A DNA stretch of 64,000 bases. Origin: a phage. The notes under the pieces were generated by a model. The model searched no databases, was not told the origin of the DNA, and worked only from the letters and a program-made list of their open reading frames with translations. A program made the position numbers and the translations under genes. The DNA is taken from the sequence record PV808484.1, one strand, 5' to 3'. This document shows, one piece after another, positions 1-64,000 of this stretch (positions are counted from its first letter, which is position 1; the number at the start of each line of letters is the position of its first letter).

Positions 1-216
1 CCGCACACTGTTAAAAAATGCAAGTCAAGTTTTATTTTCAGATGACGAGTATTTCAACAAAGACATTACAGGCGTGAAAAATTTAAAAGACGTGAAGGAT
101 GTTATCGGTATCCGTGGATCTTTACGTAAAGGTGACATATACGGTAACAAGGTGCAATATAAACTGTCAAAAGATTATGATTTTACTTTGACAATTATCA
201 ATTAAGGGATCACAAA

Positions 217-375
217 ATGAAAACTTGCCAATGTGGTAAAAAGTCTATCTCTGGTTTAAAACGTGGCGTTGCTCTTTGTCAATATCACTATAACGCTCAA
301 ACGTGGGGTAAGCAGTGGGCGGATCAGATGGAAGAGGCAAAGAAAGAAAATATAAAAGTAGTTGCAAAGAAATAA
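217..375 (+). CDS. small Cys-rich protein (52 aa), possible zinc-binding
   Basis: ATG 217, stop 373-375; CQCG...CQYH spacing; below the 60 aa ORF-track cutoff. Confidence 0.35.
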   Translation: MKTCQCGKKSISGLKRGVALCQYHYNAQTWGKQWADQMEEAKKENIKVVAKK

Positions 376-400
376 AAATAAAGTAAACTGTATTCATCAA

Positions 401-422
401 GGCGGTGGAATAGCCCACCGCC
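401..422 (+). promoter_or_regulatory. GC-rich leader hairpin (GGCGGTGG-loop-CCACCGCC) just upstream of the start codon at 447
   Basis: 8 bp perfect stem read directly; same position as the conserved leader hairpins further downstream. Confidence 0.4.
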
Positions 423-446
423 TAACAAAGAGAAGAGGAAAACATC

Positions 447-617
447 ATGATCACTTTCGCTACCCGTGAAGCCGCTCGCAACGTTGCACGTAAAGTTAAC
501 GCCGCCAACCTGGGCGCTACGTTTAAAGCCCCGGTGAAAGATGAGTCAGGAAAATGGATCTTCCCTGGTCTGCGTCACGCTGATAAGCTGGGAACATTAA
601 CGTTAAAAAATAAATAA
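447..617 (+). CDS. hypothetical protein (56 aa)
   Basis: ATG 447 preceded by AGAAGAGGAA RBS-like purine run; stop 615-617. Confidence 0.35.
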   Translation: MITFATREAARNVARKVNAANLGATFKAPVKDESGKWIFPGLRHADKLGTLTLKNK

Positions 618-624
618 GATCCGC

Positions 625-683
625 TTGACAGTAGCATGATTTATAAGTAAAGTAACAACAACGGCGGGAAATGGTTTCCCGCC
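625..683 (+). promoter_or_regulatory. TTGACA-type promoter plus conserved leader hairpin GGCGGGA-AATGGTT-TCCCGCC (663-683)
   Basis: TTGACA at 625-630; identical 21 nt hairpin recurs at 2973, 4856 and 5715; followed by conserved ATCAATAAAGAGATAAG and ATG 704. Confidence 0.5.
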
Positions 684-703
684 ATCAATAAAGAGATAAG
701 ATT

Positions 704-1063
704 ATGAAATCAGTAAAAGCAATCAAAACTTACATTGTATCGGCTATTTCTTTTGAAGGTACTACAACCGAAAAAGAAAAAATCACCGAACTGATGCGCC
801 GTTTTAATTCTGAATACTGGTATCCCGATAATCAAAAACGTTACAATTATAACGTGATCAAGGCGATAGCCTCATGGTTACAAGGTTTACCGTCAGACAT
901 TAACATCGCCTTTGATTATAACGAGATCGATCACTTGTTAATTGAATGGAAGTACATAAAAGAAACAAGCAAAGAAACAACCGTTACCCGTGAGCGGGAA
1001 AATTATTGGTTATATATTGCAAGCATGATCGTAATCCTGGCAAAACAGCATAACGTGGCGTAA
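704..1063 (+). CDS. hypothetical protein
   Basis: ORF track; start directly after conserved leader. Confidence 0.5.
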   Translation: MKSVKAIKTYIVSAISFEGTTTEKEKITELMRRFNSEYWYPDNQKRYNYNVIKAIASWLQGLPSDINIAFDYNEIDHLLIEWKYIKETSKETTVTRERENYWLYIASMIVILAKQHNVA

Positions 1064-1078
1064 TTAAGAGGAAGAAAC

Positions 1079-1216
1079 ATGAACGCATCACAGCAGATCG
1101 AAAAATTCAACCGCAGCAAGGCGCGTAAAGATTGGAACGAAGAGATCACCAAAAAAGGCGACAAGCGGAACAAAACAAAAAGAGATCGCAGCACAAAAAG
1201 ACACTGGAACGAATAA
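1079..1216 (+). CDS. small basic protein (45 aa)
   Basis: AAGAGG RBS, ATG 1079; Lys/Arg-rich; followed by terminator. Confidence 0.35.
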   Translation: MNASQQIEKFNRSKARKDWNEEITKKGDKRNKTKRDRSTKRHWNE

Positions 1217-1223
1217 CAAAAAA

Positions 1224-1244
1224 GGGCGCAATAAGCGCCCTTTT
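1224..1244 (+). terminator. intrinsic terminator hairpin GGGCGC-AATAA-GCGCCC plus T-run
   Basis: read directly. Confidence 0.6.
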
Positions 1245-1334
1245 AGCTTATATAGAGGCTTGTTACCCATAGGCAATGGTAACGCCAGGGCAAGCCTATA
1301 AACAACGTTAGACGGCTTTACAGGAGCTTTAAAA

Positions 1335-1517
1335 ATGAGATTAGAAGAAATAAGCAAGGCACTAGCCCAGGGGCAAAGGTTATGCGCCAGATATCGTGAT
1401 CAATATGGCTTCATAACTAGCGGCGTGATCCTGGGGATTGAAGGCAATAAGATTTTTATTGACACGTTGAAAAACGTTGTATATAGTGACAATATAATCT
1501 CAATAAAACATATATGA
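1335..1517 (+). CDS. hypothetical protein
   Basis: ORF track. Confidence 0.4.
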   Translation: MRLEEISKALAQGQRLCARYRDQYGFITSGVILGIEGNKIFIDTLKNVVYSDNIISIKHI

Positions 1518-1525
1518 GGCAAGAA

Positions 1526-1927
1526 ATGAAAAACTTATTGATCGCTGGTTTACTCTCTTTTGGTATGGTTGGAACATCTAGCGCGGCGATATCCTCCACA
1601 GTAGCAGAATTAAGCGCCGTTGATGCAATGGAAAACGTCATGCTTATTAATAATGCGATCCCCGATGAAATCATGGAGGATTCACACATGATCGCTTATG
1701 GTGCTGTTACACAACTAACGGCAAAAATAGATAAATCTATTGTTAATGGCTTAAATGAAGATGTACCATGTGAAATTATTACCAGTGTGCTTACTACTCA
1801 AAATTTTACGCCGTGGTTAAAAAGTATTCAAAAAGTACACAGTACAGCCGCAGATCGTAGCAATGAAAAACTAGTGTCAGCACTTGCAACGTATACCCTA
1901 GCAAAATGCACCGAGATAAAAGATTGA
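1526..1927 (+). CDS. hypothetical secreted protein (N-terminal signal-peptide-like segment)
   Basis: start moved to the ATG at 1526 (MKNLLIAGLLSFGMVGTSSAA hydrophobic leader). Confidence 0.45.
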   Translation: MKNLLIAGLLSFGMVGTSSAAISSTVAELSAVDAMENVMLINNAIPDEIMEDSHMIAYGAVTQLTAKIDKSIVNGLNEDVPCEIITSVLTTQNFTPWLKSIQKVHSTAADRSNEKLVSALATYTLAKCTEIKD

Positions 1928-1974
1928 CAACATAGAAAGCACGTTATAAGATACACACAACAAAGGAGAACTAC

Positions 1975-2277
1975 ATGAACGGCATAGCTAAAACGTTTTT
2001 TCTTTTTTCTGGTGTAAATGATCCATCAATAAAAGTCGATAGTGTAAAAGAAAACAATACTATCACCGCTAAATTGTTTCAAGATGAAACAAATAACGTG
2101 CTAATCATTAATCTTAAAGAAATAACTAAAGGTTATTATACTATTGCTTACCATGCAATCTATCATGCTGGTACTAGTGAGGAAGTGCAAACAAGCAACA
2201 ACGAAAGCGCGGCGCTACCTGGTGATCTGGTGCTGGGCGTTATCAGTTTAATTGTCAATGATTTTTTTAAGGAGTAA
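1975..2277 (+). CDS. hypothetical protein
   Basis: ORF track; AAAGGAG RBS. Confidence 0.45.
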   Translation: MNGIAKTFFLFSGVNDPSIKVDSVKENNTITAKLFQDETNNVLIINLKEITKGYYTIAYHAIYHAGTSEEVQTSNNESAALPGDLVLGVISLIVNDFFKE

Positions 2278-2606
2278 AACCATGCCCTATTTACATTTAT
2301 TTTTCGGTATCTTATTGACAGGATCTTTTTTCTTCTGTATGCTTGTTTCTATTGTAAACCACGTTTTAAGACATTAAGGAAACAGCATGAAAATTATTCC
2401 CGTACAATATAGCGTAATAAATCCAGCATACGAGGAAGGAAGGAAAACAAGCATGGCTTTATGTTGTATTGCTACTATAGCCATGTTGTTATGCATTGTG
2501 TTTTAATAGGTTTTATAGTTGTACGCTTTAAAGGCTTGACAATTTTTTGTTATGCTTTAAACTATATCTTGAAAACGGCAAAGGCCGCAAACAAAAGGGT
2601 AAAATT

Positions 2607-2930
2607 ATGAAATCTGTGATCGGTGTTTATTTGGATAACTCTGATTTTTTCTATCATCGCGCTCGTTTCCTTGATGCGATTGAAATGATAGAATCAGGCT
2701 TTAAAGAGTATCGCCTTGCACATGATGACCTGGAAGCATTACAGGGCAATAGTGTTTTTACATTGCAAGCTAAAGCACTATGCAAAAGCCGGATCGACAT
2801 TGCGAGCAAAAAGATAGAACGCGGCATGTCCTGGTTGCGCACCGCAGAAATCAACATGGGGCAATGGTACGGCGAAAACTTAGAAAATAAACATGCTTTT
2901 GTCAATGTAGAAAATATTGAAGATTATTGA
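2607..2930 (+). CDS. hypothetical protein
   Basis: start at internal ATG 2607 after promoter-like TTGACA at 2536. Confidence 0.45.
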   Translation: MKSVIGVYLDNSDFFYHRARFLDAIEMIESGFKEYRLAHDDLEALQGNSVFTLQAKALCKSRIDIASKKIERGMSWLRTAEINMGQWYGENLENKHAFVNVENIEDY

Positions 2931-2993
2931 TTGACAGCACACCTAACGGGTAGTATATTGTATCTCATAGAGCGGGGAAATGGTTTCCCCGCC
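2931..2993 (+). promoter_or_regulatory. promoter TTGACA-17-TATATT plus conserved leader hairpin GCGGGGA-AATGGTT-TCCCCGC (2973-2993)
   Basis: read directly; followed by ATCAATAAAGAGATAAG and ATG 3013. Confidence 0.55.
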
Positions 2994-3012
2994 ATCAATA
3001 AAGAGATAAGCT

Positions 3013-3297
3013 ATGAAGATCACAAAAGCACTTTCCAACTATGCAGCACGTCGCGGATTATGTTTAACCGTTGAAAATTTAGGGAAAGAAGATTTTTTGT
3101 GCTTTTGGGAGCTTGAGAATGATAATGAGTGGATCTTCTCTTATTCTATCTGCGAAGATCAAAACGGTTGTTTATTAACCTGGCGCGGTAATATCTATCT
3201 ACCGGAAGAAATCAAAGAAGAATTACCAGGCACGATCATGACTGAGAAACAGCTTAAGGAAGTGATCAATTTTGTAGGGCAAAACATTAAAAAATAA
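3013..3297 (+). CDS. hypothetical protein
   Basis: ORF track. Confidence 0.5.
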   Translation: MKITKALSNYAARRGLCLTVENLGKEDFLCFWELENDNEWIFSYSICEDQNGCLLTWRGNIYLPEEIKEELPGTIMTEKQLKEVINFVGQNIKK

Positions 3298-3355
3298 TTT
3301 GACAGCAGAAAAACAACGTAGTAAAGTTTATCACATAGGGCGGCAATAGTGCCGC
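3298..3355 (+). promoter_or_regulatory. TTGACA promoter plus leader hairpin GCGGCA-ATAG-TGCCGC
   Basis: read directly; precedes ATG 3379. Confidence 0.45.
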
Positions 3356-3378
3356 TCATAACAGAAGAGAAACAAATC

Positions 3379-3549
3379 ATGATCCCGACTATGTTTTATG
3401 TATCGCGCAAAGGTCACAATATTTTTTGGTCTGAAGATTTAAATGAAGCCATGACGTTTGCCCGTGATCGTGTTGCTATCGGTGGCGTTAACATTACTGT
3501 AACCGATGAAAATGGCATTGAATACTATAACGGCGACGATGAAGAGTAA
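3379..3549 (+). CDS. hypothetical protein (56 aa)
   Basis: internal ATG of ORF 3349..3549, lying after the leader hairpin. Confidence 0.4.
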   Translation: MIPTMFYVSRKGHNIFWSEDLNEAMTFARDRVAIGGVNITVTDENGIEYYNGDDEE

Positions 3550-3556
3550 TTAACAA

Positions 3557-3575
3557 GGCGGGGAGTATTCCCGCC
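3557..3575 (+). promoter_or_regulatory. leader hairpin GGCGGG-GAGTATT-CCCGCC followed by GTCAATAAAGGATAA and ATG 3595
   Basis: read directly; variant of the conserved leader cassette. Confidence 0.45.
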
Positions 3576-3594
3576 GTCAATAAAGGATAATATC

Positions 3595-3732
3595 ATGAAA
3601 ACTTTCAACGCAACAGCATCAACAATTGGTTATATTATCACCGTGCAAGCTATTGATCTAGTAGCTGCAACAAACAAGATTAAAAACATGATCCCTGTAG
3701 GCAGTGATTTTTCCGTTTGGGAAGTAAAATAA
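3595..3732 (+). CDS. hypothetical protein (45 aa)
   Basis: ATG after leader cassette; below ORF-track cutoff. Confidence 0.35.
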   Translation: MKTFNATASTIGYIITVQAIDLVAATNKIKNMIPVGSDFSVWEVK

Positions 3733-3735
3733 ATC

Positions 3736-3797
3736 TTGACAGTGATTTGTTATTTGATAAGATGTACTACGTAGGGCGTGGCAATAAGGCAACGCCC
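3736..3797 (+). promoter_or_regulatory. TTGACA promoter plus leader hairpin GGGCGT...ACGCCC
   Basis: read directly; precedes ATG 3819. Confidence 0.45.
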
Positions 3798-3818
3798 CAC
3801 ATCAGAAAGGGAAAGATT

Positions 3819-4055
3819 ATGACTATAGCAACAGTATTAACCGCCGTTAAAACCGCCGAATCATCCGGCTTGCATGTTGAGATTATAGATCAACCAGGTG
3901 GCGATCTCCTTGTCCAGGTTTACCCGCCGAAAGTAGGGGATGATTATTATTGGTGCTATTCTGATACGTTCGAACAAGTAGACACGAAAGCGATCACGGC
4001 TTTTATTTTAAAAGCTATTGAAGAAAATAACTTTCATTATAACATCAATCAATAA
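3819..4055 (+). CDS. hypothetical protein
   Basis: internal ATG of ORF 3717..4055; the upstream part of that ORF overlaps the promoter. Confidence 0.45.
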   Translation: MTIATVLTAVKTAESSGLHVEIIDQPGGDLLVQVYPPKVGDDYYWCYSDTFEQVDTKAITAFILKAIEENNFHYNINQ

Positions 4056-4097
4056 ACCATAAGCGGGGCAGTAACGCCCACTAATGAGGGTAAAATC

Positions 4098-4202
4098 ATG
4101 TTAGAGAAAATTTTCACGGTTGTAGTAGTGGGCCTGGCGTTATCGGTTGGAGTGGTTGCAACTATGGCTAACATGATTCTATCTTCTCACGGTATTGGAT
4201 AA
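4098..4202 (+). CDS. small hydrophobic protein (34 aa)
   Basis: ATG 4098; predicted single transmembrane helix. Confidence 0.3.
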   Translation: MLEKIFTVVVVGLALSVGVVATMANMILSSHGIG

Positions 4203-4212
4203 GGTGAATCAA

Positions 4213-4428
4213 ATGATCACGAATAAGACAGGTAAAACAGAATTTTTACGCGGCTTGCAAATAGGTAAACCTGAGATCTGGCATTGCACTAAATCCGCGC
4301 ATAATGAAATGAAAGATTTTACCGCTACTTTACAACGTGTTAAAATATCTATCACACAGAAAAAAGCCTTGTTAGTAGTAGAAAACGAGATCCCGCAAAC
4401 TATTATTATTGTCGAGCGTACAGCATGA
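4213..4428 (+). CDS. hypothetical protein
   Basis: ORF track, start at internal ATG 4213. Confidence 0.4.
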   Translation: MITNKTGKTEFLRGLQIGKPEIWHCTKSAHNEMKDFTATLQRVKISITQKKALLVVENEIPQTIIIVERTA

Positions 4429-4811
4429 AAACAGAAATCATTATTGAAATCATCAACGGTTATAAAGAAGCCTTTATTTTTGCTGAATCCGCCAGGGATC
4501 ATGAAGGTAATTTTATTGATAACTTGACTGATTATGATTTTTCAGATCAAGCCCATCAGCGGATCATTCATGACGTAGCGGCTTATTGTGATGCCAATGA
4601 TGCCGCTATCTCTGAGGCAATGAGCGACGGCGCAACAGCCAACCAGATCGGGAATGATTTACATTTTACCCGTAATAGTCACGGCGTAGGCTTTTGGGAT
4701 CGCCCTGAAATATACACTACTAACACCGCCAACCGCTTAACTAATGCAGCTAAATTGATGCCATCGGTGCATGCTTACATTGGTGAAGATAATTTGATTT
4801 ATATTGAATAA
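4425..4811 (+). CDS. hypothetical protein
   Basis: ORF track; ATGA stop-start overlap with upstream gene. Confidence 0.5.
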   Translation: MKTEIIIEIINGYKEAFIFAESARDHEGNFIDNLTDYDFSDQAHQRIIHDVAAYCDANDAAISEAMSDGATANQIGNDLHFTRNSHGVGFWDRPEIYTTNTANRLTNAAKLMPSVHAYIGEDNLIYIE

Positions 4812-4817
4812 AAAGTA

Positions 4818-4876
4818 TTGACACCGATCCCCAATATGGTACTATTTACCACGTAGGCGGGAAATGGTTTCCCGCC
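4818..4876 (+). promoter_or_regulatory. promoter TTGACA-17-TACTAT plus conserved leader hairpin GGCGGGA-AATGGTT-TCCCGCC (4856-4876)
   Basis: read directly. Confidence 0.55.
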
Positions 4877-4899
4877 AGGTAATCAAAAAGGTAAATACT

Positions 4900-5289
4900 A
4901 TGCGCAACCTGGTTTCTGTTTCTAACGTTGAAAAATTTCAATCTTTACAGGGTATCGTTAACAACGTAGCGCCTTTTTTAGTCAACGGCTTGATTGCAAA
5001 GATGAAAAATAAACATCATGCGGCATGGTCTGCTTACTGCTTTGATAATGATGAAAAAGCGGCTGAAATGATGTTAAATATGCTGTTAGACAGTGTAGAA
5101 TCATCTTTACCGGAAAACATCGCAGAAGAGATCACCTATCGTTATAATATGGCGATCACTTACCAGGAGGTTGCGCAATTTAATATGATGGACGATGACG
5201 AACAACAGGATCAGGAAATTTTCTGGGAGTATGCAGATCGTCAATCGGCTTTTGATGAAAAGTTAGCGATGTATTATAACGAATATTAA
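4900..5289 (+). CDS. hypothetical protein
   Basis: start moved to ATG 4900; the ORF-track start at 4864 lies inside the leader hairpin. Confidence 0.45.
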   Translation: MRNLVSVSNVEKFQSLQGIVNNVAPFLVNGLIAKMKNKHHAAWSAYCFDNDEKAAEMMLNMLLDSVESSLPENIAEEITYRYNMAITYQEVAQFNMMDDDEQQDQEIFWEYADRQSAFDEKLAMYYNEY

Positions 5290-5306
5290 TACACGGTAAA
5301 AGAAAG

Positions 5307-5329
5307 GGGCGCACTAAGCGCCCTTTTTT
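5307..5329 (+). terminator. intrinsic terminator GGGCGC-ACTAA-GCGCCC plus T-run
   Basis: read directly. Confidence 0.6.
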
Positions 5330-5675
5330 GTATTCTTTTTTCACAATGGAAGCGACACGTAAAGAATAGGCGTAAAAGGTGGCGTAAAACCATCTAAAAC
5401 CGACTGTAACCGCTTAAACAAGGCAGGGATGATTAATCCCCTTACCAGGATGAAAAAGCTGTTAGAGAGCTATTCATAGCGTTTAAAGCACATAGGAAAT
5501 AATTTGCTTTTTATCTTGCCTTTTATCCTGCTTTTGATTATTATTATGGAACGGGCGGCACCTGGGGACAGGGGAAGATAATCACCGGAAGATCCCGCTA
5601 TATATTGATAGCTAATACCTATTAAACAACAAAACATCAAAGGGATAAACTATCAAATCTTTACAATCCTACCTA

Positions 5676-5735
5676 TTGACACACGATCACCCTTATACTA
5701 ATATGTATCCCGTAGGCGGGAAATGGTTTCCCGCT
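5676..5735 (+). promoter_or_regulatory. TTGACA promoter plus conserved leader hairpin (5715-5735)
   Basis: read directly; precedes ATG 5754. Confidence 0.5.
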
Positions 5736-5753
5736 TGATATAGGAATCATACC

Positions 5754-5984
5754 ATGATCGAACAAATTAAAAGCACTCAAAATGTTAACGGCAATGTGTT
5801 CCACTTTATCGGCAATAAAGGAAAAGGCGTACCCTACGCCGCCGTAACCGTGCAACCTAATGGCGATTATTGGTTTACCGTGTACGGATCATACTCTTTC
5901 GGACGCCCGGCACATGATAAGATCTTGCAAGCGGTTAAACCTGCGGGGAAGAATATTACAGCAGAAAAATTTTATAAAAAATAG
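5754..5984 (+). CDS. hypothetical protein
   Basis: ORF track. Confidence 0.5.
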   Translation: MIEQIKSTQNVNGNVFHFIGNKGKGVPYAAVTVQPNGDYWFTVYGSYSFGRPAHDKILQAVKPAGKNITAEKFYKK

Positions 5985-6059
5985 CTTGCTTTATTTCTTC
6001 TGTTAACTTATAGTTATCGCGTAGGGCAAACAATTTTAAACGGTAGACGAGGAATCACC

Positions 6060-6443
6060 ATGAGCAATATCATCAACCTGGCAGCGACTGTAAACGGTAA
6101 AGACTTTAACGGCGCTGTAGACCGTGATCCTATGTGGTGCTTATCAGTGTTTAAAGGCGATCTGGTTGAAGTTAGAACAACCGAAGGGTATAGCGATGAT
6201 TATAAATGCGAGATCCATTTACATAACTGGTACACGGGGAAAACTTATGCGCTGAATCACGCGTTTATCGGGAAAATTGAATATCGCGAGATGATCGACG
6301 ATGAAACGGGGCAAGATTTTAGTGATTATGTTTATATTCGTTCAGAAACATTAGCCGAACGTTTGATCGAGAAAATGAAAGCAAAAAATAAAATTAATTT
6401 AGCTCATTGGCTTGATATAACAAATGATCCGGCTTACAAGTAA
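6060..6443 (+). CDS. hypothetical protein
   Basis: ORF track; GAGGAA RBS. Confidence 0.5.
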   Translation: MSNIINLAATVNGKDFNGAVDRDPMWCLSVFKGDLVEVRTTEGYSDDYKCEIHLHNWYTGKTYALNHAFIGKIEYREMIDDETGQDFSDYVYIRSETLAERLIEKMKAKNKINLAHWLDITNDPAYK

Positions 6444-6459
6444 ATAACATTTCATACCA

Positions 6460-6485
6460 GGGCGCACAAAGCGCCCTTTCTTTTT
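6460..6485 (+). terminator. intrinsic terminator GGGCGC-ACAAA-GCGCCC plus T-run
   Basis: read directly. Confidence 0.6.
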
Positions 6486-6742
6486 ACCTAAATAAAGATG
6501 ATAGCTTTTACCTATCAAAAACATTCACCGAAAAAAGTGAATAGATCGCGGTATCGAGCTAATCAAGGAGCAGATGAACAACCATACCATGAAGATCATA
6601 AGGCGCTTACAACGTGTTTTAAACCGCTTATTTTTAATTTCTCCATGTAACTATCTGGCAAAAACAGCCTTTTTCGTGTCTTTCCTCTTAAGTGATAATC
6701 ATTCTTATTTATAGCTGATTATTTATGCAATAAACTGCATAA

Positions 6743-6762
6743 TGCAATAATGATAATCATTC
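6743..6762. repeat. Fur-box-like iteron (AATGCAATAATGATAATCATT)
   Basis: shares the ATGATAATCATT core with the copies at 7629 and 7817; a shorter copy lies at 6694-6704. Confidence 0.45.
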
Positions 6763-7176
6763 TTAACTTATGACCATCTAACCTATAAAATAATAAGTTA
6801 TCTAACTAAATTAAAGCTAATTATTTCACCTTTATTTATAACTTACTGTTACTATCTCATTGATAACCTTATATTAAACAACAATAACTAATATAAATCA
6901 TTACTAAGCTAAATATAATCTATCTAACCTTTAAAACTATAACTATAATCTATCGAATTGTTGCACAAAGTAACTATTAAATTGTTAGTAACATTACTAA
7001 ATAATTCATATCCTATCTATTTATGATCTAATCTTTACTTTCCTATCTATTACCTAAATAATCCTATCATACAGTTACCATTTCATGTAATAATCATTTC
7101 ATACAATAACTATAACAAGAAATATAATTCGCAAGCGTATCATTAGCAGCCTATGCCGGACACATAGGCGGCTAAT

Positions 7177-7312
7177 AATAACGCAACTACACACCCCACA
7201 TAATAACCATCACCGATAGTTATTATTTGTGCTTATGTAGCTTGCAACAATTGCAAGCGCAACAATATACATGGTATATTGTATCCCTTACATTGTTGCG
7301 GTGCGTTATTAT
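7177..7312. repeat. long-range inverted repeat (GCTAATAATAACGCAAC / GTTGCGGTGCGTTATTATTAGC) enclosing palindromes
   Basis: read directly; inner palindromes GCCTATG-N7-CATAGGC and GCTTGCAA-CAA-TTGCAAGC. Confidence 0.4.
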
Positions 7313-7628
7313 TAGCTAATGTTTGGAACATTGGCTATAATATAAGCTAAATAATAAGCTATTCAATAATAAACATAATGAATAATGACACTGATGATCA
7401 TAATGCGCCACCTTCCAGGGGGCGCTATGTGAACACAAAGAAATCTTTCTTGTCAAGAAAAATATTAACACTATTGCGCAAAATTATTTATGTCTGAATA
7501 GATGATTTTTCATACTATTGTTATTATTTATCGGCCCTAACTATTGCCTATTTGTTGAGCCTACTTTCTTAAAAGCGCAATAAATCAGAATTATCTTGAT
7601 TTTTAGGGTGTTTTATAGTATAGAAAAT

Positions 7629-7649
7629 ATGCAAATGATAATCATTATC
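7629..7649. repeat. Fur-box-like iteron GCAAATGATAATCATTATC
   Basis: about 17 of 19 positions match the enterobacterial Fur box consensus GATAATGATAATCATTATC. Confidence 0.45.
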
Positions 7650-7816
7650 AGCTATCTTCCACGGGTGGCACTATTTCACGCAGGATCATTTCATTTGGCA
7701 AGGTGTATATAGATGTTTAGACTTGCCAAGCCATTGATTTACTTAGAATTTATCTGTTTTGTTGTGAGTAGTACCTTTCTTGCTCAGAAAATAATCAAAA
7801 GTCTTATAAGTCATTG

Positions 7817-7845
7817 AATGATAATGCAAATGATAATTATTCTCA
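7817..7845. repeat. Fur-box-like iteron pair GAATGATAATGCAAATGATAATTATTCTC
   Basis: read directly. Confidence 0.45.
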
Positions 7846-8206
7846 TTGATATTTGAGGGGGACGGTCGGCAGAAATCGGGGGGCGCTGAAAATCGCGTTA
7901 AGCACCTCTCGCAAGCGAGCAGTATTTTGCGGCAAGTTATTGATATTATTGGCTTTACGCTTATGGAAAGGGGGTGTGTCGAAATAAATCGGGTATACCG
8001 GAAAATTTTTGTGGCATAGATATTTATTTGTCTATATTATGTACAAAGGGGTGTGTTAAAAATATTAGGTATATATAGAATAATTGATAGGGAAATCCTA
8101 TACTAATTCCTCCATTAATGATGTTTCTATGTTGCTGTTCTTGTAACAGATGAAAAGACGCTGTATGATGTGTAGCATGAAACGTAAATTTATAAAGGAG
8201 TCTGAT

Positions 8207-8575
8207 ATGTGTGTTCCTCTTAGCAGTCCTCTGCTGTTAGAATTTTACAAAGCATGGATGGAAGATCATTCCTCAATGCATCGTGAGAATGTTGGTTTGT
8301 GTAATTGCCTTATGGATTACCTGGCAACCACTATGTCAAAGAAAAAGCCTACGGAAGAAGATATAGAATATTTCAAGATGGTTCGTAGCAAAACGCTGAA
8401 AGAGATGAAACTGCAATTCACGTGTGCTGGGCTATCCTCCTTCCTACCCTTTAATTATGATCTTCTATGTTATGAAGATGAAGGTAAGACACATTCTTGC
8501 CATACCAACCCAAAGAGATTGCAGTGGGTGAAAGATCGTATTGCCGATTCATGTTTGGTGTTAGGGGGGTGGTAA
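8207..8575 (+). CDS. hypothetical protein, paralog family A member 1 (Cys/His-rich)
   Basis: AAGGAG RBS; shared motifs FYKAW, GLCxCL, FTCAGL, LPFN, CHTN, LQWVKDRI with three other genes. Confidence 0.5.
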   Translation: MCVPLSSPLLLEFYKAWMEDHSSMHRENVGLCNCLMDYLATTMSKKKPTEEDIEYFKMVRSKTLKEMKLQFTCAGLSSFLPFNYDLLCYEDEGKTHSCHTNPKRLQWVKDRIADSCLVLGGW

Positions 8576-8943
8576 TGAAAAGTAATATTCCGTTGAGTAG
8601 TGCAGCTTTAATACGATTCTATAAAGCATGGATTGCCAACCATCCGGCAATGAATCGCACAACGAGTGGCTTGTGTGGTTGTCTGGTAGATTATGTAGAT
8701 GATTTTGTTGGCGAGGTAACTAGAGAAGAAGATAAAAGATGGCGTGATCGTTTGTTGGATAGTTTGAAATACGAAATGAGGAAACAATTTACATGTGCAG
8801 GACTGGACTACAATCTTCCGTTCAATGTAGATTGCATGGATTACCTTTCAGAGTGTATAGACTTGGCGTGTCATACCAACACGTTACGTCTTCAATGGGT
8901 GAAAGACAGAATCGAAGATGCAAATAATGCTTGCATTGAATAG
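8575..8943 (+). CDS. hypothetical protein, paralog family A member 2
   Basis: ATGA overlap start; same motif set as 8207..8575. Confidence 0.5.
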   Translation: MKSNIPLSSAALIRFYKAWIANHPAMNRTTSGLCGCLVDYVDDFVGEVTREEDKRWRDRLLDSLKYEMRKQFTCAGLDYNLPFNVDCMDYLSECIDLACHTNTLRLQWVKDRIEDANNACIE

Positions 8944-9014
8944 AAATGTCTGTACACTGTGTTCCATAAGATATGCAATATCGCGCATAACAAAACTACT
9001 AATGAGAGGTGTAA

Positions 9015-9473
9015 ATGAAAACTGTATCTTTGTATCTTGCTAACACGGAGCGTGTACATAATCTCGTAAAAGAATGCGGTGTGAGTGTTCAATTTAATAC
9101 AGGAAAGCCTTCCGTGGTGACAGGCAGTGAGATGTGTGTTATTGATTTCCTCAATGAATATTTTCGTGGAAAACCTATTGCTCGTCACTTCATTCAAGAA
9201 ATGCGAGATGTTCTACAGGATTATGAATTCTACCCAGAAGTTTGTGAACGCTATGAAACGATTCTTAGTTCTGTAGAAGATCCAGATACTAGTGAAACAG
9301 GTGCTTCCCACTTACTGTGGATGTTGAATGAAATTCAGGATGGGTGTAATGGTATGTCTGAAACCAAACGCCATCGTTGGCTAGGCTATATTCAGGGTGT
9401 TATGGTTATGAAAAACCTTATTACAGTGAACGATGAACGTAACGCTACACGCCCCGTCTTTAATGGAGCATAA
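9015..9473 (+). CDS. hypothetical protein
   Basis: ORF track; GAGAGG RBS. Confidence 0.5.
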   Translation: MKTVSLYLANTERVHNLVKECGVSVQFNTGKPSVVTGSEMCVIDFLNEYFRGKPIARHFIQEMRDVLQDYEFYPEVCERYETILSSVEDPDTSETGASHLLWMLNEIQDGCNGMSETKRHRWLGYIQGVMVMKNLITVNDERNATRPVFNGA

Positions 9474-9474
9474 C

Positions 9475-9690
9475 ATGAAAAGCATTAAGGTGTGTATTGA
9501 AAATAATTGTGGCTATCTGGGGTTGACACACGTTGCTTTCCCTCTTATATTGGATGCCGATATAGCTTACAGCGGAGTTGCTTATGTGTCATTCAAGACA
9601 ATGAGCCAAGTACCTGGCTGGAATTGGGAAGTAGTTGATGTTGTTGAAGGAGAAGACTATGTTTTCCTTCCACACGAATATACTGTTTAA
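9475..9690 (+). CDS. hypothetical protein
   Basis: internal ATG 9475 overlapping the upstream stop. Confidence 0.4.
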   Translation: MKSIKVCIENNCGYLGLTHVAFPLILDADIAYSGVAYVSFKTMSQVPGWNWEVVDVVEGEDYVFLPHEYTV

Positions 9691-9705
9691 AGAGAGGAAA
9701 AGAAG

Positions 9706-9882
9706 ATGGATAAACAAACTACTGTGTACTTAGTAACAAAGAATACCCCAGGCTGGAGCCAATGCAGCACTGTCCCTTACAAGATTTGTGCAACATTAGA
9801 ACTAGCACAACGCGCAGAAGCAGAAGTGGATGCCATGCAATACAGCTATGGTGAGATCATTCCTTTTACTCTTGAACAATAA
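9706..9882 (+). CDS. hypothetical protein (58 aa)
   Basis: GAGAGGAAAAGAAG RBS region, ATG 9706. Confidence 0.4.
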   Translation: MDKQTTVYLVTKNTPGWSQCSTVPYKICATLELAQRAEAEVDAMQYSYGEIIPFTLEQ

Positions 9883-9893
9883 GGAGTTGTGTA

Positions 9894-10346
9894 ATGTTTG
9901 AAATTGGTAAAGTGTATCGTTTTAAGAACGCATCTTATATCCGTAAGTTTGCTAATGTGTCTGAGTGCAATAGCAGGATTGCTTCTTTCTTAGGTGATTC
10001 CTGTTTTCGTGTATTAGATGTGGATGCCTGGTATGGTGTCACTTCTTTGCAATCCTTAGCAGGAGAGCAAGAAATTATCACTCAAAATGAAGGAGACTTT
10101 GTTCTGTGTTACACATTGCTTGCAGAAAGTGAGTTTGAGTATTTTGTAGAAGTATTAGAAGAAGCACCAAAAAGTAAACACGAAGAGAAATACCTGCTTG
10201 TAGTGGATGGAGTTCCGATCATGGAAACCACCTCCCGTGAGGAAGTTGAAAAAGAGGCAAAACGTTACAAGCTGGATCGTACACAGAGTGTAGTTGAAGT
10301 CTATTCTCTTGTTGGTGTTGCAGATGTTCATGTGAACATTGTATAA
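9894..10346 (+). CDS. hypothetical protein
   Basis: ORF track; AAGGAG RBS. Confidence 0.5.
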   Translation: MFEIGKVYRFKNASYIRKFANVSECNSRIASFLGDSCFRVLDVDAWYGVTSLQSLAGEQEIITQNEGDFVLCYTLLAESEFEYFVEVLEEAPKSKHEEKYLLVVDGVPIMETTSREEVEKEAKRYKLDRTQSVVEVYSLVGVADVHVNIV

Positions 10347-10349
10347 TAT

Positions 10350-10562
10350 ATGTGTAATGATAGATACATTCTTCGTGTATCTGATAAGTCTCCTATGTTT
10401 GACTGGCGGGGCTGGTGGCTACTAGCTCCGATGCAAGGTCTGACAGACGTGGAAAAGGAGGCTTATGTGTATACAAAAGAAGAGATAGAAGATAGCCTTT
10501 ATTTGACAGATAACATTAAGAATGGTATCTTTGAGTGTAAATTGAAAGGAGAGGAAGAATGA
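10350..10562 (+). CDS. hypothetical protein
   Basis: ORF track. Confidence 0.4.
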   Translation: MCNDRYILRVSDKSPMFDWRGWWLLAPMQGLTDVEKEAYVYTKEEIEDSLYLTDNIKNGIFECKLKGEEE

Positions 10563-10858
10563 CTATTACAGAAAAACTGCGCTGTATTGCAAAGCAAAGT
10601 GGAGAAGGTTTATGGTTTCCTATTGAGGAAATTATTCAGGACTGTTATGATCAGGCTAAGACTGGCAAATACTCCAAAGCATTTAAACCGTCTGTTTTCG
10701 GTTTGGATGACTATCCAAAAAATGAACAAGCAAAGAAACGACAAGTTGATTTGATTGATCTGGCTATGGAAGCACTACGAGAGCATGGACTTAGTAAGGT
10801 GTATGCTTTAAACACCAAAGAGGGCTTTGTAGATTCCGTGATCGTAGACTGGTATTAA
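10559..10858 (+). CDS. hypothetical protein
   Basis: ORF track; ATGA overlap. Confidence 0.45.
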   Translation: MTITEKLRCIAKQSGEGLWFPIEEIIQDCYDQAKTGKYSKAFKPSVFGLDDYPKNEQAKKRQVDLIDLAMEALREHGLSKVYALNTKEGFVDSVIVDWY

Positions 10859-10867
10859 GGAGAAGTC

Positions 10868-11236
10868 ATGCAAGAGAATAGTAAAGTGTGTAGCATGAAA
10901 AGCAGCCCCTATTTGCTACAATTTTATGAGTGGTGGTTAGAACAAGAAGATACAAACTTTAGCAAAAAACATTATGGTCTTTGCACGTGTCTTGTAGACT
11001 TCTTGTACAATATTGCTTTGATAAAAGATGTTGAGAATGTAGCAAAGCTCCAATCCTCTGTACGAGAGGAAATGAAGGAACAATTTAAGAAAGCGGGTTT
11101 GAACCATTTACATCCGTTTAATACGGATTTCTCGCACTACTTTACGGAAACAGAGCTAGGCATTGCACACCTTAATAAAGAACGTGTACAATGGGTGATT
11201 GATCGTATTCGTGATATGGAGGAATACAATGGTTAA
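10868..11236 (+). CDS. hypothetical protein, paralog family A member 3
   Basis: AAGGAG RBS; motifs FYEWW, GLCTCL, HPFN, VQWVIDRI. Confidence 0.5.
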   Translation: MQENSKVCSMKSSPYLLQFYEWWLEQEDTNFSKKHYGLCTCLVDFLYNIALIKDVENVAKLQSSVREEMKEQFKKAGLNHLHPFNTDFSHYFTETELGIAHLNKERVQWVIDRIRDMEEYNG

Positions 11237-11438
11237 GTTTAAAACTTTCTGTGCAATCACTGTTTGTCTTATTCTTGCATACGTGTTATTCTCTGGTATC
11301 GTTCGTTTAGGTGAGTATATGGCAAGAGAAGCTCGTGAAAGTGCAGCTAAAAAAGAACAGTGTATTGTGTTCAAGCATCAAAGAGATGCTGAAAAGTTTC
11401 TTGAACAGGATTGTGGGCGCTATGTGAATTATAATTAG
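11229..11438 (+). CDS. small membrane protein, paralog of 16226..16450
   Basis: GGAGG RBS, ATG 11229; transmembrane helix then C.I.KH...AE.FL...C..Y..Y pattern shared with 16226..16450. Confidence 0.45.
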   Translation: MVKFKTFCAITVCLILAYVLFSGIVRLGEYMAREARESAAKKEQCIVFKHQRDAEKFLEQDCGRYVNYN

Positions 11439-11447
11439 GAGGGAAGT

Positions 11448-11696
11448 ATGTTAGATATTTTTACCTTTGATCGTGTTGGTACACCGATTACCGAAGAAGA
11501 ACGTACCAAAATTGAACAAGAATTGGATGCTTTACGTGCGTCTCTTACAGACACAGCCTCACTACAACGTGAAGCTGCACATCTCACAGAGATCACTGGT
11601 ATTCAGTGGAACACGGAGTGGGTTGTAATTACAATTGAAGCGGATATTTGGGGACATGAAGAGACGCTACGTACCGGAGTAGTAACGGTTTGGTGA
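11448..11696 (+). CDS. hypothetical protein
   Basis: ORF track; AGGAGGG RBS. Confidence 0.5.
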   Translation: MLDIFTFDRVGTPITEEERTKIEQELDALRASLTDTASLQREAAHLTEITGIQWNTEWVVITIEADIWGHEETLRTGVVTVW

Positions 11697-11742
11697 TAGA
11701 TGTTATTCTTTTGTGTTTCTTGATATATAAATAGGAGGGTTT

Positions 11743-11967
11743 ATGGTAAAACGTCTGGAATGGGATGCGTGTACTGCTCACGCTTGTCACTGTGATATTG
11801 TTGAAGATCCTAATGGAGAGATGGTGTATTATGAGGATTACGAAGCATTGCACAATGCTGTGATTGCTTTACTGGATGATATTAGCTCACGCTATCCAGG
11901 ACAACAATTCACGTGTCCACATATCCAACTATTAGCCGAACTTACGGAGTATCCAAGTGTTCCATAA
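11743..11967 (+). CDS. hypothetical protein, paralog of 17102..17374
   Basis: AGGAGGG RBS; shared CDIVxDPxG...DY motif. Confidence 0.45.
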   Translation: MVKRLEWDACTAHACHCDIVEDPNGEMVYYEDYEALHNAVIALLDDISSRYPGQQFTCPHIQLLAELTEYPSVP

Positions 11968-11968
11968 T

Positions 11969-12136
11969 ATGGGTGTCCCTGAACAACTGCTCTTTATTGT
12001 AGGATTAGTAGGCTTATTGGCGGCTGGCGCTAAAGCCGCTTCTCACACGCATCACATAATGTTAAGATTTCTGTTCCTACTCCCTTCTATCCTTGTATTA
12101 TTAGTCATATTGATTGATAACATTTTTCACAATTAA
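11969..12136 (+). CDS. small hydrophobic protein (55 aa)
   Basis: ATG overlapping upstream stop; two predicted transmembrane segments. Confidence 0.3.
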   Translation: MGVPEQLLFIVGLVGLLAAGAKAASHTHHIMLRFLFLLPSILVLLVILIDNIFHN

Positions 12137-12145
12137 GGAGAGGTT

Positions 12146-12730
12146 ATGAGTAAAATTATACCAAGCAGTTATGAATTATTGCAGTTTTATGTATATTACT
12201 TAGACTGGGTTAATAGATCGAATGTTAAAGACAATGCGATGTTTAGTAAAAACATCTGTTTAACAGAAAGTATCTTCCGTTATTGGCACACAGGCAGAAA
12301 GTGTACACACAGTGAAGCTATGCGCATTGTAGGTGAATACCTGGAGCAATTGCAAAAAGCAGAACTTCCTGTCCTTCACCCATTCAACGAATCTAAAGAA
12401 GAATTAGAACAAGAGTGTAGAGAAGGTAAGTGCCATTTAAATGAAAAACGTATCGAATGGGTGAGGCAACGTTTAGCCGATGCAGGGAATCCTCCTAGTG
12501 ACTCTGACTATACGTGGTATGATGTAGAGGGTTTAGTTCAAGGTTTTGAGGCTTGTGCTATAGGTAATACCAACTTTGCCAAAGTTTTATGCGAGGTTTA
12601 TGATCTGGCAGATAAAATCCGAAATCACGGATGGAAACAAGAGCATAAAGAATCATATGAACGCCTTGACAAGATTTTCAAACAGATCTATTCTAACCAC
12701 AAAGAGATGTTCCAAATGGAGGATGTGTAA
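12146..12730 (+). CDS. hypothetical protein, paralog family A member 4 (C-terminally extended)
   Basis: AAGGAGAGG RBS; motifs LQFY, HPFN, CHLN, IEWVRQRLAD. Confidence 0.5.
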   Translation: MSKIIPSSYELLQFYVYYLDWVNRSNVKDNAMFSKNICLTESIFRYWHTGRKCTHSEAMRIVGEYLEQLQKAELPVLHPFNESKEELEQECREGKCHLNEKRIEWVRQRLADAGNPPSDSDYTWYDVEGLVQGFEACAIGNTNFAKVLCEVYDLADKIRNHGWKQEHKESYERLDKIFKQIYSNHKEMFQMEDV

Positions 12731-13416
12731 TGAAAGAGATTATGTTTGAAGGGCATCGTTACGAAGTTCCAGACAATGCAAATTTCATGGCTCGTGATAT
12801 CACTGGAGATGTGTTCTGGTTTGAAGATGAACCTGTGTTTTCTTCGAACAAACACTGGTTTTCACAACAATCTTCTTCGGAAAATATGACTTTTGGCTAC
12901 GTAGAGCCTAAAGTGCGCTGCAAAGCAGCTTCTTCTTTGGTAAAAATTTCCCAAGATGATCAAGAAAATACTCCAGATGTTGTTAGTGCACTACTGAAGT
13001 ACATTGCAGAACTTGAGAAGAAAATTAAAGAAGCAGAAACTAAGGTGAAAGCACGATCAGCCATCATTGAAGCTATGTCTGAACGTATCTTAGAGCTAGA
13101 AGATTTGTGTGGAGAGGCTTATCAAGTGGTTGGTGCGCTGGCTTGTGAAGCACAAATGTTTGAAACTTCAGAACAAGTTTCACATATGTTAGATAATTTG
13201 AGTGAATGTAAAATGATTCATGATGATGTATTGCCATTTTGTTGCAATGTTAACAAAACAGAGCAAACACAAGATTCAGAAACAGTTTATGTTCCGCTAA
13301 TGTGTGTTCCAGATCATCTAAAAGGTGTATTCTCTTGTAAATGGTCGCTGTTGAGCGTTACTAATTGTGGTGAAAACTATTCTGCCAACATTGAATTGCT
13401 AAAACACGTTAAATAA
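12730..13416 (+). CDS. hypothetical protein with coiled-coil-like central segment
   Basis: ORF track; ATGA overlap. Confidence 0.5.
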   Translation: MKEIMFEGHRYEVPDNANFMARDITGDVFWFEDEPVFSSNKHWFSQQSSSENMTFGYVEPKVRCKAASSLVKISQDDQENTPDVVSALLKYIAELEKKIKEAETKVKARSAIIEAMSERILELEDLCGEAYQVVGALACEAQMFETSEQVSHMLDNLSECKMIHDDVLPFCCNVNKTEQTQDSETVYVPLMCVPDHLKGVFSCKWSLLSVTNCGENYSANIELLKHVK

Positions 13417-13426
13417 GGAGAGTAAT

Positions 13427-13831
13427 ATGTGGTCTGTTAAAATCAAATATAATGCGCAGTATTATGGTGGAAAGCCTTACGAAGTTGTTATTTGTGACTG
13501 TATCTCTAAAGAAGTTGCACAGCTTTGTGGTGCTGGTGTTAGTGAAGCTATGAACAAAATGCATAACTCGACTGTGCGTTACCTGGATCAAGATATTCCA
13601 GAAGATGTAAATGACTATGCTTACGAAGTTATTTACAGTGAAGGTAAGAAGCTCTCTATTGAAGATGCACTTAAAGCACTACCTGCTATGTGCAGCCCAA
13701 CACCAGAAGCAGTTAAAGAGATTTTACCAGAATCCAACCCCGATGAATATGCCTCTATGGTTGCTTCAGATATGTGGAATCTCTGTCGAGAAACTATGAT
13801 TAAAAATCTTGTGGAAATGGCGCATGAGTAA
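13427..13831 (+). CDS. hypothetical protein
   Basis: ORF track; AAGGAG RBS. Confidence 0.5.
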   Translation: MWSVKIKYNAQYYGGKPYEVVICDCISKEVAQLCGAGVSEAMNKMHNSTVRYLDQDIPEDVNDYAYEVIYSEGKKLSIEDALKALPAMCSPTPEAVKEILPESNPDEYASMVASDMWNLCRETMIKNLVEMAHE

Positions 13832-14042
13832 AACACACTTTATACATCCGTTTGATCCAAAGAACAAGGCGGTTATACACCGCCGTTGGACTGAAACGCG
13901 CATTACAAAATGTCCTGTGCCAGCAGCACAGGAATATAACAAAACATATAAAGCAGAATTTGTGGAGTACACCTTTGTAAATAACAAAGGGAAGGAGGTT
14001 TATGTTCCAGAATACTGCCTTTGGATAAAATGGGAGGAATAA
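13824..14042 (+). CDS. hypothetical protein
   Basis: internal ATG (MSKTHF...) of ORF 13809..14042. Confidence 0.4.
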   Translation: MSKTHFIHPFDPKNKAVIHRRWTETRITKCPVPAAQEYNKTYKAEFVEYTFVNNKGKEVYVPEYCLWIKWEE

Positions 14043-14209
14043 TGCAAACATTTTTTATCGACAAGTTCAATAAAAGTATGAACACGTGGATGGCAACATT
14101 CACTATGCAATTTGCGTCATTTAAAGAAGCTCAAGAATGGTGCGATCAACACAAGGATTTTGATTTTTACTATCAAATTAATACAAATCTTTCTCCAGAG
14201 GATAAATAA
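14042..14209 (+). CDS. hypothetical protein
   Basis: GGGAGG RBS, ATG 14042. Confidence 0.4.
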   Translation: MQTFFIDKFNKSMNTWMATFTMQFASFKEAQEWCDQHKDFDFYYQINTNLSPEDK

Positions 14210-14210
14210 T

Positions 14211-14555
14211 ATGTTGGCTGATATTGAAATCCTTATGTACCGCCAAGGTATGATCAAAATGTGGCTGGATTCTTTTAGCAACATATACTGCACAGTGCGA
14301 TCAGCAGAGGAGCGTAAAACGCTTATTTTATCTGCTATTGTTGATAAACAACGTTTCTTCAAAGAAGTTTTGCAAACAGGCTTCTCCGATGCAGGAGTAG
14401 AGATTGCAACTCTTAGTCTTGGGGTGCTGTCTTACTTGGAGTCCGTTGTTTTATATGTCTTCTCTTTAGAAGAACACTTGCAATTTGAAGCATTAAAACT
14501 TATCTTAGATGCTGCAATTGACATAGAACAAAATCGAATTGATTCTTTTGAATAA
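14211..14555 (+). CDS. hypothetical protein
   Basis: internal ATG of ORF 14112..14555 directly after the upstream stop. Confidence 0.45.
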   Translation: MLADIEILMYRQGMIKMWLDSFSNIYCTVRSAEERKTLILSAIVDKQRFFKEVLQTGFSDAGVEIATLSLGVLSYLESVVLYVFSLEEHLQFEALKLILDAAIDIEQNRIDSFE

Positions 14556-14570
14556 AATAAGGAGAAAACT

Positions 14571-15029
14571 ATGCAAGAGGTTAAACATTATCCACATGGT
14601 CGTAGTTTTGTAGCTGTATGGCATGTTCCTGCTCGTAATGAACTGTTTTGTGCATCTTTTCATTACAAAGATGGACAATATTTCACCTATGATGAGACGA
14701 TGGATGATTTTATCCCAGAGTGCGATCATGGGTATACACCAATGTTCTTTAAACGTATGAAAGCTCGTTTCTTCGTTACAGATGTTGATGGTGAACCTAC
14801 TTGGCACATCGAAGAAGATTGGCAAGATTCTGTGGATATTAAAGAAGCCCCAGAATGGGCTACACTACTGGTACACGTGAAAACCCCTACCCTTGACATT
14901 ATGGCGTGGGTTAATCATGATGATACCCATTACCAATACATAAACAGTAGCACAGAGATTTCTGGTGAGATTATTGGTCGTTGGAAGCCTACGAATCAGG
15001 TTGCTATTGTCGGATATAAGACAGTATAA
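14571..15029 (+). CDS. hypothetical protein
   Basis: ORF track; AAGGAG RBS. Confidence 0.5.
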   Translation: MQEVKHYPHGRSFVAVWHVPARNELFCASFHYKDGQYFTYDETMDDFIPECDHGYTPMFFKRMKARFFVTDVDGEPTWHIEEDWQDSVDIKEAPEWATLLVHVKTPTLDIMAWVNHDDTHYQYINSSTEISGEIIGRWKPTNQVAIVGYKTV

Positions 15030-15030
15030 T

Positions 15031-15225
15031 ATGAAAAGTAGCGTAGATTGGGATGATTTATCCGCTTTTGAAAAATGGTTCTTAGGTAGTGGTTGTTATG
15101 CAGATGGGGATCTCGAAAGAGATCCTTCTGGAAACTACATTATGCCATTAACCCAAGGTTTTTATGAGTGCTGGTGCGCAGCACAAAACAACGTACTGAA
15201 TAAGGAGACAACACAATGCAATTAA
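15031..15225 (+). CDS. hypothetical protein
   Basis: internal ATG of ORF 14965..15225. Confidence 0.4.
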   Translation: MKSSVDWDDLSAFEKWFLGSGCYADGDLERDPSGNYIMPLTQGFYECWCAAQNNVLNKETTQCN

Positions 15226-15455
15226 ACATCGGACAACCCATTTTTGATGCAGATACTGGTCAATATGCAGTGATTGTTGCTCGTATGAGCGGTGATGACT
15301 TTATTGTTTCAGAACTACTCGGATCAGATCCGCAACTGCGAGTAGTATGTGACCTATATCTTCGAGACGAAAGTGATCGCATTGCACTGAAAGAAGATGG
15401 TATGCTTTACTACACCTGGACTAGAGATCCTGGTGTAAAGGAGGTAGAGGTATAA
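15216..15455 (+). CDS. hypothetical protein
   Basis: ORF track; AAGGAG RBS. Confidence 0.45.
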   Translation: MQLNIGQPIFDADTGQYAVIVARMSGDDFIVSELLGSDPQLRVVCDLYLRDESDRIALKEDGMLYYTWTRDPGVKEVEV

Positions 15456-15754
15456 TGGTAAGGAATAGGGGTTTACATAAAAGAAGACACCTTACTTACT
15501 GGCATCGCAAAGTACATGAACCTGTATCAAAGAAAGAATGGCAATACCTTCCTTATGGAAAGGAGCGAAGGAAGTATTTGTTAGCTCATTTAAGGGTACA
15601 TGGTTCGCTTCCTGTTAACAGTAAGTGGCAATTGCAAACAGCTTATGACGAAGATATGAAATATCTGTTAAAGAGAGGCATTATTTGCCTTGTTAAGATA
15701 GGACGATGGAAATCTCGTCAATCTTATATCGTACTTAAACAGGAGAAACCATGA
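15455..15754 (+). CDS. hypothetical basic protein
   Basis: ORF track; Lys/Arg/His-rich N-terminal half. Confidence 0.45.
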   Translation: MVRNRGLHKRRHLTYWHRKVHEPVSKKEWQYLPYGKERRKYLLAHLRVHGSLPVNSKWQLQTAYDEDMKYLLKRGIICLVKIGRWKSRQSYIVLKQEKP

Positions 15755-16002
15755 ATATCAAAGATGTTGTAGCATATGTAGAAGATGAAGTTAAAAACCA
15801 TACAAGTTTACTGAAAGTAATGGTTGTGGTTAAAAATGGCATTGGACAAGTAAACGTACAACATGTCTTATCTGATACTGTATATAATGTGTTTGAATGT
15901 AAAGACACACCTCATGGAGTACGTGTGGTGTATATTGATAACAATTTCAAAGAGTGTGTGAGACATACCTTAGAAAATGAGCTAAGGATCACAATCTTAT
16001 GA
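15751..16002 (+). CDS. hypothetical protein
   Basis: ORF track. Confidence 0.45.
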   Translation: MNIKDVVAYVEDEVKNHTSLLKVMVVVKNGIGQVNVQHVLSDTVYNVFECKDTPHGVRVVYIDNNFKECVRHTLENELRITIL

Positions 16003-16172
16003 GTTATTATGTTGTACCCTATGCCAATAAGTGGAGAGTAAGAGAAACTTGTTTTCTATTCTCCTGGTGGGCTACGTTCGGAGATGGTTGTGGAAATGAT
16101 ACAGGGAAGCCTGTAGAGTATGACACAAAAGAAGAATGTGAACAGTGGATAAAATTAACACAAAGATGTTGA
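15999..16172 (+). CDS. hypothetical Cys-containing protein (57 aa)
   Basis: ATGA overlap start at 15999. Confidence 0.3.
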   Translation: MSYYVVPYANKWRVRETCFLFSWWATFGDGCGNDTGKPVEYDTKEECEQWIKLTQRC

Positions 16173-16225
16173 CACGATCTTAACTTCTTGTTAGTATCAA
16201 TATGTACTAACGATAAGGAGGGTTT

Positions 16226-16450
16226 ATGAAGTCTGTAAACAAGTTGCAACAATTTTTGTTATCAACAGCAATCTTTTTGCTTTTGTTAATTGGTATTCTG
16301 TATGGTGCATCTAACTTATACAATCTACACAACAATGTAGAACATAATATAGAGAAGTGCACCATCCTAAAACACAATAAACAAGCAGAAGATTTCTTAA
16401 AGAACAAGTGTTACAACTACATTGATTATGAGGAGACAAACAATGATTAA
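16226..16450 (+). CDS. small membrane protein, paralog of 11229..11438
   Basis: AAGGAGGG RBS; promoter-like TTGACA at 16169. Confidence 0.45.
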   Translation: MKSVNKLQQFLLSTAIFLLLLIGILYGASNLYNLHNNVEHNIEKCTILKHNKQAEDFLKNKCYNYIDYEETNND

Positions 16451-16685
16451 AGAATTAGGTATGCGAGTATACAGTGAGTGGACTCCAAGCAATGGCCCAG
16501 GAGTTGTTGCAGCTAAATGTATCAATGGTCGTATTGAGTACCTAGAAGGGTATGAAGATAATGAAGAGTTAGTAGATTATGCTAAATCTTTTATTGAAGA
16601 TGATACAGACTTTATTGTATTATATGATACAGGAGAGTTAGAGTATGGATATGATGGAGATGGGGATATCTTTGAACTTCAATAA
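16443..16685 (+). CDS. hypothetical acidic protein
   Basis: internal ATG of ORF 16422..16685. Confidence 0.4.
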   Translation: MIKELGMRVYSEWTPSNGPGVVAAKCINGRIEYLEGYEDNEELVDYAKSFIEDDTDFIVLYDTGELEYGYDGDGDIFELQ

Positions 16686-16892
16686 GAGTAGTAAGTAAGG
16701 TATAAAGAGTATATAGTTAGTTATAGAGTTAGTAACATTACATATACTCTTCCCATGTATAACATGGAATATTCTCTACCTCGCTATCGCTCGGTATATA
16801 AGATTAGGGTAGCATGTTTTTTACGAAAAGTAAAACTGTTTATACCGATTGATAGCAGGTTTTTAATAGATTCTATCTATGAGGAGTAGAAA

Positions 16893-17111
16893 GTGTACAA
16901 ATTATATAAAGGAAAAGATAAGTTTACGGGTAATACATCTGGTTTCTATGTAACACCACGTGGCGTTGCTGTATTTGATTGGATTCCTGGTACTCCAGAT
17001 CGTGAAATGATCTCTCTTGTAAAACTGTCGGAACAAGAGTACACTTACGGTGACATTACAACATTCTATTCTCGTGCAGAAAATCCAAAACTGATCGCGG
17101 AGTGGGAATAA
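16893..17111 (+). CDS. hypothetical protein
   Basis: ORF track; GAGGAG RBS. Confidence 0.5.
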   Translation: MYKLYKGKDKFTGNTSGFYVTPRGVAVFDWIPGTPDREMISLVKLSEQEYTYGDITTFYSRAENPKLIAEWE

Positions 17112-17374
17112 TGGTTACACGATATGATTTAGAGGTGTACAGCCAAGGTGCTGCTGGTCAATGTGATATTGTACCAGATCCAGAAGGAGACTATGTTCTT
17201 CTTGCTGATTACAACAAGCTAGAAGAAAGACTTCTGGCTGTGTATGCTAAAGAGAACAAAACAATCTGTCCTTATTGCAATGGAATGGGTTGGGTGGTTG
17301 CAGATGTTGGACAAATGTATGAATGTGTACCTTGTAAAACCACAGGCTTTATTGAAAAGGATACTGACAAATGA
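17102..17374 (+). CDS. hypothetical protein with C-terminal CxxC...CxxC, paralog of 11743..11967
   Basis: ORF track; shared CDIVPDPEG motif. Confidence 0.45.
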   Translation: MGIMVTRYDLEVYSQGAAGQCDIVPDPEGDYVLLADYNKLEERLLAVYAKENKTICPYCNGMGWVVADVGQMYECVPCKTTGFIEKDTDK

Positions 17375-17619
17375 CTGTAGCAGATAAAATGAGAGAAATG
17401 GCAGAAAACGCAGAACTTAACAAAGCAAAGGAGAGTTTACAAAACATCTACGCGTATATTGAAAGAGCAGCTAAAGATGGAGACAGAGAAGCTGCCATAT
17501 ACACGCTTTATCCAACTTTTGTAAAAGTTAGTTTGGATGCTGAAGGTTTTTCAACTTTTATTGATACAGAAACATCTCATTACGATGAAAATTTTACTCG
17601 AATAGTTATTCGATGGTAA
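17371..17619 (+). CDS. hypothetical protein
   Basis: ORF track. Confidence 0.45.
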   Translation: MTVADKMREMAENAELNKAKESLQNIYAYIERAAKDGDREAAIYTLYPTFVKVSLDAEGFSTFIDTETSHYDENFTRIVIRW

Positions 17620-17635
17620 ATTTCTGATATTTATG

Positions 17636-17700
17636 CGCCCTGGCTACCTGGGCGTAATAAATTCAGCTTATATTTGATCCGCGCCTTCGGCGCTTAGGCA
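17636..17700 (+). terminator. tandem GC-rich hairpins (GCGCCTTCGGCGC and upstream stem)
   Basis: read directly in intergenic gap. Confidence 0.4.
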
Positions 17701-17724
17701 AAGCCACGCCACACAGGAGAGTTT

Positions 17725-18135
17725 ATGTTCAAATGGTTAAAAGAGTTTCTAACATCTTTGGCAGAACCTAAGCAAGATGTTATTAAAAGCTCTATCACAG
17801 GAAAACCGCTTGTTATAGTTACAGGCGGCTTTGGTCATGGGTTTTCTCTTAAACAAACAGATATAGGTTTACAGGGATCTTTGATTAGTTTTAGAATCAC
17901 TCAATTAGGAGATAATAGACAAACAATCTTAGACCTTTTCAATGGGGAATTTGATGATTATTTATCCAAGAGTGGTAAAGAACGTCTGATCGAGCATATA
18001 AAACACCGCTATGAGCATGGTGGTTACTACTTAGATACAAAACGTAATGCACAAGGTGATCTTGACATAGTTCGTATAGCGTGGGATAATGAATTTAAAA
18101 CTAAACTTGGTAAACTTCTGGAGGAGTTATGGTAA
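17725..18135 (+). CDS. hypothetical protein
   Basis: ORF track; AGGAGAG RBS. Confidence 0.5.
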   Translation: MFKWLKEFLTSLAEPKQDVIKSSITGKPLVIVTGGFGHGFSLKQTDIGLQGSLISFRITQLGDNRQTILDLFNGEFDDYLSKSGKERLIEHIKHRYEHGGYYLDTKRNAQGDLDIVRIAWDNEFKTKLGKLLEELW

Positions 18136-18311
18136 ATATTAAAACAGGTGATATTGTACGTCTTGCTAGTGAAGAAATGTTAATGACTGTAATGGTATCT
18201 ACCTACGATACTTGCGAAGTGGTGTGGTTTGATGTTAATGAACAACTACAGAAAGCTACATTTGATAAACGTATGCTTCGTAAAGTTGAAGAAGTGAAGG
18301 AGGAAGAATAA
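18129..18311 (+). CDS. hypothetical protein
   Basis: ORF track. Confidence 0.45.
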   Translation: MVNIKTGDIVRLASEEMLMTVMVSTYDTCEVVWFDVNEQLQKATFDKRMLRKVEEVKEEE

Positions 18312-18312
18312 T

Positions 18313-18525
18313 ATGACAATGTTGCTTCGTATGTTTGTGTTTCTTATGTTCTGGATTATCGTTGGTAACGGTATTGTGTTTTTGATTTTTCCTGAAGTAA
18401 TGACAGGTAATGAAAATAAGGCAGTGCCTTACATTATGCTTATCGGTTACGGTATTGGTACACTCGGATTACTGTTTGCTGACTGGTTAGTCAATACTTT
18501 GTTCTCTAAGTACAGGAACAACTAA
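18313..18525 (+). CDS. small membrane protein (two predicted TM helices)
   Basis: ORF track; hydrophobic. Confidence 0.5.
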   Translation: MTMLLRMFVFLMFWIIVGNGIVFLIFPEVMTGNENKAVPYIMLIGYGIGTLGLLFADWLVNTLFSKYRNN

Positions 18526-18526
18526 T

Positions 18527-18799
18527 ATGTCGGAAAAATTACCTAATGTTTTCTTTTGTTTTGTAGATTGTGTTACACAAGAAATTATAGTTGACGAAGA
18601 AGGTATGTTTACTTATTTTGCATCTGAAGAAGAGGTAAAACTGTCAGCTATGAAATGTATAAGCCAATTGTCAGTACCTGCTGTCAACAGGTTCGGTATT
18701 GCACAGGTGTATAAAACAGTAACAGAGTTTACACCAGATCGAAAACTAACTTTTCTTAACGTTCACTTTGTTTGTAAGTTTAGTGAACTACGACATTAA
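18527..18799 (+). CDS. hypothetical protein
   Basis: ORF track. Confidence 0.45.
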   Translation: MSEKLPNVFFCFVDCVTQEIIVDEEGMFTYFASEEEVKLSAMKCISQLSVPAVNRFGIAQVYKTVTEFTPDRKLTFLNVHFVCKFSELRH

Positions 18800-18812
18800 A
18801 TCAGGAGTGAAA

Positions 18813-19412
18813 ATGAAAGAATATTGGAGTGGTGAGAAGGGCTTACTAAAGCCAGGAATGCTTTTGCGAGTGAAGAACATGTTGATCACACAAGATTACA
18901 TAATGCCTAATCCTGGAGCATTAGTAGAATTCCTTACTGCGCGAGATCAACCTGGGGTTGGTGAAATGTGGATTGTAACGTGGATATCTCTCGATGGTAA
19001 ATTGCGCGTTGCTCCTATTGACCCAAAACACCTAGAATCTCCTTACGCCAGTATTGATCCTCGGATCATAGATTTGGCTAGAGTTTATAAAGCTCGTACT
19101 GGTGTAGAATTAAATGTGGAAATTTTAAATCAATGTATTGACTTCTTACCGGAAAAAGTGCATAATGCACAACAAGAAGGTAACGGTTTAGAAGTTGTTC
19201 TTCTTAATGATGGGATGTTCTCTGGTTTGGCATCCGTAGATTTTCCAATAACATTAAGATTGTTACCTGGAGAATATGTACTGGATGAAGATACTATTGC
19301 TATATCCTCTAAAATTTTAGAACTCATTCCAGGTGCAAGGTGTGTTGGTGATACATCTTCCTTGCTGTTTACTCTGAATGAAGAAGCCATTATAGTTAAA
19401 AAGGAGAAGTAA
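18813..19412 (+). CDS. hypothetical protein
   Basis: internal ATG 18813 with CAGGAG RBS. Confidence 0.5.
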   Translation: MKEYWSGEKGLLKPGMLLRVKNMLITQDYIMPNPGALVEFLTARDQPGVGEMWIVTWISLDGKLRVAPIDPKHLESPYASIDPRIIDLARVYKARTGVELNVEILNQCIDFLPEKVHNAQQEGNGLEVVLLNDGMFSGLASVDFPITLRLLPGEYVLDEDTIAISSKILELIPGARCVGDTSSLLFTLNEEAIIVKKEK

Positions 19413-19517
19413 ATGATGACGTTTATTGTTGGTGTTATTGTTGGTTATTTTGGTCACAAGTACCAGGATGTTATCATCGCTAAAGTTGACGAAGTAATCG
19501 AAAAATTTAAACACTAA
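19413..19517 (+). CDS. small hydrophobic protein (34 aa)
   Basis: ATG directly after upstream stop. Confidence 0.3.
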   Translation: MMTFIVGVIVGYFGHKYQDVIIAKVDEVIEKFKH

Positions 19518-19568
19518 TTTTTTAAAAGGCTGTACTGCTGTGCAGCCTATCTTTCAAAGGAGAGTAAA

Positions 19569-19742
19569 ATGTTCAAAGATACCAATTATAAATGTGTACA
19601 TTGCGGTAAATCTTTTGGTGATCACAAAGCTAAAACATTCAATTGTCCACGAAAAGGGCGGGGTAGCTTTAAAGGTTTTAATCCATCCCACGTTTACTCT
19701 CCCAACTACGACAAACCAGAAGAAGAAAAATTTGTAATCTGA
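19569..19742 (+). CDS. small zinc-finger-like protein (CxxC...H...C, 57 aa)
   Basis: AAAGGAG RBS 7 nt upstream of ATG 19569; preferred over the ORF-track frame 19540..19737. Confidence 0.4.
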   Translation: MFKDTNYKCVHCGKSFGDHKAKTFNCPRKGRGSFKGFNPSHVYSPNYDKPEEEKFVI

Positions 19743-19751
19743 GGAGGCAAT

Positions 19752-20039
19752 ATGGAACTAGTGCAAGAAGTTTATGAAAAACTGAAAGAAGAGAATCTTG
19801 ATTGGCCTGAACATGCTCTTATTGTCGTCAAAGATACTAATGGTGAAATAAAATTCTCAAGTGTAAGTGAAGATGATGTTGTTTTAAGTCCTACAGGGTA
19901 TTATATGAGAGGTGTTACGTGTCTATTCAACACCAAAGTGTATCCTGAAATTAAACTTAGTTACGGTGAACCTGATCATCCAGAAATCGTTACACGTAAT
20001 GAATATGAAAATTATTATTTTGCTCGTGAAAGCAAATAA
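19752..20039 (+). CDS. hypothetical protein
   Basis: ORF track; GAGGAGG RBS. Confidence 0.5.
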   Translation: MELVQEVYEKLKEENLDWPEHALIVVKDTNGEIKFSSVSEDDVVLSPTGYYMRGVTCLFNTKVYPEIKLSYGEPDHPEIVTRNEYENYYFARESK

Positions 20040-20047
20040 GGAAAACT

Positions 20048-20371
20048 ATGCAAAAAATAAACACTGGTTCTCGTCCTAAACAGAAGCAAACAAAAGCAAG
20101 GGTATCTTATGTTGACAACTCTTGTTATAATTTCAAAAATGTTAAAGAAGTTATCATTGATGAAAAAGAAGGTTTGATTCACATTTCATCTGAACGTTTG
20201 AAAGGTAGTGTTACTCTTCGTGAGAATGTATCTATACCTATGAAAGTTGTGGCTACACTCTGTGTTGATAAGCCAGATGTTGTTAACTACTATGTGTTCC
20301 GTGATAGTTGTATTTCATTACATAATAAGATTTTTAAATCTTCGCACGTTAAAACAAAACACATTGTATAA
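20048..20371 (+). CDS. hypothetical protein
   Basis: ORF track. Confidence 0.5.
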   Translation: MQKINTGSRPKQKQTKARVSYVDNSCYNFKNVKEVIIDEKEGLIHISSERLKGSVTLRENVSIPMKVVATLCVDKPDVVNYYVFRDSCISLHNKIFKSSHVKTKHIV

Positions 20372-20377
20372 CACATA

Positions 20378-20400
20378 AACCCGCTTCGGCGGGTTTTCTT
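20378..20400 (+). terminator. intrinsic terminator AAACCCGC-TTCG-GCGGGTTT plus T-run
   Basis: read directly. Confidence 0.6.
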
Positions 20401-20456
20401 GTATATATGCTCTTTGTGTGTTTTTATTTGTCTTAGCCTAAACAGTAGGAGGTCTT

Positions 20457-20678
20457 ATGTCTGTAGTTGTAGAAGGTAGTATTGGTTTCTTAGTAGATAA
20501 CCCTCACCCTTTCGTGGTTAAGGTTCATATTCAAGAAAAGGTAAGCAACAATACGTGGTTGTGCTTGTTAGATAGTAAGATACACTCTTATACAGAGGTT
20601 TATCTTCACACTTGGCAAATTGGTACGATAACAGCAGAGGATGAATTGATAATTGAATTATATGAACGAGATCTATAG
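20457..20678 (+). CDS. hypothetical protein
   Basis: ORF track; AGGAGG RBS. Confidence 0.5.
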   Translation: MSVVVEGSIGFLVDNPHPFVVKVHIQEKVSNNTWLCLLDSKIHSYTEVYLHTWQIGTITAEDELIIELYERDL

Positions 20679-20757
20679 ATGACTTTACTAGAGAGTATCG
20701 TAGTGTTAATCATCTTTATCATTGTTGTCATAGGATATTTTACAGAAGACTAAAATA

Positions 20758-20790
20758 AAGCCCCTAGAATCGCTTCTAGGGGCTTTTGTT
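20758..20790. terminator. bidirectional terminator hairpin at the convergent strand switch
   Basis: AGCCCCTAGAA-TCGC-TTCTAGGGGCT flanked by A-run and T-run. Confidence 0.55.
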
Positions 20791-20853
20791 TGCATTAGAT
20801 AGGGAAACGTATTACTAAGATAAAAAGTGCGTTAGAATGCGTTACAGGAGGTT

Positions 20854-21111
20854 TTAGGAATGCATAAAATCTTCTTCAGGGCAGGTTGAAAGATAAGAGA
20901 TGCACGTTGGGACAACAACAACATTGTCTTTAAGGTTTGCAACCAAGCCTTTTGTAATTCCAGCCACTGCCCCGTTAATATCTGCTTGACGGATACCAAA
21001 ACCTTGTTGTGCGGATAGATAACAAAATCCCTCACCTTTCTGTTGATTATTATTGAAGTAATAAACGTAGTGCATCATAAAATGGTCTTTAACGATTTGT
21101 TCTGTGGTCAT
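20854..21111 (-). CDS. hypothetical protein
   Basis: ORF track. Confidence 0.4.
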   Translation of the reverse strand: MTTEQIVKDHFMMHYVYYFNNNQQKGEGFCYLSAQQGFGIRQADINGAVAGITKGLVANLKDNVVVVPTCISYLSTCPEEDFMHS

Positions 21112-21126
21112 AATATTCTCCTATAA

Positions 21127-21147
21127 GAAAAGGGGCTTTCGCCCCCT
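21127..21147 (-). terminator. terminator hairpin GGGGCTTTCGCCCC (recurrent element)
   Basis: same hairpin at 32417 and 45499. Confidence 0.5.
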
Positions 21148-21155
21148 TGGTCAAG

Positions 21156-21968
21156 TTACTTAGTCAAATGATCTTCTATCATTTTTATGAAAGCAGGATT
21201 GCTAAAAGCATCTGCTGCCTTTTCTCTATAAACAAAGACTCCTCTATCTTCGTAAAGAAGAGTTTCTTCGTAATTAATTCCTGGGTTAACAACAATCATT
21301 TTTGTACCCATATTAAGTGCAGGGAATAATTCCCAATTAAAATTGATAACTTGGTTTGAACATCCTACTACAACAACCAAATCTTGCATGGTCAAAGTAT
21401 CAAACAAGTGAGCCATATCTGCATACAAAGGTGCAGCCTCACCAAAAAATACAACATTAGGCTTCACCCAGTTATAATCATCTATGTTTATACTATTGTA
21501 ACCAATGTCTACCAGTGTTTTGTAATCTCCAGGATGCATACGGTAAACTACTTCAGGAAGATACCCGTGCACGTGAATAACAGAATCCCTGTCCACACCT
21601 GCTCGCTCTAGTAGATCATCAACGTTTGTTGTCAAGTTTACTACTTGGTTAGGATATTCCTTAAACCACTTTGCTATTTGAATATGTGCAGCATTAGGTT
21701 GTACATCTTTAAGCTCAACACGTCTTTTGTTATAAAATTCGTGTGTTTTGGCATACAAGTCCATACCGTTCTCGTCTACACCACCGACCACTGGAAGATC
21801 TGGAGATGTTCTCACACGATAACCTGCTTGGAAAGCTCCAATATCGCAGACCTCTTCTAAGTCATATTCTTCCCATAAGGCACGACCACTATCTGTGTCT
21901 GTTCGGAACGTTCGAATCCCACTGTCTGCACTTAAACCTGCGCCACTAACAAAAATTACTCTTCGCAT
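21156..21968 (-). CDS. sirtuin-like (Sir2/CobB family) NAD-dependent protein
   Basis: GAGLSADSGIRTFR, NVDDLLERAG, HVHGYL and VVFFGE match sirtuin signature blocks in order. Confidence 0.75.
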   Translation of the reverse strand: MRRVIFVSGAGLSADSGIRTFRTDTDSGRALWEEYDLEEVCDIGAFQAGYRVRTSPDLPVVGGVDENGMDLYAKTHEFYNKRRVELKDVQPNAAHIQIAKWFKEYPNQVVNLTTNVDDLLERAGVDRDSVIHVHGYLPEVVYRMHPGDYKTLVDIGYNSINIDDYNWVKPNVVFFGEAAPLYADMAHLFDTLTMQDLVVVVGCSNQVINFNWELFPALNMGTKMIVVNPGINYEETLLYEDRGVFVYREKAADAFSNPAFIKMIEDHLTK

Positions 21969-21979
21969 TCAATATCCTC

Positions 21980-22525
21980 TTAGTAATCATCATCCCAAGA
22001 AGATGCGTCGTAACGCTCTTCCTCTTCGAAATCCCAATTAATTTCTACTCCAAAATCTAAAAACAATTTAACAATGTTTTCTGTAGAGTAGTATTTATCA
22101 TAAGCATTAGCTAGTTCCCAATACTTGTCACTCAATTTTTTATATTTAGGATCATTATAGTCATAATCTACTTTATAACCATAATCATACATCTCTTGTT
22201 CAGCTTTAAGCATAGCTTCTGGTGTAAGAAGATTAGGGAACGGACGATTTCTTTCTTTTAACTTAGAAGCAATCCAGTTTGCAACATTCGCCACTTCACC
22301 ATCTCGATTATCACCTAAACAACTTGCATAATCTCCATCTTCGTAAGTGCCTAAATCCCCACTAACTTCATGTACAATAGACGAATACGATCCACACGTT
22401 TCACAATCTGAAAAAGTGTCTACTGTTGTAATATCAATAGATAAAACTGGTAAAGCCATAGCTTCTTTCACACAAGCCTCCTCATATAATAACATGTCAT
22501 CAAAACCCATATATCCTCCAGACAA
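21980..22525 (-). CDS. hypothetical acidic protein
   Basis: ORF track. Confidence 0.45.
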   Translation of the reverse strand: MSGGYMGFDDMLLYEEACVKEAMALPVLSIDITTVDTFSDCETCGSYSSIVHEVSGDLGTYEDGDYASCLGDNRDGEVANVANWIASKLKERNRPFPNLLTPEAMLKAEQEMYDYGYKVDYDYNDPKYKKLSDKYWELANAYDKYYSTENIVKLFLDFGVEINWDFEEEERYDASSWDDDY

Positions 22526-22564
22526 ATAAAGCCCCTGTTTGGGGCTTTGGTTAAGTTTTACGGA

Positions 22565-23176
22565 TTATACCAGACTTTTAAGGTACTTGTCAAGGGCTTC
22601 TTGATCACCTTGACAAACATAGCAACGGAAGTCTTGAGCAGAAGGTTCTTTGTCCTCGTCCCAATCCCAATAGACAGTACCTTTATAGCGTGAGCCTGGG
22701 AACTCGAAGTATGCCACATGAGTAATATGGTGTGGGCCACCCCAAAATTCTGTAAAAGTAAATTGAGGATACGCTGCTTTAACTGTATTTTCAAACCAAG
22801 TTTTACGATCTAATGCTTCGTTTATAAAATAAGCATGGCGTTCCATTTCATCCCAATCTTTCCAAACGCATTTTTCATCCAGAGAAAAAACAAAATCTTC
22901 ACTGTTAAAATCGTCTGTATCTGATTCCAAAATATCATAATCATGTGCACTAGGTATCCACCATCCAGCTTCTAATAGTGCTTTTGCAGGTACAAAACCT
23001 TTTTCAGCATATTGATCAAATTCTTTTACTCTACGTACAGTGCAGTATTCATCTTCACCACCAATGTCCAGTAGACAAGCACCTTTGCGTCTTGCTGCAA
23101 GACCATGTGTATCAAAAACTACAACACTACCTTCACCGTCTTCACGATCTACTTGATATGCAACTTTTTGAGTCAT
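22565..23176 (-). CDS. hypothetical protein
   Basis: ORF track. Confidence 0.45.
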   Translation of the reverse strand: MTQKVAYQVDREDGEGSVVVFDTHGLAARRKGACLLDIGGEDEYCTVRRVKEFDQYAEKGFVPAKALLEAGWWIPSAHDYDILESDTDDFNSEDFVFSLDEKCVWKDWDEMERHAYFINEALDRKTWFENTVKAAYPQFTFTEFWGGPHHITHVAYFEFPGSRYKGTVYWDWDEDKEPSAQDFRCYVCQGDQEALDKYLKSLV

Positions 23177-23299
23177 ATTACCCCCAATGTATATGGGAAA
23201 TTAACCAAAAGATAAATTCCCAAAAACACCAACCAAGAAAAGTTAATGGAATTATAAAGGCTATCAGAGCAGTCTTCCAGCCTTTCCACAATGTTTCCA

Positions 23300-24289
23300 C
23301 TATTCCTCCATACATTTAAGAATATGTGCAATGACAGGTATAGTCCAACCGTTACCTAACATCTTATATGCTTGTGTGTTACTACTCACTTTAAAGTAAT
23401 CATCTGGCACACCTTGCAAGCGGCAACACTCTTTAACCGTTAACTTTCTATAATGTACGCCTTCACTCAATTTTTCAAAGGCATCTAGATATCTTCCAGG
23501 TGGAATGTAGGCTAATAGTACGTCTTTAGGCACAGTCGTGAGGCAACGAGTTTTTTCACTGTCCTGAACTTCCAAACAATGTACCAAACGATCAGTTTTA
23601 GATGTACTACGTTTGCCATTTTCATTAATTCTACGCCCATATATTGCTGCCGGATAAAAAACCAGTTGTCTGCGACTCTTTTCAAAATACTGTTCTATAT
23701 TACCACCTTTGGCATAATTTGCATCTATGCAATAAGCCTTATCTCTGTCTACAATACTATCATCTTCAATGATATCTTGCAACACTTCATTGGTAATCTC
23801 CCAGGGTTTTATTTCCCAGTTGCACCAGTATAAACGTTGTCTATTCTGTGCCGTGAAATCTGCGGAGTTAATGAATACGGGATCAACACCTAAGTAACTT
23901 GTGATCACGTTTTCCCACTCCACTTTCATCTTAACGTTTTCAAGCATGAACTTAACATTAGGATTAAACTTTTTAATATGTTCAAGAATTTCAACATATT
24001 CGAAGAATAGCTTAGATCGCGGATCTTGAAAGTTCAAACCCTTACCAGAAGAAGAGAAGCCTTGACACGGACTACCACCTAACAAAAGATCAATTTCTCC
24101 CCACGGGATATCCCATTCTCTCCATTTTGTAACATCACCTAACTGAATAATATCTGGAAAATTTGCTTGGCTTTCAGCTACGGCAAATTTGTCTAATTCT
24201 GAAGCGTAATATGTATCTACTTCAATACCTGCACTTTTTAGCGCAAGCATTCCTCCTGACATACCATCAAAAAGACTTAAAACTTTCAT
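23300..24289 (-). CDS. dcm: DNA (cytosine-5)-methyltransferase
   Basis: LFDGMSGG (motif I), GGSPCQGFS (motif IV), ENV (motif VI). Confidence 0.85.
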   Translation of the reverse strand: MKVLSLFDGMSGGMLALKSAGIEVDTYYASELDKFAVAESQANFPDIIQLGDVTKWREWDIPWGEIDLLLGGSPCQGFSSSGKGLNFQDPRSKLFFEYVEILEHIKKFNPNVKFMLENVKMKVEWENVITSYLGVDPVFINSADFTAQNRQRLYWCNWEIKPWEITNEVLQDIIEDDSIVDRDKAYCIDANYAKGGNIEQYFEKSRRQLVFYPAAIYGRRINENGKRSTSKTDRLVHCLEVQDSEKTRCLTTVPKDVLLAYIPPGRYLDAFEKLSEGVHYRKLTVKECCRLQGVPDDYFKVSSNTQAYKMLGNGWTIPVIAHILKCMEE

Positions 24290-24291
24290 TA

Positions 24292-24702
24292 TTACTTCTT
24301 CTCCTTAACACTAGCTGGTAATTCTGCCTTGAGGCAGAAGTTTAAACGGTAAGCCTCATTCTCATTTAAAAGTACAGATTCACACGATAACCAGAACAAG
24401 AGATCCTCAATACCAGGACTGTTAAGCCAACAGTGCAGAAGAGAATGTTGTTCTATATCAATGTAATTTAGTAACAAGGCTTGTAAGGCGTAACTAGTTC
24501 CTGTCGTTTTTGCTTTTTCAAGGATGATATTGTGTTTACTAACAACTTTCTTCCTAAGACCAAACCATTTATTAACAACAACAGTCTCTTCTTGTAGTTG
24601 TTTTCTTATTTTCTCACATTCTTTAACTACAATCTGCATCTTATCCACTGCTGATTGAAGTTGTTCTTTTGTTGGGTTTACAAAATAATCACTATAATAC
24701 AT
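24292..24702 (-). CDS. hypothetical protein
   Basis: ORF track. Confidence 0.45.
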   Translation of the reverse strand: MYYSDYFVNPTKEQLQSAVDKMQIVVKECEKIRKQLQEETVVVNKWFGLRKKVVSKHNIILEKAKTTGTSYALQALLLNYIDIEQHSLLHCWLNSPGIEDLLFWLSCESVLLNENEAYRLNFCLKAELPASVKEKK

Positions 24703-24784
24703 GCTAAACTCCTCTTCTGTTTTTCTGTAGTCTATTCGAAAAAACTGGTGTTGTCAACAAAAAACCCGCCGAAGCGGGTTTATA

Positions 24785-25042
24785 TTATTCTACAGGAACT
24801 TCTTCACCAAGAGAAACTTCTAAACGGAATGCTTTACTTTCAATACATTCACTACCTTTTAAGAAATCGAATTGCACTATAGACTGACTTAATAGAATAG
24901 ATAGAATCACATCGCAATCTTCACTAGGGGCTAGATGTTTGTATTCTTCCTTCAAGGTAACATCATAAAAACATAAGTCCCCTACTCCTAGTTCATCCCA
25001 TCCTTCCCATGCATCTACAAAGTTAAATTCTAAACCTTTCAT
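24785..25042 (-). CDS. hypothetical protein
   Basis: ORF track. Confidence 0.4.
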   Translation of the reverse strand: MKGLEFNFVDAWEGWDELGVGDLCFYDVTLKEEYKHLAPSEDCDVILSILLSQSIVQFDFLKGSECIESKAFRLEVSLGEEVPVE

Positions 25043-25563
25043 ACAACCTCCTCGTAATCGTTATTGTGTTTTACTGTCTCAACATACAATAAAGATTCCA
25101 TCTGTAATACATTACCAGAAAGAATAAACCCATAAGCCATTTCAGATGTGTCTATATCATATGCCCCGTCTTCCGGTTTAGCAAAGTGTAAAACTATTTC
25201 ATCTGGGTTTTCTGCATCCCATAGTTTAGAAATTTTCCGAACCAGAATGTTAGCTAAAATAGTTGACATTCGGGATAAAGCTGTATCCTCATATCTTTTA
25301 AAACCTAGCCAATAGAGGTTAAGAATTTCTACTTCTTCTTGTGTTAAGTTTTTGTCTAAAGTAATCAGATCTGTAGAGCACGGCGTTTTTGTTGAACCTA
25401 CTGTTACAAAACCTGGAGTGTTATGAAAAACAATCTTAACTTTATCACGTATAAAGTTTAAACCTTGTGCCTCAACTATATATTGTATTGTAGGTACAAT
25501 ATCGTTTGTTACATCAATAAAACTATCTTTAATGACGCTTATATTATTTCTGGACAAGACCAT
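25039..25563 (-). CDS. hypothetical protein
   Basis: ORF track. Confidence 0.45.
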   Translation of the reverse strand: MVLSRNNISVIKDSFIDVTNDIVPTIQYIVEAQGLNFIRDKVKIVFHNTPGFVTVGSTKTPCSTDLITLDKNLTQEEVEILNLYWLGFKRYEDTALSRMSTILANILVRKISKLWDAENPDEIVLHFAKPEDGAYDIDTSEMAYGFILSGNVLQMESLLYVETVKHNNDYEEVV

Positions 25564-26122
25564 TCTCCTCTAAAATAGGCTTAATAAATTCGAAAATTTG
25601 TTTTTTACTTTTACCTCGAATATTAAAACAAGGAACATTAAACTTTTTAGCCAACATCCAAGCTGTTCTTGTACCACCTAAAGGATCTCCATTTTTATCT
25701 GTATTTGCACAAGCTAAAAGAAAACAAGATGGTTTTGGATTCTCAAGATCTCTTCCAAGAACTTGGTGGATATTTCTTTGATGTAATTTTTTAGCACCTT
25801 GAGATAATCTGTCCCAAGCTGGATGCAATTCTTTTGCATATTGCAAGGTTAGAGCATAGTTTACACTATCTGGTCTGTCAAGAACAATAACCTCTCCCTC
25901 TATTTCATTACCTTTAAACGAGAGCCAAGGGATGTATATTTCTTTCTTTGTATTGTTCCCACTATCATATACCCCGCATTCAAATGCGGAATCTGCACCT
26001 TCTGCTTTACCGGATCGCAAAATGAACCATGTAGATAACCATTTTGCAACAGATACCATAGTATCCCATTCTTCGTCTGTAATATCTCTGCTACCAACAC
26101 CTGTGTAGAATAAATCGCTCAT
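25544..26122 (-). CDS. Rossmann-fold nucleotide-binding protein, possibly SLOG/DprA-like
   Basis: start moved to ATG 26122 (AAGGAG RBS); YTGVGSRDIT and GKAEGADSAFECG glycine-rich loops; family assignment tentative. Confidence 0.35.
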   Translation of the reverse strand: MSDLFYTGVGSRDITDEEWDTMVSVAKWLSTWFILRSGKAEGADSAFECGVYDSGNNTKKEIYIPWLSFKGNEIEGEVIVLDRPDSVNYALTLQYAKELHPAWDRLSQGAKKLHQRNIHQVLGRDLENPKPSCFLLACANTDKNGDPLGGTRTAWMLAKKFNVPCFNIRGKSKKQIFEFIKPILEENGLVQK

Positions 26123-26132
26123 GGTTTTCTCC

Positions 26133-26453
26133 TTAACAAGTAATATTGGGAGTAACAATTGGATTAACAATTGGAGTAATAGGGTACGTAAACCAAGGGC
26201 TTCCAATTTCCCAAGGATAATAAGGTCTACGAGGATCGTATGGAGGAGTTACTTCAGGCTTTTTCCAAATCTCCGCTAATTGTTTCTTCCATTTATCCCT
26301 TGCTGTCTCATTATCTTCATCCAACTGTTCATCATTATCTTTTATTTCTGGTTTTGGAAATAAAAGCTCTTTGACTAATTCAACATCTTCCGTCTCAATA
26401 GTAGTTTCTTTCGTAAGTTCTCCTACTGTTTCTTTAATTGTGATTTTATACAT
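26133..26453 (-). CDS. hypothetical Pro-rich protein
   Basis: ORF track. Confidence 0.4.
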   Translation of the reverse strand: MYKITIKETVGELTKETTIETEDVELVKELLFPKPEIKDNDEQLDEDNETARDKWKKQLAEIWKKPEVTPPYDPRRPYYPWEIGSPWFTYPITPIVNPIVTPNITC

Positions 26454-27199
26454 TAGTCCTCCTCTAAAGTAGAATAAAATTGTAACGTATTTGAATCATC
26501 AAAATATGCAAAGGTTAAATTACCATTGAAGCAAGATCCTGTGTCCATATATACCCTATTACTGCTAATCACAGGTTTAGGAACATAAGAATGCCCGTGA
26601 AATACATAATCTACTCCTGAAACCCTAGGAAGAAGAATTCCTTCAAGTGCGCAATCTATCATATCACGATCCCACATTAAAGATTCTGTGAATCGAGAAA
26701 CTTGCTCTTTATTCATATTCAAACAAAATGGCAAAACTTCTGTCACTGGCAAATGTTCCAAAACTGAAGGATACCCACCGTGAATAAAGCCTAGTTTCAT
26801 ATTACGATAATTGACAACAAGTACAACAGGTAAATCTTCTAGCATCAAAGCAAGAGCAGTTGCACCCTCTTCTCCACACTCGTCTAGAACTGTATGGCCT
26901 CCGTTCTGAAACCAACATTCGTAATATCGTCTATCACCTTCTAGCAACCCTTTAATCATCATATCTTCATGGTTCCCACGAATAGCATAACGATTTAGCT
27001 TTCTGGTGAATTCAACAACACAACGAAAATTCTGCTTGCCGCGATCTGTAAGATCTCCTAAAGATACAACAACATCTTGATCTCGGATACCTAAAGTATT
27101 AACACCTTTCTGGTACAAATCAAAGCAACCATGTAAATCACCAATAATAAACAGGTCTTGATCATCTTTTACACTAATTTCTTGATATACTAACATCAA
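26453..27199 (-). CDS. PPP-family Ser/Thr protein phosphatase (lambda-phosphatase-like)
   Basis: GDLHG, GDLTDRG and GNHE metallophosphoesterase motifs in canonical order. Confidence 0.85.
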   Translation of the reverse strand: MMLVYQEISVKDDQDLFIIGDLHGCFDLYQKGVNTLGIRDQDVVVSLGDLTDRGKQNFRCVVEFTRKLNRYAIRGNHEDMMIKGLLEGDRRYYECWFQNGGHTVLDECGEEGATALALMLEDLPVVLVVNYRNMKLGFIHGGYPSVLEHLPVTEVLPFCLNMNKEQVSRFTESLMWDRDMIDCALEGILLPRVSGVDYVFHGHSYVPKPVISSNRVYMDTGSCFNGNLTFAYFDDSNTLQFYSTLEED

Positions 27200-27522
27200 C
27201 TCTCCTCAAAATCCATAAGTATAAAGATATTAACTTTACCTTCTATATTATGTTCTACAACAAGATCTGCAAATTCTTTGTAGGCTTTTTCTTCTATTTG
27301 TTCAATGTGAGACGCTACATCTTTGTATATAGCGTCACCATCTACTTTAACAAGGAGGAATAGAGATCTTACTTCAATCTCTTTATTTTTACGGGGTAGA
27401 AAATCGACGGCTTCTTGTATACGCCAGCCGAGATACCCTGGAGTCCTTTGAATATCCTCCAAATGACTTTCTAAGATTTCCCTTCCTTTGTCTATTAAAG
27501 CCTGTTCTGTCGTTATTTTCAT
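27196..27522 (-). CDS. hypothetical protein
   Basis: ORF track. Confidence 0.45.
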   Translation of the reverse strand: MKITTEQALIDKGREILESHLEDIQRTPGYLGWRIQEAVDFLPRKNKEIEVRSLFLLVKVDGDAIYKDVASHIEQIEEKAYKEFADLVVEHNIEGKVNIFILMDFEES

Positions 27523-27532
27523 CCCCTTCTCC

Positions 27533-28105
27533 TTAATGTGTTAATGAAACTGCGTAGCTAAACACAGGTTCAGATATTACATCGGCTACAGTAATAAAAA
27601 CGTCTTCGTCTTGAGTTGTTTCTACACGACATACAGTTACACCATTCACCACGAATTCAACGCAATGTGGAATATTTTCACAAACGAAGGTAGTGTAAGT
27701 AACACCCAAAGCATCATACAAAGATTTAACAGTGTTTGCAAGTGCCGCAGTTTCTTCTTTTTCTGAGACAATGAATGCTGTAACAACAAGATTGTTTGCA
27801 TAGTTTAGACTGTCCTCTATAGCCAATGATTTACAAGGTAGTAATGCAAAATATTTACCTGGTTTAATCAGACCTGCTTCCCATTGATTCAAAATTGCCT
27901 GGGATGGTTTAGTAATATAAAACAGATTTTCACTTGGGTTATCAATATTACTTCTGGCGATACAACGTGAAGGATTATTAATATCAAACACATGATCAAA
28001 ATCTACACAAACAGGTAAACTGAAAGGTGTGAATTTTTTACCTAATAATCCTATGGCTGATAATATGTTTGCTGTGCTTATCTTCCCGTTAAAAGCTAAA
28101 CGCAT
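27533..28105 (-). CDS. hypothetical protein
   Basis: ORF track. Confidence 0.45.
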   Translation of the reverse strand: MRLAFNGKISTANILSAIGLLGKKFTPFSLPVCVDFDHVFDINNPSRCIARSNIDNPSENLFYITKPSQAILNQWEAGLIKPGKYFALLPCKSLAIEDSLNYANNLVVTAFIVSEKEETAALANTVKSLYDALGVTYTTFVCENIPHCVEFVVNGVTVCRVETTQDEDVFITVADVISEPVFSYAVSLTH

Positions 28106-28116
28106 ATTTAACTCCT

Positions 28117-28320
28117 TTAACTAGCAACCGTAACTTCCGAACTTTCTTCTTTCGTACTGTCTACGATATGCCTGGTGGCAATATACGAGACTTGCCAGTT
28201 ACCATCTGGTGTAGTCTCAATAAGTACCCTATCTACTTCGAGAAAATGCAAAAATTCAACCATCGCTCGCTTCGATAGGAATTGTTTTTTAACAGTCTCC
28301 TCAAAAGATTGAACTGCCAT
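28117..28320 (-). CDS. hypothetical protein
   Basis: ORF track. Confidence 0.4.
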   Translation of the reverse strand: MAVQSFEETVKKQFLSKRAMVEFLHFLEVDRVLIETTPDGNWQVSYIATRHIVDSTKEESSEVTVAS

Positions 28321-28329
28321 GTTTCCTCC

Positions 28330-28992
28330 TTATTTAATATTCAATTTTGCACAAAGACGTTGTACCGCTTTGGCATCGAACAAACTCCCACGAATAGTTC
28401 TCTTTCCTGATTCATTCAGATGCTTTGCAATCGTCATATATGGCGTTTTACAAGCTCTGTATGCAACTAAAGAATCTTTTAAAGAAAGCGCAAACTCTCT
28501 TGAGCGTTTTGCTTCTTCCGTTTTCGTATAATCTGTTCTTTTGTATTTAGGGTTTGCTGCACCAAGAAGCGTTCCCTTCGCTTTTGCTACCTTAAGGCTC
28601 TTCTTAACACGATCAGATATTGCACGAGCCTCTTCTTCTGCCAGAACTGCTAAAATATTTATTATCATATTTTCAGCGGAGGGCATAGTTGCTATTCGTA
28701 CATTAATCATCTCTAACAAGGTTGCAACAGAAGCTGTGTTACGTCCAAGACGGTCAACCTTAGCAACAACAAGTGTAGCACCTGTTTCTTTGCAAAGATT
28801 AACAGCTTTTACAAGCTCTCTACGTTGCTTCCAATCGCCTTTACCCGAATAAAACTCTGCAAAGCTACCTACAATAGTATAATTTTCTTGTGAATCCAGG
28901 AAGCGTTGAATATCTGCTTCCTGTGATTCTATACCATACTGGTTGCCTTGTTGTTTCTTCTTAGAAAGTCGATGATATAGTACAAACTTCAT
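28330..28992 (-). CDS. serine recombinase (resolvase/invertase family)
   Basis: N-terminal YHRLSKKKQ (catalytic Ser), VVAKVDRLGRN, SDRVKKSLKVAKAKG; C-terminal HTH-like tail. Confidence 0.75.
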   Translation of the reverse strand: MKFVLYHRLSKKKQQGNQYGIESQEADIQRFLDSQENYTIVGSFAEFYSGKGDWKQRRELVKAVNLCKETGATLVVAKVDRLGRNTASVATLLEMINVRIATMPSAENMIINILAVLAEEEARAISDRVKKSLKVAKAKGTLLGAANPKYKRTDYTKTEEAKRSREFALSLKDSLVAYRACKTPYMTIAKHLNESGKRTIRGSLFDAKAVQRLCAKLNIK

Positions 28993-29049
28993 AATACCCT
29001 CCTGTTCTGTTACAGGAAGTATGCACTACCTTAATGTTAAAGTCAACAG

Positions 29050-29253
29050 TTAAGTAGTGGTAATATCATCCTCTTGAATACCAGGGTCAACTTCTGCAAA
29101 GATAGCCTCTACAGGAATTTCTTCACCTGCTATTCTAGAAAGAAGCACTGAACCAATAGCTTTTGCGTGTTCTTCGGATTCCGCATAAACATTAGTTCCT
29201 GTGTCTTTTTTCTTAGTTTCGTTAAAATATACCAGATAGTAATTGTATGCCAT
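29050..29253 (-). CDS. hypothetical protein
   Basis: ORF track. Confidence 0.4.
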   Translation of the reverse strand: MAYNYYLVYFNETKKKDTGTNVYAESEEHAKAIGSVLLSRIAGEEIPVEAIFAEVDPGIQEDDITTT

Positions 29254-29504
29254 TATTCATCCCAATCGTTGTTACGAGCACTTTCAAGAACCTTGACAAC
29301 TTCTGCATACTCTACAGCTAAACCAGCACACACTTCAGCTTGTTTTGCAATTGCTTGTTTAAAGAACATAGCGATTGCAACACTCTGTGTTGTGTGAATG
29401 TTATCTGCTTTAGTTGATACATGAAGATCAAAATCTTCTTCATCAAAGGTGAGTTCCATAGTAACAATAAATTTCTCGGTCATAAAAATGCTCCTCTTAA
29501 ACAA
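29253..29504 (-). CDS. hypothetical protein
   Basis: ORF track. Confidence 0.4.
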   Translation of the reverse strand: MFKRSIFMTEKFIVTMELTFDEEDFDLHVSTKADNIHTTQSVAIAMFFKQAIAKQAEVCAGLAVEYAEVVKVLESARNNDWDE

Positions 29505-30006
29505 AATAGAAAGGTTGAGTTAAACCCAGCCTGTTTTTTGGGTCGTAGACGTACCAAGCATATGCTGTCTTATCAGTACCACCTGCAACAAAAGATGGTC
29601 GTTCAGAAAGAACAATCAAATTTGTTGGTGGATTCTGTTTATGGAATTCCCTTCGTTTAATAGACTCTAGGAACCCAAGACGCAACAAGTATATGCAAAC
29701 GTCTGCTTCTTTTAAGCTCTTTTGCAAGAACTCAAGTGCAAGTTTGAATGGGGGATTTGTGATTATAATATCCGGCTTAGTATGCCATTCGTGGTTAAAA
29801 TAATCTTTCCCTTCTTCTAACTCACAATATTCTGATCCTTCTGGAAAATGTTGATAAATTGCAGCAGCAGCGCCTTTACACGGTTCTGCAAAAATAAAAC
29901 CTTCTTCTTTAAGGTTATTAAAATCTATTACACTAAATAATGCATTTATACATTTTTGTGGAGTAGGATAGTAATCAGTTGGTGGACGATCATACTTATT
30001 TGCCAC
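29497..30006 (-). CDS. DNA N6-adenine methyltransferase (small phage Dam-like)
   Basis: YPTP, EPCKGAAA (AdoMet loop) and IITNPPF motifs. Confidence 0.6.
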   Translation of the reverse strand: MANKYDRPPTDYYPTPQKCINALFSVIDFNNLKEEGFIFAEPCKGAAAAIYQHFPEGSEYCELEEGKDYFNHEWHTKPDIIITNPPFKLALEFLQKSLKEADVCIYLLRLGFLESIKRREFHKQNPPTNLIVLSERPSFVAGGTDKTAYAWYVYDPKNRLGLTQPFYFV

Positions 30007-30424
30007 TACTTAAAATCTCCTCTTTTGTGATTTCAGGGTCTTCTTCAAAAACCATAATATCTCTTAAGAACGTTAATTCTTCCATAGATACTGGTATTGT
30101 ATCTTCTTCTGTTTTTCGTTTACATAAATCGTCAAGAAAGTTTTTAAAGTTTTCTGACAAGTCGTAAAATTTCAACAGTTGATAATCACAGGAGGAGATC
30201 CTATCTAGTTCTAACATTCTTTCTAAGATATTTTCTGTGTTGCCGTACAACACACGAACTTCTCCGAAAGGGTTGACTAAATATTGTGAAGTTCTGAACC
30301 ATCCCTTTTTAGATACAGTGTAACGCTGTTCTGCTAAACTTTCAATAAAATTTTTAGCTCTTTTACAGTTTTGTTCTAAAGAGTAGTAGGCTTTTTCTAC
30401 AAAGTTTACAGGTACTGGTAACAT
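29996..30424 (-). CDS. hypothetical protein
   Basis: ORF track. Confidence 0.45.
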   Translation of the reverse strand: MLPVPVNFVEKAYYSLEQNCKRAKNFIESLAEQRYTVSKKGWFRTSQYLVNPFGEVRVLYGNTENILERMLELDRISSCDYQLLKFYDLSENFKNFLDDLCKRKTEEDTIPVSMEELTFLRDIMVFEEDPEITKEEILSSGK

Positions 30425-30429
30425 ATCTC

Positions 30430-30458
30430 CTCCTAATAACCCCCCTTGAGGGGGTTTA
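30430..30458 (-). terminator. terminator hairpin CCCCCCTTGAGGGGG
   Basis: read directly. Confidence 0.5.
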
Positions 30459-30465
30459 TACTAGA

Positions 30466-31119
30466 TTAATTATCAGAGGACACTTTATCAAGTTTTTCAG
30501 AGACTGTCAATACTTTTTCTTGTGATTCTTTCATTTCTGCTAAAATACTTTCAGCTTCATCACTATCAGGATCACCAGTCAACAGCATACTAATTAGTTG
30601 CTCCTTGCTGAAGTTCAGAATATCTTCCGCTGTTAACTCCAGTTGTTCTTCGATCTCTTCGATAAAAGTTTCACCGCCTGAAAAAGCATCTCGCAGTTTT
30701 GCAACTTCCATCGCTTCTTCTGGGGTTGCCCCAGCGTCTAAAGCTGCTAAAGCAAAATCTGCCCCACTACCCACAGCATAATAATCTTCAGTTAAAGGAT
30801 ATGCTCGCGTTGGATTATTACCCTCGTGCATATAAATTTTACCGTCTGGGTGAACAACCAATGCCACAAACTCTTCATCTTCTTTATCAGGATCTGACTG
30901 GATCACCAAACCTGGGATTGTCTCTTGTGCTGCTTGGCATTGTAAGTTTTGTTCGAACCAAGAAAAGAAAGTCAGGATAGAAGACAGACGTCCTGCACCA
31001 CCAACAAGGTAATCCCCAATTTTACGCACTTTCTTGAAATTTAAAGTGTCTACACGACTACCTACTGTTACCTTACCGTCAGACAGAATTTTGTTACGTG
31101 TTGCAATAATTGTTGTCAT
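30466..31119 (-). CDS. HslV/proteasome beta-subunit-like N-terminal-nucleophile peptidase with acidic C-terminal extension
   Basis: MTTIIATR (Thr2), KKVRKIGDYLVGGAG and YAVGSGADFALAA align with the HslV N-terminus, Gly-rich loop and GSG block. Confidence 0.6.
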   Translation of the reverse strand: MTTIIATRNKILSDGKVTVGSRVDTLNFKKVRKIGDYLVGGAGRLSSILTFFSWFEQNLQCQAAQETIPGLVIQSDPDKEDEEFVALVVHPDGKIYMHEGNNPTRAYPLTEDYYAVGSGADFALAALDAGATPEEAMEVAKLRDAFSGGETFIEEIEEQLELTAEDILNFSKEQLISMLLTGDPDSDEAESILAEMKESQEKVLTVSEKLDKVSSDN

Positions 31120-31610
31120 TATACTTCCTCCTGTAGTGTTTTAAGGACTGCTTTACCACCGCTTACATATTTACGGAGGTAATCAATAGCTCTTAGTGTT
31201 TCTTTATCCACAAGAATTTTATTAGTTCTTGTTAGTGGATGATTTAGTAAATCACTGCAATTTCTTACTAACATAGATTTCTTGTGAAAGATACTGCTAA
31301 GAAAAAGAAGTTTAGAATCTTCTTCATCAATCAGGAGTAATTCTGAATTAGACCCAGCTATATTTATTATACACTCAAACAAGCCTTCTTGACTATCAGA
31401 TAATTCCTGGTAATATTTAGTTAGCCAATCCTCGCCTTTTAACCAACTAAAAAACATCTGAACTTTTTGCAAAGTTGTCATGTTCTCTAAACGAAGAGAT
31501 ATTTCTTTTTCAATCTTGTCAATATAAATCTGTCTAAACTCATTCGGCTTAACTAAGCCAGCTTGATAGCATTCATCAATACCATTGCGATCAATCTCAA
31601 TTAGCGTCAT
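31119..31610 (-). CDS. hypothetical protein
   Basis: ORF track. Confidence 0.45.
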   Translation of the reverse strand: MTLIEIDRNGIDECYQAGLVKPNEFRQIYIDKIEKEISLRLENMTTLQKVQMFFSWLKGEDWLTKYYQELSDSQEGLFECIINIAGSNSELLLIDEEDSKLLFLSSIFHKKSMLVRNCSDLLNHPLTRTNKILVDKETLRAIDYLRKYVSGGKAVLKTLQEEV

Positions 31611-31646
31611 TTAACCTCCATAACAGGCATCCTTGCCTTGTAATTA

Positions 31647-32399
31647 TTAATATACTTCCGTGATGAACTGAGACAAACGGGAACGTTGGTTATCAGCAGT
31701 TGTCATTTCAACATAACCAATAAAATCCACAATAGCTTCCCTTTCTCCTTCTTCGTTAATAGGAACAACACGATCTAACAAATCACCTAACCCGTTAGCT
31801 CTTCGTTTAATTGCATATGTTTGATTAACATCGCCCATAATGACAATACGTGTATTAAGACCTGCTCGCTCAAGGAGAAGTTTTACTGTATTTGGTGACA
31901 TAAGTTGAACTTCATCAATAAGAATAATGCTGTTATCCCACGTAGCACCTAGTGCATAGTTTGGAATATTAAGTTCAATTTTGCCACTTGCAATATCGTT
32001 TTCCAATTTATTTGCAGTCATAAACTGTTGGAAAATTCTTTTAGTTGATTCGTAGTGTGCTGCTAGTTTATCAGTTTTATCTCCAGATAAGAAACCAATT
32101 TGATCATCACCTACTTCTGTCGGGTTTTTAAGGAAAATCAACTTTCTGAAATCACCAGCTTTAAGCATTTGCAATGCTTTCCATAGTGCTGTTGTCGTTT
32201 TTCCTGTTCCTGCTGGGGCATTAACAATGGTTAAATCATTCCAAACCATGCTTCTTACAATAGCTTCTTGATTCCCAATAGGGGTAAATTCATCAAGACG
32301 GTAATCATCATTTCCTACTGCTTTAGCCGCATAACGACTGGCACGTTTGTCATCATTGGCTGCTGATTGACGACGAGCCTTTGCGGTTTTATTTCCCAT
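31647..32399 (-). CDS. phoH: PhoH-like ATPase
   Basis: Walker A GTGKTTTAL and overall PhoH-like layout. Confidence 0.8.
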   Translation of the reverse strand: MGNKTAKARRQSAANDDKRASRYAAKAVGNDDYRLDEFTPIGNQEAIVRSMVWNDLTIVNAPAGTGKTTTALWKALQMLKAGDFRKLIFLKNPTEVGDDQIGFLSGDKTDKLAAHYESTKRIFQQFMTANKLENDIASGKIELNIPNYALGATWDNSIILIDEVQLMSPNTVKLLLERAGLNTRIVIMGDVNQTYAIKRRANGLGDLLDRVVPINEEGEREAIVDFIGYVEMTTADNQRSRLSQFITEVY

Positions 32400-32416
32400 G
32401 TTTGCACTCCTTATAA

Positions 32417-32434
32417 AAGGGGCTTTCGCCCCTT
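32417..32434 (-). terminator. terminator hairpin GGGGCTTTCGCCCC
   Basis: recurrent element. Confidence 0.5.
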
Positions 32435-32437
32435 TGT

Positions 32438-32938
32438 TTAGTTATAAGCGTCTAATGTTCCAGTTTTAAGTACCTGAATTACACGCTCTGCGCGATTAGG
32501 CGTTTGGCGATACCATTTACTTTTACGTAAATTTATAGAGGCTTGAGTATAATATGAATTACTCACTAAAGTCAAGCTATTTTTGAAAGATTCTGCACCT
32601 TTCAATCCCATTTGAAATACCATATTAATAATAGCCATTTTACGATTAGGACTTACTTTATCGTAAATAGGAGATAATATGGTACTTGAATGGATTTGTT
32701 GTATCGCTTTCTTTACGTCACTCTCAAAGATTTTTCTAGCTTCCGCTTCAGTAATAACTCCATTGGTTTTTCTACCTACTAAGTTATCAAGAATGCGTAT
32801 AGCTTCTGCTTTATCTTTGCGTTTTGTCAGAAGGTGTCCAATACCAACTGTCCAATACCCTTCGGTATCAGGATATACAGTTAGCTTTAGTCCTTCATCA
32901 AAACGTAACATATCAAACACATCAACTACCTTAGCCAT
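32438..32938 (-). CDS. T4-type lysozyme (endolysin)
   Basis: N-terminus MLRFDEGLKLTVYPDTEGYWTVGIGHLLT matches the T4 lysozyme catalytic Glu/Asp/Thr block; C-terminal KSKWYRQTPNRAERV. Confidence 0.9.
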   Translation of the reverse strand: MAKVVDVFDMLRFDEGLKLTVYPDTEGYWTVGIGHLLTKRKDKAEAIRILDNLVGRKTNGVITEAEARKIFESDVKKAIQQIHSSTILSPIYDKVSPNRKMAIINMVFQMGLKGAESFKNSLTLVSNSYYTQASINLRKSKWYRQTPNRAERVIQVLKTGTLDAYN

Positions 32939-32950
32939 GTTTTCCTTATA

Positions 32951-33094
32951 TCAGTCGCCCTCCCCATGATCTAGCTCTTGAAACAGTAGGTGTTCAGGAG
33001 ACATTTCACGTTTAGGCTTCGTCTTTTTAGTTTGGGACTTAAGCTCTGTTGCCAAAGCACGAGAAAAGATCTTACGTTTCTGTTTACCTTTCAT
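32951..33094 (-). CDS. small basic protein (47 aa)
   Basis: ATG 33094 to stop 32951; Lys/Arg-rich; below ORF-track cutoff. Confidence 0.25.
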   Translation of the reverse strand: MKGKQKRKIFSRALATELKSQTKKTKPKREMSPEHLLFQELDHGEGD

Positions 33095-33098
33095 ATTG

Positions 33099-33365
33099 TT
33101 ACTCCGCAATCTGAGCCATGAATTCACGTAGTTCAGAAAAACCTCCTACGTGGGTTAGCTGTTCACCATCTTCCACAAAAATCTGAGGAAATGTGCGTGG
33201 TAGAACACCTGTTTTCTCTAAAACCAGATTCTGAATCTGATCTAAAGAATAGTCTTCATCTAAGGTAAGGTATTTAAAATCCTGTTCACGCTGTTCTAGT
33301 AGAATCTTAGCGTTAGTGCAGAAAGGACAATTTGGTTTACCGTAGATAATAAAATTCATTTTCAC
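33099..33365 (-). CDS. glutaredoxin/NrdH-like redoxin
   Basis: N-terminal IYGKPNCPFC active site; next to the nrd genes. Confidence 0.8.
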   Translation of the reverse strand: MKMNFIIYGKPNCPFCTNAKILLEQREQDFKYLTLDEDYSLDQIQNLVLEKTGVLPRTFPQIFVEDGEQLTHVGGFSELREFMAQIAE

Positions 33366-34192
33366 TCCTTGTTTAAAAGTATAGTTAAAGTTCTTACAAT
33401 ACCGCTATCAACACTTCGCGGATTTAAAGTAGGATCTGTTTTTAAATAAGATGTTGCTGGTCTGACTGCTTTGGAATTATAGGTTGAAGCAGACACAGGA
33501 TTAACTGTAACAGATAAATCTATAACAAGAAATATCTTTCGTGCAAAATCATACCAAGAAATATAATCTGCACCTGCATAGTGTACAATTTTACTATTTA
33601 CACCATCTTTTACAAGTTTAAAAATTGTTTCTGCAAGATCAGGTGCATAAGTAGGACATGATAAATGATCACATACTACATTAAATTCTTTTTGACCACC
33701 GTTGTAGCGTTCCAACATAGTTTTCAAAAAGTTATGTCCAAATTCACTATAAACAGAAGCTGTTCTGATAATAAGTGCTGTAGGACAAACTGTTTGTACT
33801 AAAGTTTCACCTAATTGTTTACTGTAACCGTAGGTGTTCAAGGGGTTTGTTTTACTATCTTCTGTGCCAGCAACATGCCCATCAAAAACATAGTCTGTTG
33901 AAATATGTACAAACTGTATCAGTAAATCATTACATGCTTTGGCAATGTTTGTTGCACCGTATGCATTAACATTTATACAGGTGTTAACATCTTCTTCAGC
34001 TTTATCTACTGCCGTGTAAGCCGCACAATTCACAACAACATCAGGCACATGCTGTACAAGACTATTCATAACATCTTTAAAGTTGGTAATGTCTATATCA
34101 CTTGCTTCAATCAAAACAACATCTTCTGGTGCAACTTTTGCCAAAGATTGTCCTAATTGACCTTTTGATCCAAAGACTAAAAATTTTGTCAA
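33362..34192 (-). CDS. rmlD: dTDP-4-dehydrorhamnose reductase
   Basis: VFGSKGQLGQSL N-terminal Rossmann motif, VNCAAYTAVDKAEED, STDYVF, YGYSK; last gene of the rml operon. Confidence 0.85.
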   Translation of the reverse strand: MTKFLVFGSKGQLGQSLAKVAPEDVVLIEASDIDITNFKDVMNSLVQHVPDVVVNCAAYTAVDKAEEDVNTCINVNAYGATNIAKACNDLLIQFVHISTDYVFDGHVAGTEDSKTNPLNTYGYSKQLGETLVQTVCPTALIIRTASVYSEFGHNFLKTMLERYNGGQKEFNVVCDHLSCPTYAPDLAETIFKLVKDGVNSKIVHYAGADYISWYDFARKIFLVIDLSVTVNPVSASTYNSKAVRPATSYLKTDPTLNPRSVDSGIVRTLTILLNKE

Positions 34193-34743
34193 AGTATGAT
34201 CTCCTTTAGTGTTTTTGCTTCCTGATCTTTTTGTGACAAGATAGGTTTAAAATTAATATCATTAAAGATTAAATCAAAACCCCAATCTATATTGATATCT
34301 GGATCATTCCACGCAAGACTACATTCTGAAGTCGGATCGTAATATTCTGTACATTTATATTCAAAATCAGCAATATCGCTAATCACAACAAAGCCATGAG
34401 CGAAACCAGGAGGAATCCAAAATTGTGTTTTATTCTTTTCAGATAAGAGAACACCTACCCATTCTCCAAATGTTGGACTACCAACCCTAATATCTACAGC
34501 AACATCATAAACTTCACCACGAACACAGCGTACTAACTTCCCTTGTGGGTTTTTCTTTTGAAAATGAAGCCCACGTAGAACTCCTCGGATAGAACGTGAA
34601 TGGTTATCTTGGACAAAGTTTTGTTTACCTATGTATTGATCATATAAAGCCTGATTAAAACTTTCTAAGAAAAAGCCACGTTCATCTCCGTAAACGTCAG
34701 GTTGAATGATCAACAAATCTTCGATTTTTGTTGCTTGAATCAT
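34189..34743 (-). CDS. rmlC: dTDP-4-dehydrorhamnose 3,5-epimerase
   Basis: DERGFFLESF, RGLHFQ and WIPPGFAHGF cupin motifs. Confidence 0.85.
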   Translation of the reverse strand: MIQATKIEDLLIIQPDVYGDERGFFLESFNQALYDQYIGKQNFVQDNHSRSIRGVLRGLHFQKKNPQGKLVRCVRGEVYDVAVDIRVGSPTFGEWVGVLLSEKNKTQFWIPPGFAHGFVVISDIADFEYKCTEYYDPTSECSLAWNDPDINIDWGFDLIFNDINFKPILSQKDQEAKTLKEIIL

Positions 34744-34755
34744 TTAATTCCCCTT

Positions 34756-35625
34756 TTATTTTAATTTAAGTAAATACTTACCGTAGTCTGTTTTACTTAA
34801 AACCTCTCCAGAACTTTTTACAGAGTCTAAAGTAATCCATTCATTTTTAAAAGCAATCTCTTCCAGGCATGCAACCTTCATACCTTGTTGCTTCTCTATT
34901 GCATGAACAAATTGAGATGCTTCCATAAGACTTTCATGTGTTCCTGTATCCAGCCAAGTGAAACCTCTTCCTAGCTTACAGACACGTAAAGCCTTTTCTT
35001 TCCAGTACATCTCATTTATATCTGTGATCTCTAACTCCCCTCTAGCAGAAGGCTTAACGCTTTTAGCTTTCTGTATAACAGAATTATCGTAAAAGTACAA
35101 GCCTGTAATTGCATAGTTGCTTTTTGGTGCTTTTGGTTTTTCTTCAATACTTACTACTGTACCTTCAGAATCAAACTCAACAACACCAAATCTTTCAGGA
35201 TCATTTACGTGATACCCAAAAATATTAGCTCCACCATTCTTTTCAATATGTTCTCTAGCAGAATCTAAAATGCTACCAAAACTCTGACCAAAGAATAAAT
35301 TATCACCTAGAACAAGTGCTACAGAATCTTCACCAATAAAGCTCTCACCAATAATAAACGCTTCTGCTAAACCTTTTGGGCTGTCCTGTATTGCATACTG
35401 TAGGGAAACACCAAAAGAAGAACCATCACCTAGAAGATTTACAAAATTAATTTGATCTTCTGGTGTTGTAATTATTAGTATTTCCCTAATTCCAGAAAGC
35501 ATTAGGACAGAGAGTGGATAATAAATCATAGGTTTATCGTAAATTGGTAATAGTTGTTTACTAACCCCTTTAGTAACTGGGTAAAGTCTTGTCCCACTAC
35601 CACCCGCTAAGATAATACCTTTCAT
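34756..35625 (-). CDS. rmlA: glucose-1-phosphate thymidylyltransferase
   Basis: [39 protein letters not shown] is close to the enterobacterial RfbA N-terminus. Confidence 0.95.
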
Positions 35626-35633
35626 ACTCCTCC

Positions 35634-36623
35634 TTAAACTTTATTTTCCCACCACTCTTTGTTATCTACATACCAATCAATGGTTGAATAAAGTTTTTCT
35701 TCAAATGTGCCTTTAGCTTTCCACCCTAATTCCTTTTCAATCTTATAAGGATTCACTTCATATCTTAAATCATGCCCAGGTCTATCTGTAACCATCTCAA
35801 TGAGGCTACAAGCATCTGTTTCAGATGGATATACCGCATCCATATAATCACAAATCATATAGATTACATCAATATTAGTTCTAGGGTTTCTGCTCCCAAT
35901 ATTATATGTCTCTCCAGATTTGCCTTTAGTTACTACCAGGTGTAATGCTTCTGCGTGATCATCAACGTATAGCCAATCTCTTACTTGAAGACCATCGCCA
36001 TAAACAGGGATTGGTTTATTCATTAAGATATTTGTTATCGTCTTAGGTATTAGTTTTTCTGGATGATGATATGCTCCAAAATTATTTGAACAATTTGTTA
36101 TAACTGTCGGAATACCATAAGTACGATGCCACGCTCTTACCAAATGATCGCTTGCAGCTTTAGATGCAGCATATGGACTACTTGGTTTATAAGGATTCTG
36201 TTCTGTAAACGGATAATCCCCTTCTTCCATATCACCATACACTTCATCTGTTGAAATATGATGGAACATTTTAAGATTTGATTTATCTCCCATTAAACGA
36301 ACAGCTTCTAGAAGATTAAATGTTCCAACAATATTTGAATTTATAAAAACACTCGGTGATGCTATTGAATTATCTACGTGACTCTCTGCTGCAAGATGCA
36401 TTATATAATCTGGATTAACATCTGCCACAATCTTAGCAGTTAACTGCGCATTTGTCAAGTCAACACGACAAAACTTTACATTAGGTGTTTCTGATAAATT
36501 TCTAGGGTCTGAAGCGTAACCCCATTTATCTATAACGTAAATATCATTCTTAGTATTTTTAGCTAGGAAACGAACTACCGCACTTCCAATAAAGCCTAAA
36601 CCACCTGTTACTAAGTATTTCAT
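35634..36623 (-). CDS. rmlB: dTDP-glucose 4,6-dehydratase
   Basis: [19 protein letters not shown], catalytic [11 protein letters not shown] (YxxxK), ISTDEVYG. Confidence 0.9.
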
Positions 36624-36817
36624 TTAGTCTCCTTCCAATTATTACCTTCAGTAAAAATAATACCTTCATAAAACAACCATCTGGAACCTTTTTCAACAGG
36701 AACAGGAAGCTCTTCTTCAGTAAAGTTATAAACCTCTCTAGCATCTTCTAAAAGTGATGCAAATGTTTTTGGACTTACTGTTACGCGAGGAGCATTGATC
36801 AATTGATCTAGCATCAT
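36620..36817 (-). CDS. hypothetical protein
   Basis: start moved to internal Met with AAGGAGG RBS at 36821-36830. Confidence 0.4.
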   Translation of the reverse strand: MMLDQLINAPRVTVSPKTFASLLEDAREVYNFTEEELPVPVEKGSRWLFYEGIIFTEGNNWKETK

Positions 36818-36830
36818 TCTACTATCCTCC

Positions 36831-37157
36831 TTACCAAACGTGTTGAGAAATAATAGTTTCCGTTTCAATGTTATATTTTTCAAGAAGTTGTGCATAGGCT
36901 TCTTTTGCATTTTTATTTAGTTGCTCAAGATCTACAGCTACACTTCCTTCGCCACCTTCTAAATAAATGCCATATATGCAATAAGATTCATCAGCGTCAT
37001 AGAAAGGTGAGATACGGCTTAAATCAAGACCTTCTTGTAAGAACCAATTAAAATCTCCATCAAATTCTTCTTCAATTCTAGGATCTTCTCCTACAGCCTC
37101 TTCCCATTTATTAAAAGGTGCACCCTGTAACATACGCCATTCAGTGTCAACTCCCAT
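36831..37157 (-). CDS. hypothetical acidic protein
   Basis: ORF track. Confidence 0.45.
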   Translation of the reverse strand: MGVDTEWRMLQGAPFNKWEEAVGEDPRIEEEFDGDFNWFLQEGLDLSRISPFYDADESYCIYGIYLEGGEGSVAVDLEQLNKNAKEAYAQLLEKYNIETETIISQHVW

Positions 37158-37297
37158 TATCTTCCTCTTCTTCTTCCGTGTGAACGAAGCCTAAACCGTT
37201 ACAATTCCAACACGGAATAAATTGTTCCATACTAACAATAAAATTCCCAGTACCACCGCAGATAGGACAAATACTTACATCATCCATTATTAAAGCT
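37157..37297 (-). CDS. small zinc-ribbon protein (CPICGG...CWNC, 46 aa)
   Basis: manual translation; two CxxC pairs; below ORF-track cutoff. Confidence 0.3.
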
Positions 37298-37496
37298 CCT
37301 CAATCTTTTCTAACATCTGTTTTAACTCATTCTCTGTTAACAGAATTTCTGTGATACCATCATAAGTTTCTACCATCAGAGTAAAACATTTTTCTCCATC
37401 TGAACACACAAAAGCACCACCTTCATCTTCTGTTAAGTCAGAATTAATATCCACATCAACAAAATCAATCATCTTTTTCTCCTTTGATAATTTCAA
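37290..37496 (-). CDS. hypothetical protein
   Basis: ORF track. Confidence 0.4.
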   Translation of the reverse strand: MKLSKEKKMIDFVDVDINSDLTEDEGGAFVCSDGEKCFTLMVETYDGITEILLTENELKQMLEKIEEL

Positions 37497-37683
37497 ACTT
37501 GGCTACACCATTAACTATAATGTGACCGCAAGACATAACCCCTAGCCAATGATCACCATTCTTTTTTAAACGTTTACCGTAAACATCACAGAAACCATTC
37601 TGTAATTCGGAAGCCTCATAAGAGGCTCCCTTTTCGAAAACGTCTTTGAAGTCAGAAATTAATCCAACACAAAGTAGTTTCAT
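37465..37683 (-). CDS. hypothetical protein
   Basis: ORF track. Confidence 0.4.
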   Translation of the reverse strand: MKLLCVGLISDFKDVFEKGASYEASELQNGFCDVYGKRLKKNGDHWLGVMSCGHIIVNGVAKFEIIKGEKDD

Positions 37684-38768
37684 TAAAAGTCTAACTCCTC
37701 GTCATCACTTACATCTTTATTTGCTGAATTCAGTTTGTAAGCTGTAATTTGGATCTCCTGTGCTGCTGCTTGAATTTGATCTGGATTTAACCAAACATCC
37801 ATCCAAGGCAGTGGACTTTTCTTCGGTGCACGGAATTTGTGTTTCATTTTCAGTCTGCGATAGATAGGCGCGGCATTGAAGTAAACCCAAAGTTTGAACA
37901 ACTCTGCGTTACCACCAACGATAACCCTTCCTTCACTAAACAGATAGTCACACCAATCTTCCTCTTGTCCAACTACCGTATCAAGAATTTCTGTCAGAAC
38001 GTCGATATTGTCTTCGTATACTTTTCTCCAGACAGGATCTTTCAGCAGTGCATCAATAATAGCATAATCCATTTTAACGTGCAATAGTTCATCCAACATA
38101 ATTTTTTGAATGAGTTTAGCTGCACCTACAAACAGTTGCTGCTCTGCTAAGGCAAATGTTGCAGCAAAAGATGATATGAATTGAATGCCTTCCAGACCGA
38201 TAAGTGCAATCATTCCTTTCAGAATCAGTAGACGAAGGTTATCATCCTTCTCAATCAGACCTAGAGCATATTTATGTCCTGCCTCTGCCAGATCACTCAT
38301 TATCTCTTCAACTATACCCATCCTCTGGAAGATTCTTTCGTTCTCCATAATCTGATCGATAACTTCATTTGGATTAGGGATACACTGACGAATAATTTCA
38401 GAATATGTCAAAGCGTGTAAAACTTCCATTTCTGATTGCTTCATCATCATTGCACATGCTTCGTTGTTGCTTAAAAATGGTGCAAACAAAGTGATGATTG
38501 ATTTAGCAAGTGAATCATTTTCCCATTGGAAGGATAGGTTTTTGATCATAACATCATAGTTGCTTTTAGAACAAGCTACGAAATCTTTTCGTGTCTGATC
38601 TAAGTTTACTTCGTTTTCATCCCAATCTTGCTGTTTTTGTAGTTTGTACAGACGATGCATTTCTGGGTATGTTACATTAATAGAATCAAAAATACCTAAC
38701 TGTTCTCCCAAAAATACAGGGTAGAAACCTTCTTTGTAAGTGTCGTTGTATAAGTTAATTGCTGCCAT
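37683..38768 (-). CDS. nrdB: ribonucleotide reductase class Ia beta subunit
   Basis: length and conserved-block layout of the R2 subunit; adjacent to nrdA. Confidence 0.85.
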   Translation of the reverse strand: MAAINLYNDTYKEGFYPVFLGEQLGIFDSINVTYPEMHRLYKLQKQQDWDENEVNLDQTRKDFVACSKSNYDVMIKNLSFQWENDSLAKSIITLFAPFLSNNEACAMMMKQSEMEVLHALTYSEIIRQCIPNPNEVIDQIMENERIFQRMGIVEEIMSDLAEAGHKYALGLIEKDDNLRLLILKGMIALIGLEGIQFISSFAATFALAEQQLFVGAAKLIQKIMLDELLHVKMDYAIIDALLKDPVWRKVYEDNIDVLTEILDTVVGQEEDWCDYLFSEGRVIVGGNAELFKLWVYFNAAPIYRRLKMKHKFRAPKKSPLPWMDVWLNPDQIQAAAQEIQITAYKLNSANKDVSDDEELDF

Positions 38769-39090
38769 TTAAATCCTCCACAATATCACACATTGCTTTT
38801 ATTGTATCAATGTGTTCTCTCTCCATACCATCCTCTAGGTAAGCCTTCTCTAATGCGTCCCATACACTCTTTGTGAGTAGTATAGTAACCTCTCCCTCAT
38901 ACCTTGCTCTGGTTAAAGCATACCAGGTAGCTATGGGATCATTGGAAGCCCATATTTCAACACTGGAAAATTGAAAACCTGCAATATAATGACAACACCA
39001 ATCGAATGTAAAATCTTTACTATCTACCAGTGTATAATTTCCCCAGCGTCTTTGTGGTGTTGCCCCAGGTAATACAACTAATGTAGGCAT
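38755..39090 (-). CDS. hypothetical protein
   Basis: start moved to internal Met with AAGGAGGAAT RBS; the ORF-track N-terminus would overlap nrdA. Confidence 0.4.
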   Translation of the reverse strand: MPTLVVLPGATPQRRWGNYTLVDSKDFTFDWCCHYIAGFQFSSVEIWASNDPIATWYALTRARYEGEVTILLTKSVWDALEKAYLEDGMEREHIDTIKAMCDIVEDLNGSN

Positions 39091-39104
39091 ATTCCTCCTT
39101 AAGA

Positions 39105-39125
39105 AAGGGGGACAAAGCCCCCTAG
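39105..39125 (-). terminator. terminator hairpin GGGGGACAAAGCCCCC
   Basis: read directly downstream of nrdA. Confidence 0.5.
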
Positions 39126-39130
39126 TTTCA

Positions 39131-41392
39131 TTACATCTTACAAGCCTCACAACCGGATTCTTCATCCTCTTGAGCGAGTGAGGTTGCCGATTTTGTTCTG
39201 CTATTTAGATAGTACAAAGATTTACCACCAAGTTTTGCAAACTGAAGAATATATTGCATTTCTGATTTAATGGATAAACGACCACCTTCCATCTTAGAAT
39301 AGTCAATCCACTTATCACATGATGCACCTTGATCTAAGAATTTAGTCAATAGTCCATATGCTTCAGCCATATCTTTATCTGGCGTATCCCAAGCCGATTG
39401 GTAAATATCTTTTAGTTTATCGTAATCTGGCACAATAAACAGAACATTACCTTTTTGGCTTTGTTTATAAACTATAGTATCACGTACAGGATACACAGAG
39501 TTAGTCGTATTACTTACAAGACTACTGGACTCATTCGGAGCAATAGCTGCTAATACACTATTTCGGATACCGCCTTGTGCAATGATATCTTGTCGTAAAC
39601 CTTCCCAATCCATTTTAAGTTTAAAATTGCCAATATCATCTACAGCTTTAGCGTAGGTGTCAATAGGCAACCATCCTTCAGGCCATTTGGTTTTATGCAT
39701 CCATTCTGCATTACCTTTCTCTTTTGCCAAACGAAGAGAAGCTCTTGCTAACCAATAATAATGTCTTTCTGCTAATTCGTGAATTAGTTTTTTGCCGTAA
39801 GGATCTGAATAAGTAACAAAATTACTTGCCAGATAATGTGCAAGGTTTGTAATACCTACACCGATAGACCTACGTGCTTTAGCAGTGATTTCGTTATGTT
39901 TAAACGGATACTGCATTGTTTCAATCACATTATCAATAGTTAGAACGGTATAATATGCAACATCTTCATATTCTTCTGGTGTAACACGACCAGCTACAAT
40001 AGAAGACAAGAAGCATAATGCCAATTCTTGATCTTCTGTGTTCTCACCTGTGAAAAGATCCGTCATACTGTGAAATGCTTTCGTAGGTAAGAAAATTTCT
40101 TGGCACAAGTTTGACTGATAAATAACATCCTTAAACGGAGTATGCTTATTAGCATTATCCGCAAAGAACATATAAATACGTCCTGTCTCTGCTCTTTGTG
40201 TAATAATTTCTGCCAGAAGATCTCGTGCTTTTACAAACTTCTTCTTAATTCGTTTGCGACTAACTTTTTCATATACTTCTTCAAACTCTTCCTCGCTTTT
40301 ATAAAGCGCCTCATAGAGTTCTGGTGCTTCGTCATAACTGACTAGCATCCAATCTTTGCCTTTTGCTGCACGGCGCAGGAAAGCATTGTTTACTACAATA
40401 GAGTAATCAAGTTTATCTACTCGTTTTTCACTAACAGTAGTTGGGTTTTTCAAACGTACCAGATCTTCAAAATCAGGTTCTAGTATTGTAAACGTTACTG
40501 TTGCACTTCCACCACGACTTGCTTGTTTTGATGCTCCAACACTTGTTTCCATCCATTTCAGATATGGTAAAAGACCACCGTGAACGATACGGTTGTTCTT
40601 AACACCTTGTCCTGTAGCACGGGTTTGGAGGTTAACACCAATACCTGCATTATTCAATGTATATTCATGAGCAAGATAGTTAGCAATTGCTAAAGATTCT
40701 GCTGTATCGTCTGCTCTAAACAGACAACAAGAAGCACTACCTTTAATCTTAGTACGCAAAGTTGTTAAATAAGGTGATGGTAAATTAATCTTAAGATCAC
40801 TTACGTAGGTATATAGACGTTTAATGTCTTCTACTCTGCGATCTTTTGGTTGGATTTCCATTACCTTCATTGCTACACCAATGAATAAAAATTGTGGTGA
40901 TTCAAAAACCACATCATTGATCGCATCTTTCACAAGATACTTATCAACCATCTGGCGCAGTACGGAATAACCATAAGTTAGGTTTTTATCATGATTGATA
41001 ATTTTACCAATCTCAATAATTTCTTCTTCTGTATAATCCATTTTCCCCCAATAGCCTTTACTTACAGACATATTGTAGAAATCCAGGAGGGAGGGGATAT
41101 TGTGATATCCCCCATGAGCCTGTTTATAGATCATACCAAGAAGTAACCGACCTGCCATATCACTATATGCCTGATCTTTCTTATCAATACATGCTGCTAT
41201 CATAGCTTTATGTAAATCACGAGTAGGCACACCGTCGTAACAACGTTTAACAGCTTCGAGTTCAATTTCAGACCAATTTAATTTACCAGCAGCAAACTCT
41301 GACCATTTACGAAGTTTTTCTGGATTAAATTCTTCTTTCTTGCCGTTTGTTTTTGTTACATAACGGATAGATTTGCTTAGATACTGAGTCAC
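39131..41392 (-). CDS. nrdA: ribonucleotide reductase class Ia alpha subunit
   Basis: 753 aa; SNLCQEIFLPTK, STGRIYM blocks and C-terminal ESGCEACKM tail characteristic of NrdA. Confidence 0.95.
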   Translation of the reverse strand: MTQYLSKSIRYVTKTNGKKEEFNPEKLRKWSEFAAGKLNWSEIELEAVKRCYDGVPTRDLHKAMIAACIDKKDQAYSDMAGRLLLGMIYKQAHGGYHNIPSLLDFYNMSVSKGYWGKMDYTEEEIIEIGKIINHDKNLTYGYSVLRQMVDKYLVKDAINDVVFESPQFLFIGVAMKVMEIQPKDRRVEDIKRLYTYVSDLKINLPSPYLTTLRTKIKGSASCCLFRADDTAESLAIANYLAHEYTLNNAGIGVNLQTRATGQGVKNNRIVHGGLLPYLKWMETSVGASKQASRGGSATVTFTILEPDFEDLVRLKNPTTVSEKRVDKLDYSIVVNNAFLRRAAKGKDWMLVSYDEAPELYEALYKSEEEFEEVYEKVSRKRIKKKFVKARDLLAEIITQRAETGRIYMFFADNANKHTPFKDVIYQSNLCQEIFLPTKAFHSMTDLFTGENTEDQELALCFLSSIVAGRVTPEEYEDVAYYTVLTIDNVIETMQYPFKHNEITAKARRSIGVGITNLAHYLASNFVTYSDPYGKKLIHELAERHYYWLARASLRLAKEKGNAEWMHKTKWPEGWLPIDTYAKAVDDIGNFKLKMDWEGLRQDIIAQGGIRNSVLAAIAPNESSSLVSNTTNSVYPVRDTIVYKQSQKGNVLFIVPDYDKLKDIYQSAWDTPDKDMAEAYGLLTKFLDQGASCDKWIDYSKMEGGRLSIKSEMQYILQFAKLGGKSLYYLNSRTKSATSLAQEDEESGCEACKM

Positions 41393-41403
41393 TTCCTCTC
41401 CTA

Positions 41404-41664
41404 TTAATTGTGCATGTTTAGAACATCTACATCATAACCGCCACGCATCTCATTATATAAGCCATTTGCGTATAGAAAACCTTCAAAATGATCTATACCT
41501 TCAAAACCTTTTGCCTTTGCTTTGCGGTCTGCTTCTTGTCTTTTTGGGGATAATCTTTTAGATGTATCAAGGATAACTGTTACATTGCAACCTAATGTTT
41601 CATCAAAATAGACTTCAATTTCACAGCCTTCATATTTATTACTTTCTGTCATTTGGCCTCTCAA
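41404..41664 (-). CDS. hypothetical protein
   Basis: ORF track. Confidence 0.45.
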   Translation of the reverse strand: MRGQMTESNKYEGCEIEVYFDETLGCNVTVILDTSKRLSPKRQEADRKAKAKGFEGIDHFEGFLYANGLYNEMRGGYDVDVLNMHN

Positions 41665-42075
41665 TTAGAATTCAGAATCATCATCTCGTGATGGATCATG
41701 TTCATTTCCGAAGTCTTCCATTTTGATATGAGAGCTACCCCAACCTGTAAAATCTTCTTCTCCAAAGTGCAAAATATCTACACCTTGATAGATTCGCTTA
41801 TATTTATAGTCTTGTCGAACTGGGAAAGTATACAATGTAGTATTTGCAAACACCACACGTCGATTGTTGTTACTACGAATATTAACACCACGTTCTACTG
41901 TATAATGTCCATCGGTAGACATACCAAGCATTACTAATGCTGCTCGCAATGTAGTGTTATGATATTCGTGAGGAATTTTTCCTCCGTGCTTTTTAGCCAT
42001 TTCTTTCCAGATCGGTGTAGCCTTAATGGTAGACATACTTACGGTCGCCCAAATGGTTGTATTAATTAGTGACAT
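41665..42075 (-). CDS. hypothetical protein
   Basis: ORF track. Confidence 0.45.
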   Translation of the reverse strand: MSLINTTIWATVSMSTIKATPIWKEMAKKHGGKIPHEYHNTTLRAALVMLGMSTDGHYTVERGVNIRSNNNRRVVFANTTLYTFPVRQDYKYKRIYQGVDILHFGEEDFTGWGSSHIKMEDFGNEHDPSRDDDSEF

Positions 42076-42172
42076 AAATTCTCCTTCTCTCTTTTAAGGA
42101 GAGCATAGCTCTCCTAACGTTAGCCTATACTACACGAATCTCAATTAAAAGTCAACTATAATTTTAAGTTGA

Positions 42173-43144
42173 TCACCATTTTGTATGGTTAGTCAAAAGT
42201 TGACGATGTTGAATCCAACCACAGAAGTTTCCACTCCACAAACGATGTTTACGATCCATATGTGTAATACCTTCTTCCCAAGAGGAAGGGAACGGAGGAA
42301 TATTAATACCACCTTTCTGTTGTTTTAATCCTGACAAATCCATTTCTTTCATTGGCGTTGCCTGGTGTTCAAACGGAGATGCATGTACCTTTTGTCCAGA
42401 CAGCAAACGAGAATAGATATCCAATGCTTTATCTTTAGTATCATTCAACTTACGATAACTTACCTGAGCGCAACAAGAAGCTGAAATAGCTTTTGCTTCA
42501 TCTTCTGTCAACATTTTCTCGTTGGAGAAGGTTTCACCCAAGAAATAACGGATCATACCAGTTTCTGGATCTCGATCACGATTAACGTAAGGTGTATGCC
42601 ACTCCCCTGGGAAAAGAAGATATGGTTCAGAAGATTCATACAGTTTTTTAATTTCTTTAGCAAGAGCCTCAATAGTAGGATCTGCATCAGCATCTACGCG
42701 CAACCACAAGAAGTTTTCTAACTCTGTAGTGGTTACTACAGTCTTCATACGCTGGAATGGTTCTAGTAGTCGGTTTGCAACCTGTTTATGATAACCAGCA
42801 AGAGCAAACTCTTCTGCAAAACGTGCAGCACTTAGCGCAGCCAAGTCCCACCATTCTTTTGCAGTGTAACCTGCATCAATCAGGGCATCGTGATCTGTGC
42901 CTTTATCTTGCATACCTGGTTGGTTAGCACCAAAACGATAAGGACGTGCTGGAGATTGCCGTACCATTTCAATTAGAGTTTTAACAGGGATAGCTCGACT
43001 TGATGCGGCATTACGAGAAAACAAACGATGCGTCATCAATTCAGAGTGAATGATTCGAGGATATTCAAGTTCAAAGGTAACAATATCCTTACCTTCAGAT
43101 GTTTGAGAGTGTGCAATAATTTTTGCTGAAATAGAATCTGTCAT
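42173..43144 (-). CDS. thyX: ThyX-like flavin-dependent thymidylate synthase (extended, 323 aa)
   Basis: HRLFSRNAASSRAIP resembles the ThyX RHRxxxxxS motif (first Arg replaced by Thr); C-terminal HASPFEH block. Confidence 0.6.
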   Translation of the reverse strand: MTDSISAKIIAHSQTSEGKDIVTFELEYPRIIHSELMTHRLFSRNAASSRAIPVKTLIEMVRQSPARPYRFGANQPGMQDKGTDHDALIDAGYTAKEWWDLAALSAARFAEEFALAGYHKQVANRLLEPFQRMKTVVTTTELENFLWLRVDADADPTIEALAKEIKKLYESSEPYLLFPGEWHTPYVNRDRDPETGMIRYFLGETFSNEKMLTEDEAKAISASCCAQVSYRKLNDTKDKALDIYSRLLSGQKVHASPFEHQATPMKEMDLSGLKQQKGGINIPPFPSSWEEGITHMDRKHRLWSGNFCGWIQHRQLLTNHTKW

Positions 43145-43153
43145 TATTTCTCC

Positions 43154-43744
43154 TTAAGGTAGTAAAATACTTTCAATTTCTTCCCACTGATTATCTAAAC
43201 CAGTGATAATTACATTAGGAAGTTTCTTTAACTCTTCCAAGTATGGATCTTCATAAATAGTGTTGAAATATATTTTCAACGTTTCATCTGGAAACAGGAC
43301 AAGATTTTCAGCCCTATCATCAATAGTTACGTCGCAAGGTAATAAGTATTTTTCTTTTGTTGCGAAAAAACCATTACCAGATGTTCTACTAAAATCCACT
43401 TTATCTAAAGACCGTGTTACGTGTCTATATTTAGAACTAAGGTGTCCACCCTTAGTGTGGCTTGCTATAGATATATTAGCTCCATTTGCAATTATACGAT
43501 GAACAACATCTGTACTATTAGGTACTACGCCCATAGTATCATATAGATGTTGGTTATCCCAAAAAGAGTAAGGATCTACACCAAATTGCTTTTTAAAATC
43601 AGGGAAATATTTCGTAATATCATAATGCACAGTTTTATGTGTCTTATCAAATTTGATATTAGATCTACTTACCGCATTTAACCAATTTAACCATTCTATA
43701 TCCGCAGGAGCTATTACTAAATCCCAATCACATACTAGACGCAT
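43154..43744 (-). CDS. HAD-superfamily phosphatase, possible 5'-deoxynucleotidase
   Basis: start moved to Met with AGGAG RBS; N-terminal DWD (DxD motif I) and distal IDDR. Confidence 0.4.
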   Translation of the reverse strand: MRLVCDWDLVIAPADIEWLNWLNAVSRSNIKFDKTHKTVHYDITKYFPDFKKQFGVDPYSFWDNQHLYDTMGVVPNSTDVVHRIIANGANISIASHTKGGHLSSKYRHVTRSLDKVDFSRTSGNGFFATKEKYLLPCDVTIDDRAENLVLFPDETLKIYFNTIYEDPYLEELKKLPNVIITGLDNQWEEIESILLP

Positions 43745-44291
43745 TATTTCTCCTGTTATAACATTTTCTACACATTGTTTCGTAAATGTCTTCTCCCCCA
43801 ATAACAATCTGTTCTTTAGAGTCGATAAGTCTAGCATTGAAAATAGCTTTTCTTCCACATTTACAAATGCTTTTCAATTCTGTAATTGAATCTGCTATAG
43901 CTAATAACCGTTCAGAACCTTCAAACAATTCTGTAGCAAAATCTGTTTTAAGTCCATAGCAGAATACAGGAATATCGTAATTATCTACCACATCTCCAAG
44001 AATGTCAACCATATCTTTAGTTAGGAATTGTGATTCATCTACAAATACTGCATCTACTGGATTTTCTTTAAGCTGTGTATAAATTTCCAGCATATCTTCT
44101 TTTGTTTTAACTGGTTTTGCTTCCTCTTTAATACCTATCCTAGAAGCAATAGCACAACCAGATCTGGTATCTAAAGCTGAAGTTAAAAGAAGAACTTTCA
44201 TATTTCTTTCTTTATAGTTCCAAGCTGTTTGTAGAAGATGTGTGCTTTTACCACTGTTCATCGGACTATATCGGAAATAAAGTTTAGCCAT
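43728..44291 (-). CDS. tdk: thymidine kinase
   Basis: FRYSPMNSGKSTHLLQ P-loop; C-terminal CRKCYNRR zinc-binding tail. Confidence 0.9.
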   Translation of the reverse strand: MAKLYFRYSPMNSGKSTHLLQTAWNYKERNMKVLLLTSALDTRSGCAIASRIGIKEEAKPVKTKEDMLEIYTQLKENPVDAVFVDESQFLTKDMVDILGDVVDNYDIPVFCYGLKTDFATELFEGSERLLAIADSITELKSICKCGRKAIFNARLIDSKEQIVIGGEDIYETMCRKCYNRRNNASSM

Positions 44292-44336
44292 ATTTTCTCC
44301 TCTAACGCTCCCGTTTGTGGGAGCGATAATACTTTA

Positions 44337-44912
44337 TTATTTCTCTTCGTCAAGAAGAATTTTTACTATTTGTTTTCTTCGCTTACTTACTGTACTTTCT
44401 GGTGAAATTCCGCGCTTCGTTAGCCAATTTTTATCCTTTTTAGACTGGCATAAAGCTATCGCTTCCTTCTCCGCTTTTGCTTCCCTGAATGTCATATCGT
44501 GCTTGTCAGCATAAGCCAGGATAGCGTTACACTGCTTACAAACTACACGCAGGTCGTCTTCTGTTACATACAATAGGCGTAAAACAAAACTTGGGATATC
44601 TTCATAACAGGTTAATGTACCTGCTGCATTGATATGGTCTACTTGAAAGTCTTTCATACCTCCTGTGTGTCCACACAATTCACACTTACAATTCCAAACC
44701 TGTTTCGGTTTGCCTGTTTTCTTATCTAAAACTACATTGCCATCTTTGTCCAACCTATCGGCTTTAAATCGTACAGATTGGATCTTTTTTATCTTATTTG
44801 GGTGTCTCACCCATGCTTTCCTTAAGCAACCCCTTAAATATGTATAAAAGGCTGCTTGAGTTTTCCAAGGTGTTCCATCTCCCCAAATAACTTTAGGTTC
44901 TTTATTTTCCAA
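44337..44912 (-). CDS. HNH-type endonuclease-like protein
   Basis: CELCGHTGG...DHINAAG...CKQCN metal-binding pattern; assignment tentative. Confidence 0.4.
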   Translation of the reverse strand: MENKEPKVIWGDGTPWKTQAAFYTYLRGCLRKAWVRHPNKIKKIQSVRFKADRLDKDGNVVLDKKTGKPKQVWNCKCELCGHTGGMKDFQVDHINAAGTLTCYEDIPSFVLRLLYVTEDDLRVVCKQCNAILAYADKHDMTFREAKAEKEAIALCQSKKDKNWLTKRGISPESTVSKRRKQIVKILLDEEK

Positions 44913-45096
44913 TAGTGCTCACCTTTTTAGCTACATAATCTCCAGGTGGGATGTTATATTTAAAGAAAAGCATACGGTCTAAACCAGCCTTACACATGTT
45001 TTCTGGGATTGTGATTGTATATAGGAGTTTATCTCCACGCTTATTGTATATTTTATATACTTCACCCTCTCCGTATTGTTTACCGTGAGAAGCCAT
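44902..45096 (-). CDS. hypothetical protein
   Basis: ORF track. Confidence 0.4.
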   Translation of the reverse strand: MASHGKQYGEGEVYKIYNKRGDKLLYTITIPENMCKAGLDRMLFFKYNIPPGDYVAKKVSTIGK

Positions 45097-45481
45097 CTAC
45101 ACTCTCCTTCAATTGTTCAATAGCATCTGCTGCTTCAATGTACTTACCTTTATACATTGCTTTTAAAGCCTTACGAACAAGATCATCGTCTGTGTATAAA
45201 TCAATTAGCTGATTAGCTAACTCAATTTTTACAGGGTTTTTTAGATTAGGGTAGGCTTCATACAACATATTGTAATACTTATCACTCAATTCTTTTTCAA
45301 TATGAATAACGTGAATCGCTTTGTTTAGGTTGATCACACGATCACCTTTGTTTCGACAAGCATACTTAGCTAACTTAGTGAAACAAGGAGTTGCACCAAT
45401 TAGATATGCAAGTTCCAAAGGTTGCATACGCATACGTTTGTAGTGATCACCATCAATTTGAATATCCAGTGCTGTAGTCAT
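45080..45481 (-). CDS. hypothetical protein, DUF3310-like
   Basis: IDGDHYK...MQPLELAYLIGATPCF pattern recalled from phage DUF3310 proteins; tentative. Confidence 0.35.
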   Translation of the reverse strand: MTTALDIQIDGDHYKRMRMQPLELAYLIGATPCFTKLAKYACRNKGDRVINLNKAIHVIHIEKELSDKYYNMLYEAYPNLKNPVKIELANQLIDLYTDDDLVRKALKAMYKGKYIEAADAIEQLKESVDGFSR

Positions 45482-45498
45482 AAATCCTCCAAAAATAA

Positions 45499-45516
45499 AG
45501 GGGCTTTCGCCCCTTT
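45499..45516 (-). terminator. terminator hairpin GGGGCTTTCGCCCC
   Basis: recurrent element. Confidence 0.5.
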
Positions 45517-45519
45517 TTA

Positions 45520-46482
45520 TTAAATTCCAATAACAGTGTTTACACGCTTCTCTTTGCTACGCAAATTAACACGTCCACGAGACAGGCTATTACATGATGT
45601 GCATCTTAGCACTTGGAATGTACTAACCGCTGTTGTGTAAACCTTACCAGGAACAACTTCAAGGTGCTCTTTACCGCAACGAGGACAACGAAGTTTTTCA
45701 TCGTCATAGAATGCAGATACGTTAGGATGCTGTGGAATCCACGCACGAAGTTTGATGTAAAGATCTCTAAGAGAAACAACATCACCATCGTTGTATGTTT
45801 GCATACGGAAGAAGGCGTGTCTGTCTCCTTCACAACATGCTTTCCACAAAGGAAAACCTTCATTGTCAAGTTTAAAGTTTTCTGTATCAAAATACAAACA
45901 CATTTCTTTAAGCGCATTAGAAGGTAGTGCAAACTGCTTCTTAGCTGCCTTGAGTGTATCAATCACAACATAGTGTGATGGTGGCTCCATACCGTGAAAA
46001 GCAAAACGTTGGTTAATATAAGCCTTATCAAACTTAATACCGTTATGCGCGATCACAATATCTGCATCGTCAAGCAAGTGCCACAGATCTTGACATAATT
46101 CCCAATCATCGGTATGATCTATGTCAAACAGAGGGTAATTGCTAAGGTTCTTACCTTCTACTTCTCCTGTTTCTAAGTCAGCAGATGAATAGGAAAGCAA
46201 GTAACCTCGACGAATAACTTGTTCAGGTGAAATAAAGGCTTTGAAACGTGAGAAGCTATACACAATCTCCGGTGCTGTCTCTACGTCAATAATTTTAATT
46301 ACTGGCCCACCTTTGTCTTGCGGAGCACCGCGATGTGGTGAATTTACACGAGCTAAGTAATCATTTACTGTGCTCTTCTTAGTAGAACTTCCCAACACCT
46401 CTTGTGCAATCTTACGCGAAGAGTAACCTTGTGCTTTCATAGATACAATCAAGGCTTTCTGTTCGTCTGTTAATTTACTCAA
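45520..46482 (-). CDS. DEDD-family 3'-5' exonuclease with N-terminal HTH-like and C-terminal zinc-ribbon segments
   Basis: IIDVETAPE and HNGIKFDKAYI exonuclease motifs; CPRCGK...CTSCNS. Confidence 0.65.
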   Translation of the reverse strand: MSKLTDEQKALIVSMKAQGYSSRKIAQEVLGSSTKKSTVNDYLARVNSPHRGAPQDKGGPVIKIIDVETAPEIVYSFSRFKAFISPEQVIRRGYLLSYSSADLETGEVEGKNLSNYPLFDIDHTDDWELCQDLWHLLDDADIVIAHNGIKFDKAYINQRFAFHGMEPPSHYVVIDTLKAAKKQFALPSNALKEMCLYFDTENFKLDNEGFPLWKACCEGDRHAFFRMQTYNDGDVVSLRDLYIKLRAWIPQHPNVSAFYDDEKLRCPRCGKEHLEVVPGKVYTTAVSTFQVLRCTSCNSLSRGRVNLRSKEKRVNTVIGI

Positions 46483-47513
46483 TGTTCCTCCTGCTCTGAA
46501 ATATATGCTTGTAGCATACTTTCAAAAGTTGTTTCATCATTCGCCCAACGTTTCATATATACCAACTGAAAAATTGTCTCTATCCATTCGTCAGTTGTCA
46601 TCTCTACTTCTTCACCATCCCAAGAAGTAAATTTAACGCCATCTGGGAACCATTCATAATACTGATCTTTAACTGTCTGAAAAAGTTCAGCCTGTGTTTT
46701 ACATTTGGAAATAAGATTAAAGCAAGTAATATCTCCAAACTTAACATCGAAATCTTGGTAAGGTCGAATACTATCTGTCTTATCGCCCATTAGCATTTGA
46801 TAAGCTAACCAGTAACTACCCCAGCCCTTAATTTCTTTTTTCTTACCTTTTTCTACGATCCAGATATCACCGATAGATTCATCAATCAAAATAATACAAG
46901 GGTTTTTATAAACACCATCCTCTTTATAAAAGTTAAAGAGTAAACTTGGTGTGTGTAAGCTATCTTTGTCGATAGATGCTACAATATGAGAAAACTTACC
47001 AGTTTCCTTGTAGGCTTTATACCCTGCATATCCATAGATTTCTAAAGCATCATCTGCCTCAATACCAGTAACAACGTCACCGTTATGTTTTTCAACTAGA
47101 TAATCTTTAGTATCTGATAAATGGATTGGTCTTAAATCTGATCGTTCTGATTTATATTCTTTTGGCATTTTGAAAGAATGCCGGAAGGTTTTTCCTACCC
47201 CGATGACACCGCAATACTTTTGAAGTTTTAGGTGATCCATCATCTGGGTTATTTTTGTCTTTGCAGCTTGAAACGTAAAAGAAATATTATCTGGGACTAT
47301 TTGAACATCTTTTATTTCAAAATCTTCTCTAGAGAACAACTTTTTACCAGCAGCTTCGCGTTGCGCGTTAAGTGCTCCTAGCCATCCTCCAATATTTTTT
47401 GAAGACTTACCCCAAAAATCTGTTCTTGTTTCAAACTCTTTTACATTACCGGAAGCCTTGTGTACAGCGTGGATTTTTCTTTGTTCTAAAGCTGAAGACG
47501 CTTGGAACGCCAC
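46479..47513 (-). CDS. 5'-3' exonuclease / flap endonuclease
   Basis: GIEADDALEIYG, SIDKDSLHT and MGDKTDSIRP match FEN acidic clusters and H3TH region. Confidence 0.7.
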   Translation of the reverse strand: MAFQASSALEQRKIHAVHKASGNVKEFETRTDFWGKSSKNIGGWLGALNAQREAAGKKLFSREDFEIKDVQIVPDNISFTFQAAKTKITQMMDHLKLQKYCGVIGVGKTFRHSFKMPKEYKSERSDLRPIHLSDTKDYLVEKHNGDVVTGIEADDALEIYGYAGYKAYKETGKFSHIVASIDKDSLHTPSLLFNFYKEDGVYKNPCIILIDESIGDIWIVEKGKKKEIKGWGSYWLAYQMLMGDKTDSIRPYQDFDVKFGDITCFNLISKCKTQAELFQTVKDQYYEWFPDGVKFTSWDGEEVEMTTDEWIETIFQLVYMKRWANDETTFESMLQAYISEQEEH

Positions 47514-47605
47514 TTGATCGTAGTCTATTGCAAGAATTGTGTTCTCGTCAACATATTTGTGCAGGTCTTCCGGTTGGATTAAAATGTAACCGCTAATATT
47601 ACCTC

Positions 47606-47818
47606 CTATTCATCATCTGAACTCTCTGTTGAGAATGTTCGTGTGTAGGGACACTGACGACTTGCAGAAACCTCTATAACCTTGTCGTACATACCGTTAG
47701 AGTAAAAACAGTATTTTGTACTTCCAGAAACTTGTTCTCCAGAATTAATTAAAGTTATTTGACCAGCATAAGAATAAGAACTGATTACTAAAAGTAAACC
47801 GACAAGAAGTTTTTTCAT
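47606..47818 (-). CDS. small secreted protein (signal peptide)
   Basis: MKKLLVGLLLVISSYSYAGQ signal-peptide-like N-terminus. Confidence 0.5.
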   Translation of the reverse strand: MKKLLVGLLLVISSYSYAGQITLINSGEQVSGSTKYCFYSNGMYDKVIEVSASRQCPYTRTFSTESSDDE

Positions 47819-47893
47819 TGGTGTGTCTCCTTAAAAGCCCACCTAACTAAGTAGGTAGGCATATTAACACATATTAAATTAGTAAGTCAAGTA

Positions 47894-48778
47894 TTATTTT
47901 TGAATAGTTGACTTGATAAGGTCTTGCATAATACCACGGATTTCATTAAAGCACAGAAGGACAGATGCTTCAAAAGATCCTTCTTCATCGTTAAAGTATT
48001 TAGGGAATTTAATACCACTCAACTTAAATTCTTTATCGACAATAAAGTTAACGAAACCGTCATATTCCAGGCCAATGGCAACAACGTGCTTACCATCTTC
48101 CATAAGTTCTACTGCACGAGATTCATAAAGGGACTCTTTACTCCATACAACCACACCTTCAGAATCTTCAAGTTTAATATAATTACCCAGGGTAAGTCGT
48201 TCAGCCTCATGTTCTTCTAAGATGGTATCAAAACCTTTAATAATGGCTTCTTCGTGTACACTAAACGGCAGAACTGGGAAAGTACCCAACACCTCACGAA
48301 GAAATACAGCAATATCTTCACTAATTTTCTTAGAACCATTAAGAACATAGGTAATACTGTTTTCAGTGTCTACAACAACATAGTTGTAGAAATCATCTGC
48401 CTCTGTTTCTGGAAGCAGAGAAAACACGATATCAGCCTCAATTGCTTTTTTACTTTCTTTATCCAAGAAGAATTCTTTAGTAGGATTTGCAGCAATAAAT
48501 TCTTGTTCCATCTCCTGGAGTTTTTCATTAAGAATGCGTTTAACTTTCTTCTTGTTAACTTTCTTAACAGACTGCCCTACTTTAATAACCTCTAAACCAG
48601 AGAACACTTTTACATAGGAACCATCATCTTCAAAACGAACAAGACCAATGGTATGTGCTTGTTGCCCCTGTGCCACAACAAAATCCAGCGGTTTGTCTGT
48701 TACTGTGTCCAGTGCTGAAATAGACAGACCATCACCAGAAATCAGGGTTACGCAAGATTTGAAATTTTTAGCAAACAT
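47894..48778 (-). CDS. RdgC-like recombination-associated protein
   Basis: start moved to Met with GAGGAG RBS; length and LGTFPVLPFS block resemble RdgC. Confidence 0.5.
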   Translation of the reverse strand: MFAKNFKSCVTLISGDGLSISALDTVTDKPLDFVVAQGQQAHTIGLVRFEDDGSYVKVFSGLEVIKVGQSVKKVNKKKVKRILNEKLQEMEQEFIAANPTKEFFLDKESKKAIEADIVFSLLPETEADDFYNYVVVDTENSITYVLNGSKKISEDIAVFLREVLGTFPVLPFSVHEEAIIKGFDTILEEHEAERLTLGNYIKLEDSEGVVVWSKESLYESRAVELMEDGKHVVAIGLEYDGFVNFIVDKEFKLSGIKFPKYFNDEEGSFEASVLLCFNEIRGIMQDLIKSTIQK

Positions 48779-48788
48779 AGTTTTCTCC

Positions 48789-49067
48789 TCAAATAACAAC
48801 TACAAAATATTTTACACCATCATATTCTACAATATGATCAGGATATTTAAATCCTTTATAAGATTTACCAAACAGACTAACAGCCTCATTAGCTTTGTTT
48901 TGCGGATTACTCAACCACTGTTCTTCTGTGTAAAACTTAAATTCTGTTCTCTTACCTTCTTTTTCTAAACCAACAATTTCCTGTGTGATATCTTCAATAC
49001 CTGCATTCTTCAAGGATTTGATCACCTGACGCAAACCGTGTTTAAAGATATCTTCTGCTGTTAACAT
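48789..49067 (-). CDS. hypothetical protein
   Basis: ORF track. Confidence 0.45.
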   Translation of the reverse strand: MLTAEDIFKHGLRQVIKSLKNAGIEDITQEIVGLEKEGKRTEFKFYTEEQWLSNPQNKANEAVSLFGKSYKGFKYPDHIVEYDGVKYFVVVI

Positions 49068-49079
49068 AATACCTCCAAT

Positions 49080-49097
49080 AAGCCCCCGAAGGGGCTT
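49080..49097 (-). terminator. terminator hairpin AGCCCCCGAAGGGGCT
   Basis: read directly. Confidence 0.5.
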
Positions 49098-49103
49098 TAT
49101 TTC

Positions 49104-49826
49104 TTAAGCAATGATTGCTGCGATATTAGGTTTAACAAAGGTAGATGGTTTCATAATTTTACCTTTGTCATCAAAGAATACATACACCTTTTGAACTTCG
49201 TTATATACAGCGTGTACCCCAGTATAAGAACCTTCTGCACGATCTTTGCTTCGCATCTCTATAGCATCACATTCTTTTTCAAGAGCTTCAATAATATCCT
49301 TAGTTTCCCAAATAGCCAGGAGTTGCTTCTTGGTAGGATATTTGGACTCATTGCTATTCAACACTTCACGCATAACCTTCTTCTCGTTATAAACAGAACG
49401 TACCAAAGTATCTCGTGCCATACGTGTAAGTGTAAGAGACATTAGGGCAAATTGCAAGTCATTTTCTACCATTTTATCAAATTCAATGATAACATCGTAA
49501 ATGTTTTCTGCCAGAACATCTCCTGTCGGCATTTCCAGAGCTTTATCAACACCTTCTTTACCAAAGAACATAAACGCCAGGTAGGATGCTACCACAAAAA
49601 TATCTGCTGCTGCATCAAGTAATTCAACGTGATCATTTTCCTGTGCTGCTGCTTGGAACTCTTTAAGTTCTTCTCGTACAAAAGAAAGTTGAGCTTCAAA
49701 CATCTCTTGAGTAAACTCTGGAGTTACTCCACCACGTGCCTTAGCATTCCAAGCAACAATCTGATCGGCAGCTTTGATAAAGAAGCTATTGTCCACTTTT
49801 ACTTGTTTGAAAAAATTCTCGATCAT
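49104..49826 (-). CDS. MazG-like nucleotide pyrophosphohydrolase (tentative)
   Basis: EELKEF and ELLDAAADIF acidic helices typical of all-alpha NTP pyrophosphatases. Confidence 0.4.
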   Translation of the reverse strand: MIENFFKQVKVDNSFFIKAADQIVAWNAKARGGVTPEFTQEMFEAQLSFVREELKEFQAAAQENDHVELLDAAADIFVVASYLAFMFFGKEGVDKALEMPTGDVLAENIYDVIIEFDKMVENDLQFALMSLTLTRMARDTLVRSVYNEKKVMREVLNSNESKYPTKKQLLAIWETKDIIEALEKECDAIEMRSKDRAEGSYTGVHAVYNEVQKVYVFFDDKGKIMKPSTFVKPNIAAIIA

Positions 49827-49835
49827 TGTTTCTCC

Positions 49836-50042
49836 TTATTTAAAATATTGTTCTAACAAAACACTAATGCGAACTACCGATTCGCCCATATACGCCCCAG
49901 CACAGAGGAAAACAACAAATCTACAAAAATTGCAGTACCATTTGTCAACTGGAAACGAGGCTAACATTATAATTGCAATAGCAATTAACATCATAAGAAC
50001 TGTTGCTAATACCATACTACCTCTTACTCTGCTGGTTCCCAA
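49836..50042 (-). CDS. small membrane protein
   Basis: hydrophobic core VLATVLMMLIAIAIIMLASF. Confidence 0.45.
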   Translation of the reverse strand: MGTSRVRGSMVLATVLMMLIAIAIIMLASFPVDKWYCNFCRFVVFLCAGAYMGESVVRISVLLEQYFK

Positions 50043-51139
50043 GTACCTGGAATCATCTTACGTACACGTACCCCAACAGGTTTAGTAGGAATACCTTCGT
50101 CTGAAAATTCTTCGTACTCAATTTCAACAAATTGACCAATAAGTGTCAAAGCATTTTCTTCTTTACGATAGTTAATGGTTTCATCTGAATCCTTACGCAT
50201 CAGGAATTCGACTACTTTACCATTTTCCATCTCGCCTGTCAATACCCCGTCACCATTTTTATCACGTTTTGCACTGACTACCTTAACTTCAAGAGTCTGC
50301 CGTGGTTTACGTTTAATAACATCATAAGAACGTTTATCAAACTCGTAAACACCTTGTGCGTTACGATACACAACACCTTCCGCTTTCTCATGCAGAGCTT
50401 TTGCATAGAAAGCATCAAACTGCTCTTGGTTTTCAATGTATTCTGTATGTACTACACAAATGAGTTCATCTAAACCTTTATCTTCAACAACTTCTTTTAG
50501 AGCAGCTAAAACTTGAACCCTCTTCTCAAATGGTACAGATGGCACAGGAACATCATATACATAGTATTTAAGAAGCGGAGTGTTAGCATTATGCTTTTTC
50601 CACGCACTATTAATTTGTTGAAGGCTAAGGACACCCAAACCAGCAAAAACTTCACCGTCAAGAGGATGACCAACTACTTCTTTAATGAAGGTTGGAATTT
50701 CTTTCCAGTGAGGTGGAAGTTTATATACCTCCCCAGCTTTAGATAAACATTCACCTTGCATGTTAATCATTGAACGTAGACCATTCAATTTATATTGTGC
50801 ATAACCTGGGAACAAAACACGATCAGCATAATCTTTATAATCCTGACATTTCATGGGTGTGGAAGGAACATGGTTTTCAGCTTCCTCTTTTGTTTTATAA
50901 TACCCACTCTTAAGTTGCTTTGTCCATTTGGCAAGAGCTTCTATTTCAGCTTGTTCTTCTGCTGTTGTTTCATTTGAGCGACCAATATTTTTAGGTTCTG
51001 CTGTATAAGATTTGCTAGTAATCTTTCCACCTAATTGACCATGAGCAACAGTTACAACACTACCTTCGGTATAGACTGACCACTGTTTAATTTTACCTGT
51101 AGAAGTTTTACCATATAATGTAGGATTAGTTTGTTTCAT
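50024..51139 (-). CDS. ATP-dependent DNA ligase-like nucleotidyltransferase
   Basis: start moved to Met with GGAGG RBS; motif I YKLNGLR (N where D is canonical), motif III HPLDGEV, motif IV EGVVYR, motif V DVIKRK. Confidence 0.7.
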   Translation of the reverse strand: MKQTNPTLYGKTSTGKIKQWSVYTEGSVVTVAHGQLGGKITSKSYTAEPKNIGRSNETTAEEQAEIEALAKWTKQLKSGYYKTKEEAENHVPSTPMKCQDYKDYADRVLFPGYAQYKLNGLRSMINMQGECLSKAGEVYKLPPHWKEIPTFIKEVVGHPLDGEVFAGLGVLSLQQINSAWKKHNANTPLLKYYVYDVPVPSVPFEKRVQVLAALKEVVEDKGLDELICVVHTEYIENQEQFDAFYAKALHEKAEGVVYRNAQGVYEFDKRSYDVIKRKPRQTLEVKVVSAKRDKNGDGVLTGEMENGKVVEFLMRKDSDETINYRKEENALTLIGQFVEIEYEEFSDEGIPTKPVGVRVRKMIPGTWEPAE

Positions 51140-51329
51140 CTTTAACCTCCAGTTGCGAAAGAACCCATTTAGCCATTTCAATTTCACCGTGTAGTCTGCC
51201 TAGTTCATAGGCATCATCAATATTACCACCAGTGTAATCATCCACCATAAAGTAAGGATCTTCGCTACTGTTAGGTGCGTTTGCAATTCTCGTTAGTTCT
51301 TCAATAAATGTCATAGTCACCCTTACCAA
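51126..51329 (-). CDS. hypothetical protein
   Basis: ORF track. Confidence 0.4.
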   Translation of the reverse strand: MVRVTMTFIEELTRIANAPNSSEDPYFMVDDYTGGNIDDAYELGRLHGEIEMAKWVLSQLEVKDETN

Positions 51330-51547
51330 TTATACACAAGAGTTTGAATTTCTTCCATTAAGTCTTCAAGATCTGTATCAACGTATTCAGAAGATGTTGC
51401 CATAAAGTATGTAATCATTGTGAACCCTTCTGAAGAAAGGGCATCAAGGATATCATTAAACATATCTTCCATTTCAGTATTCTCACCAAATGAGAATAAC
51501 ATTTGTTGATCTTCGCTTACACCTTTAACATAGATAGCTGTACTCAT
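51323..51547 (-). CDS. hypothetical acidic protein
   Basis: ORF track. Confidence 0.4.
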   Translation of the reverse strand: MSTAIYVKGVSEDQQMLFSFGENTEMEDMFNDILDALSSEGFTMITYFMATSSEYVDTDLEDLMEEIQTLVYNW

Positions 51548-51550
51548 ATA

Positions 51551-51871
51551 TTAATCCTTAAGACGTTCATTTAAATCTGCAATAACATCACCTAAATCTT
51601 CACATTCCAGTGTTAATTCTGAAACTTGTCCACTCAAATAACAAACTTCTTCATTTAGATCTGAAATAATGTTTTCTAATGAATCTACTTGGTCATCATA
51701 TGAACGTTTTGTTTCTTCAAGTTCTTCCGTAAGATCATTAATCAAATGGAGCAAAGATAAGATATAACCGTCTCCTGTCGCGTTCCTCCACTCACTTCCG
51801 TAGCGATAAATAATAATTTCACCATTATCGACTACTGTAAAATACTTACCTTCACCAGAATAAATTTCCAT
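51551..51871 (-). CDS. hypothetical protein with coiled-coil-like C-terminus
   Basis: ORF track. Confidence 0.45.
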   Translation of the reverse strand: MEIYSGEGKYFTVVDNGEIIIYRYGSEWRNATGDGYILSLLHLINDLTEELEETKRSYDDQVDSLENIISDLNEEVCYLSGQVSELTLECEDLGDVIADLNERLKD

Positions 51872-51880
51872 ACGCTCTCC

Positions 51881-52285
51881 TTATTGTAGCTTAAGTGAAC
51901 TGCGAAGACGTTTCTCTTGCTGATCACGAATATGTTGTGGAACCTCATGAATTGAGTCGTTACCGTGCCTATTTTCAACAACTAAAGAGATAACTTGATA
52001 ACCAAACTCTTCAGCAAGAGTAAAATAAGGTTTAAGTTCTTTCTCTGTGGTTGAAGTGTTAGAGACAATAATCTTTTTAATATTAGACTGCATAGCATCA
52101 CGAACAATGACTCGACACCATGCGTGTGCTTTACCTACATTCTCTGGCTTCCAATCGTAAACACCACTTTCTGTGTAATGATATTGATCTGCCTCACAGA
52201 TAGGCCAATAACCTTCAGAAATAATTTCTGCTACTGTAGATTTACCTGCACCTGAAACACCACGTAAAATGATAAGTTGTTTCAT
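51881..52285 (-). CDS. P-loop polynucleotide kinase-like protein
   Basis: ILRGVSGAGKST Walker A; short kinase-only protein. Confidence 0.6.
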   Translation of the reverse strand: MKQLIILRGVSGAGKSTVAEIISEGYWPICEADQYHYTESGVYDWKPENVGKAHAWCRVIVRDAMQSNIKKIIVSNTSTTEKELKPYFTLAEEFGYQVISLVVENRHGNDSIHEVPQHIRDQQEKRLRSSLKLQ

Positions 52286-53218
52286 TTAGCCTCCAAAGAA
52301 GTTTTCTATTTCTTTACGTCGCTCTTGTGGATCTAGAGCAGCCCATTGAACCTTCGTAAAATTATTTCGAAGCCATTCTAGCAAAGTATAATATTCTTCG
52401 TCAACAATTTGTTTAGCATTTTTTGGGTTGTCCCAAATCATATCCCACTTCTTATTGCCACCACGCATAAGGAATTTCTTAGCAAGATAGTATGGTGACT
52501 TAATCTTTAAAAGTAAGTTAAACGGATAGTTTGTTTCACGAACAACAAAGCCTTCGTGTCTACAATGTTTAGACATTTCAACAACATCTGAAAATTTAAT
52601 CATTGGATAAACTTCAGGACGTTTAAACTTTGTAATAGATGCAATCCCATCAAGAACACCTTCAGGTAACATGAAACTTGTCCCATCAAGATTTTGAATT
52701 CTTGCTCCAATTAAGTATGCGCCTGGTTCTTCTTCGACAATATGTGGATCAGAAGGATCACAGATTTCAAAAAGGAAAGTTGCTTTTGCACTTTCTGTCC
52801 ACTTAATGAAATACTCTATGTCGTCACACTCGGAAACAATACGGTTCTTTGCCATAATTGCAAAATCTGATTCTAGGCTCCCTGTTGTTGATACAACAAG
52901 TTTCCCTTTGTACACACCTACAGATGCCATAAAACCGTTTACTTTACGGACAGCATCTACAAGCTGGTCTGCTGGAAGATCTGTACCATTCTCAAAACGA
53001 TTAAAGATTTTAGTAAAAGGCCAAATAACAACATTGTCTTCTGAGTCAACAACCAACCCACGACAATATAGAAGCCGTTTGTCAACGTTCCACAAATTAT
53101 CCCAGAATACATTGTTTTTGTATTTAAGTACAGCAAGACCAGCATACTCTCCAGATTTAACTTCTTTTTTATGCACTAAACCTTTTGCAATCAGGTCATC
53201 ACAATTGAACTTAGCCAC
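52286..53218 (-). CDS. RNA ligase-like nucleotidyltransferase
   Basis: motif I KVNGF, motif IV EGFVVR, motif V KIKSPYY. Confidence 0.6.
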   Translation of the reverse strand: MAKFNCDDLIAKGLVHKKEVKSGEYAGLAVLKYKNNVFWDNLWNVDKRLLYCRGLVVDSEDNVVIWPFTKIFNRFENGTDLPADQLVDAVRKVNGFMASVGVYKGKLVVSTTGSLESDFAIMAKNRIVSECDDIEYFIKWTESAKATFLFEICDPSDPHIVEEEPGAYLIGARIQNLDGTSFMLPEGVLDGIASITKFKRPEVYPMIKFSDVVEMSKHCRHEGFVVRETNYPFNLLLKIKSPYYLAKKFLMRGGNKKWDMIWDNPKNAKQIVDEEYYTLLEWLRNNFTKVQWAALDPQERRKEIENFFGG

Positions 53219-53219
53219 C

Positions 53220-53771
53220 TTAATCTCCTTTGATTATCTTATGATGGTCTACAACAACAATATCACGCTTATCCATAATAGAGATGATTTCGTCAAAATG
53301 CAAGATTTTCCCGTGTGCATCCCAACCAACATCCAACATCTTCCCATACAAATGATCAGGGAATGATCCGTGAGAGTGTCCGTGTAGCATGATTGATCCA
53401 TGCCCTTGTTTATTCCAGGCAGCCATAGGGTAATGGCTTAAGACGAAAAACAGCTTCTGATATTTCACTTCGTCATAATAAACCACTTCTCCATACTCTG
53501 CAAGCACTTTTCTGTGTTTACTGTAATCATGGTTCCCAACACAGTAAGTAATATCCCCTTGGAGACGGGAAGCAATCTTACGGGTATCTTCTTCAGTCCC
53601 GAAACAGAAGTCCCCAAGATGGTACATCTTTACTCCTGGTGTTGTGGCACATTTATTCCATGCTTCGATCAGTGCTTCTGTCATATGCTCCATATCTTCC
53701 CACGGGCGATATTCAGGAGCAAACTCTCGGATACGTTTGTGCATAAAATGCAAATCACTTGTAATAAACAT
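53220..53771 (-). CDS. calcineurin-like metallophosphoesterase
   Basis: SDLHFMH, HLGDF and GNHDY motifs. Confidence 0.7.
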   Translation of the reverse strand: MFITSDLHFMHKRIREFAPEYRPWEDMEHMTEALIEAWNKCATTPGVKMYHLGDFCFGTEEDTRKIASRLQGDITYCVGNHDYSKHRKVLAEYGEVVYYDEVKYQKLFFVLSHYPMAAWNKQGHGSIMLHGHSHGSFPDHLYGKMLDVGWDAHGKILHFDEIISIMDKRDIVVVDHHKIIKGD

Positions 53772-54133
53772 TAGTATAATCCCTCGCTGAATAGTTCACT
53801 GTCGTGACCATTTCTTTCATAGTTAATTTGTTTGGCGTTATCTGCAATGATATAAGCATCTTTGCGACTCCACCAATTATAATACTGATCAATAAACCCT
53901 TGATTATCAGGTAAGCAAAACAGTTTATCGATCAATCCTGCATCTTTTAAAACATTAAGTTGTGCAGATAGTACAGGATTTGCATGCCTAACACAAGGAA
54001 TAATTAACTCTTCGCCATTGTTGAGAATATACTTATTCGCAGCGCAGACTATAACACGTTGAGCATAGTGATCCTCACCAATCCAAGTAAGAGGTTGGTA
54101 ACAAATATCATGTTGATTAGTAGCGCACATCAA
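53771..54133 (-). CDS. hypothetical protein
   Basis: ORF track. Confidence 0.45.
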   Translation of the reverse strand: MMCATNQHDICYQPLTWIGEDHYAQRVIVCAANKYILNNGEELIIPCVRHANPVLSAQLNVLKDAGLIDKLFCLPDNQGFIDQYYNWWSRKDAYIIADNAKQINYERNGHDSELFSEGLY

Positions 54134-54288
54134 TTTTCTCCATACTCTTTTAATTTATCAGCGAAAAAACTGTAGTCAGGAAGTAAAAGATCATTACTAG
54201 TATCGCTCCAGTTTTCTTCCTCTCTATAGATAAAATGCCCTTCATCCTCTTCTTGCTCTGACCAAACTGAATAATGCATAATACCTAC

Positions 54289-54663
54289 TTAATAGTTAAC
54301 ACGTTTAATTTCAACACCATAGGATGAAATAAAATTTTCCTTAGCTAACATATATTTACCAGCAGCAGAAGGATTTGATGTATGAACATAGATAGTTTTA
54401 AGAGCATCCCATTCACCCGCGTACAACATACATTCTACATCCAAGAACGCATGATATCCTTCTTGATCTTCTCCAAGATCATTGTCGAAGTGTATCTCTG
54501 AGATAGTATTGAAATTATCTTCATCTGAAACAAAAGCTAACCAATCCTCAAAAGATTTTAACCAAATGGCATCCTCATAACCATAATCTTTAGGATTTCT
54601 TAAATCGTCTAACCAAAGAATTTTAGCCACTATCAACCCCCTGCCTGTTTCTCTTCTTTCCAA
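54289..54663 (-). CDS. hypothetical protein
   Basis: ORF track. Confidence 0.45.
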   Translation of the reverse strand: MERRETGRGLIVAKILWLDDLRNPKDYGYEDAIWLKSFEDWLAFVSDEDNFNTISEIHFDNDLGEDQEGYHAFLDVECMLYAGEWDALKTIYVHTSNPSAAGKYMLAKENFISSYGVEIKRVNY

Positions 54664-54824
54664 GTTTTACCTTTATCTACCAATTTCTTAGAAACAGCAA
54701 ATCTTTCCCCATTGATATAAAACAAATAAAGAATAAAGGATTTTCCTATAGTTACAGTATCTACTACTTCTACACGCTTCACACCTTGCATGTATTTGGC
54801 TTTACCTGAATAAATAAGAAACAT
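54633..54824 (-). CDS. hypothetical protein
   Basis: ORF track. Confidence 0.35.
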   Translation of the reverse strand: MFLIYSGKAKYMQGVKRVEVVDTVTIGKSFILYLFYINGERFAVSKKLVDKGKTWKEEKQAGG

Positions 54825-55102
54825 TACTTATTCCTTTTGTTGTTGATCACATCTAAAGCTGTGTAAGGCTTGTTTGTACCGCTGTATTCAAGAATAATTG
54901 GTACATATTCATAAACCAACTCAAAAGTGCCATACACAGAATCTGCAACTGAAATAAGCATTTCAGTGCCTTCGTCGTTCTTAATTAATGAAAATCTTGC
55001 CCCTGGTTTATTGAGCACTTCATATTTCTTACCTGCTGTCAGCAAACCTGAATACCATTCGTTTTGCACAACAGACAAACACTTCAGATAAGTTTTTCTC
55101 AT
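54824..55102 (-). CDS. hypothetical protein
   Basis: ORF track. Confidence 0.45.
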   Translation of the reverse strand: MRKTYLKCLSVVQNEWYSGLLTAGKKYEVLNKPGARFSLIKNDEGTEMLISVADSVYGTFELVYEYVPIILEYSGTNKPYTALDVINNKRNK

Positions 55103-55440
55103 TTCTTTTTGCTCCTTCTTTTAGGCTTCTCGTATAAACCTAACACAGCCGATTCTTTTGCACAAATAGGAACTGACTTCATTCCTCGTTTTTTAGCTTC
55201 TGGTAGATTCAAAACCCACCAGCCAAACCAGTACAATTCATCTTCTGTGAAAGGATCTGCCATAGGATCTGCATCACGTGCTTCAAATTTAGCAAGAGCT
55301 TCTTCTATCTTTTCTATTGGAGTATCAAAGACAAAAGCCTCTGTGTCAAATTTTTGTTTCTTAGGAGCGGCTTTTGCCGCCCCATCTTTAGATGCGCGCT
55401 TTGTTACGGATCGCTTCTTCGGTGTTTTCGCCATCAACAA
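55099..55440 (-). CDS. hypothetical basic protein (Lys-rich termini)
   Basis: ORF track. Confidence 0.45.
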   Translation of the reverse strand: MLMAKTPKKRSVTKRASKDGAAKAAPKKQKFDTEAFVFDTPIEKIEEALAKFEARDADPMADPFTEDELYWFGWWVLNLPEAKKRGMKSVPICAKESAVLGLYEKPKRRSKKK

Positions 55441-55627
55441 CCTCCATGCGGTGTAAGAAATCTTGCTGGAATCGCCAATACTGTTGACCAGTCCTTACAT
55501 CTTCGTAGATCACAACAGGATCAAATACTTTAGATACACCCGCTGGTTTAGGAAAACCAACTACACGATATAAACCGCCTTTGCTAATACAAGAATATGT
55601 TACATCAGTTAAAATTTCTTTTTTCAT
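55388..55627 (-). CDS. hypothetical protein
   Basis: ORF track. Confidence 0.4.
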   Translation of the reverse strand: MKKEILTDVTYSCISKGGLYRVVGFPKPAGVSKVFDPVVIYEDVRTGQQYWRFQQDFLHRMEVVDGENTEEAIRNKARI

Positions 55628-55821
55628 TTCTTAATAAACTCCAATACAGGTACGTGATCAGCAGTTAAAGTTACACAATTGTAACTCACCTTTTCAACTT
55701 CAGAGAATGCTTCAACCCATAGCAAGAAATTCTCTTTAGCTTCTTCATAATTCAATGTTGACTTAACAACATGGAACTCGCCAAGGATTACTCTATAGAT
55801 TGTTTGCATAGTTTGATTCAT
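55624..55821 (-). CDS. hypothetical protein
   Basis: ORF track. Confidence 0.4.
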   Translation of the reverse strand: MNQTMQTIYRVILGEFHVVKSTLNYEEAKENFLLWVEAFSEVEKVSYNCVTLTADHVPVLEFIKK

Positions 55822-55887
55822 TTATTTTTCCTTTGTTTAAAATGTGTTAAACAATCGCAAATGCTTGTGACGCACTTTGTGATTCCA

Positions 55888-56256
55888 CTAATTAATGTCA
55901 GCACTATGATTGTTGAGAGTATAGGATACTCCATCGCCCAAGTCAACATGAATCTCAACTCCTAACTGTCTTTCTAATGGTAAACGTTTTGAGAATTGAT
56001 AATTACAAAGTTTACAGTCTAAGTCAAGCAATTCATGTTTGCTTAAACCTGCAACGATAACTTTGCTTCCCACTGTCCACTCAATACCTTCAAAGTTATC
56101 TCTTCTTTTCAAAATGTCAAGTAAGAAGATGATTTGTTGCCATTCCGTAGACAAGTCTTCTTCATAGAAGGCAGAACAAAAAGTTTTATCATCGTAGAAA
56201 GCATACATTATGCCTCCATCTATTGTTTCACTTCTAACGTAACGTGTGACCCTCAT
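55888..56256 (-). CDS. hypothetical protein
   Basis: ORF track. Confidence 0.45.
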   Translation of the reverse strand: MRVTRYVRSETIDGGIMYAFYDDKTFCSAFYEEDLSTEWQQIIFLLDILKRRDNFEGIEWTVGSKVIVAGLSKHELLDLDCKLCNYQFSKRLPLERQLGVEIHVDLGDGVSYTLNNHSADIN

Positions 56257-56387
56257 TATTCCCTCCTGTATGGCTCTGTAACGAGCTAATAGCCTCTAAG
56301 ATATGCAATCACCTTACCTCACAGTAAAACTCGTTACAATCGTTTTTAGGAGGTTTAGGTTGTACTTAAAAATAATCTAAAAAGGTG

Positions 56388-56416
56388 TTGACAAACGCAA
56401 AAAAGTATGCTACCCT
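56388..56416 (+). promoter_or_regulatory. TTGACA-type promoter in the divergent AT-rich region
   Basis: TTGACA 56388-56393 with TACCCT about 17 bp downstream. Confidence 0.35.
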
Positions 56417-56677
56417 AACCCCCGAAAAACGCCGAGCGCAGCGAGGGGGTGTTATCTAATCTTGTGATACATGATCTAACAGACAACTGAGTAGTCTACA
56501 TATAGCACTATGTTATGTCTATAATACTAACATACATACTCTATACTAACAATAGATTCTTTATTAATTTTATTATTAATTAAATAATAAATTAAATAAT
56601 AAATATCTATTGACTTTAGATCTATCTGGAGGTAGAGTAGAGAACATAAAGTCCTAACTCAACTAAGGAGATAAAGA

Positions 56678-57571
56678 ATGAAAGTTAGTATTCTACATGG
56701 TGTTGACTGTTATGTTACTGATGTAGACGTTAAAGTGTTTACATTCTCTGGTGGAGAACAACATGTTCAATTAGATACGAACCTGTCAGGTTTCAATCAT
56801 GCTACAGACAGAATCTTACTCACATTAGAAGTAAGATCTGCTAAAGACTTGATGACTTTGGTTATGACTAAGAATGCATTGGACAATATGCTATATCATA
56901 AACCATATTGTGTTGATTTACTCATGTTGTATGTACCGTATGCACGACAAGACAGAGTGTGTGAGCCTGGGGAAGCATTTGGAGTTAAAGCATTTGCTTC
57001 TATAATTAACTCATTAAATTTCTCACGTGTTATCGTTGCTGATCCACACAGTGATGTTACTCCAGCAGTGTTTGACAGACTCTGTGTAATACCTCAAGAA
57101 GAGATTGCTTACGAAACTTTAAAATGGAAGTTACGTATGGAGAATTTTGCTCTTGTTAGTCCTGATGGTGGTGCTCTTAAGAAAATATTTAAATTATCTA
57201 AGAAAATGTCTTTAGATGTGTTCTGTGCAGAGAAGGTTAGAGATACCGCAACAGGTGCTATTGTTCGTACAGACATTTCTGTACAGGATTTCAATAAGCG
57301 TAACCTGATGATCGTAGACGATATCTGTGATGGTGGTAGAACTTTTATCGAATTGGCTAAAGTGCTACGTGCTCGTAACGCAGGTAAGATTGAGCTATAT
57401 GTTACACACGGTATCTTTTCTAAAGGTCTTAAAGAGTTAAGTGAGCACTTTGACTGCATTCATTCTCTTAATATATGGGAAGATAACATCCAAGAAGATT
57501 CCGGTGTTCTTGTTAAGAATCAGTCAGATTTGCAACAACAAATTGTATCTCCATACGTGTGGAATTTTTAA
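56678..57571 (+). CDS. prs: ribose-phosphate pyrophosphokinase (Prs)-like enzyme; candidate ADP-ribose pyrophosphokinase
   Basis: YVPYARQDR, VIVADPHSD and MIVDDICDGGRTF phosphoribosyltransferase-type blocks aligned to Prs. Confidence 0.8.
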   Translation: MKVSILHGVDCYVTDVDVKVFTFSGGEQHVQLDTNLSGFNHATDRILLTLEVRSAKDLMTLVMTKNALDNMLYHKPYCVDLLMLYVPYARQDRVCEPGEAFGVKAFASIINSLNFSRVIVADPHSDVTPAVFDRLCVIPQEEIAYETLKWKLRMENFALVSPDGGALKKIFKLSKKMSLDVFCAEKVRDTATGAIVRTDISVQDFNKRNLMIVDDICDGGRTFIELAKVLRARNAGKIELYVTHGIFSKGLKELSEHFDCIHSLNIWEDNIQEDSGVLVKNQSDLQQQIVSPYVWNF

Positions 57572-57581
57572 ATAATAAGTG

Positions 57582-57625
57582 TTGACAATAGGGAGTATGC
57601 TTAGTAAGATACTCCCACACTAACA
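57582..57625 (+). promoter_or_regulatory. TTGACA promoter plus leader hairpin GGGAGTAT-N-ATACTCCC
   Basis: read directly upstream of ATG 57643. Confidence 0.45.
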
Positions 57626-57642
57626 AACAAGGAGACATAACT

Positions 57643-59376
57643 ATGAATATTTTTGCACCTTTTGCTACTGATTGGTATAAACCTGGTCACAAGCAGATGT
57701 ACAACCAAAATACAAAACTTATTTTCTCTAATTTAACTCCTCGTAATGATAAAAACTTTGCACACTATGCAGATCGTGAAGCACGTGGTGTCATTGTTTT
57801 AGGTATTCGTAGAGCAGTAACCGATGCTCTTGTAACTATGTGGGACGGCTTCTTTAAAATGTCTCGTAGTGCAGCAGTAAATAAATTTTATCGTATGTCT
57901 AAAAATGCATTAGGTGCTTCTGCTCCTTCTGCTGAATGTTGGGGAGAATTGCACGATTTAGGTTATCTTCCGCTGGAAGTTCGATCTCTGCCAGAAGGTG
58001 TTTTGTGTCCTATTGGTGTTCCTGTGTTTACTGTGCATAATACTTTAGAAAAATTCTTTTGGTTAACTAATTATGTGGAAACACTGTTGTCAGATGAAAC
58101 TTGGAAGACAATGACTAATGCCACAGCAGCTTTTCAGTATAAGCGTATCGCTATGGCATATGCGATGGCAACGTGTGATAATATTGATCACGTTAACTTC
58201 CAGTGTCATGACTTTAGCCTACGTGGTTTAAGTAATATCGAAGATGGTTATAAGAGTGGTATCGCTCATTTGGCATCGTTCACAGGAACAGATAATATTC
58301 TGGCTATTGAAACTGTACATGATTATTATGGTATTGATTATGATCAGTTTGTTGCAGGTTCTATTCCGGCTACAGAACATTCAGTAGCAACGACTAACAT
58401 TGGAGCTATTGTTGAAGATCTGAAGGAACATTTCCCACGTCTTAAAGATGATGTAGATTGGCTTCGTTATGTAGCAGAAAAAGAGTTTCTTCGTCGTTAT
58501 ATTGAAGAAATTGTTCCAGAAGGTTTTTGTTCATATGTAGCAGATTCTTATGATTACTGGGCTGTATTGACTAACATTCTGGTAGAGTTGAAAGATTCTA
58601 TTATGTCACGAAATGGTCGTCTTGTTATTCGTCCAGACTCAGGAGATCCGGTTAAAGTTGTTGCAGGATACAATATTGAATCTTTTGATAACTATGAAGA
58701 CCTTTTAAATAATGGTATTGCGACAGCCACTGAAGTAGTTCATTTGGCTGATGTTAATAAGTATTACAATGTTCTTCAGGATTGCAGTGTTGCTGACTGT
58801 ATTGATGAAACTTATGAAATTCCTTATTATGAAGCAGTAGGTTCTATTCAAATCCTTTGGGAAGTGTTTGGTGGTACTATCAACCGAAAAGGCTACAAGG
58901 TTCTTGATCAGCATATCGGTATGATTTATGGTGATTCTATTACTGTTGAACGAGAACACGAGATCTTACGCCGACTGAAGAAGAAAGGTTTTGCAGCTTC
59001 CAATATTGTATTTGGTGTTGGTAGTTATACTTATCAGTTCAATACACGAGATACTTTCGGTTTTGCTGTTAAAGCAACAGGTAGTATCATCGGTGAACAC
59101 GAAATTTTGGTAAGTAAGGAGCCTAAAACTGATCCTGGTAAACGCTCTGCAAAAGGCTTTATTAAGGTTGTTAAGGATACCAATGGTAATCTCTCTCTTG
59201 TAGATAATCTTTCTTTTAAAGATATCCAGGATGAAGACAATGAGTTACAAGTTATCTTCAAGAATGGTAAGGTTATTACACCACAAGTAGAAGGACGTGA
59301 TGAAACATTTACTGATATCCGCAACCGTGTTGACGTAGAGGTTCTTCGTACTATGGGAACCATCCAGGTTGACTAA
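57643..59376 (+). CDS. nadV: nicotinamide phosphoribosyltransferase (NAMPT/NadV)-like enzyme
   Basis: N-terminal FATDWYKPGHKQMY block typical of NAMPT; 577 aa with extensions. Confidence 0.85.
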   Translation: MNIFAPFATDWYKPGHKQMYNQNTKLIFSNLTPRNDKNFAHYADREARGVIVLGIRRAVTDALVTMWDGFFKMSRSAAVNKFYRMSKNALGASAPSAECWGELHDLGYLPLEVRSLPEGVLCPIGVPVFTVHNTLEKFFWLTNYVETLLSDETWKTMTNATAAFQYKRIAMAYAMATCDNIDHVNFQCHDFSLRGLSNIEDGYKSGIAHLASFTGTDNILAIETVHDYYGIDYDQFVAGSIPATEHSVATTNIGAIVEDLKEHFPRLKDDVDWLRYVAEKEFLRRYIEEIVPEGFCSYVADSYDYWAVLTNILVELKDSIMSRNGRLVIRPDSGDPVKVVAGYNIESFDNYEDLLNNGIATATEVVHLADVNKYYNVLQDCSVADCIDETYEIPYYEAVGSIQILWEVFGGTINRKGYKVLDQHIGMIYGDSITVEREHEILRRLKKKGFAASNIVFGVGSYTYQFNTRDTFGFAVKATGSIIGEHEILVSKEPKTDPGKRSAKGFIKVVKDTNGNLSLVDNLSFKDIQDEDNELQVIFKNGKVITPQVEGRDETFTDIRNRVDVEVLRTMGTIQVD

Positions 59377-59447
59377 ATAAAAACTTCGTGATAAGATTAA
59401 GGTAAGGAGAGCCTACAACTGCCCTGGATGGGCTTCACGAAGGATTT

Positions 59448-59669
59448 ATGAAACAACATAATTTTTATTTTCGTTGCCGAGCCTGTAACAGACACTTGAC
59501 TAATCATTCCCGTAGAGACAGGAATGGTAATATTCAAGAGTCGGATCTATGCTCGATTTGTACAAGTTTGGCATTCGACGACAGTCCCGAAAGGGTTTAT
59601 CAACATCAAAGTGTAACTGATCTTCTTCTAAATTACACAGCATCAGAGGAGGAATTAGATTTCACATAA
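59448..59669 (+). CDS. small zinc-finger-like protein
   Basis: CRACNRH...CSIC. Confidence 0.45.
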   Translation: MKQHNFYFRCRACNRHLTNHSRRDRNGNIQESDLCSICTSLAFDDSPERVYQHQSVTDLLLNYTASEEELDFT

Positions 59670-59682
59670 TTAAGGAAACAGT

Positions 59683-59796
59683 ATGTCTACAGAAATTATT
59701 TTTGGCTTATCTGTTTTTATTGCTATTGTATCCTTTGTATGCGGTTATACACTATTTTTATTGCTGTTGTATCTTTTGTATGCTGCTCTACACTAG
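59683..59796 (+). CDS. small hydrophobic protein (37 aa) containing a tandem 41 bp duplication
   Basis: ACAGTATG start; direct repeat 59716-59755 and 59757-59796. Confidence 0.3.
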   Translation: MSTEIIFGLSVFIAIVSFVCGYTLFLLLLYLLYAALH

Positions 59797-59830
59797 GTTA
59801 CAGATTAAGAAAAAATATTGTAAAAACTAG

Positions 59831-59860
59831 TTGACAACATAGCTAGTTATTTGCTAAGAT
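59831..59860 (+). promoter_or_regulatory. TTGACA-type promoter
   Basis: TTGACA 59831-59836, TAAGAT about 18 bp downstream. Confidence 0.4.
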
Positions 59861-59889
59861 AAGCACAAGTTAAACAAAAGGAGAAAACT

Positions 59890-60156
59890 ATGACAGAAAA
59901 GACTTATGGCAAAGAATTGATTGAGAAGCACGTATTGATTGATAATAAAGGTGGAGCAATCTTTATTTTTGATCCTGAATCAGTTCTTACTGAAAACGAA
60001 AATGGTAGCGTTAGCCTTAAAACAGAAAGTTTGGTAATTGACTTCCTTGCTCTTCTGGATGAAATGGGGCTTCCTCACGAAGAAGAAGCAGCTATTGCTT
60101 TGATTGCAGTTCTTCTGGAGAAACGCGAAGCTGGTGAAATGACCCAGTATGCTTAA
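59890..60156 (+). CDS. hypothetical protein
   Basis: ORF track; AAAGGAG RBS. Confidence 0.5.
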   Translation: MTEKTYGKELIEKHVLIDNKGGAIFIFDPESVLTENENGSVSLKTESLVIDFLALLDEMGLPHEEEAAIALIAVLLEKREAGEMTQYA

Positions 60157-60163
60157 TATTCAA

Positions 60164-60239
60164 GGTTCCATAGCTCACTGACGAGAGCGCACACCTCATA
60201 AGTGTCGAGGGCAGGGATTGTAACACTGGGGAACCACCA
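60164..60239 (+). tRNA. tRNA-like element, possible tRNA-Met (anticodon loop CTCATAA), atypical T-loop
   Basis: 6 bp acceptor pairing GGTTCC/GGAACC, ACCA 3' end, D-stem GCTC/GAGC; T-loop ATTGTAA non-canonical. Confidence 0.35.
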
Positions 60240-60270
60240 TTTAAAAGGAGGTGTTATGCATCTCCTATAT

Positions 60271-60356
60271 GCAAGTGTGGTGGAATTGGTGATACACATT
60301 GTGCTTAAAACGCAACGCTTAAATGATTGAGGGTTCGAATCCCTCCACTTGCACCA
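60271..60356 (+). tRNA. tRNA-Leu (anticodon TAA), class II
   Basis: acceptor GCAAGTG/CACTTGC, T-arm GAGGG-TTCGAAT-CCCTC, anticodon loop CTTAAAA, long variable arm, encoded CCA. Confidence 0.7.
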
Positions 60357-60358
60357 AC

Positions 60359-60464
60359 GCCTAGTAGGGTATTTGGTAATTCCGAGGCCATCAAAGCCTG
60401 AAAAATATGTTAGACCGCTTTGTCTAACTAAATACGAAATATGGTTCGATTCCATAACTAGGCT
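60359..60464 (+). tRNA. atypical 106 nt tRNA-like element
   Basis: perfect 7 bp acceptor GCCTAGT/ACTAGGC and canonical T-arm TATGG-TTCGATT-CCATA, but about 30 nt too long; candidate anticodon loop CATCAAA. Confidence 0.3.
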
Positions 60465-60497
60465 TCAATTTAAATAGTAATTTTAGTAAAAAATATC

Positions 60498-60526
60498 TTG
60501 ACATTTACTTAGTTTTTTGTTATAGT
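60498..60526 (+). promoter_or_regulatory. promoter TTGACA-17-TATAGT driving downstream tRNAs
   Basis: read directly; ideal 17 bp spacing. Confidence 0.55.
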
Positions 60527-60537
60527 CGTTATGAAAA

Positions 60538-60619
60538 CGGGGTGTATCTCACCTGACTTCTAATCAGGCGTTAACCGAGTAATTGGAGTATGCAGGTTCG
60601 AATCCTGTCACCCCGGCCA
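60538..60619 (+). tRNA. tRNA-like element, possible tRNA-Arg (anticodon loop CTTCTAA) with irregular D region
   Basis: perfect acceptor CGGGGTG/CACCCCG, T-arm GCAGG-TTCGAAT-CCTGT, CCA; perfect stem-loop CCTGA-CTTCTAA-TCAGG; cloverleaf not resolved. Confidence 0.4.
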
Positions 60620-60682
60620 AAAAGTTTTAAAAACTACTTGACAAGCAAGATAGTTTTATGTTAGATTTAAAGTATGATAACT

Positions 60683-60772
60683 GGAAGGTAGGGCGCAGCG
60701 GTGCGCAACCAGGTTTGAACCCTGGCCCATTGTAGCGATACGGTGATGGTTCGACTCCATTATCTTCCTCCA
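60683..60772 (+). tRNA. tRNA-Ser (anticodon TGA), class II
   Basis: acceptor GGAAGGT/ATCTTCC, D-arm GCGC-AGCGGT-GCGC, anticodon arm CCAGG-TTTGAAC-CCTGG, 19 nt variable arm, T-arm GATGG-TTCGACT-CCATT, CCA. Confidence 0.8.
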
Positions 60773-60790
60773 AATTCAATGAGTGATTTT

Positions 60791-60943
60791 ATGAATTATA
60801 AAACTATTGGACAGGTTGTTACCGGAGTTAAGATTGTAAATAATAAAGTTGTTTATGAGTATTCTAATCTTCAACAATCTGAAGATGGTAAGAATATTCG
60901 TATGGTAAAAGCAGAACAAAAAGATTCCGGTTGTTTTGAATAA
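60791..60943 (+). CDS. hypothetical protein (50 aa)
   Basis: internal ATG of ORF 60743..60943; the upstream part overlaps tRNA-Ser. Confidence 0.35.
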   Translation: MNYKTIGQVVTGVKIVNNKVVYEYSNLQQSEDGKNIRMVKAEQKDSGCFE

Positions 60944-60951
60944 TTAAGAAC

Positions 60952-61037
60952 GGTAGATTGGTGAAATGGTAGCCACAACAGTTTGCTAAACTGTCGTCGG
61001 AAACGGCGTGTAGGTTCAAGTCCTACATCTACCGCCA
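60952..61037 (+). tRNA. tRNA-Ser (anticodon GCT), class II
   Basis: acceptor GGTAGAT/ATCTACC, anticodon arm ACAGT-TTGCTAA-ACTGT, variable hairpin CGTCGGAAACGGCG, T-arm GTAGG-TTCAAGT-CCTAC, CCA. Confidence 0.8.
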
Positions 61038-61172
61038 AGTTATCTTTAATGTAGCTTGTAATCTTACTTTAGCAGAGTAAATCTTCGGCAAGTGGCGGTA
61101 ACCACTTTACCGATACCCCAATACTTCATAGCTAAGTGCCGCAAACACTGGCTATTTTAAAGATAATTTTAT

Positions 61173-61247
61173 ACATCGTTAGCCAAGCGGTAAGGCACTT
61201 GACTTTTAATCAAGGGAGCGAAGGTTCGAATCCTTCACGATGTACCA
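61173..61247 (+). tRNA. tRNA-Lys (anticodon TTT)
   Basis: acceptor ACATCGT/ACGATGT, anticodon arm CTTGA-CTTTTAA-TCAAG, T-arm GAAGG-TTCGAAT-CCTTC, CCA. Confidence 0.85.
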
Positions 61248-61252
61248 AACAC

Positions 61253-61339
61253 GTAGGTATCGCATAGCGGCAATTGCTGGAGACTGTAAATCTCCTGCCC
61301 TTCGGGGCTTCGTTGGTTCGAGTCCAACTACCTGCACCA
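61253..61339 (+). tRNA. tRNA-Tyr (anticodon GTA), class II
   Basis: acceptor GTAGGTA/TACCTGC (one G-U), anticodon arm GGAGA-CTGTAAA-TCTCC, variable hairpin, T-arm GTTGG-TTCGAGT-CCAAC, CCA. Confidence 0.8.
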
Positions 61340-61346
61340 AATTAAA

Positions 61347-61431
61347 GATGGATTGGCCTAGTGGTTGGGCGACGGACTGTTAATCCGTGAACGAAAGTTC
61401 TAGCAAGGTTCAAATCCTTGATCCATCGCCA
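61347..61431 (+). tRNA. tRNA with Asn anticodon (GTT) on a class II (long variable arm) scaffold
   Basis: acceptor GATGGAT/ATCCATC, 3 bp D-stem GCC/GGC, anticodon arm ACGGA-CTGTTAA-TCCGT, 15 nt extra arm GAACGAAAGTTCTAG, T-arm CAAGG-TTCAAAT-CCTTG, G73, CCA. Confidence 0.65.
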
Positions 61432-61435
61432 AATA

Positions 61436-61504
61436 GTGCTTGTAGAGTTAATAGAAACCTCTAGAATTTTCTAGAATTGTAGGTATCAAATCCTACCAAG
61501 CAAA
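61436..61504 (+). tRNA. tRNA-like element, no encoded CCA, irregular anticodon region
   Basis: 6 bp acceptor pairing, T-arm GTAGG...CCTAC with 8 nt loop; region contains TCTAGA-ATTTTC-TAGA palindrome. Confidence 0.25.
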
Positions 61505-61510
61505 TATTTT

Positions 61511-61585
61511 GCTCCTATCGTATAACGGCTATTACGGTTGCCTTGTAAGCAACTTATCAGGGTTCGAGTCCTTGTGGGAGCACCA
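61511..61585 (+). tRNA. tRNA-Thr (anticodon TGT)
   Basis: acceptor GCTCCTA/TGGGAGC (one G-U), anticodon arm GTTGC-CTTGTAA-GCAAC, T-arm CAGGG-TTCGAGT-CCTTG, CCA. Confidence 0.8.
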
Positions 61586-61607
61586 ATTTAACTCTAAAGG
61601 AGTGTAT

Positions 61608-61931
61608 GTGACAGAAAAAGAGTTAGAGAAATATTTTAATATCAATGTTTTCGATGGTTTTGATGATATTGAAGATGTTGAAAGATACTATGAAGTAGAG
61701 TTAGATAAGGATAACATTGTAATTCTTTCTGCCACTTATGATTGTGCATATTATGAAGGCGAATCTCACGTTTATTTCTATGATATGAAAACATCTTTGT
61801 TTTATGAAGTACACGCATATCATTGTTCTTGTTATGGCTTAGAAGGTCAGTGGGAACCTGAAGAAATAGGTGATTTGAGCTTTACGGTTGCATATCTAAA
61901 CAGACGTGGTGCATCTACTATTTTAAAATAA
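61608..61931 (+). CDS. hypothetical protein
   Basis: GTG start 5 nt after AAAGGAG RBS; the ORF-track N-terminus overlaps tRNA-Thr. Confidence 0.45.
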   Translation: MTEKELEKYFNINVFDGFDDIEDVERYYEVELDKDNIVILSATYDCAYYEGESHVYFYDMKTSLFYEVHAYHCSCYGLEGQWEPEEIGDLSFTVAYLNRRGASTILK

Positions 61932-61945
61932 ATATTAAAAGCCTC

Positions 61946-61975
61946 TTGACAAAGGGGCTAATAATATGTTAGAGT
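61946..61975 (+). promoter_or_regulatory. TTGACA-type promoter upstream of tRNA-Gly
   Basis: TTGACA 61946-61951. Confidence 0.45.
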
Positions 61976-61986
61976 AATATTGTTAA

Positions 61987-62061
61987 GCGGGTATAGTGTT
62001 AATGGTAGCATATGAGGTTTCCACCCTCCAGGTGCAGGTTCAAGTCCTGTTACTCGCTCCA
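61987..62061 (+). tRNA. tRNA-Gly (anticodon TCC)
   Basis: acceptor GCGGGTA/TACTCGC, anticodon loop TTTCCAC, T-arm GCAGG-TTCAAGT-CCTGT, CCA. Confidence 0.7.
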
Positions 62062-62160
62062 AGATTATTTAAATGGAATCGCTAGAGAAAATTTCTCTTT
62101 TCGCTCATGGTTTTCTCCTTCAAACTCTAGCGGTTCTTTTTAAGTGATTTTTAGTTTTAT

Positions 62161-62235
62161 TGGAGATTAGCCTAGTGGGAAGGCAACGGCCTTTGAAGTC
62201 GTGATGACTAGGTTCGATTCCTAGATCTCCAGCCA
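62161..62235 (+). tRNA. tRNA-Gln (anticodon TTG)
   Basis: U1-A72 acceptor TGGAGAT/ATCTCCA, anticodon arm ACGGC-CTTTGAA-GTCGT, T-arm CTAGG-TTCGATT-CCTAG, CCA. Confidence 0.85.
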
Positions 62236-62242
62236 ATATTTA

Positions 62243-62318
62243 CAGTGCGTAGCGCAGTTGGTAGCGTGGGAGCTTTGGATGCTTCGGGTCGCAGGTTCGA
62301 GTCCTGCCGCACTGACCA
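62243..62318 (+). tRNA. tRNA-Pro (anticodon TGG)
   Basis: acceptor CAGTGCG/CGCACTG, D-arm GCGC-AGTTGGTA-GCGT, anticodon arm GGAGC-TTTGGAT-GCTTC, T-arm GCAGG-TTCGAGT-CCTGC, CCA. Confidence 0.85.
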
Positions 62319-62323
62319 AATTT

Positions 62324-62398
62324 GCAGAGATAGCTGAGACGGATTAGTGCTACCCTGAAAAGGTAGAAAGGATGGATCGTTACCATCTCTCTGCACCA
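62324..62398 (+). tRNA. tRNA-Phe (anticodon GAA)
   Basis: acceptor GCAGAGA/TCTCTGC, anticodon arm CTACC-CTGAAAA-GGTAG, T-arm GATGG-ATCGTTA-CCATC, CCA. Confidence 0.8.
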
Positions 62399-62475
62399 AA
62401 TAACACCATCCAAGGAGTAGACTTGGTTAACTGTCAATAGCACATTGAGGCTTCTTACAGTGGTGCACTTATTAT

Positions 62476-62560
62476 GGCTAAGTGGTGGAATGGTATACAC
62501 GATACGCTTAGAACGTATTGCCCCAAGGGATTGTGAGTTCGAGTCTCACCTTAGCTACCA
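62476..62560 (+). tRNA. tRNA-Leu (anticodon TAG), class II
   Basis: acceptor GGCTAAG/CTTAGCT, anticodon arm ATACG-CTTAGAA-CGTAT, long variable arm, T-arm GTGAG-TTCGAGT-CTCAC, CCA. Confidence 0.8.
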
Positions 62561-62575
62561 AATTACTACAGATTG

Positions 62576-62654
62576 CGCGGGATAGAGGAGTCTGGTCGTC
62601 CTCGCCAGTTTCATATGCTGGAGATCATCGGTTCGAATCCGATTCCCGCCTCCA
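62576..62654 (+). tRNA. tRNA-Met (anticodon CAT; elongator, initiator or Ile2 not distinguishable)
   Basis: acceptor with one C-C mismatch at pair 1-72, D-arm GAGG...CCTC, anticodon arm CCAGT-TTCATAT-GCTGG, T-arm ATCGG-TTCGAAT-CCGAT, CCA. Confidence 0.7.
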
Positions 62655-62698
62655 ATAAATACTTCCCTTCTGGTGTAATGATTAAATTACATTGACAC

Positions 62699-62795
62699 TT
62701 CAAGGAACTCATAGCCGGGTAGATTTAAAAGAGTATGGTACTCAATATGGCTCCAAACCATAGATCAGGGGGTTCGATTCCTCACCTTGCTGCCA
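62699..62795 (+). tRNA. tRNA-like element with Trp anticodon loop (CTCCAAA) but unpaired or extended 5' region
   Basis: perfect anticodon arm TATGG-CTCCAAA-CCATA, T-arm GGGGG-TTCGATT-CCTCA, CCA; 5' acceptor partner only 5 bp and about 22 nt too far upstream. Confidence 0.35.
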
Positions 62796-62800
62796 ATTAT

Positions 62801-62876
62801 TGTGGTATCGTACAGATGGTTAGTACACTCGACCGATAATCGAGAAACAACGGTTCGACTCCGTTTACCACGACCA
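62801..62876 (+). tRNA. tRNA-Ile (anticodon GAT)
   Basis: acceptor TGTGGTA/TACCACG, D-arm GTAC...GTAC, anticodon arm CTCGA-CCGATAA-TCGAG, T-arm AACGG-TTCGACT-CCGTT, CCA. Confidence 0.85.
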
Positions 62877-62987
62877 AACTCCGTGCCAGCGGTGTCTTCG
62901 AAGAACAAGCCTAGTTCCTTCTGAGATGGAGGGGTGCGACTCCTTAACGCACAATATACTACTACTAAATACTTATCAGGAGATATC

Positions 62988-63257
62988 ATGTATACTTTAA
63001 AAGTAATTCGCAAGTTTCCTCAAGAAGAGGAAGTAAGAATTTATAACACTGTACCATTCGTAGTAAATGAAGAAGAATTCTTTTATTGCTTAGAAGATGA
63101 AGTAATTATTCAATATCATTGGGAAGGTTACGACAGACAAGATGGTGTTGTAGCTTCTGTGCTTGCTGGTGATAGAGTGTTATTCATTCACAAAACTGAA
63201 TCAGCATATTTAATGAATGATAAAGGACAAACTGTTAAAGTAATTAACAGACCATAA
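62988..63257 (+). CDS. hypothetical protein
   Basis: ATG 62988 after AGGAGA RBS; the ORF-track GTG start at 62934 lies in tRNA-like sequence. Confidence 0.45.
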   Translation: MYTLKVIRKFPQEEEVRIYNTVPFVVNEEEFFYCLEDEVIIQYHWEGYDRQDGVVASVLAGDRVLFIHKTESAYLMNDKGQTVKVINRP

Positions 63258-63270
63258 AGAATTTTATAAA

Positions 63271-63295
63271 AGCCTCCTTTTTGGAGGTTTTTTAT
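63271..63295 (+). terminator. intrinsic terminator AGCCTCC-TTTTT-GGAGGTT plus T-run
   Basis: read directly. Confidence 0.6.
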
Positions 63296-63363
63296 TATCT
63301 ATAAAATAAAGATCTTTACAAAACGTATAAAATATGTTATCCTTAAGTAAGGAGGTGCATATT

Positions 63364-63654
63364 ATGCCTAAATTGAAAAGAGGTCGAGGTAGACCTACAG
63401 CCGAAATGCAACAGATTTATGCTATGGATGCTGCACAGGCGCAAGTAAAAGAAATTTTTGCTGGTCGTTATTTAGATGCTATGCGTTACATTGCAGATCT
63501 TGTTGTAGATGAAAAGGCTTCTGCTAATATTAAGTTGACTGCTTCTAAGATCATCAAAGAACAAGTAGAAGAATGGCTGGAAGAACATTATGAATCTATG
63601 GAAGAAGAAGATATTCTTCCAGAAAATTCTCCCCCTCAAAAAATCGTTATCTAA
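63364..63654 (+). CDS. hypothetical protein
   Basis: ATG 63364 after AAGGAGG RBS. Confidence 0.5.
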   Translation: MPKLKRGRGRPTAEMQQIYAMDAAQAQVKEIFAGRYLDAMRYIADLVVDEKASANIKLTASKIIKEQVEEWLEEHYESMEEEDILPENSPPQKIVI

Positions 63655-63700
63655 TTCTCCTCTCTTGGGAACTTTGTTCCCCCTCTCCTTGTTAATTAAC

Positions 63701-63731
63701 ACCCCTTTCCGAAAGGTTAGGGGGTTTTTTA
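63701..63731 (+). terminator. GC-rich hairpin plus T-run
   Basis: CCCCTTTCCGAAAGG...GGGGG followed by TTTTTT. Confidence 0.45.
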
Positions 63732-63791
63732 TTTATACCTATTGCTTTTATATATGTTTTTATGATATGATTAATACAGGAGGATTATAAA

Positions 63792-63965
63792 ATGAGAAAC
63801 TATGTAGCTAAACACGATTTCAATAGGGCTTCTTATCACAGAGATAAGAAGAACAGTTATTCGCGTAAATGGGATCTGGAGGAAGAGTTAGACTATGATT
63901 ACAGAAGAACAATGGAAGGAGATTTTGGAGAATGCACAACCGATGGTAGTGAAGAAGATAGTTAA
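63792..63965 (+). CDS. hypothetical protein (57 aa)
   Basis: ACAGGAGG RBS, ATG 63792. Confidence 0.4.
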   Translation: MRNYVAKHDFNRASYHRDKKNSYSRKWDLEEELDYDYRRTMEGDFGECTTDGSEEDS

Positions 63966-64000
63966 TAATTCACCAAGTCTCCCTAAAGTAAAATTTAAAG

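What the first reader, a model, noticed from the sequence alone, without database searches (positions are those of the whole stretch)
56678..59376. Adjacent Prs-like and NAMPT-like genes: candidate two-enzyme NAD+ reconstitution (anti-defence) module
A 297 aa ribose-phosphate-pyrophosphokinase-like protein (YARQDR, DPHSD and VDDICDGG blocks) sits immediately upstream of a 577 aa nicotinamide-phosphoribosyltransferase-like protein (FATDWYKPGH N-terminus), each with its own TTGACA promoter. Phage NadV and Prs homologues were long annotated as NAD salvage. To my recollection, recent work showed that such a phage pair can act as an ADP-ribose pyrophosphokinase plus a nicotinamide ADP-ribose transferase that rebuilds NAD+ from ADP-ribose and nicotinamide, countering NAD-depleting host defences. 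The same phage also carries a sirtuin-like NAD consumer at 21156-21968, which makes NAD handling a recurring theme of this genome. The NAMPT-like protein is about 90 aa longer than typical bacterial enzymes, so its extensions deserve a look.
Basis: partly seen in the sequence, partly recalled or inferred. Interest (0 to 1): 0.85.

Follow-up and report, generated by a model that had tools for sequence, protein, structure and literature searches.

The report
Known phage NAD+ rebuilding gene pair
These two adjacent genes of a phi92-like E. coli phage are the already-described NARP1 pair (Adps plus Namat), which rebuilds NAD+ from ADP-ribose and nicotinamide to defeat NAD-depleting bacterial defences. 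The same genes in sister phages are already listed in the paper that discovered the pathway.

Summary
A 297-aa Prs-like ORF (56678-57571) and a 577-aa NAMPT-like ORF (57643-59376) sit 71 nt apart on the + strand, with every quoted motif present. The window is a phi92-like Justusliebigvirus.

Osterman et al. (2024) list the same proteins from phi92, PHB05 and three BASEL phages as an Adps homologue with adjacent Namat and as Adps-associated Namat. Those three phages plus Bas63 are the four BASEL phages that opened that study.

My own tests agree:
- The Prs-like protein scores like tested Adps enzymes and far below genuine E. coli Prs on Prs models.
- It keeps the essential lysine (K186, equivalent to SpβL1 K162).
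- The NAMPT-like protein carries the published Namat signature (GSYTYQFNTRD).
- All 20 NAD+-contacting residues of the SpβL1 Namat crystal structure are identical or conservatively replaced.
- Namat crystal structures are its best sequence and fold matches.

The extra ~90 aa are lineage-specific insertions shared with the genetically tested Bas63 Namat (593 aa). No paper in the searched library reports biochemistry or a knock-out for the phi92 lineage itself.

Verdict: a real, correctly read feature that is already known. Interest is low.

The parts
56610..56638 (+). Promoter-like element TTGACT-N17-TAGAGT, 40 nt upstream of the Adps start
   Evidence: Consensus scan, 9/12 match. It belongs to the TTGACW-N16-18-TARRRT set, found 12 times against 1.2 expected. 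Function is inferred.
56665..56671 (+). Shine-Dalgarno AAGGAGA for the Adps gene
   Evidence: Read from the sequence. The spacer to the ATG is 6 nt.
56678..57571 (+). adps: ADP-ribose pyrophosphokinase (ADPR-PP synthetase), 297 aa, Prs superfamily
   Evidence: ORF. Scores: TIGR01251 118 bits, Prs equivalog models <=98 bits against cut-offs of 296-536, phrog_619 306 bits. This is the same pattern as the tested Bas63 and SpβL1 Adps and unlike E. coli Prs. It is 294/297 identical to the phi92 protein listed in Osterman Table S1.
56939..56956 (+). YARQDR block (aa 88-93), the Prs-type RQDR ATP/phosphate-binding motif
   Evidence: Position. R90, D92 and R93 are invariant in the alignment with tested Adps proteins and E. 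coli Prs.
57233..57235 (+). Codon for K186, equivalent to SpβL1 Adps K162, whose K162A mutation abolishes NARP1
   Evidence: Alignment A2. Position check. Mutant data in Osterman et al..
57314..57343 (+). VDDICDGGRT (aa 213-222), the PRTase-type ribose/5'-phosphate binding loop, identical to Bas63 Adps (LDDICDGGRT)
   Evidence: Alignment A2. E. coli Prs has VDDMIDTGGT at this position.
57578..57621 (+). Intergenic hairpin (inner stem GGGAGUAU/AUACUCCC) overlapping the -10 of the second promoter-like site; no U-tract follows it
   Evidence: RNA fold -15.3 kcal/mol, z = -2.8. Function unknown.
57582..57610 (+). Promoter-like element TTGACA-N17-TAAGAT in the 71-nt gap before the Namat gene
   Evidence: 10/12 match. 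The exact pattern occurs 5 times in the window against 0.08 expected, always co-oriented with the local genes.
57629..57635 (+). Shine-Dalgarno AAGGAGA for the Namat gene
   Evidence: Read from the sequence. The spacer to the ATG is 7 nt.
57643..59376 (+). namat: nicotinamide ADP-ribose transferase, 577 aa, NAMPT/NadV fold
   Evidence: ORF. Best PDB sequence hits are 9W5X/9W5W SpβL1 Namat (E 1e-118), against 2e-100 for H. ducreyi NadV and 4e-50 for human NAMPT. It is 43% identical to the tested Bas63 Namat. AlphaFold2 model pLDDT 89, top fold hit 9W5X with TM 0.93.
57745..57789 (+). Selectivity-clamp loop (SCL), aa 35-49 (NDKNFAHYADREARG), 6 aa longer than in SpβL1; K37 aligns with SpβL1 R40
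   Evidence: HMMER alignment and residue mapping. In 120 long-form homologues position 3 is K or R in all, and position 5 is F or Y in all.
58378..58380 (+). Codon for H246 (ATEHSV), the catalytic histidine of the NAMPT/Namat core
   Evidence: Alignments. The histidine's role is described in PMC12774641.
58399..58488 (+). Insertion 1 (aa 253-282, about +23 aa relative to SpβL1 Namat), predicted as part of a helical hairpin (helices 246-263 and 271-290)
   Evidence: Gap between HMMER domains. Secondary structure from the model, with pLDDT about 90. 55% conserved among long-form homologues.
58630..58647 (+). RPDSGD (aa 330-335): R330 and D332 are equivalent to SpβL1 R306 and D308 (R306A/G abolishes activity)
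   Evidence: Residue mapping. Mutant data.
58669..58839 (+). Insertion 2 (aa 343-399, about +46 aa), predicted as a small ordered beta-rich lobe with poorly conserved sequence
   Evidence: Gap between HMMER domains. Model strands 345-348, 365-368, 373-377 and 387-392, pLDDT 75-94. Only 27% mean identity, against 63-71% in the core. Bas63 Namat has an even longer insertion at the same site.
59020..59052 (+). Selectivity-clamp helix (SCH) signature GSYTYQFNTRD (aa 460-470); Y462 and F466 are equivalent to the adenine-stacking F392 and Y396 of SpβL1 Namat
   Evidence: Matches the published consensus GS-X-Phi-X-Phi-X-Phi-TRD. Residue mapping. NadV has GAQTYQRNTRD and mammalian NAMPT has GSGGALLQKLTRD.

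Best explanation
The two genes encode NAD+ reconstitution pathway 1 (NARP1).

The mechanism is inferred by homology to tested relatives:
1. An NAD-depleting host defence (SIR2-, TIR- or SEFIR-type) cleaves NAD+ into ADP-ribose and nicotinamide.
2. The first enzyme (Adps, a diverged Prs) uses ATP to pyrophosphorylate the terminal ribose of ADP-ribose, giving ADPR-PP.
3. The second enzyme (Namat, a diverged NAMPT) replaces that pyrophosphate with nicotinamide, giving NAD+ directly.
4. This restores the pool the phage needs to replicate.

Namat's preference for ADPR-PP over PRPP comes from an adenine-binding clamp. In the window protein the clamp residues are Y462 and F466 on the clamp helix, plus K37 and probably F39 on the clamp loop.

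Shown here: gene presence, family membership, conserved catalytic and clamp residues, fold, synteny, and near-identity to catalogued NARP1 genes.

Inferred: the two reactions and the anti-defence phenotype in this phage lineage.
For: (1) Catalogue. Osterman Table S1 lists the phi92, PHB05, EmilieFrey, JohannJBalmer and PaulScherrer proteins as Adps homologues with Namat within 10 genes. Table S2 lists their partners as Adps-associated. The window Adps differs from the phi92 entry at 3 of 297 residues. The pair is 97-98% identical in DNA to 56 phage records. Exactly four BASEL phages are in Table S2: Bas63 plus these three.

(2) Adps versus Prs. On TIGR01251, PRK01259 and phrog_619 the bit scores are:
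- window: 118 / 98 / 306
- Bas63 Adps: 138 / 101 / 333
- SpβL1 Adps: 106 / 74 / 248
- E. coli Prs: 423 / 533 / 193
. The catalytic lysine is conserved.

(3) Namat versus NAMPT. The SCH signature is present. All 20 NAD+-contact residues of 9W5W are identical or conservative: R40K, A362S, F392Y, Y396F. PDB E-values are 1e-118 for Namat, 2e-100 for NadV and 4e-50 for human NAMPT. The fold search ranks Namat first.

(4) Linkage. The order Adps then Namat, on the same strand, is kept in homologues only 49-56% identical. Natural Adps-Namat fusions exist: phrog_12872 is hit by both proteins, and the Ag3 entry is a fusion.

(5) Tested relatives. These are Bas63 (knock-out, metabolomics), SpβL1 (biochemistry, structure), Fado, ICP1 NrsAB, DyoEdafos, Gary and P. 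foliorum.
Against: No enzyme assay or knock-out has been reported for the phi92-like lineage in the searched library.

The window Adps is only 29-32% identical to the tested Adps proteins (23% to E. coli Prs), and no residue-level determinant of ADPR versus ribose-5-phosphate specificity is known. I therefore could not test the Adps active site directly.

I did not build my own Adps/Prs phylogeny. Clade placement rests on the published table plus HMM score patterns.

The SCL departs from the published rule: the fourth residue is N38, not aromatic.

The fold search alone barely separates Namat from NadV (TM 0.93 against 0.92).

The two genes may be separately transcribed rather than forming one operon.
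Confidence: 0.9

Rival explanations
1. This is the classical reading of the database annotations. The first enzyme is a true PRPP synthetase and the second a true nicotinamide phosphoribosyltransferase. They would make NMN, which host or phage NMN adenylyltransferase converts to NAD+ (a NARP2-like or plain salvage route).
For: Both proteins pass general family thresholds: TIGR01251 118 bits against a cut-off of 113, and NF006629 463 bits against 405. All 56 related GenBank records annotate them this way. SpβL1 Namat can make NMN from PRPP in vitro when ADPR-PP is absent.
Against: The tested Adps and Namat pass the same thresholds, so those models do not discriminate.

The window protein fails every Prs equivalog model by 200-480 bits, whereas E. 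coli Prs scores 232-533 bits on them.

The Namat-specific aromatic clamp is present.

No NMNAT is annotated in the closest complete genome, and the one 'nucleotidyltransferase' gives only a weak PolyA_pol-head match.

Purified SpβL1 Adps gave no Prs-type product but converted ADPR plus ATP to ADPR-PP. Bas63 needed neither host PncC nor NadR.
Confidence: 0.05
2. The biochemistry is the same (ADPR plus nicotinamide to NAD+), but the selective benefit is housekeeping rather than anti-defence. The pair would keep NAD+ up during a large-genome lytic infection, for example by recycling products of phage or host NAD consumers such as the phage's own CobB-like sirtuin.
For: The phage encodes a sirtuin-class SIR2 protein. 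The pair sits among nucleotide-metabolism and tRNA genes, not in an obvious anti-defence island.
Against: In Bas63, ADPR-PP appeared only when the SIR2-HerA defence was present, and the knock-out had a phenotype only on defence-carrying hosts. Sirtuin deacylation yields O-acyl-ADPR rather than free ADPR (general knowledge of sirtuin chemistry). Nothing here tests a link between the SIR2 gene and the pair; they lie 35 kb apart on opposite strands.
Confidence: 0.05

Closest known systems
NARP1 of phi92-like phages (phi92 gp107/gp108; PHB05; BASEL EmilieFrey, JohannJBalmer, PaulScherrer) as catalogued in Osterman et al. 2024, Tables S1 and S2
   Same: This is the same gene pair. DNA identity is 97-98% across both genes. 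The Adps is 294/297 identical to the phi92 entry. Order, spacing and flanks are the same.
   Different: Only a handful of substitutions. None of these phages has been tested experimentally.
Bas63 (JohannRWettstein, Felixounavirus) NARP1, genes 79-80: the founding, genetically tested example
   Same: Same architecture, with Adps followed by Namat. The Adps ribose-loop motif DDICDGGRTF is identical. The Namat is also long-form (593 aa) with insertions at the same two sites, and its SCH is GSYTYQYMTRD.
   Different: Identity is 32% for Adps and 43% for Namat. The intergenic gap is 45 nt against 71 nt here. SCL residue 4 is W in Bas63 and N here. The genomic neighbourhood differs: nrd genes and rIIA/B in Bas63, against a strand-switch and tRNA cluster here.
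SpβL1 NARP1 (biochemically and structurally characterised; Namat PDB 9W5X/9W5W)
   Same: The fold matches (TM 0.93). All NAD+-contact residues are conserved or conservative. The Adps catalytic lysine is conserved.
   Different: SpβL1 Namat is about 490 aa and lacks the ~91 extra residues (SCL +6, insertion 1 +23, insertion 2 +46, C-tail +19). Its SCL uses R40 where the window has K37. Adps identity is only 29%.
ICP1 NrsAB (Vibrio phage; counters Nezha/SIR2-HerA)
   Same: Its Adps homologue is about 41% identical to the window's, which makes it the closest genetically tested relative found.
   Different: The host and phage family differ. It was tested only genetically.
NARP1-AP (Vibrio phage Gary: Adps-Adpp-Namat) and RyDEP-containing NARP1 loci (mycobacteriophage DyoEdafos)
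   Same: The core Adps and Namat enzymes are the same.
   Different: There is no Macro or RyR gene in or beside this pair. An Adpp-family Macro protein exists in the sister genome PHB05, but about 67 kb away.
Bacterial Prs plus NadV/NAMPT, and phage NARP2 (KVP40 Nampt plus Nmnat)
   Same: The superfamilies, folds and catalytic cores are the same.
   Different: Those enzymes use ribose-5-phosphate and PRPP, and need an NMN adenylyltransferase step. NadV and NAMPT lack the aromatic clamp residues. Genuine Prs scores 300-430 bits higher on Prs models.

Membership tests
NARP1 (Adps + Namat) | An Adps gene and a Namat gene in close proximity (within 10 genes; typically adjacent, Adps first) | tested here: met
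   The genes are adjacent on the same strand with a 71-nt gap. The same arrangement is found in homologues 49-56% identical.
NARP1 (Adps + Namat) | The Prs-like protein belongs to the Adps clade of Osterman et al. rather than to cellular Prs | tested here: met
   Orthologues about 99% identical (phi92, PHB05, three BASEL phages) are listed in Table S1 'Adps homologs'. The HMM score pattern matches tested Adps proteins, not E. coli Prs. I did not build my own tree.
NARP1 (Adps + Namat) | The Adps catalytic lysine (SpβL1 K162) and the Prs-type ATP and ribose motifs are retained | tested here: met
   K186 aligns with K162. RQDR, DPHS, PDxG and the DD loop are all present.
NARP1 (Adps + Namat) | The Adps active site accepts ADP-ribose rather than ribose-5-phosphate | not testable with these tools
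   No Adps structure appears among the PDB hits, which are all Prs. The structural paper states that Adps selectivity remains obscure.
NARP1 (Adps + Namat) | [quoted passage not shown] | tested here: met
   The window has GSYTYQFNTRD, with Y462 and F466. 117 of 120 long-form homologues carry the motif.
NARP1 (Adps + Namat) | Namat clamp loop: third residue is R, K or Y; if K or Y, the fourth residue stacks on adenine | tested here: inconclusive
   The third residue is K37, so that part is met. The fourth is N38, which is not aromatic. The fifth, F39, is F or Y in 120 of 120 long-form homologues. Which residue stacks needs a ligand-bound model.
NARP1 (Adps + Namat) | Conserved NAMPT-like catalytic core (SpβL1 D13, Y15, F189, R192, D215, catalytic His, R306, D308) | tested here: met
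   All are identical in the window: D10, Y12, F191, R194, D217, H246, R330, D332.
NARP1 (Adps + Namat) | Enzymatic production of ADPR-PP and then NAD+, and rescue from NAD-depleting defences | not testable with these tools
   Shown for Bas63, SpβL1, Fado, ICP1, DyoEdafos, Gary and P. foliorum. Never shown for a phi92-like phage in the searched library.
Bona fide ribose-phosphate pyrophosphokinase (Prs) | Scores above the curated cut-off of an NCBIfam Prs equivalog or PRK model | tested here: not met
   The best such scores are 97-98 bits against cut-offs of 296-297. E. coli Prs scores 533 bits. Only the broad subfamily model TIGR01251 is passed (118 against 113), and the tested Bas63 Adps passes it too.
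PRPP-specific NAMPT / NadV | The clamp-helix-equivalent region lacks adenine-stacking aromatics (for example GAQTYQRNTRD in HdNadV, GSGGALLQKLTRD in mammals) | tested here: not met
   The window has aromatics at both positions. It does pass the NF006629 'equivalog' cut-off (463 against 405), but so does the tested Bas63 Namat at 468, so that model does not discriminate.
NARP2 (Nampt + Nmnat) | A partner NMN adenylyltransferase gene | tested here: not met
   None is found next to the pair. None is annotated in the whole sister genome PHB05, and its 'nucleotidyltransferase' is not an NMNAT.
NARP1-AP / RyDEP-extended NARP1 | A Macro-domain phosphatase (Adpp) or RyR-domain glycosidase gene within the NARP1 locus | tested here: not met
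   The neighbours carry no Macro or RyR domain. tblastn of Gary Adpp against the window gives nothing below E = 0.28. phi92-like phages are absent from the NARP1-AP table.

The most novel reading that the evidence does not exclude
In phi92-like phages NAD+ repair may be a dispersed network rather than a closed two-gene operon. Adps and Namat appear to be separately promoted. An unlinked Adpp-family Macro phosphatase could act with them in trans. In the sister genome PHB05 this is gp179, whose residues 88-237 are 41% identical to the validated ADPR-1''-phosphatase of Vibrio phage Gary. It sits beside a ComF-like PRTase and a HAD hydrolase, about 67 kb from the pair.

Such an arrangement would also let the phage defeat aRES-type defences that leave a phosphate on ADPR. 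Published catalogues would miss it, because they only count Macro genes inside the NARP1 locus. A weaker variant of this reading is that the two Namat insertions form a lobe that docks Adps to hand over the labile ADPR-PP.
Probability: 0.25. Interest if true: 0.4.

Novelty: already known. Interest (0 to 1): 0.15.

Why it matters
NARP1 is an important recent discovery: phages defeat a whole class of NAD-depleting defences (Thoeris I, DSR1/2, SIR2-HerA, SEFIR, short pAgo-SIR2, Kongming) by rebuilding the depleted metabolite.

This window adds nothing new to that picture. The same genes in sister phages are in the discovery paper's own tables, and anti-defence annotation tools already carry NARP1 models.

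The practical value is corrective. About 50 GenBank records of this phage genus still call these genes 'ribose-phosphate pyrophosphokinase' and 'nicotinamide phosphoribosyltransferase'. Phi92-like phages are being considered for therapy, so knowing they carry NARP1 helps predict their performance on strains with NAD-depleting defences.

Two small open points remain: which clamp-loop residue stacks on adenine in long-form Namats, and whether the unlinked Adpp-like Macro protein cooperates with the pair.

Tried and rejected
- **Fold as a discriminator.** The model matches Namat (TM 0.93), H. ducreyi NadV (0.92) and human NAMPT (0.89) almost equally. I therefore relied on the sequence signature instead.
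- **NCBIfam 'equivalog' NF006629 and TIGR01251 as evidence for the classical functions.** Rejected, because the experimentally tested Namat and Adps pass them too.
- **Active-site test of ADPR versus ribose-5-phosphate in Adps.** No Adps structure or known determinant exists. The ribose-loop differs between tested Adps lineages (DGGRT against SFGGT), so no single signature could be applied.
- **Locating the insertions relative to the active site.** Model coordinates are not exposed to scripts, so only secondary structure and pLDDT could be used.
- **Accessory genes near the pair.** Pfam, PHROG and tblastn found no Macro, RyR or NMNAT.
- **PADLOC scan.** Nothing meaningful.
- **Rfam scan of the flanks.** Only sub-threshold chance hits.
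- **Terminator scan.** No terminator follows either gene. One weak minus-strand hairpin lies in the upstream gap.
- **Own Adps/Prs phylogeny.** Not built, because I lacked a diverse set of genuine Prs sequences. I used HMM score calibration and the published table instead.
- **Counting the exact SCH strings in Osterman Table S2.** This failed, probably because long sequences are truncated in the stored file.
- **Second and third large protein searches and the second structure job.** Left unused, because the answer would not change.


Full report
**1. Observation**

The window contains the two ORFs exactly as described: 56678-57571 (+, 297 aa) and 57643-59376 (+, 577 aa). The gap between them is 71 nt, and each has an AAGGAGA ribosome-binding site 6-7 nt before its ATG.

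The quoted motifs are all present: YARQDR at aa 88, DPHSD at aa 122, VDDICDGG at aa 213, and FATDWYKPGH at aa 7.

The first protein matches Prs-family models: Pfam Pribosyltran and Pribosyl_synth, and TIGR01251 at 118 bits. The second matches NAMPT models: PF04095 at 132 bits and NF006629 at 463 bits.

The SIR2-like ORF at 21156-21968 (- strand) is also real. It scores 81 bits on PF02146 and 354 bits on phrog_2162. Its best PDB relative is E. coli CobB, and it hits no defence-system HMM.

**2. Where the window comes from**

Megablast places the pair in 56 phage records at 97-98% identity. All are phi92-like myoviruses of about 145-150 kb (genus Justusliebigvirus, subfamily Stephanstirmvirinae). 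They include phi92, PHB05 and the BASEL phages EmilieFrey, JohannJBalmer and PaulScherrer.

The pair opens a + strand block at a strand switch:
- Upstream, on the - strand, are early and DNA- or RNA-metabolism genes: DNA ligase, RNA ligase, a phosphoesterase and a cREC receiver-domain protein.
- Downstream is a cluster of 14 tRNA genes.
- In the sister genome, lysis and terminase genes follow.

**3. What the literature says**

Osterman et al. (doi 10.1101/2024.02.11.579819) began with a two-gene 'Prs + Nampt' operon that recurred in four BASEL phages. Their main results were:
- In Bas63 (a Felixounavirus), deleting the operon sensitised the phage about 20-fold to SIR2-HerA.
- The phage's evasion of SIR2-HerA did not require host PncC or NadR.
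- Infected cells accumulated ADPR-pyrophosphate.
- The purified SpβL1 homologues performed ADPR + ATP to ADPR-PP (Adps) and ADPR-PP + nicotinamide to NAD+ (Namat).
- K162A in Adps and R306G in Namat abolish the pathway.

They found the pathway in 859 phage genomes (4.3%).

Their Table S1 ('Adps homologs') and Table S2 ('Namat homologs') explicitly contain phi92, PHB05, EmilieFrey, JohannJBalmer and PaulScherrer. The flags are 'Namat within 10 genes: Yes' and 'Adps-associated'. The phi92 Adps sequence printed there differs from the window protein at 3 of 297 positions.

Table S2 holds exactly four BASEL genomes: Bas63 plus those three. Three of the four phages behind the discovery therefore carry this very gene pair.

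Later work adds:
- crystal structures of SpβL1 Namat (9W5X, 9W5W) and a sequence signature that distinguishes Namat from Nampt (PMC12774641);
- genetic evidence in Vibrio phage ICP1;
- extended versions with a Macro phosphatase (Adpp, giving NARP1-AP) or a RyR-domain glycosidase.

**4. My own tests of the Adps assignment**

The window protein is 29-32% identical to the tested Adps proteins (SpβL1, Fado, Bas63). It is about 41% identical to ICP1 NrsA and 23% identical to E. coli Prs.

Calibrating the HMM libraries with tested proteins gives a clean separation (bit scores):

| Protein | TIGR01251 | PRK01259 | phrog_619 |
|---|---|---|---|
| Window | 118 | 98 | 306 |
| Bas63 Adps | 138 | 101 | 333 |
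| SpβL1 Adps | 106 | 74 | 248 |
| E. coli Prs | 423 | 533 | 193 |

. The protein fails every Prs equivalog cut-off by 200-480 bits.

The catalytic lysine is conserved: K186 corresponds to SpβL1 K162. The RQDR, DPHS and DD motifs are present. The ribose-loop sequence DDICDGGRTF is identical to that of Bas63 Adps.

What makes Adps accept ADPR is unknown. No Adps structure appears among the PDB hits, and the structural paper calls Adps selectivity obscure.

**5. My own tests of the Namat assignment**

By sequence, the closest solved structures are the SpβL1 Namat crystals (E 1e-118). H. ducreyi NadV follows at 2e-100 and human NAMPT at 4e-50.

I rebuilt the SpβL1 numbering from the alignments and mapped every residue the crystal paper lists as contacting NAD+. 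All 20 are identical or conservatively replaced in the window:
- Core residues: D10, Y12, F191, S192, R194, D217, A243, R330, D332, G430, D431, G460, S461, T468, R469, D470.
- Conservative replacements: R40 to K37, A362 to S432, F392 to Y462, Y396 to F466.
- The catalytic histidine is H246.

The published Namat-specific clamp-helix consensus GS-X-Phi-X-Phi-X-Phi-TRD is matched exactly by GSYTYQFNTRD. HdNadV has GAQTYQRNTRD and mammalian NAMPT has GSGGALLQKLTRD.

An AlphaFold2 model built on 35 homologues is confident (pLDDT 89, pTM 0.89). Its best fold matches are the Namat crystals (TM 0.93), although NadV (0.92) and human NAMPT (0.89) are nearly as good. The fold does not discriminate; the signature does.

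One small deviation concerns the clamp loop. The third residue is K37, as the rule allows, but the fourth residue, said to stack on adenine when the third is K or Y, is N38. Across 120 long-form homologues:
- the fourth position is mostly N or L;
- the fifth (F39 here) is F or Y in all 120.

The fifth residue is thus the likelier stacking partner in this lineage. That is an inference.

**6. The extra ~90 residues**

Relative to SpβL1 Namat, the window protein has four additions:
- +6 aa in the clamp loop;
- +23 aa at 253-282;
- +46 aa at 343-399;
- about +19 aa at the C-terminus.

The model predicts a helical hairpin (helices 246-263 and 271-290), a small ordered beta-rich lobe (345-399, pLDDT 75-94) and a C-terminal helix (556-571).

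None of the NAD+-contact residues lies in these segments. Insertion 2 and the C-tail are poorly conserved (27% and 32% mean identity, against 63-71% in the core), as expected for surface decoration.

The tested Bas63 Namat is 593 aa and has insertions at the same sites. At least 120 homologue clusters of 555-596 aa share them. The extra length is a lineage trait of Namats from large Gram-negative phages. It is not a peculiarity of this phage. The structural paper does not discuss these insertions, and their role is unknown.

**7. Linkage and regulation**

Homologues only 49% and 56% identical, on 151-kb and 55-kb metagenomic contigs, keep the same arrangement. The Adps-like gene lies immediately upstream, on the same strand, at a strand switch.

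Natural Adps-Namat fusions exist. phrog_12872 is matched by both window proteins, and the Shigella phage Ag3 entry is such a fusion.

The element TTGACA-N16-18-TAAGAT occurs 5 times in the window against 0.08 expected, always co-oriented with the local genes. One copy lies in the 71-nt gap before namat. A looser version precedes adps.

A hairpin (-15.3 kcal/mol, z = -2.8) overlaps the -10 of the intergenic site and is not followed by a U-tract.

**8. Rival readings**

The classical Prs + Nampt reading is what about 50 GenBank records say. The evidence that supports it (passing broad family thresholds) is shared by the proven Adps and Namat. No NMN adenylyltransferase is present near the pair or annotated anywhere in the sister genome. 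The Namat clamp is present.

A housekeeping role cannot be excluded here. In Bas63, however, ADPR-PP and the knock-out phenotype appeared only when a defence system was present.

NARP1-AP and RyDEP-extended variants do not apply. No Macro or RyR gene is in or beside the locus, and phi92-like phages are absent from the NARP1-AP table.

**9. An aside that may be worth a look**

The sister genome PHB05 encodes a 238-aa Macro-domain protein (gp179), about 67 kb from the pair and outside this window. Its residues 88-237 are 41% identical (E 2e-36) to the validated ADPR-1''-phosphatase Adpp of Vibrio phage Gary.

It sits next to a ComF-like PRTase and a HAD hydrolase in a TerC/tellurite cluster. The gene has at least 95% identical matches in 55 phage records, about the number of phi92-like genomes. 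The Macro family itself is very large in phages (2909 records).

The published NARP1-AP survey only looked inside NARP1 loci. Whether this unlinked homologue feeds NARP1 is untested.

**10. Verdict**

The feature is the NARP1 Adps-Namat pair of a phi92-like phage, already catalogued by the discoverers of the pathway.

Remaining uncertainty (confidence 0.9) comes only from the lack of direct biochemistry or genetics in this lineage and the modest identity of its Adps to tested enzymes.

Novelty: already known. Interest: low (0.15).

Noticed in passing
Outside the window: PHB05 NC_052652.1 115600-116316 (-), locus L008:15600-16316: Sister phi92-like genomes encode a 238-aa Macro-domain protein. 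Its residues 88-237 are 41% identical (E 2e-36) to the validated ADPR-1''-phosphatase Adpp of Vibrio phage Gary. It is unlinked to NARP1 (about 67 kb away) and sits beside a ComF-like PRTase (PF15610, 143 bits), a HAD hydrolase and TerC/tellurite genes. It could act as a trans-encoded NARP1-AP component, which operon-based catalogues would miss.
   Followed up: partly
window 21156-21968 (-): A 270-aa SIR2-family protein with the sirtuin GAGxS...GIRTFR motif. Its best PDB match is E. coli CobB (E 1.5e-18), and it hits no PADLOC defence-SIR2 model. The region aligned to CobB's zinc-binding cysteines contains no cysteines. It is conserved in phi92-like phages, and its substrate is unknown.
   Followed up: partly
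window 54289-54663 (-): A 124-aa protein with a cREC_REC 'cyclic-phosphate processing receiver' domain (PF20274, 53.5 bits). In the sister genome the same minus-strand block also holds an RNA ligase, a metallophosphoesterase, an AAA_33 kinase-like ATPase and an ATP-dependent DNA ligase. Together these look like an RNA-repair cluster a few kb upstream of NARP1.
   Followed up: partly
window 1924-1952, 3736-3763, 36430-36458 (-), 57582-57610, 59831-59860: The promoter-like motif TTGACA-N16-18-TAAGAT occurs 5 times against 0.08 expected, always co-oriented with the local genes. The looser TTGACW...TARRRT occurs 12 times against 1.2 expected. This is probably the phage's host-sigma70-type early promoter set.
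   Followed up: partly
window 57578-57621 (+): A stable hairpin (GGGAGUAU/AUACUCCC inner stem; -15.3 kcal/mol, z = -2.8) lies in the Adps-Namat gap. It overlaps the putative -10 and has no U-tract. Whether it is regulatory, a processing site, or nothing is unknown.
   Followed up: partly
window 60271-62876 (+): A cluster of 14 tRNA genes (Leu x2, Ser x2, Lys, Tyr, Asn, Thr, Gly, Gln, Pro, Phe, Met, Ile) lies directly downstream of the pair.
   Followed up: no
window 56678-59376; PHROG phrog_12872; Shigella phage Ag3 FJ373894_00125: Both window proteins match a single 547-position PHROG, the Adps part at profile positions 9-222 and the Namat part at 221-536. This corresponds to natural Adps-Namat fusion proteins in Ackermannviridae-type phages, in which the Namat N-terminal domain appears to be lost. 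Whether such fusions are active is unknown.
   Followed up: no
locus L010 (Logan ERR15285197 contig, 55 kb) 63-1827 (-): In a metagenomic phage contig whose Namat is 56% identical to the window's, a PnuC-like NMN transporter and an AAA_28 (NadR-kinase-like) gene lie about 1.3 kb upstream of the NARP1 pair on the opposite strand, with two small genes between. This would combine NARP1 with the NadR-plus-transporter route that Osterman et al. only hypothesised.
   Followed up: no
window 57745-57789 (Namat aa 35-49): In long-form Namats the clamp-loop residue after the conserved K is usually N or L, not aromatic. The next residue is F or Y in 120 of 120 homologues. The published rule that the fourth residue stacks on adenine may need to shift by one for this lineage.
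   Followed up: partly
window 59448-59669 (+) and 59890-60156 (+): Two small conserved ORFs of unknown function lie between namat and the tRNA cluster. One is 73 aa with two CxxC pairs (phrog_37033); the other is 88 aa (phrog_15056). Each is preceded by a promoter-like site.
   Followed up: no

What the first reader, a model, noticed from the sequence alone, without database searches (positions are those of the whole stretch)
60164..62795. tRNA cluster of at least 14 canonical tRNAs interleaved with promoters, small ORFs and further atypical tRNA-like elements
Hand folding gives canonical tRNAs for Leu(TAA), Ser(TGA), Ser(GCT), Lys, Tyr, Thr, Gly, Gln, Pro, Phe, Leu(TAG), Met and Ile, plus the Asn-type tRNA. 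Four further elements have tRNA-like ends but irregular bodies: 60164-60239 (CAT loop, odd T-loop), 60538-60619 (perfect CTTCTAA hairpin but no room for a D-arm), 61436-61504 (no CCA, palindromic interior) and 62699-62795 (perfect Trp anticodon and T-arms but unpaired 5' acceptor). Several strong TTGACA-17-TATAGT promoters lie inside the cluster, and three small ORFs are embedded between tRNAs. The irregular elements may be decoys, processing-dependent precursors or decayed copies.
Basis: seen in the sequence. Interest (0 to 1): 0.5.

Follow-up and report, generated by a model that had tools for sequence, protein, structure and literature searches.

The report
Phage tRNA cluster hides rewired tRNAs
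The 14 ordinary tRNA genes here are already annotated, but one "irregular" element belongs to a widespread, almost never annotated family of phage tRNAs for arginine and isoleucine, in which a stem that encloses the anticodon arm replaces the normal D-arm.

Summary
The window is the right end of Escherichia phage EmilieFrey (Bas61, a phi92-like Justusliebigvirus). Its 14 canonical tRNAs are real and already annotated, so that part is ordinary. All four "irregular" elements are real too, and none is a mis-registered ordinary tRNA.

- **60538-60619 (UCU anticodon):** the important one. It has normal acceptor, anticodon and T arms but no D hairpin. Instead, a 3-bp helix (60548-60550 with 60577-60579) encloses the anticodon arm, followed by a D-loop-like UAAUUGGA segment. 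This helix pairs in 186 of 186 cells across 62 distinct homologues, with seven compensatory variants.
- **The wider family:** I collected 156 distinct sequences from very different phages. When the base after GG is A, 127 of 128 carry arginine anticodons. When it is not A, 28 of 28 carry isoleucine-type anticodons. Family members tend to exclude a canonical tRNA with the same anticodon.
- **Best reading:** a working, structurally rewired tRNA-Arg(UCU) that decodes AGA. This is inferred, not shown.
- **60164-60239 (CAU) and 62713-62795 (CCA):** conserved tRNAs with abnormal elbow or D regions.
- **61436-61504:** probably a decayed copy.
- **60359-60467:**

I found no published description of the rewired family.

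The parts
60271..62876 (+). Span holding the 14 canonical tRNA genes: Leu-taa 60271-60356, Ser-tga 60683-60772, Ser-gct 60952-61037, Lys-ttt 61173-61247, Tyr-gta 61253-61339, Asn-gtt 61347-61431, Thr-tgt 61511-61585, Gly-tcc 61987-62061, Gln-ttg 62161-62235, Pro-tgg 62243-62318, Phe-gaa 62324-62398, Leu-tag 62476-62560, Met-cat 62576-62654, Ile-gat 62801-62876
   Evidence: ARAGORN. Rfam RF00005 scores 48-74 bits for 13 of them; Ser-tga hits only the tRNA-Sec model, weakly. The same 14 are annotated in MZ501063.1.
60538..60619 (+). Element b: rewired tRNA-Arg(UCU), 82 nt. Acceptor 60538-60544 with 60609-60615; U8 A9 U10 at 60545-60547; anticodon arm 60552-60568 (anticodon TCT at 60559-60561); linker CGTTAACC 60569-60576; T arm 60592-60608; discriminator G 60616; CCA 60617-60619.
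   Evidence: Rfam tRNA 38.6 bits with the D-arm deleted. In the 38-sequence alignment A1 the acceptor, anticodon and T stems are 96-99% paired, with many double changes. My covariance model R1 scores it 101 bits, against 35 or less for canonical tRNAs.
60548..60550 (+). 5' strand (CTC) of the long-range D-like helix of element b
   Evidence: Pairs with 60577-60579. Across 62 sequences 186 of 186 cells are paired, with 7 helix variants; slid controls give 11-42%.
60577..60579 (+). 3' strand (GAG) of the long-range D-like helix; it lies after the anticodon arm
   Evidence: The rival local hairpin (alignment columns 38-41 with 46-49) has no informative compensatory change (1 cell) and 4-20 unpaired cells per pair.
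60580..60591 (+). D-loop-like segment TAATTGGAGTAT. GG is read as G18 G19 and the following A (60587) as A20; it runs straight into the T arm.
   Evidence: Nearly invariant in alignments A1 and A2. Across the family the base after GG tracks the anticodon class: A with Arg in 127 of 128, non-A with Ile-type in 28 of 28. The positional equivalence is inferred.
60498..60526 (+). Sigma-70-type promoter TTGACA-17-TATAGT with a TG extension, just upstream of element b
   Evidence: 11 of 12 matches, the best site in the region. Conserved with element b in phi92. Function not tested.
60164..60239 (+). Element a: cloverleaf tRNA(CAU) with no GG in the D-loop, T-loop ATTGTAA, a 4-bp anticodon stem and an A.G pair at 7:66. 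This copy also has a G.A mismatch in the T stem.
   Evidence: ARAGORN -ps80. Annotated as tRNA-Met or 'hypothetical tRNA' in sister phages. EmilieFrey differs from all sisters examined by C to A at T-stem position 62.
62713..62795 (+). Element d: tRNA-Trp(CCA)-like, 83 nt. Acceptor AGCCGGG/CCTTGCT, an 11-nt linker TAGATTTAAAA, a small D hairpin GAGT-ATGGT-ACTC, normal anticodon and T arms, and a GCCA end.
   Evidence: ARAGORN -mt and -ps80. Homologues in Klebsiella KP13-26, Hafnia SarahDanielle, LPML1 and L069 show compensatory changes in the acceptor and D stem.
61436..61504 (+). Element c: tRNA-like remnant. 6-bp acceptor, a TCTAGA palindrome hairpin in place of an anticodon loop, an 8-nt T-loop, no CCA.
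   Evidence: ARAGORN -mt only. Found only in Justusliebigvirus, at 95% identity or more. Fold.
60359..60467 (+). Element e (not in the finding): tRNA-Sec-like RNA. 7-bp acceptor, 6-bp D stem with a 4-nt loop, anticodon loop CAUCAAA (UCA with A33), a long variable hairpin and a canonical T arm.
   Evidence: Rfam tRNA-Sec scores 29.4 bits here and 39.1 in the Salmonella phage homologue, against a gathering score of 47. Homologues with compensatory acceptor and D-stem changes occur in Ithacavirus and Henunavirus phages. Absent from phi92.
60791..60943 (+). Small ORF (50 aa) between tRNA-Ser genes
   Evidence: Annotated as bas61_0261; phrog_22441, E = 2e-39, function unknown.
61608..61931 (+). Small ORF (107 aa) between tRNA-Thr and tRNA-Gly
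   Evidence: Annotated as bas61_0267; phrog_8792, E = 1.4e-43, function unknown.
60638..60667 (+). Promoter-like site upstream of tRNA-Ser(tga)
   Evidence: TTGACA-18-TAGATT, TG-extended, 10 of 12 matches.
61946..61975 (+). Promoter-like site upstream of tRNA-Gly
   Evidence: TTGACA-18-TAGAGT, TG-extended, 10 of 12 matches.

Best explanation
The locus is the tRNA gene cluster of a phi92-like E. coli phage. Besides 14 standard tRNAs it encodes several tRNAs with non-standard D or elbow regions.

The key one, 60538-60619, is most likely a functional tRNA-Arg(UCU) with altered strand connectivity. After the acceptor stem and U8-A9-U10 come three bases (CUC), and then the anticodon arm follows directly. 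After the anticodon arm comes an 8-nt linker, then GAG, which pairs back with CUC. Next is UAAUUGGAGUAU, which carries the GG and A that normally sit in the D-loop, and then a standard T arm and GCCA.

In effect, the order of the segments equivalent to positions 10-21 and 22-43 of a normal tRNA is swapped. The bases used for the tertiary core and elbow (U8, A14, R15, G18, G19, A20, Y48) are all still present.

Proposed mechanism:
1. The RNA is transcribed from its own promoter.
2. It is trimmed to the encoded CCA.
3. It folds into an L-shape.
4. Host ArgRS charges it, using A20, C35, U36 and G73.
5. It reads AGA, and perhaps AGG. AGA makes up 23% of Arg codons in this phage; from memory it is only a few percent in E. 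coli.

Shown here: the sequence family, the helix, the anticodon and identity-base correlations, and the complementary distribution with canonical tRNAs. Inferred: the 3D fold, charging, decoding, and any selective reason for the rewiring.
For: **Structure.** Rfam aligns the element to tRNA with the D-arm deleted. In 62 distinct homologues, 59 of them exactly 82 nt, the pairs 11-13 with 40-42 are 100% Watson-Crick. There are 35 double-change cells against 7.5 +/- 2.0 in shuffles, and slid controls give 42% paired or less. Over 156 family members the helix is fully paired in 123, against 35.5 +/- 4.7 after shuffling, with at least 15 helix variants.

**tRNA-like function.**
- The acceptor, anticodon and T stems covary.
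- The T-loop is canonical.
- 43 of 62 sequences encode NCCA.
- Searches that did not constrain the anticodon found only Arg anticodons (UCU, CCU, ACG, UCG, GCG) when A follows GG: 127 of 128 (one GAU/Ile). They found only Ile-type anticodons (UAU, GAU, CAU), all 28 with discriminator A, when another base follows GG: 28 of 28. Fisher p = 5e-30.
- A20 is the major ArgRS identity element (Shimada et al. 2001, as cited in PMC12475279).

**Replacement of the canonical gene.**
- Loci with a rewired UCU carry a canonical Arg(tct) in 5 of 71 cases, against 13 of 37 in loci whose rewired tRNA has another anticodon (p = 6e-4). For ACG the figures are 0 of 22 against 22 of 86 (p = 0.006).
- EmilieFrey has no canonical tRNA-Arg in the cluster.
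- The sister genus Phapecoctavirus has a canonical Arg(tct) and no rewired copy.
- The acceptor stem, T arm and GCCA end are almost identical to the canonical tRNA-Arg(UCU) of a T5-like phage.

**Demand.** AGA occurs at 9.6 per 1000 codons, 23% of Arg codons, in the window.

**Expression context.** The strongest promoter match in the region lies directly upstream.

**Phage-specific.** 78 IMG/VR stretches match one pattern. The same pattern gives 4 true hits in 185,579 species genomes, all on MAG contigs dense in tRNA genes. There are none in 5,426 complete E. coli genomes.
Against: - I examined no expression, processing, aminoacylation or decoding data for any family member.
- The helix is only 3 bp. 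RNAalifold does not predict it, and the single-sequence minimum-free-energy fold prefers the rival local hairpin.
- The homologues were collected with sequence patterns that fix CTTCTAA/CGTT/GTAA or TAATTGG/ATG/GTTCGA. Invariance of those columns is therefore partly by construction.
- The sequences are phylogenetically related, so shuffle statistics overstate independence.
- The loci are partial views of genomes (about 15 kb or less), so the exclusion test is imperfect.
- A related group of about 89-nt tRNA-Ile(UAU) genes has a normal D-arm and also carries TAATTGG in a long variable region. The TAATTGG segment may therefore have a role other than replacing the D-loop.
- The mapping of bases onto U8, A14, R15, G18, G19, A20 and Y48 is by analogy only.
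Confidence: 0.65

Rival explanations
1. Element b and its family are not decoders. They are tRNA mimics that act as decoys or inhibitors for a host factor, such as a nuclease that targets tRNA-Arg, or a modification or repair enzyme. Alternatively they are nuclease-resistant spare tRNAs whose odd D region exists only to escape a defence system.
For: Phage tRNAs are known to neutralise tRNA-cleaving defences (titles and abstracts of PMC10264068, PMC11555353 and PMC11464382, listed). [quoted passage not shown] Several tRNAs in this one cluster have abnormal D or elbow regions: elements a, b and d.
Against: A pure decoy for an anticodon-specific nuclease would not need five different Arg anticodons. 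It would not need the base after GG to switch with the Arg or Ile anticodon class. It would not need an encoded CCA and a canonical T-loop. It should not be depleted where a canonical tRNA of the same anticodon is present. The 'resistant but functional tRNA' version is compatible with the best explanation rather than a rival to it.
Confidence: 0.2
2. The irregular elements are decayed tRNA pseudogenes left behind by turnover in the cluster and have no function.
For: Element c is restricted to one genus, lacks an anticodon loop and CCA, and has an 8-nt T-loop. The EmilieFrey copy of element a has a private T-stem mismatch. Element e is present in only about 31 Justusliebigvirus records in the phage collection, against about 56 with the full cluster, and is absent from phi92. 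phi92's record flags tRNA-Ser(TGA) and tRNA-Phe as pseudo.
Against: For element b, 156 distinct sequences in unrelated phage groups keep the length, the stems (through compensatory changes), the anticodon class and the identity bases. For element d, compensatory changes in the acceptor and D stem occur across two subfamilies. For element e, compensatory changes occur across three phage families.
Confidence: 0.08
3. Element b is an ordinary class-II-like tRNA with a minimal D region and a long variable arm. It would then be a mis-registered canonical fold, and the long-range helix would be an artefact.
For: The single-sequence minimum-free-energy fold draws a 4-bp hairpin in the 23-nt region after the anticodon arm. 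Rfam scores the element above the tRNA gathering threshold. tRNAscan-based pipelines label it 'tRNA-OTHER' in two sister phages.
Against: That hairpin (columns 38-41 with 46-49) has essentially no compensatory change (1 double-change cell) and 6, 9, 4 and 20 unpaired cells out of 38 at its four pairs. The long-range helix has none unpaired among 62 sequences. Only 7 nt separate the acceptor from the anticodon stem, so no D hairpin can form.
Confidence: 0.05

Closest known systems
Canonical phage and bacterial tRNA-Arg(UCU), for example bas29_0081 of the T5-like phage SuperGirl, or the tRNA-Arg(tct) of Phapecoctavirus UP17
   Same: Same anticodon loop (CUUCUAA). The acceptor 5' strand (CGGGGTG), T8-A9, the T arm (GCAGGTTCGAATCCTGT), discriminator G and CCA match SuperGirl exactly; the acceptor 3' strand differs by one base. 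It fills the same slot in the tRNA set: canonical in the sister genus, rewired here.
   Different: There is no D hairpin. The 5' strand of the D-like stem is followed directly by the anticodon arm, and the 3' strand and the GG-A loop come after it. Length is 82 nt rather than about 75-77. Default ARAGORN misses most of these genes (6 of 80 found), and GenBank records almost never annotate them.
D-armless mitochondrial tRNAs of animals, such as tRNA-Ser(AGY/UCU) (review PMC7609411)
   Same: No D hairpin between the acceptor and anticodon stems, and the anticodon reads AGN codons.
   Different: Those tRNAs replace the D-arm with a short connector, often have weakened T arms and elbows, and are flexible (PMC7609411). 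Here the T-loop and the GG elbow bases are fully conserved, and a covarying stem of D-stem size is kept in a new connectivity. The setting is bacterial viruses using host cytosolic machinery.
tRNAs with novel cloverleaf structures (8/4 and 9/3 allo-tRNAs; Mukai et al., PMC5389517)
   Same: Non-canonical tRNAs found by sequence mining, some of them in phages. Standard annotation misses or mislabels them.
   Different: According to that paper's abstract, those tRNAs change the lengths of the acceptor and T stems while keeping the cloverleaf order. The family here keeps the 7/5 lengths and changes the order of the D-region strands. I read only the abstract.
Permuted and split tRNA genes of Cyanidioschyzon merolae and archaea (from memory; not checked here)
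   Same: The gene order of tRNA segments differs from the canonical order.
   Different: In those cases processing restores a canonical mature tRNA. Here the swap is internal: it would need two cuts and two ligations to undo, nothing suggests such processing, and the covarying helix supports function in the encoded order.

Membership tests
tRNA (Rfam RF00005), element b | Score at or above the curated gathering threshold | tested here: met
   38.6 bits against a threshold of 29.
tRNA (Rfam RF00005), element b | 7-bp acceptor stem, 5-bp anticodon stem with a 7-nt loop and U33, and a 5-bp T stem with a TTCRA loop, all supported by covariation | tested here: met
   99%, 96% and 99% of cells paired; 14 of the 17 pairs show double changes.
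tRNA (Rfam RF00005), element b | D-arm hairpin (positions 10-25) between the acceptor and anticodon stems | tested here: not met
   Only 7 nt lie in that position, and Rfam deletes 15 model positions. A 3-bp stem forms instead across the anticodon arm.
tRNA-Arg (E. coli ArgRS identity set: A20, C35, U36 or G36, A73 or G73; from established literature, with A20 as cited in PMC12475279) | C35 and U36/G36 in the anticodon, a purine discriminator, and A at the position after G18-G19 | tested here: met
   Anticodon UCU, discriminator G, and GGA at 60585-60587. Across the family, A after GG goes with an Arg anticodon in 127 of 128. That this A is equivalent to A20 is inferred.
tRNA-Arg | Aminoacylation with arginine and decoding of AGA | not testable with these tools
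   Needs charging assays or tRNA-seq.
D-armless mitochondrial-type tRNA | D-arm replaced by an unpaired connector, with a relaxed elbow | tested here: not met
   A covarying stem of D-stem size and the conserved GG and T-loop elbow bases are retained.
tRNA-Sec (Rfam RF01852), element e at 60359-60467 | Gathering score of 47 bits, and a 13-bp acceptor/T helix (8/5 in bacteria) | tested here: not met
   29.4 bits here and 39.1 bits in the L167 homologue. The acceptor is 7 bp.
tRNA-Sec (Rfam RF01852), element e | 6-bp D stem with a 4-nt loop, UCA anticodon and a long variable arm | tested here: met
   GGTATT-TGGT-AATTCC (5 of 6 pairs here, 6 of 6 in homologues), loop CAUCAAA, and the hairpin GTTAGAC/GTCTAAC. 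Position 33 is A rather than U.
tRNA (cloverleaf), element a at 60164-60239 | The four arms plus conserved G18-G19 and T54-Psi55-C56 | tested here: inconclusive
   The four arms are present, but the D-loop ACTGACGA has no GG and the T-loop is ATTGTAA. There is no Rfam hit at E of 10 or less. Sister phages annotate it as tRNA-Met.

The most novel reading that the evidence does not exclude
Phages of many unrelated lineages encode a previously undescribed structural class of translationally active tRNAs. In these, the two strands of the D stem flank the anticodon arm and the D-loop bases follow the stem, which is a non-cloverleaf connectivity that still folds into an L-shape. The lineages include Stephanstirmvirinae, Ounavirinae, Vequintavirinae, Demerecviridae, Kuravirus, the jumbo-phage genus Asteriusvirus, Streptomyces and Vibrio phages. 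The class is confined to Arg and Ile acceptors, the decoders of AGA, AUA and related codons. It spread because the rewired core escapes host nucleases or other factors that recognise the normal D-arm, while ArgRS and IleRS identity is kept.
Probability: 0.35. Interest if true: 0.9.

Novelty: new variant of a known kind. Interest (0 to 1): 0.8.

Why it matters
If the rewired molecules are charged and used on the ribosome, the cloverleaf order of tRNA segments is not obligatory even for tRNAs that work with ordinary bacterial synthetases, EF-Tu and ribosomes. That would bear on tRNA folding, synthetase recognition (especially ArgRS reading of A20) and the design of orthogonal tRNAs.

There is also a practical consequence. 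Default ARAGORN finds only 6 of 80 of these genes, and GenBank records almost never annotate them. Phage tRNA repertoires therefore systematically lack their AGA, CGN and AUA decoders, which biases codon-compensation studies and work on the arms race between phage tRNAs and host defences.

The cluster offers testable material in culturable E. coli phages from the BASEL collection, phi92 and Felix O1-like phages.

Tried and rejected
- **Local variable-arm hairpin in element b** (columns 38-41 with 46-49). Rejected for lack of covariation.
- **Thermodynamic prediction of the long-range helix.** RNAalifold and RNAfold do not recover it, so the case rests on covariation.
- **Element b architecture with non-Arg anticodons under A20.** One exception in 128 (L190, GAU).
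- **A wider family for element d.** The more specific pattern gave only Justusliebigvirus, KP13-26, SarahDanielle-like and LPML1 copies. A looser 14-base pattern gave 119 matches in the held loci, none followed by a T-loop, so probably chance.
- **A wider family for element e.** Only three lineages were found.
- **Homologues of element c outside Justusliebigvirus.** None.
- **Element f (62884-62955) as a tRNA.** It has a T-arm-like hairpin but no acceptor stem, so it was not counted as tRNA-like.
- **The other spacers** (61038-61172, 62062-62160, 62399-62475). They have hairpins but no T-loop and were not pursued.
- **Literature.** Eight full-text searches, including the literal sequence motif, and three papers searched for key terms gave no description of the architecture. 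This is absence within the held library only.
- **E. coli genomes.** No copy of element b.

Full report
**Identity of the window.** Bases 60100-63000 are 100% identical to Escherichia phage EmilieFrey (Bas61, MZ501063.1; Stephanstirmvirinae, Justusliebigvirus, phi92-like). The window is the last 64 kb of that record. About 56 sister genomes carry the same cluster at 95-99% identity.

**The observation.**
This part is correct but already known.
- Rfam's tRNA model gathers 13 of them plus an extra hit at 60538-60616.
- Four + strand promoter-like sites have a perfect TTGACA and a TG-extended -10. One of them lies directly upstream of 60538.
- Two small ORFs inside the interval match PHROG families of unknown function.

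**Element b (60538-60619): structure.** Rfam aligns it to tRNA with 15 D-arm positions replaced by 4 nt and a 20-nt insert after the anticodon arm.

BLAST found near-full-length homologues, nearly all unannotated, inside the tRNA clusters of very different phages:
- Felixounavirus
- Kuravirus
- Sugarlandvirus
- the jumbo-phage genus Asteriusvirus
- Mydovirus
- a Vibrio phage
- the Streptomyces phage Stanimal

Two IMG/VR pattern scans raised this to 62 distinct sequences, 59 of them exactly 82 nt. The acceptor, anticodon and T stems covary strongly.

The three bases after U8-A9-U10 always pair with the three bases that precede UAAUUGGA, on the far side of the anticodon arm. All 186 cells are paired, in seven variants: CUC:GAG, CGC:GCG, CAU:AUG, CAG:CUG, CGG:CCG, CAC:GUG and CUU:AAG. 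Double-change cells number 35, against 7.5 +/- 2.0 in shuffles. Slid controls give 11-42% paired. The alternative local hairpin shows essentially no compensatory change and many unpaired cells. Energy-based folding does not find the 3-bp helix, which is a weakness.

**Inferred fold.** The invariant unpaired bases can be mapped onto the canonical tertiary set:

| Base in element b | Canonical position |
|---|---|
| U8, A9 | U8, A9 |
| A44 | A14 |
| A45 | R15 |
| G48, G49 | G18, G19 |
| A50 | A20 |
| U54 | Y48 |

On this reading, the segments equivalent to 10-21 and 22-43 of a normal tRNA are swapped in order while the core bases are kept. This mapping is inference from established tRNA structure, not a result.

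**The wider family.** A covariance model built from the alignment scores family members at 83-103 bits and canonical tRNAs at 35 or less. Intermediate hits turned out to be the same architecture with other Arg anticodons, ACG, GCG and UCG.

I then ran scans anchored only on the D-loop-like segment and the T arm, which leave the anticodon free:
- With TAATTGGA, the anticodons are almost entirely Arg.
- With TAATTGG followed by C, G or T, they are all Ile-type: UAU, GAU or CAU.

Pooling gives 156 distinct sequences from 149 loci:
- A after GG goes with an Arg anticodon in 127 of 128.
- Non-A after GG goes with an Ile-type anticodon in 28 of 28, all with discriminator A (Fisher p = 5e-30).
- The long-range helix is fully paired in 123 of 156, against 35.5 +/- 4.7 after shuffling.

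A20 is the major identity element for ArgRS (Shimada et al. 2001, cited in PMC12475279). The correlation therefore supports both the G18-G19-N20 assignment and real aminoacylation.

**Replacement of canonical genes.** Loci holding a rewired tRNA rarely hold a canonical tRNA with the same anticodon:

| Anticodon | Canonical copy where the rewired tRNA has this anticodon | Canonical copy where it has another anticodon | p |
|---|---|---|---|
| UCU | 5 of 71 | 13 of 37 | 6e-4 |
| ACG | 0 of 22 | 22 of 86 | 0.006 |

- EmilieFrey has no canonical tRNA-Arg in the cluster.
- The sister genus Phapecoctavirus has a canonical Arg(tct) and no rewired copy.
- The acceptor stem, T arm and GCCA of element b nearly match the canonical tRNA-Arg(UCU) of a T5-like phage.
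- AGA makes up 23% of Arg codons in the window, at 37% G+C.
- The family is essentially phage-only.

**Caveats.**
- I examined no expression or charging data.
- Retrieval by pattern fixes some alignment columns.
- The sequences are related to one another.
- The loci are partial views of genomes.
- A group of about 89-nt tRNA-Ile(UAU) genes has a normal D-arm and also carries TAATTGG in a long variable region. The segment may therefore have another role, or these genes may be evolutionary intermediates.

**The other irregular elements.**
- **Element a (60164-60239).** A cloverleaf with a CAU anticodon, but no GG in the D-loop and the T-loop ATTGTAA. Sister phages annotate it as tRNA-Met or "hypothetical tRNA". 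The EmilieFrey copy has a private C to A change that breaks a T-stem pair.
- **Element d (62713-62795).** A Trp(CCA)-like tRNA with an 11-nt linker before a small D hairpin. It is conserved, with compensatory changes, in Klebsiella Stephanstirmvirinae and some Ounavirinae.
- **Element c (61436-61504).** Genus-specific and degenerate, most likely decayed.
- **Element e (60359-60467).** Resembles tRNA-Sec, with a 6-bp D stem, a 4-nt D loop, a UCA anticodon and a long variable arm. It differs in having a 7-bp acceptor and A33. Homologues occur in Ithacavirus and Henunavirus phages, and it is missing from phi92.

**Comparison with what is known.** The closest relatives in function are ordinary phage tRNA-Arg(UCU) genes. 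In form, animal mitochondrial D-armless tRNAs and the allo-tRNAs are the nearest precedents, but neither has this connectivity. A 2020 review of non-canonical tRNAs does not mention phages or permuted forms. Eight full-text searches, including one for the literal motif, found nothing on this architecture.

**Verdict.** The cluster itself is ordinary and already annotated. One of its "irregular" members exposes what appears to be an undescribed and widespread rewired tRNA architecture. I rate confidence in the long-range helix at about 0.9 and confidence that the molecule is a working tRNA-Arg at about 0.65.

Noticed in passing
It has a 7-bp acceptor, a 6-bp D stem with a UGGU loop, the anticodon loop CAUCAAA (UCA with A33), a long variable hairpin and a canonical T arm. 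Homologues with compensatory changes occur in Salmonella phage UTK0002 (Schitoviridae) and Erwinia phage pEa_SNUABM_55 (Vequintavirinae). It is absent from phi92. It could be a UGA-reading or Sec-pathway mimic.
   Followed up: partly
L405-L523 (IMG/VR loci), for example L405, L418, L426: The same rewired architecture also occurs with isoleucine-type anticodons (UAU, GAU, CAU). In those cases the base after GG is T, rarely G or C, and the discriminator is always A.
   Followed up: partly
L407, L408, L411, L420 and many others (IMG/VR loci): tRNA-Ile(UAU) genes of about 89 nt with a normal D-arm and also a long variable region containing TAATTGG just before the T arm. They may be an evolutionary intermediate. 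Alternatively they may be a sign that the TAATTGG segment has a role of its own.
   Followed up: no
window 62884-62955: A structured element just after tRNA-Ile, conserved in Justusliebigvirus, Phapecoctavirus and Klebsiella Stephanstirmvirinae. It has a long imperfect hairpin with compensatory changes and a T-arm-like hairpin GGAG-GGGTGCGA-CTCC, but no acceptor stem.
   Followed up: partly
window 61347-61431: tRNA-Asn(GUU) is 85 nt and has a long variable arm, which is class-II-like and unusual for Asn. tRNA-Asn genes of similar length (85-86 nt) are annotated in Phapecoctavirus UP17 and Klebsiella phage phi1_175008.
   Followed up: no
window 62324-62398 and 60683-60772: tRNA-Phe has the non-consensus T-loop ATCGTTA. 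tRNA-Ser(UGA) hits only the tRNA-Sec model in Rfam, and weakly. The phi92 record flags both genes as pseudo.
   Followed up: no
window 62576-62654: The tRNA annotated as fMet has a C1.C72 mismatch and an enlarged D-arm (79 nt). Its anticodon stem does not appear to carry the three G-C pairs typical of initiators.
   Followed up: no
window 59683-59834: The small hydrophobic ORF region contains a tandem imperfect repeat of about 41 nt (TTTTTATTGCT.TTGTATC.TTTGTATGC...ACACTA).
   Followed up: no
window 57643-59376: A 577-aa nicotinamide phosphoribosyltransferase gene lies just upstream of the tRNA cluster.
   Followed up: no
GenBank records MG065645.1, MG065689.1 and OK283618.1: 'Campylobacter phage' A145 and A110a carry this E. 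coli phage cluster at about 99-100% identity. 'Listeria phage' LPML1 is classified in Ounavirinae and carries an element d homologue. The host labels look doubtful.
   Followed up: no
sister genomes (for example ALITA, VEcB, PATM, Sugarland L006:691-1200): HNH homing endonuclease genes are inserted within or beside the tRNA clusters in several relatives. In Sugarland the gene lies immediately downstream of the element b homologue.
   Followed up: no
L141:12999-13080 and 13348-13429; L079:478-558, 3326-3405 and 3407-3496: Single contigs carry two or three rewired tRNA-Arg genes with different anticodons: CCU and UCU in L141, and UCU, GCG and UCG in L079.
   Followed up: partly
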